Of a DNA stretch of 34,757 bases, positions 1-34,757 are shown in pieces. This DNA comes from Gemmatimonadota bacterium (GTDB lineage Bacteria > Gemmatimonadota > Gemmatimonadetes > Gemmatimonadales > GWC2-71-9). A program made the position numbers and the translations under genes. The notes beneath the pieces were generated by a model that did not search any database, was not told the DNA's origin, and was given only the letters and a program-made list of their open reading frames with translations. The stretch's first letter is position 1. Each line of letters starts with the position of its first letter. The DNA is taken from NCBI GenBank assembly GCA_036679645.1, contig JAZDCY010000038.1, positions 1 to 34,757 on the forward strand. Direction: 5' to 3'.

Positions 1-1
1 C

Positions 2-766
2 GGCCGGCGGTCGCGGTCCCGTCGCAATCAGCGGTTCACCCCGGCCGAATGGCAGCGCGTGCACCGGCTGTTGCAGAGGCAATGGAGTCCCGAGCAAATC
101 GCCGGCTACCTGCGGCGGCACCGCCGCCTCCGCATCAGCCATGAAACGATCTACCGCTACATCTGGGCGGACAAGCGCGAGGGGGGGAAGCTGTACATCC
201 ATCTCCGGGGTACATGCAAGCAACGCCGTAAACGCTATGGCCGCTACGATAGCCGCGGCCGCCTGACGGGCAAACGCCCTATCACCTCCCGCCCCGCCGC
301 CGTTGCGCGTCGGGCCCGCGTCGGCCACTGGGAAATCGACACGATGCTCGGGGCTGGTCAAGCGGGGGCCTGCATCCTGACACTGGTCGAGCGAAAGACC
401 GGCTACGTCCTGATCGGCCAACTGCAGGCGCGCACGACGGCAGAAGTAAACCGGCGCGCGACCCAGCTGATTCGACGCCAGCCCCGCGCGGTCCGCACGA
501 TCACTGCTGACAACGGAACTGAGTTCCATGGCTACACCGCGATCGAGCAAGCCACCCGCGCACGCTTCTACTTCGCGACGCCACACCACGCGTGGGAACG
601 CGGCACCAACGAAAACACCAACGGGCTCATCCGCCAGTACTTGCCCAAGAAACAGAGCATGGCGCACGTCACGCAACACGACTGCAATCGGATCGCCACG
701 AAACTCAACACACGGCCTCGAAAACGGCTCAACTATCGCACTCCAGAGGAATGCTATGAACCATAA
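2..766 (+). CDS. IS30-family DDE transposase, 5'-truncated by window edge
   Basis: Frame open from base 2; motifs WSPEQIAG, ISHETIYRYI, GHWEIDT, TITADNGTEF, WERGTNENTNGLIRQYLPK, LNTRPRKRLNYRTP. Confidence 0.95.
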   Translation, partial: GRRSRSRRNQRFTPAEWQRVHRLLQRQWSPEQIAGYLRRHRRLRISHETIYRYIWADKREGGKLYIHLRGTCKQRRKRYGRYDSRGRLTGKRPITSRPAAVARRARVGHWEIDTMLGAGQAGACILTLVERKTGYVLIGQLQARTTAEVNRRATQLIRRQPRAVRTITADNGTEFHGYTAIEQATRARFYFATPHHAWERGTNENTNGLIRQYLPKKQSMAHVTQHDCNRIATKLNTRPRKRLNYRTPEECYEP

Positions 767-773
767 TCTTCAA

Positions 774-799
774 TGTTGCACTTCAAAGTTGATACTAAA
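774..799 (-). repeat. IS30 right terminal inverted repeat
   Basis: Minus strand TTTAGTATCAACTTTGAAGTGCAACA (26 bp); same length and pattern as the IS30 IR as I recall it (TGTAGATTCAATTGGTCAACGCAACA); 7 bp after the transposase stop. Confidence 0.85.
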
Positions 800-1240
800 C
801 GTCATCGCTGAGCGGCTGTTGTCGGATCCCACGAGTCACTCCCCAAGGAGCCGGATCTCCTTTGGATGTGCGATCTCGGATCGGCCCGCATCCCCCACCC
901 GGCGGAGTAAGCCGGGAGCGACGTTCCAGCGCTCTCCCGCGTCAGTGACAACCGTGACGGTCTTCCGGTTGTAGCGAGTCAGCATCCCAACCACCGGTGG
1001 GCGGGCGTCAGGGTGAAACTCAACACGGTCGCCAATTCGAAACTCAAGCATCGCGGCATGCGCACGCCTCTGCTCGAGAAAGCGCAGGCGTTGAACGATG
1101 CGGTGGTTCAGGTCGCTAAGTTCTGCTTCCGTCAGCTTGTCGATATCAATCTTCATTGACAGCTCCGGGCCTTGATGTGGCGATCACCTCGCACATGGCA
1201 AACCGTGATCGCGACTACCAACCGTGGCGATGACGCATAA
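800..1240 (-). mobile_element. Integron gene cassette (first position), attC disrupted by IS30
   Basis: On the minus strand it begins G/TTATGCGTCATCGC (1241-1227) and ends GCGATGACG (808-800), the exact complement expected just before an R'' box GCATAAC; single ORF with RBS; adjacent to intI. Confidence 0.75.
836..1156 (-). CDS. Hypothetical cassette protein, 106 aa (N-terminal helix plus predicted small beta-barrel)
   Basis: ATG with GGAG 6 nt upstream; FRIGDRVEF...GMLTRYNRKTVTVVTDAGERWNVAPGLL has an SH3/KOW-like strand pattern (inference). Confidence 0.8.
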   Translation of the reverse strand: MKIDIDKLTEAELSDLNHRIVQRLRFLEQRRAHAAMLEFRIGDRVEFHPDARPPVVGMLTRYNRKTVTVVTDAGERWNVAPGLLRRVGDAGRSEIAHPKEIRLLGE

Positions 1241-1260
1241 CTCGTTGTATACGTTGTAAC
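1235..1260 (-). other. Candidate attI recombination site
   Basis: Minus strand GTTACAA-CGTATAC-AACGA-GTTATGC: core GTT box, 5-nt spacer, degenerate left box; no attC-type partner arm upstream; further GTTAGGT/GTTAGAA boxes at 1305-1294. Confidence 0.6.
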
Positions 1261-1460
1261 ACAGCGGTGACCTCGACCGCCTGTAGGGTTCATTTCTAAC
1301 CTAACCCTTTCGCGAACCTCAGAAAACCGCCCACTTCATGCGCGCTCGGCGTGGAGTGGCGGGGCGTAGCCGAGAGCAAAAAGCGACACGTGGGAGCGCG
1401 TAATTGCGTGCTGCGTAAGCGAAATTACCCGCGTTGGAGGCGACTACGGGGCGGAATGCG

Positions 1461-2124
1461 TCATAGAGCGTCCGCAGGGCTGCGGACGCCGAGTCTGCCT
1501 CGGTTCAGCACATGCGTGTAAATCATCGTGGTCCGGACGTCCCGGTGGCAAAGCAGCTCCTGCACAGTGCGAATATCGTAGCCGGATTCGAGAAGGTGAG
1601 TGGCGAACGAGTGACGGAATGTGTGACACGTCGCGCGCTTGGCAATCTCGGCCGACGCGACCGCCCGGCGCACGGCGCACGGCGCATGGCACATTCGACG
1701 GATGCCAACGGTGACGGCACAGCGCTCCACTCGCACCATCACGGTACCGACGCCGTGCCGGAAACACCCACTGCCATACCCAGTCGGTGATCGCACCCGG
1801 GAGCTTGCGATGTAACGCACCCGGTAAGGAGACTCCACCAGCGCCCGTGGCCGCGTCGCGCCGGTGCAGCGCACGTACCCGCGCCAGATGCTGCTGCAAC
1901 AGCGGTAGCTCGGCCTGCGGCAACATCGTGACACGCCCACGAGCGCCCTTCGGCTCACAGACGCGGACCTCGAGCTCCGCCTCGCCGAGTGCCTCGACAC
2001 GCCGCCGGCCCGCATACCGGACATACGCCTCGAGCCACCGGACGTATGCCTGCTCGGTCCGCCGACTGTATTGCCGCACCCGAATCGCACGCCGCACCTG
2101 GACGAGGAGCTTGTCATCCGACAT
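1461..2124 (-). pseudogene. intI: Integron integrase, internally deleted and frameshifted
   Basis: N-terminus [25 protein letters not shown]; IntI-specific patch [31 protein letters not shown]-terminus in a second frame [46 protein letters not shown]; box I (LLYGxGLR) region absent. Confidence 0.93.
1666..1686. repeat. (CGGCGCA)x3 tandem repeat at the intI frameshift
   Basis: Three perfect 7-mers; removing one joins the two IntI frames as [20 protein letters not shown]. Confidence 0.9.
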
Positions 2125-2220
2125 ACCCCACTCTGACCACAACCCGCCACCACACCGGTATCAACCGAGCGCACCGCGAACCGAACTGGCGCAACCTACC
2201 GGCAGGCAGCCACCCAACGC

Positions 2221-2258
2221 ACAACGCGTGTGCGGAACGTCATTCGCACACGCGTTGT
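2221..2258. terminator. Perfect 14-bp hairpin between the beta-propeller gene and intI (possible terminator)
   Basis: ACAACGCGTGTGCG-N10-CGCACACGCGTTGT, 35 bp after the propeller stop; no U-tract. Confidence 0.5.
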
Positions 2259-2293
2259 CGGGTTCTTGGCGAACCAGGCGCCTCGCAAAGAGA

Positions 2294-3553
2294 CTACTCG
2301 GACAACATCTCCACCCCATCGATCCGCAGCCGTACGATGTACTGCACGTCCAGATCGTCACGCCATACACCGTAGATCTTGTTCTCGACAATCACCCGCG
2401 GCGCAAACCGATCCGGCATCGTGACGACACCCAGGTAGCGGCCCCCGCGGTCCAGGACGTCCCAGCTTGGTGAGCCGAACTCCTCGAGGAAGTTGGAGGC
2501 GTCGATCTGGTCATCCGGAAGGTCAGACACCGCGCGAACGTGCTGGACCCAGATCGACCCCTGGGGACCCATCTGAATTTGGATGAACGCGGGGAGCGTC
2601 TCCCCGAAGCTGACCCGCTCCAGCAGACGGCCAATGAAAGTGGGCGGAACCGCCTGCTCCTCGAACAACTCCCGGAACAACCGGAGAATGAGATCCTTGT
2701 CGCCATCGGTGACAGGGCGCAATTCGAACGGCATCGTGACTACCCGCGTGAGGCTGTCGGACCGCGTGTACTCGCTGATGCGATACGCGTCACTGATGCC
2801 GCGCAGCAGCTGCCCGTCATCAGTGAGGCGCCAGGCCGTTTCCGGTGCGTAGATCTTCCACGCGGGAAGGCCGCCGCCAAAGCTGATGGTCTCGCCCGAG
2901 GCGAACGACGTGATCGTGTCCGTGATGCTGCCGTCCGGCCCGACGAGGAAGATGAAATCCTGCGGGGTCTCCCCCTCCTCACCCGTGATGAGCGGTCGCA
3001 CCTGCATGGCCACCAACCCGCTCGGCGTAGTCTGCCACGCCATCGGGAGACCTTGCGACTGGAAGTCCATAGGGAAGCTGCTGAGGACGCTCCCATCCGG
3101 AGCGTATCGGTTGACGCGCTGATTGGCCATGTCGGGCACTAGCAACGTGTCGCCAGCGGCCACCACGACGGCAGATCCTCCTGCCGCCGCAGCACCGATC
3201 TCTCCCGGTCCGCTTCCCGGACCGCCAATCGTCTGCTCGTATTGCCCCTCGGCCGAAAAGACCTTGACGTGCTGTCCCTGGGTGTCGAGCACGAACATCC
3301 GCCCGTCCGAAGCCACGTCGATACCGCCAACCCGACCAAACTGGTACTCGGGCTCCTCGTCCAACGACCCGATCCGCAGTTCCTCCACCACCGTCCATTG
3401 CGTCTCTTCGGTCCAAACGCCCTCCGGGGTGTTGGAGACCATCTGCACGCCCGCGCTGTCGATAATGGAGCCCGCCCATTGGGCCTCGCCCGCGGCGCAG
3501 GCCGCCGCTGCCACCATGGTGAGAAGCGCAGCGCCGTTTTTCATCGTGATCAT
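2294..3553 (-). CDS. 6-bladed (NHL-like) beta-propeller lipoprotein
   Basis: Signal peptide with AAAC lipobox; YQFGRVGGIDVASDGRMFVLD, IGGPGSGPGEI, WDVLDRGGRYLG; AGGAG abuts the ATG at 3565, so the ATG at 3553 (or 3544) is the more likely start. Confidence 0.85.
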   Translation of the reverse strand: MITMKNGAALLTMVAAAACAAGEAQWAGSIIDSAGVQMVSNTPEGVWTEETQWTVVEELRIGSLDEEPEYQFGRVGGIDVASDGRMFVLDTQGQHVKVFSAEGQYEQTIGGPGSGPGEIGAAAAGGSAVVVAAGDTLLVPDMANQRVNRYAPDGSVLSSFPMDFQSQGLPMAWQTTPSGLVAMQVRPLITGEEGETPQDFIFLVGPDGSITDTITSFASGETISFGGGLPAWKIYAPETAWRLTDDGQLLRGISDAYRISEYTRSDSLTRVVTMPFELRPVTDGDKDLILRLFRELFEEQAVPPTFIGRLLERVSFGETLPAFIQIQMGPQGSIWVQHVRAVSDLPDDQIDASNFLEEFGSPSWDVLDRGGRYLGVVTMPDRFAPRVIVENKIYGVWRDDLDVQYIVRLRIDGVEMLSE

Positions 3554-3723
3554 GTGAAACCCCATCTCCTTTTGGTGTCACAAACCTAACAGGCCGATCG
3601 CAGGCCAGGGACCATGCCCCGAAAGTCAATCTGGGAGACGCCGGCCCGGGACGCGAGCGGCCGGCCGGTCAACGGAAGGCCCTACGGGACGACCGGTCGG
3701 ATGGGTTCGTTGGGCGGATGACA

Positions 3724-3765
3724 GGGGCGATGGGGGGGCGGTTAGAATCCCCCGTTCATCGCCCC
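3724..3765 (-). terminator. GC-rich hairpin overlapping the purE stop
   Basis: GGGGCGATG (3724-3732) / CATCGCCCC (3757-3765) inverted repeat; no clear U-tract. Confidence 0.35.
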
Positions 3766-4160
3766 CCTAGAATCCTCACTGCCAACAACCCCGCATTCTT
3801 CGCGTTGCCGATTCCAACCGTTCCTACCGGACACCCCGGCGGCAGTTGCGCGATCGCATAGAGCGCATCCACACCACGTAACGGTCCCACATCCAGCGGC
3901 AACCCGATCACCGGAAGATCCGTGAGCGCGGCCACGGCACCGGGCAGCGCCGCCGCCAATCCCGCACCGGCAATGATGACGCGATACCCGTTCTTCTTGG
4001 CGTCCTTCGCGATCTGCGCCGTCCTTTCGGCGTCGCGATGGGCCGAGGAGACGACGAAGTCGTAGCCCACCCCGTGCTCTTTGAGCACGTCGCAGGCCTT
4101 CTGCACGCGCTCGCGGTCGCTCTCAGAGCCGACCATGACGAGAACAGGTTTATCGCTCAT
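3756..4160 (-). CDS. purE: AIR carboxylase / N5-CAIR mutase family protein (short form)
   Basis: VMVGSESD, SSAHR, AGLAAALPG, LPVIGLP, GVDALYAIAQLPPGCPVGTVGI, NAGLLA. Confidence 0.93.
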   Translation of the reverse strand: MSDKPVLVMVGSESDRERVQKACDVLKEHGVGYDFVVSSAHRDAERTAQIAKDAKKNGYRVIIAGAGLAAALPGAVAALTDLPVIGLPLDVGPLRGVDALYAIAQLPPGCPVGTVGIGNAKNAGLLAVRILGGR

Positions 4161-4212
4161 GAGTGTCGGGGTCGGGATCGCGGAGAATCAATCGTGCAAG
4201 GTACATCGTACA

Positions 4213-5460
4213 CTACGACCCGTACCTCCCAACGAGCAGACTCACATTATGCCCGCCAAACCCAAACGAATTAGTGAGCGCGACATCGACCGACCGCTCC
4301 ACTTTCTCGTTCGGCGCGCAGTTGAGGTCGCACTCGGGGTCGGGGTCGTCCAGGTTGATCGTGGGAGGGACTTGCCCGCTATTGAGCACCTGTACGCACA
4401 CGGCGAATTCGAGCCCGCCGGTGGCGCCCAGCAGGTGACCGGTCATCGATTTCGTAGATCCGACGATCATCTCGTACGCGTGATCGCCGAACACGTCCTT
4501 GACCGCCTTGACCTCCGCGACATCGCCGTACGGTGTCGAGGTGCCGTGCGTGTTGATGTAGCCCACATCTGTCTTGGGAATGTCCGCGTCCTCGAACGCT
4601 CCTTCCATCGCCCGTTTGGCTCCCTCGCCACCCGGCGCGGGCTGCGTGATGTGAAAGGCGTCGGCGCTCAGACCGTACCCGAGCAGCTCGGCCTGGATCT
4701 TGGCCCCGCGCGCCTTGGCGTGCTCCAGCTCCTCGAGAATCAGGATCCCTGCCCCGTCACCCATTACGAAACCGTCCCGGCCCCGGTCGAAGGGCCGTGA
4801 CGCGCGTTGGGGTTCGTCGTTTCGCGTGGAAAGTGCTTTCATGTTGGCGAAACCGGCCACCGCCAACGGCGTGATGGCGGCCTCCGCGCCACCGGTGATC
4901 ATGACGTCAGCTTCGCCCGACTGGATCAGCCGGAACGATTCGCCGAGCGCGTGCGCCGACGAGGCACACGCGGAGACGGTGCAGTAGTTGGGTCCCTTGG
5001 CCCCGGTCCTAATCGAGACTACACCAGCAGCTATATCTGGAATGAACATGGGAATAAAGAAAGGCGAGACGCGCTTGACGCCCTCCGTGAGATAGATCTT
5101 ACACTGCTCCTCGAACGTACCGATCCCACCAATACCGCTGCCGATGATGACGCCCGCACGTTCCGGCTCAGGAACCGTGTCGCCGAAACAGGCGTCCCGC
5201 ATGGCCTGCGTGGCCGCGGCAATGGCATACTGCAGGAATAGATCGTACCGGCGCGCTTCCTTCTTGGAGATCCACTGCGTGGCGTCGAAGTTCTTCACCT
5301 CGCAGCCGAAATGCACGTTGAGCCCTTCCCCCGGCGCGTCGAAGCGCTGAATGGGGGCGGCGCCGGACCGGCCGGCAAGGAGAGCCTCGAACGTCTCGCC
5401 GGCTGAGAGACCGAGCGGAGACACCACGCCCAGCCCTGTCACGACTACCCGACGTCGCAA
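4213..5460 (-). CDS. fabF: 3-oxoacyl-ACP synthase II
   Basis: RRVVVTGLG, TVSACASS, HGTST, STKSMTGHLLGA, NSFGFGGHN; TTG start directly after the acpP stop. Confidence 0.97.
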   Translation of the reverse strand: MRRRVVVTGLGVVSPLGLSAGETFEALLAGRSGAAPIQRFDAPGEGLNVHFGCEVKNFDATQWISKKEARRYDLFLQYAIAAATQAMRDACFGDTVPEPERAGVIIGSGIGGIGTFEEQCKIYLTEGVKRVSPFFIPMFIPDIAAGVVSIRTGAKGPNYCTVSACASSAHALGESFRLIQSGEADVMITGGAEAAITPLAVAGFANMKALSTRNDEPQRASRPFDRGRDGFVMGDGAGILILEELEHAKARGAKIQAELLGYGLSADAFHITQPAPGGEGAKRAMEGAFEDADIPKTDVGYINTHGTSTPYGDVAEVKAVKDVFGDHAYEMIVGSTKSMTGHLLGATGGLEFAVCVQVLNSGQVPPTINLDDPDPECDLNCAPNEKVERSVDVALTNSFGFGGHNVSLLVGRYGS

Positions 5461-5700
5461 CTAACCTTCCGTCTTGTCGTGCAGATACTTCATCGCATCG
5501 CCGACGGTGCGCAGCTTCTCCGCCTCCTCATCGGGAATGTCGATATCGAATTCCTTCTCGAGCGCCATCACGAGTTCGACCTGATCCAGACTGTCCGCTC
5601 CGAGGTCATCGATGAAACTCGCCTCTTCGTTGAGTTTCTCCCGTTCCACGCCCAACTCCTCGGCGATGATGTCTTTGACCTTGTCTTCGACGCTGCTCAT
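5461..5700 (-). CDS. acpP: Acyl carrier protein
   Basis: [20 protein letters not shown]; acidic 79-aa protein; AGAGGA RBS. Confidence 0.98.
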
Positions 5701-5726
5701 GGACTGTCCTCTGTTGAGGTAAACAC

Positions 5727-6461
5727 TTACATCACCATACCGCCGTCGACTACGATAACCTGTCCGGTAATGTAGTCAGCCAGGTCGGATGCCAGGAAGA
5801 GCGCCGCGCGAGCAATATCCTCCGGCTGCCCGAGCCGCTTCAACGGAATATTCACGGCTAGCGCCTCGCGCTGCTCTTCCGTGAGCCGTTGCGTCATGGC
5901 CGTGTCGATGAACCCGGGAGCGATCGCATTCACGTTGACGCTGCGCGATGCCAGCTCGCGGGCCATCGACTTGGTGAACCCAATGACACCTGCCTTGGAG
6001 GCGGAGTAGTTGGCCTGGCCGGCATTCCCCATGATCCCGACGACGCTGGCAATATTGATGATCCGGCCCCACCGCCGCTTCGCCATCCCGCGCATGGTGG
6101 CCTTGGTCACAAGGAACGTACCCTTGAGATTGATGTCCAGCACGAAGTCCCACGCCGCTTCATCCATCCGCGCAAGCAGCCCGTCCTTCGTGACACCAGC
6201 GTTATTCACCAAAATGTCCACCGGCCCCAACTGATCCTCGACCGCGGCTACCGCATGCGAGACCTGCTCGCTCGACGTGACGTCGGCGACGAACCCGCGG
6301 GTGTCGCCGCCCATCTCGGTGGCCGCCCCGACCGCCAACTCCTCTGCAATATCGAAAATGGCAATCGCCGCCCCAACGCCCTGGAACGATTCGGCAATCG
6401 CGCGGCCGATACCACGCCCCGCACCGGTGACGAGCGCCACCTTGCCTGACAGATCGATCAT
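5727..6461 (-). CDS. fabG: 3-oxoacyl-ACP reductase
   Basis: [27 protein letters not shown]; start trimmed to the ATG overlapping the fabD TGA (ATGA 6461-6458). Confidence 0.97.
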
Positions 6462-7393
6462 GCGTGTGTCTCCAAGAAATTCTCTACGTCCGCGACGGTC
6501 CCCAAACTGGTCGATACCGCCGCCCGGTCCACGCGCTTGAGCAGTCCGGCGAGCACGTTGCCGGGGCCCAACTCGACAAACAGCGCACCGGCGGCCAGCT
6601 CGAGGCTTGCGCGCATCGACTCCACCCACCGTACCGGCGCCAGGAGCTGTTCGCCCAGCAGCCGGCGGGCACTCGTCCCGTCGCGTACGGGCTCCGCACT
6701 CGCGTTGGCGATCACCGGCACAGCGGACTCCGCGAACGCCACGTCCGCCAACTCGGCTCGCAACCCCACCGCCGCCGGTTCCATGAGCGGCGAATGAAAC
6801 GCCCCACTCACCTTGAGCGGCATGACACGCTTGGCACCCGCCTCCTTGAGCACACCGCACGCCCGCTCGACCGCGGCCGGATCACCCGAAATGACGATCT
6901 GGCCCGGCGCGTTGAGGTTCGCCGGCACTACCACCTCGTCCCCATCACTCGCATCGCGGCATCCCGCCTCCACCGCCTCGGGCTCGAGCCCCATGACCGC
7001 AGCCATCGTCCCGGCCCGCTCGCGACCGGCCGCGAGCATCAACTCGCCCCGCCGCCGCACCAATCGCGCTGCATCGGCCAATGCCAGCCACCCCAGTGCA
7101 GCATACGCCGAGTACTCGCCCAAGGAATGGCCCGCCGCCCCAACCGGTTCGAGCACGTCCCCCACTACGGCATGTACCGCTAGCGTGTGCGCCAGGATGG
7201 CCGGCTGCGCGTTGTGCGTGAGCGTGAGTTCGTCCTCCGGCCCTTCCCACATGACGGTCGAGAGGCTGGCGCCCAGCGCCGCGTCCACCGCATCGAAAAC
7301 GGCACGCGCCTCCGCAAATCGCTCCGCCAGATCCTTCCCCATCCCCACCCGCTGTGCTCCCTGACCGGGACACAGCAGAAACGCTCTTACCAA
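6458..7393 (-). CDS. fabD: Malonyl-CoA:ACP transacylase
   Basis: PGQGAQ, GHSLGEYSA, VSGAFHSPLM, PVRW, ELGPG. Confidence 0.97.
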   Translation of the reverse strand: MVRAFLLCPGQGAQRVGMGKDLAERFAEARAVFDAVDAALGASLSTVMWEGPEDELTLTHNAQPAILAHTLAVHAVVGDVLEPVGAAGHSLGEYSAYAALGWLALADAARLVRRRGELMLAAGRERAGTMAAVMGLEPEAVEAGCRDASDGDEVVVPANLNAPGQIVISGDPAAVERACGVLKEAGAKRVMPLKVSGAFHSPLMEPAAVGLRAELADVAFAESAVPVIANASAEPVRDGTSARRLLGEQLLAPVRWVESMRASLELAAGALFVELGPGNVLAGLLKRVDRAAVSTSLGTVADVENFLETHA

Positions 7394-8376
7394 CGGACCA
7401 CCATGCTTGCCCAGGTGAACCCGCCCCCGAACGCCACCAACAGAATGGTGTCACCCGATTTGACGCGGCCGCTCCGTACGGCCTCGTCGAGCGCAATTGG
7501 CACGGAAGCCGCAGACGTGTTGCCGTACCGCTGGACGTTGACGTACACCTTCTCCATCGGGATTCCCGCATGCTTTGCCGTGGATTCGATGATGCGGATA
7601 TTCGCCTGGTGCGGTATGAGGAGATCGATGTCGTCGCCCGTGAGCCCAGCCAGCGCGAGTGCCTCGTCGCAGGCACTTGCCATCGACCGGACCGCGTTCT
7701 TGAACACCTCGCGACCGGCCATCTTGAGGTAATAGCCCTGTGTCGCGTCCACGCCGTTTCCAGGCGGTTGGTTGGCACCGCCGGCCGGCCGGTACAGCAG
7801 ATTGCCCAGGGTGCCGTCCGTCCTAAGGAAGTTCGACAGGATGCCGCGCTGCCCGTCGGACGTGGGCCGCAGCACCGCCACGCCAGCACCGTCGCCGAAG
7901 AGAATTGCCGTCCCGCGATCGGTGAAATCGGTGATCCGGGTCAGGCGTTCGGCGCCTACCGCGAGCACCGTGCGCGCGGTTCCGTTGGCGATCATCCCCT
8001 CGCCCACGCTCATCGCGTAGAGAAAACCGGAACAGGCCGCCCCAACATCGAAAGCGGCGGCGTTCTTGGCACCGAGTGCCGCCTGGACATCGCAGGCCTG
8101 CGACGGGAGGAGCCGATCCCACGACGCGGTGCCGACCACGATCCCATCGATCTCATCCGCCGTGATCCCCGCGTCGGCCATCGCCTGTTGCGACGCCTCA
8201 GTTACCATCATCGCGATCGTCTCGTCATCGCTCGCGTAGTGTCGCTCGCGAATCCCGGTCCGCTCGGTGATCCACTCGTCGGTCGTGTCCAACGTTTGTT
8301 CGAATTCGGCGTTCGTCACGACGCGTTTCGGCGCGTACATACCCGTTCCGGCAATCTCGGCGATCGGACGCTTCAT
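7387..8376 (-). CDS. fabH: 3-oxoacyl-ACP synthase III
   Basis: AACSGF, LFGDGAG, PHQANIRII, GNTSAAS, FGGGFTW; start at the ATG after GGGAG. Confidence 0.97.
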   Translation of the reverse strand: MKRPIAEIAGTGMYAPKRVVTNAEFEQTLDTTDEWITERTGIRERHYASDDETIAMMVTEASQQAMADAGITADEIDGIVVGTASWDRLLPSQACDVQAALGAKNAAAFDVGAACSGFLYAMSVGEGMIANGTARTVLAVGAERLTRITDFTDRGTAILFGDGAGVAVLRPTSDGQRGILSNFLRTDGTLGNLLYRPAGGANQPPGNGVDATQGYYLKMAGREVFKNAVRSMASACDEALALAGLTGDDIDLLIPHQANIRIIESTAKHAGIPMEKVYVNVQRYGNTSAASVPIALDEAVRSGRVKSGDTILLVAFGGGFTWASMVVRW

Positions 8377-8448
8377 ATCTCCCGCTTTCCGCATGTACTT
8401 GGCCGTGAATCCGCGCTCAAAACAACCATCCGCGGCCGTCCATCCGCC

Positions 8449-9444
8449 TCATGCCCCCGCCCCCGGCGCTGCCATATCGGCCTCGGTGTGCTGCGTCATG
8501 TGACTCTCGGACGCTCGGAGTGCCACGAGGATCGCGTTCTTGAACGCGTTGGCCGGCGACCGGCCATGGCAGATGATCGACACACCTCGCACGCCCAGCA
8601 GCGGCGCGCCGCCATAGTTCGAGTAGTCGAGCATCTCGAAGATCTCGAGCATCCCGGGAGACTCGATCGCCTCGGCATCGAGCGTGCGGCGCAACAGCTT
8701 GCTGATCAGACGGCCCACCGATTCGTAGAACTTGAGCACCACGTTGCCTACGAACCCGTCACACGCCACCACATCCAGCTCGCCGCTCACGATGTCCTGG
8801 CCCTCGACGTTCCCCACGAAATCGAAGTCGAGCGTCTCACCCTTGAGCAACTGGTGGGCTTCCTTCACGGAGGCGCTGCCCTTGGCCTCTTCTTCGCCGA
8901 TGTTCAACACCCCCACTTTCGGCCGGTCGCGGCCGAGCACGTCGCGCGCGTAAATCGCCCCCAAATGCGCAAACCCGCGCAACTCGCGCGGGCTGCAATC
9001 GATGCTGGCCCCGGCATCGAGCACAAGCACAAGCTTGCCACTGGTCGGGAGAACCGTGCCAATGGCCGCGCGCGCCACCCCGTGGTGCAGACCGAGGAGC
9101 ATCGTGCTCGCGGCCAGCACCGCTCCGGTATTGCCTGCCGAAATGAACGCGTCGGCCCTACCCTCCTTCTGCATGCGGAGACCGACAACGATGGACGACT
9201 TCCTTTTCGTACGTACTGCCTGCAGTGGTTGCTCGTGCGGCTCGATCACTTCCGGTGCCTCGACCACCTTGATCTGATCGGGCACGTCTTCATGTTCCGC
9301 GAGCGCCGCCTCTATCTCGGCGGTTCTACCAACCAACAGGATGTTGCAGGACGCCGGCATGTCGGCGAGCGCGTCCAGCGCGCCTTGGACCAGAGCCTGA
9401 GGAGCGAAGTCGCCCCCCATGGCGTCCAGCGCAATGCGCGTCAA
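8449..9444 (-). CDS. plsX: Phosphate acyltransferase
   Basis: RIALDAMGGD, SAGNTGA, LNIGEEEAKG, DGFVGNVVLK, GGAPLLG, HGRS; TTG start 2 bp after the rpmF stop. Confidence 0.96.
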   Translation of the reverse strand: MTRIALDAMGGDFAPQALVQGALDALADMPASCNILLVGRTAEIEAALAEHEDVPDQIKVVEAPEVIEPHEQPLQAVRTKRKSSIVVGLRMQKEGRADAFISAGNTGAVLAASTMLLGLHHGVARAAIGTVLPTSGKLVLVLDAGASIDCSPRELRGFAHLGAIYARDVLGRDRPKVGVLNIGEEEAKGSASVKEAHQLLKGETLDFDFVGNVEGQDIVSGELDVVACDGFVGNVVLKFYESVGRLISKLLRRTLDAEAIESPGMLEIFEMLDYSNYGGAPLLGVRGVSIICHGRSPANAFKNAILVALRASESHMTQHTEADMAAPGAGA

Positions 9445-9446
9445 CG

Positions 9447-9632
9447 TCAGACGTCCTCTGCCACCGTCACCCGCTGCCGCCCAGCATAAAAGCCACATGT
9501 GGGGCAGACGTGGTGAGGACGCTTGGGATCCCCACAGCGCGGGCACGCCTGCAACGCAATGACGGGCGCCTTGTCATGGGTGCGCCGCTTCCGCTTCCGT
9601 GTCTTCGAGTGTCTTCGTCTGGGTACTGCCAT
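9447..9632 (-). CDS. rpmF: 50S ribosomal protein L32 (Zn-ribbon form)
   Basis: MAVPRRRHSKTRKRKRRTH...CPRC...HHVCPTCGFY; GAGG RBS. Confidence 0.97.
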   Translation of the reverse strand: MAVPRRRHSKTRKRKRRTHDKAPVIALQACPRCGDPKRPHHVCPTCGFYAGRQRVTVAEDV

Positions 9633-9688
9633 CTCTACCTCGTGAGTGCGTATGCCATCGTCACCAATTAACCGCAGGAGCGCCTGCA

Positions 9689-10189
9689 TCACGTCCGGGC
9701 GTCCAACCCCTCCAACGCCTTCCACCGCGGGTCGCGTTCCGCCGCACACGTGCACGCACCCGCGTTCAGGTCCTTGCCACACCGGGAGCACAACCCCGGA
9801 CAATCATCGCGGCATAGCGGATATCTTGGGGCGGCGAGGATCAACTCCTCCCGCACCGGGACCGTCAGATCGAGCTCGCACGCGTCGGCCGGAAGCGGAT
9901 ACACCGATGGATCGTCGAGCTCTTGATCGTCCGTGAAGACCAGCCAGATCTCCTGGTCGATGTCAACATCCAGCACCCGCAAGCAGCGTCGACATTGGGC
10001 CTGGAGACGCGCCTTCAGCCGGGCGTTCCAATAGTAACTTCCCCGGCCACTGGCCATCAGCCGACCCGTCACCCGCACCGGCGTCTCGAGCGAAAAGTCG
10101 AGCCCGTCGAAAACCTCGGCCTCCGCCGGGACCTCACCAACCGTCTTGACCGCCCCACCGGAAAGCCTGCCCAGATCCACGCGCAACAT
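9689..10189 (-). CDS. yceD: DUF177/YceD family protein
   Basis: CRRCL, LDLTVPVREELIL, LCRDDCPGLCSRCG, DPRWKAL; canonical position before rpmF. Confidence 0.93.
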   Translation of the reverse strand: MLRVDLGRLSGGAVKTVGEVPAEAEVFDGLDFSLETPVRVTGRLMASGRGSYYWNARLKARLQAQCRRCLRVLDVDIDQEIWLVFTDDQELDDPSVYPLPADACELDLTVPVREELILAAPRYPLCRDDCPGLCSRCGKDLNAGACTCAAERDPRWKALEGLDART

Positions 10190-10197
10190 AGCCGTTA

Positions 10198-10226
10198 AAG
10201 CTAGTTGGGACGTGAACTTGGGTCAA
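10198..10226 (-). promoter_or_regulatory. sigma70-type promoter for yceD-rpmF-plsX-fab
   Basis: TTGACC-17 bp-TAGCTT in the 40-bp ndk/yceD gap, 8 nt before the yceD ATG. Confidence 0.7.
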
Positions 10227-10229
10227 TTA

Positions 10230-10655
10230 CTACCCCCACAACCCTTCCCGCTCCCCCTCCGCAAAGAAGAACCCGATCTCGCGCGCCGCGTTTTCGTCCG
10301 AATCGGAGGCGTGGATGGCGTTCCGCTCCTTCGACTCGGCATAGAGCTTCCGCACCGTTCCCTCCGCCGCCTCTGCTGGATCGGTCGCCCCGATGACCGC
10401 CCGCAACCTGGCCACGGCATCCTCCCGTTCGACGACCATCGGGACGCATGGCCCGGAGGTCATGAACACGACCAGCGAGCCATAGAATGGCCGCTCGCGG
10501 TGCACCGCATAGAAAGCCTCTGCCTCCGCCTGACTGAGCCGCACCATACGCACAGCCCGCAGCGCGAAACCGGCCGCTTCGAGATGGGCCAGGATGTTGC
10601 CGGCACGGCCGGTGGATACGGCGTCGGGTTTGATGATCGCGAGTGTTTGCGTCAT
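10230..10655 (-). CDS. ndk: Nucleoside diphosphate kinase
   Basis: [38 protein letters not shown]. Confidence 0.97.
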
Positions 10656-11554
10656 GGTCCAAACAACCTCCTCACAATCCCTTCCCTCGTAAGCATCCCC
10701 ACCAACGCGCCTTCCCGCACCACGGGCAACCGCTCGAGCTTCTTGTCTATCATCAACTGGGCAACATCGCTAAGGGGCTGATCCTCGGAGAGACACAGCA
10801 CCGCGCGATCCATTATCTCGCGCGCGGGGACGGCCATGGGATCGTAATCGCCCTCTTCCGCCGCCTCGTCATCCCCCGGGAACTCACCGGTGGCACGCTT
10901 CACGTGCGCGGGTAAGAGGTGGCGCAGGAGTTCGCCGTAGCTGACCATCCCGAGTACCTCGTCGTCCTCGGAGATCACGGGCAAAGATGGCAGCCGGTGC
11001 CGCGCCATGAGGCTCGCCGCCTGGCCCACCGTCGTGGCCGGACCAGCGACTACCCGCGCGGGAGCGCAGACGTGCCGGACGAGCAACTGATCGGCGACGT
11101 CAACCGACTGCATCACGTCGAGCCCCAGCACGTCTTCCGGCGTCTCCGCTTCTTCCAACTTGGCCACGATCTCCTCGCGCCCCAGCACGCGCGCAAACGT
11201 TCCCACCGTACGCAGGTAGGCCGGCGTCGCCCGCGCCGGTGCCAGAATCAGCAGCACGACGCGTCCCTCTTTCTTGGGGTCGTGCTCCCGGTGCACGGGC
11301 TGCAGCGCAATGCCAAGCGCGACCGTAACGTCATCTACCGCATCTGTCCGGAAGTGCAACAGGAACGCGTGTTGTCCCAACGTGACGGCCTCGCTGGGGA
11401 GCGACTCGGCAAGCAGCGCGTCGAGCCGATCGGGGTCGACCGCGTGCCCCGACGCCACGATTGCATGCGCGAGTTCCTGTGCCGCCGCGCGCACGGTCTC
11501 GCCTCTTGCACCAATGACGATGCGATCCTTCGCCAGCAGCTCGCCGAGTTTCAC
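10652..11554 (-). CDS. PTS EIIA (Fru/Ntr-type)-like domain fused to a CBS pair
   Basis: N-terminus [12 protein letters not shown]...[24 protein letters not shown]...VVLLILAP...YLRTV resembles PTS_EIIA_2; C-terminal SLPVI..VLGMVS and RLPVV..LVGMLT are CBS motifs. Confidence 0.8.
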
Positions 11555-11557
11555 CGC

Positions 11558-12427
11558 CTACATCCGCTCCCTTAGTAGCGGGACCACGTCGGCCGGGCGC
11601 TGCATCACGGCAATCCCCGCCGCGTCGAGCGCCGCCATCTTCTCCTCCGCCGTCCCGCTGGACCCCGAGATGATGGCACCGGCGTGCCCCATCCGCCTGC
11701 CGGGTGGCGCCGTCTGACCGGCAATGAAGCCCACGATCGGTTTCGTGACGTGCTCCGCCGCATAGGCCGCGGCATCCTGCTCGTCCGTTCCACCGATCTC
11801 ACCGATCATCACAATCGCCTCCGTGTCTCCATCCGCCTCGAACGCCGACAGGCAATCGATAAAGTTGGTGCCGATGATGGGGTCTCCGCCAATCCCAACG
11901 CAACTCGACTGGCCATAGCCGTTGGTGGAGAGCTGGTGAATGATCTCGTACGTGAGCGTGCCGCTGCGCGAGACCACACCAATGTTTCCCTCCCGGCAGA
12001 TCGGTCCCGGGATGATCCCGACCTTTGCCTGCCCGGGCGAAATCGCTCCCGGACAGTTGGCGCCAATGAGCCGCGCCCCCCGCTCGCGCAAGAACGGCAT
12101 CACGCGCGCCATGTCCTGGACCGGCAGGCCCTCCGTGATGCAAACGATGAGCTGGATTCCGGCATCGGCCGCCTCGAAAACGGCGTCCGCAGCGAATCGC
12201 GCGGGCACATAGATGACCGACGTGTTCGCATGCGTCTCGTCTACCGCAGCTTGCACCGTGTCGAACACGGGAACCGCGTCTTCGAACCGGAGGCCGCCTT
12301 TGCCCGGCGTGACACCAGCAACTACCTGCGTGCCGTACTCAATCATCTGCTTCGTGTGGAAGCTTCCGTCCCGGCCGGTGATGCCCTGGACTACCAGTCG
12401 AGTCCGGCTATCGATGAAGATGCTCAT
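11558..12427 (-). CDS. sucD: Succinyl-CoA synthetase alpha subunit
   Basis: [40 protein letters not shown] (phospho-His). Confidence 0.98.
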
Positions 12428-13581
12428 GCCGCCGTCCCCGCCCCCGCCCCCGCCCCGGCCAGCTTCACCGCTTCCTGCACCGCTTCGTCCATGTCGGTAA
12501 GCGCCTCGAAGCCGGCCTGCTTGAGAATGTCGAGCGCCAGCTCCTCGTTCGTCCCGGTCAGCCTGATCACGATCGGCACGTGGATCTGCGTCTGCTTGGT
12601 TGCGGCCACGATCCCGTTCGCCACATCGTCGCAGCGCGTGATCCCGCCAAAGATATTGAACAGGATTGATTTGACGTTAGCATCGCTCGTGATGATCTCG
12701 AGCGCGGTGATGACTTTCTCGGGATTGCTGCTGCCGCCAATGTCGAGAAAGTTGGCCGGCTCGCCACCATAGTACTTGACCAGATCCATCGTCGCCATCG
12801 CGAGGCCAGCACCATTGACGCAGCAACCCACGCTACCGTCGAGCTTGATGTACGACAGGCTCGCCTCGCGAGCCTTCACCTCGGCCGGATCCTCCGAGGA
12901 GGCATCTCGCAACGCGGCAATCTCGGGCCGGCGGCCCAGCTCGTTGTCATCCACTCCGATCTTCGCATCTAGGGCCACTACCATGCCGTCCGGCGTCGTC
13001 ACTAGAGGGTTGATCTCCGCCAGCGACGCACCCGCATTGCGAAAGGCCACGTACAGCTTCTCCATGATCGACGCCGCCTGCCGCACCAGTTTCACGTCGT
13101 CATAGAGCGAAAACGCCAGGGACATGGCCTGGTGCGGCAACAGCCCGTACCGCGGATCCACACCTGCCTTGAAGATCTTCTCAGGCGTCTGGGCCGCGAC
13201 CTCTTCGATGTCGACCCCGCCGGCCGGACTCACCATGAACACGGGGCGCTGGGTCGCGCGATCCATGATGACGCCGACGTAACTCTCGCTGGCGATGTCG
13301 GCCGTCGGCACGACGAGCACCTTCTCGACGACCAATCCCTTGATGGTCATGCCGAGAATCGCTTCGGCGTGCGTGCGAGCCTCTGCCGCGTCCGCAGCCA
13401 GCTTCACGCCACCCGCCTTGCCGCGACCGCCGGTGTGCACCTGCGCCTTCACCACGACACCGCCACCGATGCGCCGCGCGATCGCCTCGGCTTCGTCCGG
13501 CGTGCCGGCGACGTCGCCGTCGGGAACGGGAATGCCGGCATCTTTCAGTAACGCGCGGGCCTGATATTCGTGCAAGTTCAC
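12424..13581 (-). CDS. sucC: Succinyl-CoA synthetase beta subunit
   Basis: [51 protein letters not shown] start after GAGGAG. Confidence 0.98.
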
Positions 13582-13602
13582 TATGCGTAGTCTCCTCGAT
13601 AT

Positions 13603-13693
13603 GAGATTAGAGATCGGAGATCGGAGATTGGAGTTGGCGATTGGCGATTGGCGAATCGCCAATCTGTAATCTCCAATCCTAATCGCCAATCAC
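13603..13693. repeat. Heptamer-repeat palindrome A
   Basis: GAGATTA GAGATCG GAGATCG GAGATTG GAGTTG GCGATTG GCGATTG GCGA-A-TCGC CAATCTG TAATCTC CAATCC TAATCGC CAATCAC. Confidence 0.9.
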
Positions 13694-14613
13694 AGTCGTT
13701 CCCGTCTCACCTCGAAGCGCAGCCGGCCCCTCCCGCAACGCGGCGATCACCGCCCGCTGCCCGCCACGGCGTACGAAATCGACGGCGGCTGCTACCTTGG
13801 GCCGCATGCTCCCTGCCCCCAGACCGTCACCCTCGCGTCCGCTTGCTCGAGCGACAAGCGCCGCAGCACCGTCTGCACGGGCGTTCCCCAATCGCGATAC
13901 ACCGCATCGACGTTCGTCAGGATCAGCAAGGTATCGGCAGCTAGCCGGGCACCGATGATCGCAGCAACCCGATCCTTATCGACAACGCCATCGATCCCTT
14001 CCCACCCGTCGCGATGGCGGTGGACTGGCGTGCCACCGCCTCCCCCAGCAATAACGATCTTGCCGCGTTCGACCAACCGCCTCACGGCGTCCGCTTCGAC
14101 CACGTCCGTCGGGATGGGACTGGGCGCCAGGCGCCGCGCACCCTTCCGGCCATCGCGTACCGGCACACCGCGCGCACGATATCGGGCGGCCCTCTCAGGG
14201 GTCAGCACGTGCCCGATCGGCTTGACGGGAGCGAGCGCGTCCTCCCGGTCGATGTCCACAACCGCCTGCGTGATGACCGTGAGAACTTCCCGATCGATAC
14301 CCTCGCGGTGCAGCACATTTTGCAGCGACTGCTGGATCATGTAACCGATCCACCCCGCAGTGGACGCAACCAGTACACCAAGCGGAAGTGGCTCCACGCG
14401 ATCACCCGCCATCTCGTTCCGCTCGAGCGCGTCACCAACCTGCGGCCCGTTCCCGTGCACGATGGCGATATGCCACCCTTCGCGTGCCAGCTCGACCACG
14501 GCGGCTAACGACTCACGCGTGTGACGGAACTGATCGGCGATCGTGACGCGTTCGCCGGGAGGCTGCAGTGCATTACCTCCGAGTGCTACGACGATCGTGC
14601 CGGGCGGGCTCAC
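13679..14613 (-). pseudogene. arcC: Carbamate kinase, frameshifted near 13835
   Basis: [47 protein letters not shown] in one frame; [16 protein letters not shown]...GETGT in another; span 935 bp (3n+2). Confidence 0.85.
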
Positions 14614-14656
14614 AAGCGCTCGCAACCTATCGACGGCTGGAACAGGCGGCAACCTC

Positions 14657-17203
14657 TCATGGCGCCGAGTCTCCCCTTTGAATAAGGATCTGCCTGAGCG
14701 CGGCCCATGCCTCACCAAACGCCGTCCAATCAGCCGCTGCACGCGCCGCATCGAGTCGTTCAAACCACTCGCGTGCATCCGCCCAGCGACCGGGCGTCGC
14801 GTCCGGTGCCGGTCGCGCGACCTGCACTCGTCGCAACGCCGCCGGCAGCGTCGAGCCGTGCCCCACCGCACCACGCCACCCCACCGCCACCTCCGCCAGG
14901 CGCGGCGGGCCCCCGTTGGCATCCGGGCCGGCGTAGAACGCCTGCACGCCGATCGCACCATCCTCGAAGGCGGCAAGCTTGAGCGGACCGGGAATGGCCG
15001 CCTCCTCACTCACGCCACCCACGAACTCCTGTACTAATTCCGAGGGCCCGGGCAGCGTGAGCGGTTCGGGATATGCCGTCACCTGGAGCTGGGGTGCCCC
15101 ATCCACGACGGTCCCCTCCACGATGGCCGCGACCCGGGGCTCGAGCTGCACCTCCACCACCGCACGGAGACGCAGACGGGTGACGGAATCGGCCACCGCT
15201 GGTCCCACCCACCAGTACGGTTCCGGGACCCGGGCAACCCCACCTTCGTTACCGGGACGCCAGTCAGTGCGCCGCAACAGATCGAGCTGCGCGCGGAACA
15301 GTTCGTCGGGATACCGCAGCGCGCGCAGCACTGCCGGTGGCACGGCCGCGACCGGTTGCACGATATCCGACGCAAGCGTCGCCCACGCGCGTGACAGCGG
15401 ATCGGCGTCGGGCAACAGGTACACTGCCGTCTCACCCGACTGCGCATTGACGACACCCACGATGCCGGCGCGCAGGTATCGCACGACGCGACCGCGCCAC
15501 TCGACCGGCGCCGACAGCGGGTACGTCTCTGACGAGACGTAGCCGGCCGCCGCCCACAACAGCGTCCCGTCGGCAATCACCGGATACGCCGCGCCGAATC
15601 GTGCAAACGGGGCGTACCGAGCCAGCCGGCCCCCCACCGCGCGATCCGACAGCACCAGCGTCTCGGGACCGACATCGGCGGAGAGGGCGAGCGATGGGCT
15701 CTGCAGCACCCACGCCAGCACGACGCGGTGCAACAGCCCGCCCGCTCGCAGCGCGGCAAAGGGACCGTCCTCGGGGGAGGCGATGGCGAAATCTGTGGTC
15801 GCGGGTGCGAACCACACGTCACTGCGCTCGAGGGGCAGATCGACCCACTCGTCGATAGTGGAGTCGGGTTGCGTGAGATCGGGCACGAACTCGGGAAGAC
15901 GTTCGTCCGAGACGCGGCTCGCATGCACTGCCACGACACCCGACGCCCAAGCGTACGGCGCCCCGTGCCGGCGTTTCCAGCTCATGCCCCGCTCGCCCTC
16001 GGCGGCGGCGGCACGATTCACCTCGCGCACCGCGAGATAGAGTCCTACCGCTTCGTCCTCATCGCCGAACACACCCAGCGTGGCGTCGAAGAACCGATCG
16101 AACGACCGCGGCTGGGACACCTGATTGAGGATCATCGTGACCGCAAAGGCGTCCCACAGCGGCAGCCGCGCCAACTGCGATTCCCGACGCCGGATGAACT
16201 CGGGATCTGGAATGGCCAACGGTGCAGTCGCGGTATCGCTCGAGATCCCGTACGCGCCCCGGACGAAACGCACTACCCACGCATCGAGCGTCGAATCGGC
16301 GCGTTCCTCGACCGACCGTGACGCCGCCGTGAACGCGGGAGCGACGTAATGCCCCACAAACGACGCCAACGCCATGCTCACCCACGCCACCCCGATCAGG
16401 CTGAAGTGACCCACCCAAATCCAGATCGCCGAGGCGCCCGCCACGACGATCGCCACCCCACTCAGCACCCGCGACGCTGGTATCCGAATCTCGGTGAGGA
16501 TTGCATCGAACGGCACGCGCTCGATTCCCGATACGAACTCCGCCGGCTCCAGCCGGTAGCCCCAGAACAAGACGAGTGCGAAAGCGACGAAGAGCGCACC
16601 GACGTGCGTGCGCGCAATGTCCGTCACTTCGACGCGCGTCTTCGTCCAATGGATAGCCCCCACCGCCGTGTAGAGAAACAGCGTAACGGCAAGCATCATC
16701 CCGGCGAGCAACAGCGCAAAGCCATGAATGGTACGTTGCCACGGCAACTGGAAGAGATAGTACGCCGCGTCCCGATCGAGTACCGGATCGCGCAGGCCTA
16801 CCTGCTGGCGCGCATCGAGCAACGCGCGCAGGCTCCACCAATCCGCCGCACCGTAACTAACCGCAAAAGCGAGCACCAACCCCACGGTCACGGCACCGAC
16901 GAGCAGGTACCGGCGCGGGACCGTCTCTACGATTTCCAGATTCCCGAGGCGACGCGGCACCTGAACCGATCCGATGGACCGGTAGACGAGATAGAGATTC
17001 CCGATACACCACGCGGCGGCGGCCGTAAAGGCAAGAGCGGCCAGCATGACACTCAGATTCGCGATGGCCCGATGCGCATCCCCGACCCCGAGTGCATCGG
17101 CCCAGTGCACGTCGATCGTACGAACCGCGAGCCAGCGACCCAGCAGGAGAAAGACGACGGCGCTGACGAGCGCCACGCGGAGCCACCGCGCGGGGCGTAG
17201 CAT
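14657..17203 (-). CDS. UPF0182 family membrane protein
   Basis: Multi-TM N-terminal half with DPVLDRDAAYYLFQLP; LPLWD, YPVIADGTLLW..GY..SETYPLS, YLRAG, LRYPDELFRAQ, PEPYW, DWTAFGEAW. Confidence 0.85.
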   Translation of the reverse strand: MLRPARWLRVALVSAVVFLLLGRWLAVRTIDVHWADALGVGDAHRAIANLSVMLAALAFTAAAAWCIGNLYLVYRSIGSVQVPRRLGNLEIVETVPRRYLLVGAVTVGLVLAFAVSYGAADWWSLRALLDARQQVGLRDPVLDRDAAYYLFQLPWQRTIHGFALLLAGMMLAVTLFLYTAVGAIHWTKTRVEVTDIARTHVGALFVAFALVLFWGYRLEPAEFVSGIERVPFDAILTEIRIPASRVLSGVAIVVAGASAIWIWVGHFSLIGVAWVSMALASFVGHYVAPAFTAASRSVEERADSTLDAWVVRFVRGAYGISSDTATAPLAIPDPEFIRRRESQLARLPLWDAFAVTMILNQVSQPRSFDRFFDATLGVFGDEDEAVGLYLAVREVNRAAAAEGERGMSWKRRHGAPYAWASGVVAVHASRVSDERLPEFVPDLTQPDSTIDEWVDLPLERSDVWFAPATTDFAIASPEDGPFAALRAGGLLHRVVLAWVLQSPSLALSADVGPETLVLSDRAVGGRLARYAPFARFGAAYPVIADGTLLWAAAGYVSSETYPLSAPVEWRGRVVRYLRAGIVGVVNAQSGETAVYLLPDADPLSRAWATLASDIVQPVAAVPPAVLRALRYPDELFRAQLDLLRRTDWRPGNEGGVARVPEPYWWVGPAVADSVTRLRLRAVVEVQLEPRVAAIVEGTVVDGAPQLQVTAYPEPLTLPGPSELVQEFVGGVSEEAAIPGPLKLAAFEDGAIGVQAFYAGPDANGGPPRLAEVAVGWRGAVGHGSTLPAALRRVQVARPAPDATPGRWADAREWFERLDAARAAADWTAFGEAWAALRQILIQRGDSAP

Positions 17204-17207
17204 GCGC

Positions 17208-18584
17208 TTAAGCGTTGACGCCCTGCTCCCGCAGCCAGGTCACGACTTCGGCGCGATACTGTTCCACTAACGTGTCCGTTGCAGCCTCGAATCGCATGAC
17301 GAGCACCGGCTGCGTATTCGACGCCCGCAACAGACCCCACCCCCGATCGAACGTGATGCGCACACCGTCCAGCGTCAACGTCTCGTACCGGTCAGCGAAA
17401 TGCTCCGCGGCGCGGCCCACGATACCGAACTTTACATCGTCCGGACACGCGACCCGGATCTCGGGCGTGACCGACGTGCGCGGCAAATCTGCCAGCAGCG
17501 CCGACAACGGCCCCTCCTCCCGCGCCAAATAGTCCAGCAACCGCGCGGCCGCGAACAGTGCGTCATCGAACCCGTAGTAATCCCCGGCGAAGAACATGTG
17601 ACCACTCATCTCACCCGCCAACGGGGCGTCGAGTTCCCGCATCTTCGCCTTGATCAGCGAATGGCCCGTTTTCCAGATCACAGGTTCGAGACCAGCCGCG
17701 GCAAGCTGATCCCGCAGCACGTCGGAACACTTCACGTCGAAGATGACGGGATGGCCCGCGCCCATCCGATGCACTAGATCGCGGCCGAATAGCACCAGAA
17801 GCTGGTCGCCGAAGATCATCGTGCCGTTCTCATCTACTGCGCCGATGCGGTCACCGTCTCCGTCGAAAGCAATCCCCAACTCCGCCTCATGCCGGCGAAC
17901 GGCTTCCTGAAGATCGACGAGATTCTCAGGCACCGTCGGATCGGGATGGTGGTTCGGAAACATCCCATCCGATTCGCAATAGAGAGGAATGACCTCCGCA
18001 CCGATGCGTGTGAGCACGTCTTCCGCCGCCAGGCTAGCGACGCCGTTGCCGCAGTCCACCACGACACGAACCGAGCGCGCCAGCGGACCGTTGCGCGAGG
18101 CGATGGCATCCTCGTAGCGCCGCAGCATGCTGTCGTCGATGTCCAGCGTTCCGTTTTCCTCGCGATCGAGGACATCGGTCTCGATCATCTGCCGCAGGCG
18201 CTGGATGTCGTCACCGTAAACGATGTCGCCGGCCGCGACCATCTTGAATCCGTTGAACTCCGGCGGGTTGTGCGACCCCGTTACCTGCACACCGCCGTCT
18301 ACCGCCAACTCCTCGAGCGCCAGATAGAGCGCGGGCGTCGGCAGCACTCCGACGTCAACACCAACCCCACCAGCCATCGCAACGCCGTCCCGTACCGCAC
18401 GCGCCAACTGTTCGCCCGACGGCCGATTGTCACGGCCCACGGCCAGGCGCGGTGCGTGTCCCACCCGTTCACGGGTGAGCGTTGCCAGCGCGCGGCCGAT
18501 GGCGTGCGCCACCTCCGGTGTAAGCTCGTCGCCTACCACACCACGGATGTCGTATTGGCGGAAGATCGTTGGAGTGATGTGCAT
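17208..18584 (-). CDS. Phosphomannomutase/phosphoglucomutase
   Basis: IFRQYDIRG, VTGSHNP, FDGDGDR, GEMSGH, RASNTQP (AlgC-like). Confidence 0.96.
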   Translation of the reverse strand: MHITPTIFRQYDIRGVVGDELTPEVAHAIGRALATLTRERVGHAPRLAVGRDNRPSGEQLARAVRDGVAMAGGVGVDVGVLPTPALYLALEELAVDGGVQVTGSHNPPEFNGFKMVAAGDIVYGDDIQRLRQMIETDVLDREENGTLDIDDSMLRRYEDAIASRNGPLARSVRVVVDCGNGVASLAAEDVLTRIGAEVIPLYCESDGMFPNHHPDPTVPENLVDLQEAVRRHEAELGIAFDGDGDRIGAVDENGTMIFGDQLLVLFGRDLVHRMGAGHPVIFDVKCSDVLRDQLAAAGLEPVIWKTGHSLIKAKMRELDAPLAGEMSGHMFFAGDYYGFDDALFAAARLLDYLAREEGPLSALLADLPRTSVTPEIRVACPDDVKFGIVGRAAEHFADRYETLTLDGVRITFDRGWGLLRASNTQPVLVMRFEAATDTLVEQYRAEVVTWLREQGVNA

Positions 18585-18593
18585 AGAAGAGAC

Positions 18594-18668
18594 GATTTGA
18601 GATTTGAGATTTGAGATTGGTGATTGCTCTACCTCACGACTGCAATCTCCAATCTCTAATCTCCAATC
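18594..18668. repeat. Heptamer-repeat palindrome B
   Basis: (GATTTGA)x3 GATTGGT GATTGC-N14-GCAATC TCCAATC TCTAATC TCCAATC. Confidence 0.9.
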
Positions 18669-20185
18669 CTACTGTCCCCCGTGGTGAACATCGTGACATT
18701 CGAGCGCAATTCATCGCCGGCCGTGCGGGCGAGATCGAGAAGACGATTGGGCCATACGCCAAAGAGGAGCAACGCCAGCGCGGCAGATACAATGACGGTT
18801 CTCGCTCCACCCGTGAAGTCGTACACGCCACCCGGCTCGGGGCGATCCTCCACCGGCGCCCGCATGTACATGTTCATGATCACGGGGAGGTAGTAGCCCG
18901 CCGACAGGACGCTCGCCAACACGAGCAACACCGCCAGGAGGCCCTGGCCCGTTTCGATAGCGGCAGACAGGATGTACCACTTGCCAATGAAACCCGCGGT
19001 GCCCGGGAAACCAAGCAGCGAGAGCATGAACACCGCCATCGCGAGCGCGGTCCACGGCCGTCGCTGTGCGAGCCCGGATAGATCGTCGATCATGACGTCG
19101 CTCTCGCCGTCACGCCCCGCACTGGCGAGGATCGCAAAGGCGCCGACCGTCATGAGCGTGTACGCAAAGGCATAGAACAAATAGGCTGCCGCACCGATCG
19201 CCGTCCCGCTGGCCACCGCGACCAAGAGATAGCCGGCGTGCGCGACGGACGAGTAGGCGAGCATTCGCTTGAGACGTCGTTGCGCCAGTGCAATCAGGTT
19301 GCCTACGATCATCGTGATGACAGCAAGCCACCATACGAGTCCCTGCCACACCGTGATCGCGTCGCCCAGGGCAACCACGGCAATGCGTATTAACGCTGCG
19401 AACGCCGCCGCCTTGACCGCCGTAGCCATGAACGCCGTGACCGGCGTAGGGGCGCCATCATACACATCCGGTGCCCACATGTGGAACGGCACCGCCGCCA
19501 CCTTGAACCCAAAACCGACCAGGAGCAACGCAATGCCGAACCCAAGCATCGGTGTCCCGACGAGACGCCCGTCACCCAGCTGGAAAGCGATGGTCGTGAG
19601 ATTGATGCTGCCCGTGGCGCCGTAGATGAGGGCGATCCCGTACAACAGGAACGCGGACGCAAATGCGCCCAGCAGGAAGTACTTGAGCGCCGCCTCCGCC
19701 GACGACCCGCTGCGCCGGCTGATCCCGGCCAACACATACACCGCGACCGACATGACCTCCAGCCCGAGGAAGATCTCGATCAGATCGTTGCCCCCCACCA
19801 TCAACATCATGCCGAGCGTAGCGAAGAGGAGCAGTACGTAGAACTCGGGCACGATGACGCGCTCGCGTCCCAGATACCCGAGCGACAGCAGCACGGTGAA
19901 GATCGCGCCGATCAACAAAACCGTGGACGCGGCAAACCGAAAGCCGTCGAGCGCTACCATGAGCGCGATGCCCTCCGGTTGCGGCGACGCACGCCACAGC
20001 CAGAGCACGGGAATCAGCGTCGCAACGAGCCCCCCGAGCGCCAAGTGTCCCGCCAGGCGATGATCGTCAGCTCCGCGATGGCGCCACGCCGCGACGAGCA
20101 GCAGCAGCAGGGCCCACCCGGTGAGCACGATCTCGGGAAGCAACGCGAAGGCGATGCCGCTGGGTGTGGAGAGATCGACGGGCAC
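18656..20185 (-). CDS. nuoN: NADH-quinone oxidoreductase subunit N
   Basis: EAALKYFLLGA, GFKVAAVPFHMWAPDVYDGAP, KRMLAYSSVAHAGY, GFIGKW. Confidence 0.97.
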   Translation of the reverse strand: MPVDLSTPSGIAFALLPEIVLTGWALLLLLVAAWRHRGADDHRLAGHLALGGLVATLIPVLWLWRASPQPEGIALMVALDGFRFAASTVLLIGAIFTVLLSLGYLGRERVIVPEFYVLLLFATLGMMLMVGGNDLIEIFLGLEVMSVAVYVLAGISRRSGSSAEAALKYFLLGAFASAFLLYGIALIYGATGSINLTTIAFQLGDGRLVGTPMLGFGIALLLVGFGFKVAAVPFHMWAPDVYDGAPTPVTAFMATAVKAAAFAALIRIAVVALGDAITVWQGLVWWLAVITMIVGNLIALAQRRLKRMLAYSSVAHAGYLLVAVASGTAIGAAAYLFYAFAYTLMTVGAFAILASAGRDGESDVMIDDLSGLAQRRPWTALAMAVFMLSLLGFPGTAGFIGKWYILSAAIETGQGLLAVLLVLASVLSAGYYLPVIMNMYMRAPVEDRPEPGGVYDFTGGARTVIVSAALALLLFGVWPNRLLDLARTAGDELRSNVTMFTTGDSRIGD

Positions 20186-21747
20186 TACCGGTCATCCTCC
20201 CCGGGACGCGCCGCCAGCCGGAACTGCGGCGTCGCCGGCGCTGCGGTAGCCTGGACGACGAAGTTCTCCGCCGAGACTTCGATCCGCTCGAGGAAGGGCT
20301 TCGGGTAAATCCCCATCCATAGAATCAGCACGATGAACGGGGCCAAGAGGCCCAGTTCGCGCGCGCTGAGGTCCTTCAACGACGCGTTCTCCGCTTGGGG
20401 CTCCCCGTTATAGAGCACGCGCTGGATAGCCCAAAGCAGATACGCCGCCGCAAAGATCACTCCGGTCGTCGCGATGCCCGTCGCCCAGGGGTACGCGCCG
20501 AACGAACCGACGAGTACCAGGAACTCGCCAATGAAGCCATTAGTGCCAGGCAATCCGATCGACGAGAGCGATACCAACGTCAGAATCGCCGCAAAGGCTG
20601 GCATCACGCGCGCCAACCCACCAAACGCGGAAATCTCGCGCGTATGCCGGCGCTCGTACATCATACCCGCCAGCAAGAACAGGGCGCCCGTGGATACGCC
20701 GTGGTTGATCATGATGACGATCGCCCCCTCGACGCTCTGCACGGTTACCGCCCAGATCCCTAGCATGACGAAACCGAGGTGACTCACCGACGAGTACGCG
20801 ATCAGCTTCTTGAAGTCGGGCTGGACCATCGCCACCAAGGCCCCGTACACGATCCCCACGACGGCGAGCGTGACGATCACCGCGGCAACCGTGGGGTCCA
20901 GCGCCGTCTCGGGGAAGAACGGCACTGCGAACCGGAGGAACCCGTACGTGCCCATCTTCAGGAGAACGCCGGCGAGGATGACAGATCCCGCCGTGGGCGC
21001 CTCGACGTGAGCGTCGGGTAGCCACGTGTGAAACGGGAACATGGGGACCTTGATCGCAAAGGCGAGCGCGAACGCCAGGAACAGCCATAGCGCCCACGGT
21101 TGGGCGACCGCAATGTTGACCAGCAGATGGTGGTAGTCAAACGAGTAGATCCCCGTCTCCCGCCCGACCAGATAGTAGATCGTGAGGATCGCCACCAGCA
21201 TCAGCAGCGACCCTACGAATGTGTAGACGAAGAACTTGATCGCCGCGTAAAGGCGACGGCCCCCGCCCCATATCCCGATCATGAAGTACATCGGGATCAA
21301 CATGACTTCCCAGAAGACGTAGAACAGGAACAGGTCGAGTGCGATGAAGACGCCGATCATGCCGGACGTGAGCACCAGGAGAAGCGCATAGAATCCGCGC
21401 TGCTTCTCCTTGATGTAATGCCAGCTGCCGAGCACCGTGATCGGCACGGTCAACGTGGTGAGCAACACCATGAAGAGGGAGATGCCGTCCACGCCAACCC
21501 GATATGCAATCCCGAATGCGGGAATCCACGGAACGGCCGTCTCGAACTGCATGCTGGCGATGGTCGGATCGAATGCCCACCACAACCCGAGTGAGAGGAC
21601 GAACTCGACAACCGCGCCCCAGAACGCAACCTGCCGAATGCGCGCCGACGGCACGAGCAACACCGCCGCCGTCGCCAGCACGGGAAGCACGAGGAGCGCC
21701 GTCAACACCCAGCGCGCATAGCCGATCGACACTAGGAATCCGCTCAC
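20185..21747 (-). CDS. nuoM: NADH-quinone oxidoreductase subunit M
   Basis: GVDGIS, FWEVMLIPMY, KVPMFPFHTWLPDAHVEAPT, LLKMGTYG; GTG overlapping the nuoL TGA. Confidence 0.97.
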   Translation of the reverse strand: MSGFLVSIGYARWVLTALLVLPVLATAAVLLVPSARIRQVAFWGAVVEFVLSLGLWWAFDPTIASMQFETAVPWIPAFGIAYRVGVDGISLFMVLLTTLTVPITVLGSWHYIKEKQRGFYALLLVLTSGMIGVFIALDLFLFYVFWEVMLIPMYFMIGIWGGGRRLYAAIKFFVYTFVGSLLMLVAILTIYYLVGRETGIYSFDYHHLLVNIAVAQPWALWLFLAFALAFAIKVPMFPFHTWLPDAHVEAPTAGSVILAGVLLKMGTYGFLRFAVPFFPETALDPTVAAVIVTLAVVGIVYGALVAMVQPDFKKLIAYSSVSHLGFVMLGIWAVTVQSVEGAIVIMINHGVSTGALFLLAGMMYERRHTREISAFGGLARVMPAFAAILTLVSLSSIGLPGTNGFIGEFLVLVGSFGAYPWATGIATTGVIFAAAYLLWAIQRVLYNGEPQAENASLKDLSARELGLLAPFIVLILWMGIYPKPFLERIEVSAENFVVQATAAPATPQFRLAARPGEDDR

Positions 21748-23714
21748 GATCCCAGCACCGCATGCAGCAGCACGACCACCCCGATCACGAAGACGAACAC
21801 GTACGTGCCCACCTGTCCCGTCTGAAACCAACTGCCGACCATGCCCAATCCCCGGGCCAGTCGTGCCGACCCGTTCACGCCCGCCCCGTCGATCGCGCCC
21901 GCATCGACACCTTTCCACAACACCGTCCGCGAGAACCAGACGAGCGGCCGCACGACCGCACCGTTGTAGAGCTCGTCGATGTAGTACTTCGCGAGCAGCA
22001 CCCGACCAATGCCCCGCTCCTCACCGGCCTCCGCAGCCGTCACGAGATGTTTGAGGTTCAGGAACCGTTTCGCCCCGAAGATGCCGGCTCCCGCAATCAC
22101 GGTCGCGAGCGCGAGCAACCCCCACTCCGTCCCCTGTCCGAGATGGACCTCGCGGTGGTAGAAATCCCCCGCAGCGGTAACCGGCTCGAGCCAATGGTGC
22201 AACCAGCCGTTGAGCGGGAGGACTTCCGGGAGGTTCAGCAATCCCGTCAGCACGGCGCCCGCCGCTAACACGACCAGCGGACCGGTCATGATCCACGGTA
22301 CCTCGTGCAGGAATTTCCGCTCCGCCTCACCGGTCCGGTTCGGTCCGTGGAATGTGTAGAGCATCATGCGCGTCATGTAGAAGGCCGTAAGCAACGCGGT
22401 GACTACCCCGACGGCCCAGAGCACGAAGAAGATCGGATTCTCTCCCCCGCGCGCGAACGTCATGGCCAAGATCTCATCCTTCGAGAAGAACCCGGAAAAA
22501 CCCGGAATCCCGGCAATGGCGAGCGTGGCTACCCACATGACCGCCGCCGTCCAGGGCATCCATCGCTTGAGACCGCCCATGTTGCGCATGTCCTGCGCAT
22601 CTTCACTCTGGTTGGTGGAGTGATACGCGTGGTGCATTGCGTGAATCACGCTGCCCGATCCCAGAAAGAGCAGCGCCTTGAAGAACGCGTGCGTCACGAG
22701 GTGGAAGATGCCCGACGCGATGGCCCCGACCCCGACGGCGAGAAACATGTAGCCCAGCTGGGAGATGGTAGAGTAGGCCAGCACCCTCTTGATGTCCCAC
22801 TGCTTGAGCGCAATCGTCGCCGCCCACAGCGCCGTGGCGGCCCCTACCACGGCGACGATCGTGCTGGAAAGCGACGCCATCGCAAACAAGACGTTGGTCC
22901 GCGCGATCAAGTACACGCCCGCCGTGACCATTGTCGCTGCGTGGATCAGCGCGGACACCGGCGTCGGGCCCGCCATTGCGTCCGGCAGCCACGTGTACAA
23001 CGGGATCTGCGCCGACTTCCCGGCGCACCCCAGGAACAGGAACAGGGTAATGGCTGTGATCGTCGGCCCATCGACCGCGAAGGTCGCCGGCGCCGCGCTG
23101 AACACCTGCTCGAAGGCCAGCGATCCCGTCGCCCGAAAGATCATGAACATCGCGATCAGGAACCCAAAGTCCCCAATGCGATTCATGATGAAGGCCTTCT
23201 TGCCCGCGTCGGCGTTGGCTTTCTCGGTGAACCAGAAACCGATCAACAGGTAGCTGCATAGACCGACGCCTTCCCAGCCGACGAACAGCACGGGGAAGTT
23301 CGCGCCAAGCACGAGGACCAGCATGAAGAAGATGAACAGGTTCAGGTACGAGAAGTAGCGCGCGTAACCGGCGTCCTCCCGCATGTACCCGATGCTGAAG
23401 ATGTGGATCAGCATTCCCACGCCGGTCACGACCAGGAGCATGATGGCGGAGAGCTGATCGACCTGGAACGCGACATCGATCTGCAGGTCGCCAACCGGCA
23501 TCCAGTTCCAAAACGAGATGACGTGCGCCGCATTCCGGTGCTCGCCGAGCAGGCCTACGAAGATGCCGGCGGACAACACGAACGACAGTGCTACGGTCCC
23601 GACCCCAACCACGGATACCGCGGTTCTGGCCTGGGGCCGCAGGAAACTCAGCGCCCCGTTCGCGACGAAACCCGCGAACGGGAGCAGTACGACGAGCCAG
23701 ATGAGGTCGACCAT
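21744..23714 (-). CDS. nuoL: NADH-quinone oxidoreductase subunit L
   Basis: GWEGVGLCSY, NRIGD, GKSAQIPL..WLPDAMAGPTPVSALIHAATMV, HAFFKALLF. Confidence 0.98.
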   Translation of the reverse strand: MVDLIWLVVLLPFAGFVANGALSFLRPQARTAVSVVGVGTVALSFVLSAGIFVGLLGEHRNAAHVISFWNWMPVGDLQIDVAFQVDQLSAIMLLVVTGVGMLIHIFSIGYMREDAGYARYFSYLNLFIFFMLVLVLGANFPVLFVGWEGVGLCSYLLIGFWFTEKANADAGKKAFIMNRIGDFGFLIAMFMIFRATGSLAFEQVFSAAPATFAVDGPTITAITLFLFLGCAGKSAQIPLYTWLPDAMAGPTPVSALIHAATMVTAGVYLIARTNVLFAMASLSSTIVAVVGAATALWAATIALKQWDIKRVLAYSTISQLGYMFLAVGVGAIASGIFHLVTHAFFKALLFLGSGSVIHAMHHAYHSTNQSEDAQDMRNMGGLKRWMPWTAAVMWVATLAIAGIPGFSGFFSKDEILAMTFARGGENPIFFVLWAVGVVTALLTAFYMTRMMLYTFHGPNRTGEAERKFLHEVPWIMTGPLVVLAAGAVLTGLLNLPEVLPLNGWLHHWLEPVTAAGDFYHREVHLGQGTEWGLLALATVIAGAGIFGAKRFLNLKHLVTAAEAGEERGIGRVLLAKYYIDELYNGAVVRPLVWFSRTVLWKGVDAGAIDGAGVNGSARLARGLGMVGSWFQTGQVGTYVFVFVIGVVVLLHAVLGS

Positions 23715-24010
23715 CAGCCCCGGAGCAGGTTGAAGTTCTTCAGATCCACCGACTCCTTGTGCCGGAAGATCGCGAGGATGATGGCGAGGCCGACGGCCGC
23801 TTCAGCGGCCGCCACTGCCATGACGAAGAAAACGATGACCTGTCCCTCCGGCCCGAGCTGTTGGGCGAGGGCCACGAACGTCAGGTTCACCGCGTTGAGC
23901 ATCAACTCGATGCACATGAAGATCACGATCACATTGCGCCGCAGCAGCACGCCGGCCACGCCAATGCTGAACAGAACGGCCGAGACGCCGAGCGCAGGAC
24001 CGATCAACAT
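23714..24010 (-). CDS. nuoK: NADH-quinone oxidoreductase subunit K
   Basis: [32 protein letters not shown]. Confidence 0.97.
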
Positions 24011-24546
24011 CAGAGCTTCCTCTTGGCGAGCACGACCGCTCCAACAGCCGCCGCCAACAGCAAGATCGACGTCACTTCGAACGGCACGAGGAACTGGCGG
24101 AAGAGCGGTTCCGCAATCAGACCCACGGCGCCTTGCGCCTCCGCCATTCGGGCCAACTCGCCCTCGGGCAACTGGAACCCGGCGGTCTGCGACTGGAACC
24201 CATCCGAGACCATCACACCGCGCAACGCCCACAACTCCGCCGCGATACCCAGCCCGAGCACGAGTGCCACGATCCGCCCGCCCCATCCCTTCATATCGGT
24301 TTGCGCGTCACGGCCCAGGTTCAGGAGCATGATCACGAAGAGGAACAGCACCATGATCGCGCCCGCGTAGACGAGGATCTGCAGGACCGCGATGAACTGC
24401 GCGTCGAGGACCACGTAGATCGCAGCGAGCGCGAAGAGCGTGCTTACCAGCCAGAGCGCGCTCGCGACGGCGTTGCGGCGCGTGATGCACAGAAACGCCG
24501 AGACGATCGCGTCCGCTGCGAAGACCCAGAACACCCACTCACGCAT
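24010..24546 (-). CDS. nuoJ: NADH-quinone oxidoreductase subunit J
   Basis: [30 protein letters not shown]. Confidence 0.97.
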
Positions 24547-24548
24547 CG

Positions 24549-25055
24549 TTACTCGCCCTTCGGGTCGGACGGATCCCACAGTGTCGAGACCGGGTGGGTC
24601 TGCGCGCACAGTCGCTCGAGATCGTAGACGAAGCGGTCACGGTCGTATTCGGCGTTCTCGTAGTGCACCCCGACGTGGATCGCCTCCTCGGGACAGACCT
24701 CCTGGCAGTACCCGCAAAACACGCAACGAAACTCGTCGATCTCATAGATCAACGGGTACCGGTTACCCTGCTCGTCCTCCCCCGGCACGAGGTTGATGCA
24801 GTTTGCCGGGCAGATCTGCGGGCAGAGCCCGCACGCGACACACTTGGCCCGACCTTGTTCGTCGGTCAGCATTCGGTGGGTGCCGCGCCACCGAGGGGAG
24901 ATGGTCCAGTCCGCGGCAGATTTCTCTTCCGGGTACTGCATCGTGACAGCCGGACGGAAGAGGTGACCGAAAGTGAGCGCCATCCCCCTGAGTGCGGCAC
25001 GCAGGTAGCTCACTTCCTGGCCCGGCCGCGTCATGACCTTCACACCAATTGCCAT
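24549..25055 (-). CDS. nuoI: NADH-quinone oxidoreductase subunit I
   Basis: TMQYPEE, CVACGLCPQICP, CVFCGYCQEVCP. Confidence 0.97.
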   Translation of the reverse strand: MAIGVKVMTRPGQEVSYLRAALRGMALTFGHLFRPAVTMQYPEEKSAADWTISPRWRGTHRMLTDEQGRAKCVACGLCPQICPANCINLVPGEDEQGNRYPLIYEIDEFRCVFCGYCQEVCPEEAIHVGVHYENAEYDRDRFVYDLERLCAQTHPVSTLWDPSDPKGE

Positions 25056-25058
25056 GCT

Positions 25059-26288
25059 CTACCTCTCCACCTGCACGGGCTCCTGCGCACCTGTGAGAAG
25101 GCGCCCGCGGTCGAGGCCAAAGAGAAAACCGATGACGAGCGGGATATTCACGGCGAAGAGAATCATCCCGTACCGCCAGTCATGCGGGACGGTGAGGCTG
25201 TCCAACACCAACACGGCGGTGGCCATCGTCACGATGTAGACCAACGCCGTCGGGAGCAGGACCTTCCAGCCAAGATGCATCAGCTGATCGAACCGGAACC
25301 GCGGCAACGTCCACCGTACCCAGATGTAGATCCAGACGAACACCGCCATCTTCACGAAGAAAGCGGCGTGCGTGAGCAGGAATTGCATGATCGCACCCAG
25401 CGACCAGGTCTGGCGAACCTGTTCGTCCCACGCCGTGAAGGGGATGTCCCATCCGCCAAAAAAGAAAGTCGCGAGCAACGCCGACATCGTGATCAGCGCG
25501 GCGTACTCCGCAATGAAGAACATCGAGAACTTCATAGACGAGTACTCAGTGTGAAATCCCGTGACCAGCTCTGCTTCAGCCTCTGCCAGATCGAACGGGA
25601 GCCGATTGGTTTCCGCAAACGCCGCCACATGGAAGATCATAAATGCCAGCGTCGCGGCGAACACGAACCACGTCGTCTCCTGCTGGACCGCTATCACGCT
25701 CGACAGGGTCACGTTGCCCGTCAGGAGCAACACCACGACCAGGCTCATGCCCAGGGCGATCTCGTAACTGATCATCTGGGCCGACGCCCGCATGGCCCCC
25801 AGAAACGCGTACTTGCTGTTGGACGACCAACCCGCAAGAACGATCCCGTACACCGCCAGGCTGGAGAACGCGAGGATGAACAGGAAACCGACCGGCAGAT
25901 CGGCCACCACCATCGGGATCGGTCCCCCATACGTGAACTGCCCGAGCAGCGGGAGCGTGAAATCGAAGGGCGGCAGCGGGGCGGCAAACGGGATGACTGC
26001 GAACAAGAGCATCGACGGCACGAACGAGAGAGCCGGCGCGAGCAAGAAGAGCAGCCGGTCGGCCTGCGCCGGCCAGGTCTCTTCCTTCATGATGTTCTTG
26101 AGCCCGTCGGCGATGTTCTGGAGCAACCCGAACGGGCCGACTCTGTTCGGACCCAGCCGATCCTGCAGAAACGCGCTGCCCCGCCGCTCGACCCAGATCA
26201 CGATGATCACACCCACCATGACGAGCGTGAACACGAACAGTATGCGAAGCACGCTGACGAGCAGGAACCCCTTGATATCTGGCGTCAC
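25059..26288 (-). CDS. nuoH: NADH-quinone oxidoreductase subunit H
   Basis: QDRLGPNRVG, ADGLK, AQMISYE, AETNRLPFDL.EAE.EL..GF.TEYS, PRFRFDQLM. Confidence 0.98.
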   Translation of the reverse strand: MTPDIKGFLLVSVLRILFVFTLVMVGVIIVIWVERRGSAFLQDRLGPNRVGPFGLLQNIADGLKNIMKEETWPAQADRLLFLLAPALSFVPSMLLFAVIPFAAPLPPFDFTLPLLGQFTYGGPIPMVVADLPVGFLFILAFSSLAVYGIVLAGWSSNSKYAFLGAMRASAQMISYEIALGMSLVVVLLLTGNVTLSSVIAVQQETTWFVFAATLAFMIFHVAAFAETNRLPFDLAEAEAELVTGFHTEYSSMKFSMFFIAEYAALITMSALLATFFFGGWDIPFTAWDEQVRQTWSLGAIMQFLLTHAAFFVKMAVFVWIYIWVRWTLPRFRFDQLMHLGWKVLLPTALVYIVTMATAVLVLDSLTVPHDWRYGMILFAVNIPLVIGFLFGLDRGRLLTGAQEPVQVER

Positions 26289-27868
26289 GCCGTCGCCGCG
26301 GCTGTCGAACCGCTGCCGAGCGGTGCTCCACGCGTTCCCAACGTGCGATAGCTCAGACCGCCAAAGGCCTCGACAGTGCTCGCCATGCTCGCGAACACGT
26401 CCGCCGCGCTCATCGGGCTGTCGCCGCGACCGAGTTCGCGCAGCAGCTCACCCAGCGCCCACCACGCCGGCCGCGCCATTCCGGGACCTGACTTCGCCTG
26501 GAGATAGAGCTGGACGCGTCCGTCGCGGTTCACGAACGAGCCATCCTCTTCGGCCACATTCGTGGTCGGCAGGACCGCCGACGCCACGCGGCCGACCTCG
26601 GGCAGCACGGTACCGATGAACACGACATGCGGCACCCGGTCGAGCGCCGTCGGGTCGAGCCCGTCGAGCGCGTCGCCGAGCACGAGCACAACCGACGCTG
26701 CACTCAGGTCCGCACCAAGATCGCCGCGCTCGCCATAGCCGAGTGTCTCGGCACCCTTCACATTCGGCGCGCGCTCCGCCCGCAACGCCAGGTTCGGCAC
26801 GCCGTCCAACGGCACGTCGTCACCGACCCGCTCCACCCGGAACACACCACGGAACCCGTCTCCCGCCACCTCCCGCGCGAGGAAGAGCGCTTCATTCGAC
26901 GCACCGGGTGACGCAAGCACCACCACCTCGCCCCCGGATCCGCCCAGCAGCCCCGCCACATCGTGTAACGCGTGGTCCCAGTCCGTCGCAATCAACTCCC
27001 CGTCGTGCCGCACCAATGGCGCCTCGATCCGGTCGCCGCGATTCATCCAGCGGTACGCCAGCCGGCCGTGGTCGCAAAGGAAAAACTGGTTCACGTCGAG
27101 ATTCGACCGCGGACGCTTGCGCACCACCGTCCCCTGCCGCGTCTCGAGAACGACATTGCATCCCTGCGAACACCCCGTGCAGATACTCGGCGCCTTGTCC
27201 AACTCCCATGCACGCGCCTTGTGCAAGAAGTCCTTCGAGATCAGCGACCCGACAGGACAGAGATCGATCACATTACCCGACCACGGATGGTCCAGGTTGC
27301 GGTCGGCGTGCACCCCGATGAACGCGCGATCGCCACGCTCGCTCACGTTGAGAATGGGATCGTCCGCGACGTGCTCCATGAACCGGACGCAACGCGTACA
27401 CAGTATGCATCGGTTCGGCACATAGAGAACGTCGCCGCCAAAATCCTCGACCGGATTGAACCGCTTGGCATAGTCGGGCGTGTAGCGGGTCCGCGCCTGC
27501 CCCTCGTGGAAGACGTAGTCCTGCAGCTCGCATTCGCCCGCCTGATCGCAGATTGGGCAGTCCAGCGGGTGGTTGATGAGCAGGAACTCTAGCACGCCTT
27601 TGCGCGCGTTGACGGCGTCCTCGCGATACGGCTCCACGACCTGGCCGTGCGCGACCGGTGTGGCACACGCGATCTGCAGCTTTGGCGTGCCTTCGACGTG
27701 GACCAGACACATCCGGCACACTCCCGCAACGGGGAGGCCGGGATGGTAACAGTAGTGCGGGATCACCACGCCCACCTGTTTCGCGGCCTCGATGATGGTC
27801 GTCCCCTTGGGGACGGACACCTCGACGCCGTCGATTGTGAGCGTAACCAGGTCTGTGCTCTCTGCCAT
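26285..27868 (-). CDS. nuoG: NADH-quinone oxidoreductase subunit G (compact form)
   Basis: CYHP..GVCRMCLV, HPLDCPICDQAGEC, CILCTRC, CPVGSL, CTGCSQGC...CDHGR. Confidence 0.95.
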   Translation of the reverse strand: MAESTDLVTLTIDGVEVSVPKGTTIIEAAKQVGVVIPHYCYHPGLPVAGVCRMCLVHVEGTPKLQIACATPVAHGQVVEPYREDAVNARKGVLEFLLINHPLDCPICDQAGECELQDYVFHEGQARTRYTPDYAKRFNPVEDFGGDVLYVPNRCILCTRCVRFMEHVADDPILNVSERGDRAFIGVHADRNLDHPWSGNVIDLCPVGSLISKDFLHKARAWELDKAPSICTGCSQGCNVVLETRQGTVVRKRPRSNLDVNQFFLCDHGRLAYRWMNRGDRIEAPLVRHDGELIATDWDHALHDVAGLLGGSGGEVVVLASPGASNEALFLAREVAGDGFRGVFRVERVGDDVPLDGVPNLALRAERAPNVKGAETLGYGERGDLGADLSAASVVLVLGDALDGLDPTALDRVPHVVFIGTVLPEVGRVASAVLPTTNVAEEDGSFVNRDGRVQLYLQAKSGPGMARPAWWALGELLRELGRGDSPMSAADVFASMASTVEAFGGLSYRTLGTRGAPLGSGSTAAATA

Positions 27869-27874
27869 CGGTTC

Positions 27875-29179
27875 CTACGCGGGAGCCAGGGAGGGTTCCC
27901 TGGCACCAGTGATGTATGCCTCGAATTCACCGCGGAATCGCTCTATGCCACTTGCGACCGGCGCCGCGCAGGAATCACTCAACACACAGATGGTCTTCCC
28001 GGTCATCTGCTCGCCGAGATCGAGCAAGAGATCGAGGTCCTTCATCTTGCCCTCGCCACGCAGGATGCGTTCGAGAATGCGGACCGTCCACGCAGTACCT
28101 TCGCGACACTGCGTACATTGCGCACACGACTCGTGCGCGTAAAACCGCGCCAACCGCATTATCTGGTAGACCATGTCCGCCGTGTCGTCGTAGACGATCA
28201 TCCCACCCGAGCCCAGCATGGTGTGCTGTTCCACACATCCCTCGTAATCGAGCAGGCAGGCTTCGGCCTCTTCCCGATTGATGATCGGCACCGACGAGCC
28301 ACCCGGCTGTACAGCTTTGAGCGTGCGCCCTTCCGGCAATCCCGCCATCTCGTAGATGACGTCGCGCAGCGGGAAACCCATTGTGACCTCGTAGTTGCCG
28401 GGCCGCGCCACGTTGCCGCACACACTGAAGAGCTTCGTGCCGGCGGACTTGGGATTGCTCAACGAGAGGCCTTTGTGCCAGTCGGTACCCTGGACAAGGA
28501 TATGCGGCACGGCGGTGAGCGTCTCGACGTTGTTCACCGTCGTGGGCATGCCGAACACACCCTTCTGCGCCGGGAACGGCGGCCGGATTCGCGGGTTGCC
28601 GCGCCGTCCCTCGATGGAGTTCATCAGCGCCGTCTCTTCACCGCAGATGTAGGCGCCGGCGCCGCGATGGATGTACATGTCGAGCTGTTTTCCCGACCCC
28701 ATTGCGTTGGCGCCCAACACGCCTGCCTTGTACGCATCGTCGAGCGCAGCCTGCATGATCCGGAGGGGCTCGGTGAACTCGCCGCGGATGTAGATGTACG
28801 TCACCTCGGCTTGAATGGCGTGCTGGGCTATGGCACATCCCTCGATCAGCGCGTGCGGGGTCCAGCGCATGATCTCGCGATCCTTGAACGTGCCCGGCTC
28901 CGATTCGTCGGCATTGCAGCAGAGATAGTGCGGCTTGCTCTTCTCCTTGGGCATGAACGACCACTTGAAACCGGTGGGGAATCCCGCCCCGCCCCGGCCG
29001 CGCAACCCGGATTCCTTGACGAGGTCGATCACCTCGGCCGGGGACATCCCCAGCGCCTTCTTCAACGCCTCGTAGCCGCCGCGTTGCACCCAGCCGTCAT
29101 AGGAACGCGCTTCCGCATCGCCGAAGTACTTGGAGAGAACAACGGTCTCTTTCTCATGCGGTGTGTGGGGGTAGCCCAT
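27875..29179 (-). CDS. nuoF: NADH-quinone oxidoreductase subunit F
   Basis: SGLRGRGGAGF, NADESEPGTFKDR, GAYICGEET, ESCAQCTQCREG. Confidence 0.98.
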   Translation of the reverse strand: MGYPHTPHEKETVVLSKYFGDAEARSYDGWVQRGGYEALKKALGMSPAEVIDLVKESGLRGRGGAGFPTGFKWSFMPKEKSKPHYLCCNADESEPGTFKDREIMRWTPHALIEGCAIAQHAIQAEVTYIYIRGEFTEPLRIMQAALDDAYKAGVLGANAMGSGKQLDMYIHRGAGAYICGEETALMNSIEGRRGNPRIRPPFPAQKGVFGMPTTVNNVETLTAVPHILVQGTDWHKGLSLSNPKSAGTKLFSVCGNVARPGNYEVTMGFPLRDVIYEMAGLPEGRTLKAVQPGGSSVPIINREEAEACLLDYEGCVEQHTMLGSGGMIVYDDTADMVYQIMRLARFYAHESCAQCTQCREGTAWTVRILERILRGEGKMKDLDLLLDLGEQMTGKTICVLSDSCAAPVASGIERFRGEFEAYITGAREPSLAPA

Positions 29180-29208
29180 CTATCGTCCCTCCCTTCTCCA
29201 CCCAGCCG

Positions 29209-29706
29209 TCATTCGTACCTCCCCAGCAGTTCCGGTACCTGCTCGACCGTCACGCCCTCAATGAAGTCATCGTCGATCAAGACCGGTGTCACGAATCCGC
29301 ACGCGCCGAGACACTCGACCTCGACGACGGTGAACCGCCCGTCGGGTGACGTCGCGCCAAGATCTCCGCACCCGGTGTGCTCGAGCAACGCCTCCATCAC
29401 GCGCTCCGCTCCGCAGAGGCTGCACGGAGACGTAGTACAGACCTGGATGAAGTGCCGGCCCACCGGATGCTGGTGATACATCGTGTAGAAGGTGACGACC
29501 CCTTTGACGTAGGCCGCCGTGAGGAACAGCGTCTGCGCTACCTCGATCATCGCCTCATCCGAGACCCAACCGTGCGTTTCCTGCACCAGCCACAACGCCG
29601 GCAGCAGCGCCGCCCTCTTGGTAGGGTACCGCGCAATGATCTCGTCGAGCTTCGCCCGCCGATCGTCGGTGAAGACCGGCTCGTATGTGCCGGTTTCTTT
29701 CATCAT
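29209..29706 (-). CDS. nuoE: NADH-quinone oxidoreductase subunit E
   Basis: VVTFYTMY, VCTTSPC, ECLGAC; ATG overlapping the nuoD TGA. Confidence 0.96.
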   Translation of the reverse strand: MMKETGTYEPVFTDDRRAKLDEIIARYPTKRAALLPALWLVQETHGWVSDEAMIEVAQTLFLTAAYVKGVVTFYTMYHQHPVGRHFIQVCTTSPCSLCGAERVMEALLEHTGCGDLGATSPDGRFTVVEVECLGACGFVTPVLIDDDFIEGVTVEQVPELLGRYE

Positions 29707-30974
29707 CGATCGACCTCCCCCATGACGATGTCGACGCTCGCGTTTATCGCGATCAGGTCGGCCAACAAGTGGCCTTCCGCCATCTTGGGGAGCACCGCGA
29801 GGTTGATGAATGCCGGGGGTCGCACGCGCCACCGAACCGGTTTGGCGGTCCCGTCCGACACGAAGTAGTAGCCGAGTTCGCCCTTCGGTCCCTCGATTGG
29901 CAGGTACACCTCGCCAACCGGTGCCGGTACACCGTCCATCACCTGCTTGAAATGGAAGATCATCGCTTCCATGTCGTTCATCGTCTCGTGCTTGTGCGGT
30001 AAGATGACGCGTGGGTCATCGACGTTGATGGGACCGTCCGGTAGGCGCTCCAGCGCCTGCTCGAGAATCCGAGTGGATTGATACAACTCCTCGAACCGCA
30101 CGAGGTAGCGATCGTACACGTCTCCGTGTTCGCCTATGGGTACGTCGAAGTCGTACGTCTCGTAATCGAGATAGGGCTGATCCTTACGGACGTCATAGTC
30201 GACCCCGCTCGCACGTAACATCGGGCCCGACAGCGAGTAGTTGATCGCCTCCTCCGCCGTGAGCACGCCGATATTCTGCGTGCGCCCGCACCAGATAGCG
30301 TTGCGCGTGAGCGCGCCGTCCACCTCTGCCAATGTCCTGGGAAGGGTGGCGCAGAAGTGACTTAACCCCTCGACGAATCCGTCGGGGATATCCGCCATCA
30401 TGCCACCAACGCGCGTGACGCTCGTCGTGAGCCGGGCGCCCGTCCACATCTCCTGCAGGTTGTAGATCCGCTCGCGTTCCTGGAACAGCCAGAGGAACGG
30501 CGTGAAGGCACCGATATCGATCGAAGTCGTCCCAAGCCACACTACGTGGGAAATGATGCGACTCATCTCGCAGGCAATCACCCGGAGGACCTTGCACCGC
30601 TCGGTGATCTCGATCCCCATCAGCTTCTCTACAGCCAGCGCGAGACAAACGTTGTTCGACATCGGCGCCAGATAGTCCATCCGGTCGGTGAGTGGTACGA
30701 TCTGGTTGTAGTGCCTGTACTCGCCCAACTTCTCGAACCCGGAATGGAGGTAGCCCACGTGCGGTACGACCCGGAGCACGACTTCACCGTCCAGTTCGAC
30801 CACGAGCCGGAGCACACCGTGGGTAGCCGGGTGCTGCGGGCCGATGTTGATGAGCATGTGCTCACCGCCGAGGTCGGGCTCATCCGCGACCCCCAACGGC
30901 ACGCGCACCGGTGCTCCCCGCTCGTCGATACCGGTCGTCGCGACGCTAAGCTCGACGCGCCTCGGATCACCCAT
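29703..30974 (-). CDS. nuoD: NADH-quinone oxidoreductase subunit D
   Basis: NIGPQHPATHGVLR, GYLHSGFEK, DRMDY, EGPKGELG, DIVMGEVDR. Confidence 0.98.
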   Translation of the reverse strand: MGDPRRVELSVATTGIDERGAPVRVPLGVADEPDLGGEHMLINIGPQHPATHGVLRLVVELDGEVVLRVVPHVGYLHSGFEKLGEYRHYNQIVPLTDRMDYLAPMSNNVCLALAVEKLMGIEITERCKVLRVIACEMSRIISHVVWLGTTSIDIGAFTPFLWLFQERERIYNLQEMWTGARLTTSVTRVGGMMADIPDGFVEGLSHFCATLPRTLAEVDGALTRNAIWCGRTQNIGVLTAEEAINYSLSGPMLRASGVDYDVRKDQPYLDYETYDFDVPIGEHGDVYDRYLVRFEELYQSTRILEQALERLPDGPINVDDPRVILPHKHETMNDMEAMIFHFKQVMDGVPAPVGEVYLPIEGPKGELGYYFVSDGTAKPVRWRVRPPAFINLAVLPKMAEGHLLADLIAINASVDIVMGEVDR

Positions 30975-31602
30975 GTTTGGCCTCGTCCGACGGCTCCACT
31001 ATCACTCCCCGCTCCCCGCGGGCCAGGCGGTCACGCATGTCCGGCGGCAGCTCGGAGATGGCCTCGGCCATACCCAACTCCTCCATCGAGTAGTGTGCTT
31101 CCGGATTCGCATTCAACGCTTGCCGTACCTGTTCGGAACGAGAGAAGCGGCCGCGCAGAGGGAAGTCCTTCCGCAGGGGATACCCTTCGGCGTACGTCTC
31201 CCACATGAGGATGCGGCGGAGATCCGGATGCCCGCGGAACGTTATCCCGAACATGTCGTAGACCTCGCGCTCCAGCCAATCGGCACCGCGCCATAGCGAC
31301 ACGATCGAATCGATCTCGAGTGGCTGATCGGTGGGAAGCGTGGCTTTCACACGGAGCGACTGCTTCCGCGTGAGCGAGAACAGCTGGTAGACAACCTCGA
31401 TCGGCAACTCCGGGTCCCGGTACTCCACCGCGGTAACGTCAGCGAGATACGTGAACTCCTGACCCGCAGTCTCCTTGAGCCACACGAGCACGTCGCGAAT
31501 GCGGCCGGCATCCACATACACGATCGTGTCGCCGCACGACCGGATGACGCGCGTGACGGCATCACCGAACTGTTGTCGGAGTGCGTCGACCGATGCGTTC
31601 AT
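30967..31602 (-). CDS. nuoC: NADH-quinone oxidoreductase subunit C
   Basis: WLEREVYDMFGITFRGHPDLRRIL, YPLRKDFPL. Confidence 0.97.
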   Translation of the reverse strand: MNASVDALRQQFGDAVTRVIRSCGDTIVYVDAGRIRDVLVWLKETAGQEFTYLADVTAVEYRDPELPIEVVYQLFSLTRKQSLRVKATLPTDQPLEIDSIVSLWRGADWLEREVYDMFGITFRGHPDLRRILMWETYAEGYPLRKDFPLRGRFSRSEQVRQALNANPEAHYSMEELGMAEAISELPPDMRDRLARGERGVIVEPSDEAKHG

Positions 31603-31607
31603 GACAA

Positions 31608-31733
31608 GACTGCCGCGGATTGATGGACTGCCGCGGATGACTGTTGGAACGCGGATGACTCCGCCACGAGAAGCGGACCTCCTACGATCCTACGAGAGGA
31701 AATCCGCGCCCTTGGGAAGATTATCCGCGGCAG
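31608..31733. repeat. 18-bp-period direct repeats with inverted copies (intergenic palindrome C)
   Basis: CGCGGAT at 31614, 31632 and 31650; GACTGCCGCGGAT twice; inverted ATCCGCG at 31702 and ATCCGCGGCAG at 31723. Confidence 0.85.
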
Positions 31734-31750
31734 CGACATCCTCAGCCTTC

Positions 31751-32374
31751 TCATCCGGATCGCGTCTGGTGCACGGAGTTACCGAACGGCTCGGACAGCT
31801 CGTCCACCCGGTCCGGCGGCAGACACAGCCCGCGTTCGTCGAGCAGCAGTTCAGCGCGTATCGAGGGATCTGCGAGCGTCTCGCCCTTGACCTTCTTCTG
31901 AAGCATGAGAATCCCGTACAGCAGGCCTTCCGGCCGCGGCGGACACCCAGGTACGTACACGTCGACCGGCACGACCGTGTCGATCCCCTGCACCATCGCG
32001 TAGTTGTCGAAGATCCCCCCCGTAGAGGCGCATGCGCCCATGGAGATCACCCATTTGGGCTGCGGCATCTGGTCGTAGATGCGGCGGATGACCGGCGAGA
32101 GCTTGAACGGAAGCCGCCCCGCACAAATCAAGACGTCTGCCTGGCGCGGTGAGAAAGACATGCGCTCCATACCGAAACGGGCGATGTCATATCGGGACGC
32201 CGCCGTGGCCATGAACTCGATCGCGCAGCAGGCGGTGCCGAACGGCATGGGCCACAAACTGTTCGACCGGGCCCAGTTCACGAGGAAATCGAGCCGTGTC
32301 GTGATCCAGTTGGGCGAGACCTGCGACACGACGCTGGTGTCCCCATCTGGCCGGGCCGGCGTGCTCACTCCCAT
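31751..32374 (-). CDS. nuoB: NADH-quinone oxidoreductase subunit B
   Basis: [32 protein letters not shown]. Confidence 0.98.
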
Positions 32375-32718
32375 TCGAGCGCTCCTCGCTTCCAGATGTA
32401 CACGAAACCCACCGCCAGAATCAGAATGAAGACGGCCATCTCAACGAGGCCAAAGAGCCCCAGCCGGCGGAAAGCGACCGCCCACGGGATCATGAACACC
32501 GTCTCGATGTCGAAGATGATGAACAGCATGGCCACGAGGTAGAATTTGACCGAGAACCGCTCGCGGGTAGAGCCCAGCGGAGGCATTCCTGACTCGTATG
32601 GCGCGCGCTTGATCGCAGTGGGACGCTGTGGCGAGACGAGGTGAGAGAGGCCCAGCATGACGACCGCATTCACCACCACAAAACCCATCAACATCAGGAG
32701 CGGTATGTATTCGCGCAT
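32365..32718 (-). CDS. nuoA: NADH-quinone oxidoreductase subunit A
   Basis: [31 protein letters not shown]. Confidence 0.97.
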
Positions 32719-32731
32719 GCGTCCCGGGAGT

Positions 32732-32749
32732 TCGTGAAAAATTTCACGT
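32732..32749. promoter_or_regulatory. Rex-like operator palindrome
   Basis: TCGTGAA-AAAT-TTCACGT, 11/14 match to the Rex consensus TTGTGAA-N4-TTCACAA; lies between the promoter and the nuoA ATG. Confidence 0.7.
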
Positions 32750-32761
32750 AATCAGGGCAGG

Positions 32762-32791
32762 AAGTTACCCAAGGCGCCAAACCGGTGTCAA
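32762..32791 (-). promoter_or_regulatory. sigma70-type promoter of the nuo operon
   Basis: TTGACA (32791-32786)-18 bp-TAACTT (32767-32762). Confidence 0.7.
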
Positions 32792-32880
32792 GCAAGTGCA
32801 AGTGGCATAACGGCTAACGTTGCGTATCTTTCGTCGGTCCGATCACACAGTCCACCCTTGCCTCGGTAAAAACGCACGAC

Positions 32881-33441
32881 ATGTCGATCAAATCCGACCG
32901 GTGGATCCGGCAGATGGCGAACGAGCACGACATGATCGATCCCTTCGAGGAAGCGCAGGTCCGCACCGGCGTAGTCAGCTTTGGTGTCTCCTCCTACGGC
33001 TACGACATGCGGGTAGCCCGCGAGTTCCGCATCTTCACTAACGTCCATTCGAGCGTGGTGGATCCCAAGGCGTTCGACGACCGGTCGTTCGTGGAGTACG
33101 AGGGTGATGTCTGCATGGTGCCGCCAAATTCGTTCGTCCTGGGACGATCGGTCGAATACTTCCGTATCCCGCGCAACGTGCTGACGATTTGCGTCGGTAA
33201 GAGCACGTACGCCCGATGCGGCATCATCACGAACGTGACCCCCTTCGAGCCGGAGTGGGAGGGACACGTGACACTGGAGATCTCCAACACGACCCCCCTG
33301 CCGGCCAGGATTTATGCCGAAGAGGGGATCGCCCAAGTTCTGTTCTTCGAGGCCGACGATCACGATATCTGCGCAACCTCATATCGTGACAAGCAAGGGA
33401 AGTATCAGGCACAGCGGGGCGTGACGCTCCCGAAGATCTGA
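32881..33441 (+). CDS. dcd: dCTP deaminase
   Basis: [55 protein letters not shown]. Confidence 0.97.
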
Positions 33442-33448
33442 GTTACTA

Positions 33449-34396
33449 ATGGCGCTGGTCCGCTGCCCCAAGCACAACATCCCGTACAACGACGCGAATC
33501 CGCGTGGCTGCCCAGCCTGTTGGCAGGAGAAGCAGGGCGATGAAGGGGCGTCGGCTATCCAGGAGTTGGCGCGCGCCTCCCGTGGTGTCCCGTCCATGGA
33601 ACTTCCCGACACGAGTACGCCCCCAGCAGTCCGGGAAGGCACCGGTGATCTGCCGGCGCCGGTCACCGCGCCACCGCGCGTTCCCACGCCGGAACCGACC
33701 GCCCTCGAGAAGCTGGTGCGGTTCGCCAAGAACAACTGGACGGCGGTGGGCGGGGTCGTCGGCATCGCAATTGTCATCGTGCTGATCTACGTCATCACGA
33801 AACCGACCTTCCGCGAGCGGTTCGACCCTCCTTTGCTCACGAGCGACGCGTTCCCGTTCCCCGTCGCGGTCGACGCACCGATCGATGCCGCCTTCGCCAT
33901 TTTTGGAACGATCGCCCCGTCGGTCAACCCCGACAGCCCTTCCCTGGCCCGATATCGCTTCGAGCCGGGCGTGTTCGTCGACGCCCTCAATAGCGCAGTC
34001 TATGCGATCACGCTGACCTCGACCGAGCGGGTCTGGAACGGCAACCGAGTGGGATTGACGGAGCAGTTGGCTCGTGGACGGCTGGCCCTGCTTGGCGACA
34101 TTGCGGACGAGTCGACGCGGGCGGCGAACCCGTTCCCGGTCGGGCCCTGGCTCGTGTTCACCGACGGGGCGGCGCGCAGCGCGCGCGTCCTGACGGCCCG
34201 CGTACGACCACCCAACGGGTGCTTCGACGTGCAGATCCAACTGTCCCCGCGCATCATTGGCGAGGTCACGCGCGACGAAGAGAGGTTTGTCGCGGTCGCG
34301 CGTCAGGGTGGCACACCCGAGTGGGTCGTGGTGCAGGTACGGGTCGTGAGCCGCGCGCTCGACGGACCGTACGCCGACGGCGGGCCGGAGTGTTGA
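33449..34396 (+). CDS. Hypothetical single-pass membrane protein with N-terminal Zn-ribbon-like motif
   Basis: CPKH-x11-CPAC, Pro-rich linker, one hydrophobic segment (WTAVGGVVGIAIVIVLIYVI); starts 7 bp after the dcd stop. Confidence 0.8.
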   Translation: MALVRCPKHNIPYNDANPRGCPACWQEKQGDEGASAIQELARASRGVPSMELPDTSTPPAVREGTGDLPAPVTAPPRVPTPEPTALEKLVRFAKNNWTAVGGVVGIAIVIVLIYVITKPTFRERFDPPLLTSDAFPFPVAVDAPIDAAFAIFGTIAPSVNPDSPSLARYRFEPGVFVDALNSAVYAITLTSTERVWNGNRVGLTEQLARGRLALLGDIADESTRAANPFPVGPWLVFTDGAARSARVLTARVRPPNGCFDVQIQLSPRIIGEVTRDEERFVAVARQGGTPEWVVVQVRVVSRALDGPYADGGPEC

Positions 34397-34513
34397 TGTC
34401 GTTTCACCGGTTTCTCCGCACGTCCTGCCGTACGAATCTGACGGAGTACGAGGTATTCGGTAGCCACAATATGAGGGGGCGACAGAGCATCGCGCCGCGT
34501 TGCCCCCCCACCG

Positions 34514-34757
34514 TCAGTGGATCACGACCGCCACGCTCTTGCCGAAGTTCACCCGCTCTGGAGCCGCGGCCAATACTACCAGCTTCGCACCCGATGGAAC
34601 CTCTCGCAGTGAGAGTGTGCCTTCAAAGATGTTGGGTTCTCCCGCGTACGCGAGCGTCTGCTCCCGAAGCAGCTCGCCCTCGTAGTACACGCGGGCGGTC
34701 ACCCGCAGCCGGTTCGCATCCCATATCCCACCCGGCGTATGGGGACACCCACACATC
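34514..34757 (-). CDS. C-terminal part of a hypothetical protein (5' end outside window)
   Basis: Open frame reaching the window edge; MCGCPHTPGGIWDA followed by a beta-strand-rich tail. Confidence 0.6.
   Translation of the reverse strand, partial: MCGCPHTPGGIWDANRLRVTARVYYEGELLREQTLAYAGEPNIFEGTLSLREVPSGAKLVVLAAAPERVNFGKSVAVVIH

Follow-up and report, generated by a model that had tools for sequence, protein, structure and literature searches.

The elements described as targeting attC sites that we found in the literature are RNA-guided: IS1111 elements by a seekRNA, and group IIC introns. According to the available text of PMC3001079 and PMC11187229, the IS1111-attC group (ISPa21, ISPst6, ISKpn4) is monophyletic, sits at the 5' end of attC in antisense to the array, and relies on a DEDD transposase guided by a seekRNA. 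Group IIC-attC introns such as S.ma.I2 use the attC bottom strand, are also antisense and part an ORF from its attC; transcription from Pc is hindered by S.ma.I2 (excerpts of PMC3001079). In the portions of PMC9333248 used here, IS30 is a copy-out/paste-in element that moves via an IRR-IRL junction, with 26-bp repeats and a 2-bp target duplication; its targets are either nearly palindromic hot spots or its own ends, and targeting of the ends is strict in orientation. A search of open-access full texts (main articles rather than supplements or ISfinder records), including the accessible parts of PMC4889954, PMC12444791 and PMC8527097, gave no account of an IS30 element that targets attC.

The element studied here belongs to the IS30 family by its DDE transposase, its 26-bp repeats (imperfect in relatives) and a short target duplication (read in relatives). 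With IS30 of E. coli, as far as the sources describe it, the clade shares the NF033563 DDE transposase, 26-bp terminal repeats, a short duplication and a length of ~1.1 kb, but its attC target is one-sided and used in a single orientation, its duplications are 3 bp long and its ends are strongly unlike. A further difference is its short (~317 aa) transposase, which lacks the extra N-terminal segment of the long type. The fixed, antisense site near the attC 5' end recalls the IS1111-attC group, which works alike in the text available; however, the clade is not a member, as its enzyme is of the DDE rather than the DEDD (IS110/IS1111) type, it makes a duplication and it is placed outside R''. Group IIC-attC introns, by their partial descriptions, are retroelements with a reverse transcriptase and without inverted repeats or transposase, whereas here there is only a transposase ORF.

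The IS30 end and the cassette in the window

The window, meaning the whole stretch of 34,757 nucleotides that was analysed, is one entire contig (G000:C33), and its first base falls within an IS30 transposase. On the minus strand it holds, in order, a broken integron integrase, an attI-like site and a single cassette (Table 1). The transposase scores 277.6 bits against NCBIfam NF033563 (IS30), where the cut-off is 80; a search for PDB relatives of the fragment found none. With its stop codon at 766 and the repeat starting at 774, there is no seekRNA non-coding region downstream of tnp.

Table 1. Features at the left end of the window and the basis for each.
Feature	Position	Strand	Basis
IS30-family element, 5' part lost at contig end	1..799	+	NF033563; X24 unitig; predicted full length 1084 bp
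IS30 transposase ORF lacking its 5' part, frame open; DDE motifs WEIDT / ITADNG / GTNENTNG	2..766	+	NF033563, alignment
26-bp right inverted repeat (IRR)	774..799	+	identical repeats at C6:270-295 and C32:56128-56153, flanks different
-35-like hexamer TTGATA inside IRR	789..794	+	sequence; hexamer pairs in relatives; pairing with left-end -10 predicted
Predicted 3-bp target duplication, right copy	800..802	+	relatives; 800 = complement of R'' first base
Cassette 3' end, 9-nt complement of cassette start	800..808	-	sequence
106-aa cassette ORF of an unnamed family that is common in bacteria	836..1156	-	profile and cluster searches
Cassette start: R' box GTTATGC (1241-1235) and 8-nt extension	1227..1241	-	sequence; X6 contig matches 800-1241
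Putative attI-like site (GTATAC, 5 nt, GTT)	1241..1270	-	downstream of intI; C86 parallel
Integron integrase pseudogene, oriented as cassette	1461..2142	-	TIGR02249, Pfam

The cassette starts GTTATGC-GTCATCGC (minus strand, 1241-1227). The sequence GCGATGAC-G (808-800) follows 27 nt past its stop codon and gives way to the 26-bp right inverted repeat (799-774), so that complementary R' and R'' boxes flank one ORF, as expected of an integron gene cassette; the attC hairpin that should follow the ORF would lie beyond the contig. Given the genome composition, the chance of such a 9-mer complement at most 60 nt from a stop is ~4e-4. Re-reading the sequence confirmed every coordinate that an earlier note on this DNA gave for the IS30 end, the ORF and the cassette boxes. 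Its placement of the junction at the R'' edge of an attC also holds; the repeat directly abuts the first R'' base, and the nine nucleotides there are the complement of the cassette start.

The 106-aa ORF has no match in Pfam or NCBIfam; in the Atlas it falls with clusters whose members are hypothetical proteins (0.96-0.97). In sequencing run X6, one contig (record 31) matches exactly positions 800-1241, with 14 differences, and has other flanks. Given these limits to the match, 800-1241 is a mobile unit, and the X6 version of the cassette likely carries no IS30 element. No IS-free version of the cassette appeared among 401 genomes of the phylum or in 59 metagenome loci, and the protein homologs L131 and L132 come without matching attC ends. 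A sigma-70 consensus promoter was looked for in window 700-1500 and not found. Elsewhere in the window, short heptamer-like repeats form an inverted pair near sucC (13598-13691), with a copy after nuoN (18640-18671).

The integrase of the window survives as TIGR02249 pieces in two frames, each under the cut-off, with ~80 codons missing and a frameshift. A second integrase gene of the genome (C86:51790-52780) is likewise broken and is followed by a similar GTATAC..GTT arrangement; both integrases examined face their arrays. If the array at the window locus is frozen, the broken integrase is a more likely reason than the IS30 insertion.

No left end of the IS30 element occurs anywhere in the assembly, and the loose-end consensus left of base 1 mixes three contigs (agreement 0.59). 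Run X24, which may come from the source sample, served only for extending the contig leftward. A unitig of 869 nt from this run, with the depth of a single copy (97 vs 94.9), reaches 512 nt left of base 1. Aligned to the relative L137, the unitig covers the left repeat and the flank GTTAGGCAG, ends at the G of this flank and shows 5 differences in 44 nt; the L137 left end maps 285 nt beyond base 1 along it. From this alignment follow a 1084-bp element and a G at -9, which supports a left side of the window copy that would fit the geometry of its relatives. The attC arm predicted by the earlier note to the left of the element is thus backed through L137 rather than by direct reading of letters.

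The 26-bp IRR is present three times in the genome (window, C6 and C32). The repeat on C6 closes another cassette at the same base: this cassette starts GTTAGGC-AGCGC and ends GCGCT-G, followed by the repeat. The IS30 copy there is truncated, its left part and the attC being gone. The copy on C32 (56128-56153) lies away from any attC. In other words, this nucleotide holds two of the three right ends in the genome.

Several further arrangements were seen alongside these copies. On C32 (56128-56194) and in L159, the right end is fused to an internal piece of a transposase gene, as if the element had attacked another copy. C6:1-5400 is a cassette array without a nearby integrase and with several toxin-antitoxin-like cassettes (labelled by inspection). 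Two 140-bp elements with short inverted ends in this array (2955-3094 and 3797-3936; 97% identical) lie within attC between L'' and R''; we take their ends to be IS1182-like, and L027 has a similar end. Another element, presumably of the IS110 type to judge from its ORF, stands 1 nt beside the attC R' box in three different cassettes (C6:921 onward, the start of C96 and L027:1195).

Register and orientation among relatives

Relatives were drawn from three sources, namely the 401 phylum genomes, genomes in GTDB and metagenomes, and their left ends were placed by their own motif, independently of the flank. Four duplicate left ends and L047 (protein too short) were dropped, and long-type loci with unplaceable ends were left out of the tree and the counts. 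Sequencing runs with small shares were not taken as evidence of habitat. In a quick IQ-TREE tree of 122 rows, the window and 92 relatives form a clade (SH-aLRT 99); its named members span six phyla, and the closest are mostly Gemmatimonadota. Of the 29 copies outside the clade, 5 form a second lineage and the other 24, largely of the same phylum, served as controls. The right inverted repeat is 26 bp long in the relatives as well.

GTT stands exactly 9 nt outside the left end in 70 of the 92 clade relatives and in none of the 24 control IS30 copies, a comparison in which the clade copies are related rather than independent and come in many cases from metagenome assemblies. At none of the remaining offsets between -3 and -25 do more than 6 clade copies have GTT, and 18 of the 92 have GTT at neither -9 nor -13. 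The -13 register is that of a monophyletic sub-lineage of four (L040, L042, L088, L105), which has GTT there and not at -9; since it is confined to one branch, the distance follows the transposase lineage. These counts uphold the systematic targeting of attC that the earlier note had raised for this IS30 lineage.

A foldable attC adjoins the left end in 54 of the 70 copies at -9, while 16 show no fold, by a fold filter that had no null control. Of 57 foldable sites, 43 have single-base bulges on the near arm only and a single one has them on the far arm only; 4 have them on both arms and 9 on neither. This bias identifies the near arm as R'' and the strand as the attC bottom strand, which is the arrangement in the window. 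The left end of clade elements is toward the attC, and their transposase is antisense to the cassettes. Genome G045, with 36 attC in two arrays, illustrates the preference: all four copies are at R'' and none is at R'. A T precedes GTT at 4/4 occupied and 7/33 empty sites of G045, a post hoc contrast that fails in G385. On the other side of the element, 21 of 48 copies have in their right flank a cassette start whose complementarity to the junction spans at least 6 nt (null 1.3%); in a side check on right-end-only copies, which still includes four duplicates, 10/56 have such a complement (null 0.5%).

Many of the metagenome matches (L133-L191) are right-end remnants without transposase, and L135 is a lone right end directly after GTTAGG-CCG.

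The second, long-type IS30 lineage (L226-L230, L253-L258; further loci are L029, L196, L197, L203 and L204) is a separate branch of the tree (SH-aLRT 98), with 38-42% identity, a length of 1227-1229 bp and 2-bp duplications. GTT stands at -9 in 8 of its 11 copies as well, although the arm concerned is R': the extra base is on the far arm, and the downstream genes are on the same strand. These sequences, from few genomes and one family, point to an independent origin of attC targeting in the long-type lineage.

Fate of the attC beside the element

Target duplications in the IS30 family are 2-3 bp. In the clade, a 3-bp duplication is found in 23 of 56 relatives, a count that leaves out the loci of genomes G481 and G612, against a mean of 4.8 and a maximum of 13 in 5000 permutations; matches of 2 bp are at chance level. 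The duplicated triplet consists of the first R'' base and the two bases before it. Because it begins with the seventh base of GTTRRRY, R'' is entire on the attC side, and in G045 the occupied attC sites fold like their empty neighbours. With R'' whole and the hairpin beside the left end, the element is therefore located between ORF and attC, inside the cassette. Judging from these sequences, the 3-bp duplication likely restores R'', and the attC is predicted to stay usable. Loss of the attC is a secondary event only, as in the truncated C6 copy.

No matching 3-bp duplication is present in 33 of the 56 copies. This may be due to misassembly across repeats, to exchange between copies or to a one-ended pathway. 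In G045, a 9-nt match between R'' with its flank and the cognate cassette start is present in 27/30 intact but 1/4 IS-bearing cassettes, and the left junction of L034 is identical to the start of the L016 cassette, suggesting that IS30 copies may swap attC sites with each other. The G045 positions concerned are L223:1450 and L225:5097.

Proposed mechanism, alternatives and meaning

Fixed register and orientation, 3-bp duplications above chance and intact hairpins beside the element are what an explanation has to cover. The reading we favour, and consider probable, is that this IS30 clade inserts at one nucleotide and in one orientation, outside R'', by copy-out/paste-in of a circle, recognizing the R''-spacer-L'' arm as a duplex, with the duplication restoring R''. 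The element would arrive as a circle, an intermediate taken over from the IS30 family by analogy. The ends of relatives carry -35-like and -10-like hexamers, which are predicted to form a promoter across the circle junction; no circle or IRR-IRL junction was found among the loci examined, where contigs rarely retain such forms. The transposase would then read the arm in double-stranded DNA, from one side, and two unlike ends would fix the orientation of insertion. In line with this, target information in the clade is on the attC side only, and not in a nearly palindromic hot spot, and left and right ends differ by a mean of 10.2 of 26 positions (81 copies) vs ~4 in non-targeting copies. Ahead of the SPEQI helix, 72/87 clade proteins and 0/28 others carry a basic S-R/K-R/K motif, a candidate determinant of target reading. 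Once the duplication had rebuilt R'' and left the attC usable, integrase excision would carry the element as a passenger within the cassette. The element would benefit from a landing site that is safe, repeated and horizontally mobile, with neither the ORF nor the attC harmed.

In another IS30, unlike ends were seen at a different short repeat, four times (L028, L192-L194), a hint that asymmetric ends may accompany oriented targeting in general.

That the element mistakes the attC arm for its own right end, by the IS30 pathway of inserting next to an inverted repeat, is in our view unlikely. Arguing for it, the left end always abuts the arm, the duplication is absent in more than half of the copies, and IR-targeting by IS30 yields exclusively IRL-IRR junctions and sequence-conversion products (in the portions of PMC9333248 available). 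The R'' arm also matches the element's own IRR at 8.6 of 26 positions against 6.8 for the R' arm (44 copies). Counter to this, the gapped comparison of R'' with R' shows no significant difference (p 0.10), the arm consensus lacks the repeat's inner TGTTGC core, and the 3-bp duplications far exceed chance, the missing ones fitting exchange between copies. When tested, this explanation gained little from the match counts, as shuffled arms retaining GTTRRR already reach 7.6. We also give a low probability to a transposase that is directed to the foot of the hairpin or cruciform formed when attC is extruded, or that the integrase brings to the site. The targets do belong to attC families that are unrelated to each other, with Vibrio-type repeats and Gemmatimonadota sites among them, the cut is at the foot of the stem, and the second lineage takes the mirror position at R'. 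However, the foot of a cruciform has two equivalent sides and each lineage uses one, and the duplicated sites of L008 and L063 are R-like in sequence but without a fold; both integrases of the genome are broken, though the insertion may be older. Conserved target positions coincide with conserved attC positions, and sequence reading and structure reading are therefore not separated.

The earlier note had held that the insertion breaks R'', destroys the attC and locks the cassette in place. A single R'' base does remain on the ORF side, the C6 copy is without left part and attC, and right-end remnants are numerous. Yet relatives retain a complete GTTRRRY on the far side of the element, with the foldable attC at the left end, and the unitig of the window copy aligns through the G of the L137 flank, so that locking has become very improbable. 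Least credible of all, to the point of near dismissal, is that there is no targeting and that random insertions merely persist in dispensable cassette arrays. IS are frequent in arrays, occurring in 12% of CALIN and 23% of complete integrons (accessible part of PMC4889954), but survival bias cannot give a single nucleotide and orientation, and the register histogram, with the controls never at this site, refutes random insertion.

If the favoured reading of a duplex arm by the transposase is true, a protein-only DDE transposase with single-base, single-orientation insertion at a largely structure-defined site would be a new solution to targeting. The natural variants (-9, -13 and the R' side) make its determinant mappable, and oriented insertion beside an unbroken attC is a prospect for tools. 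Targeting of attC would also account for some of the IS load already described in cassette arrays. By analogy with S.ma.I2, the IS30 element here may impede Pc transcription; more broadly, the effects of such elements could include transcription blocks, the splitting of arrays and a reshuffling of cassettes that needs no integrase. More tentatively, and with the balance still against it, we should consider the possibility that integron targeting arose two or more times among the DDE transposases of the IS30 family, in one lineage at the R'' edge and in another at the R' edge, with lineage-specific rulers that spare the attC while the elements ride cassettes across phyla. Given their shared register and orientation, recombination between copies could then precisely exchange attC sites and entire blocks of cassettes, independently of the integrase and even where intI is dead.
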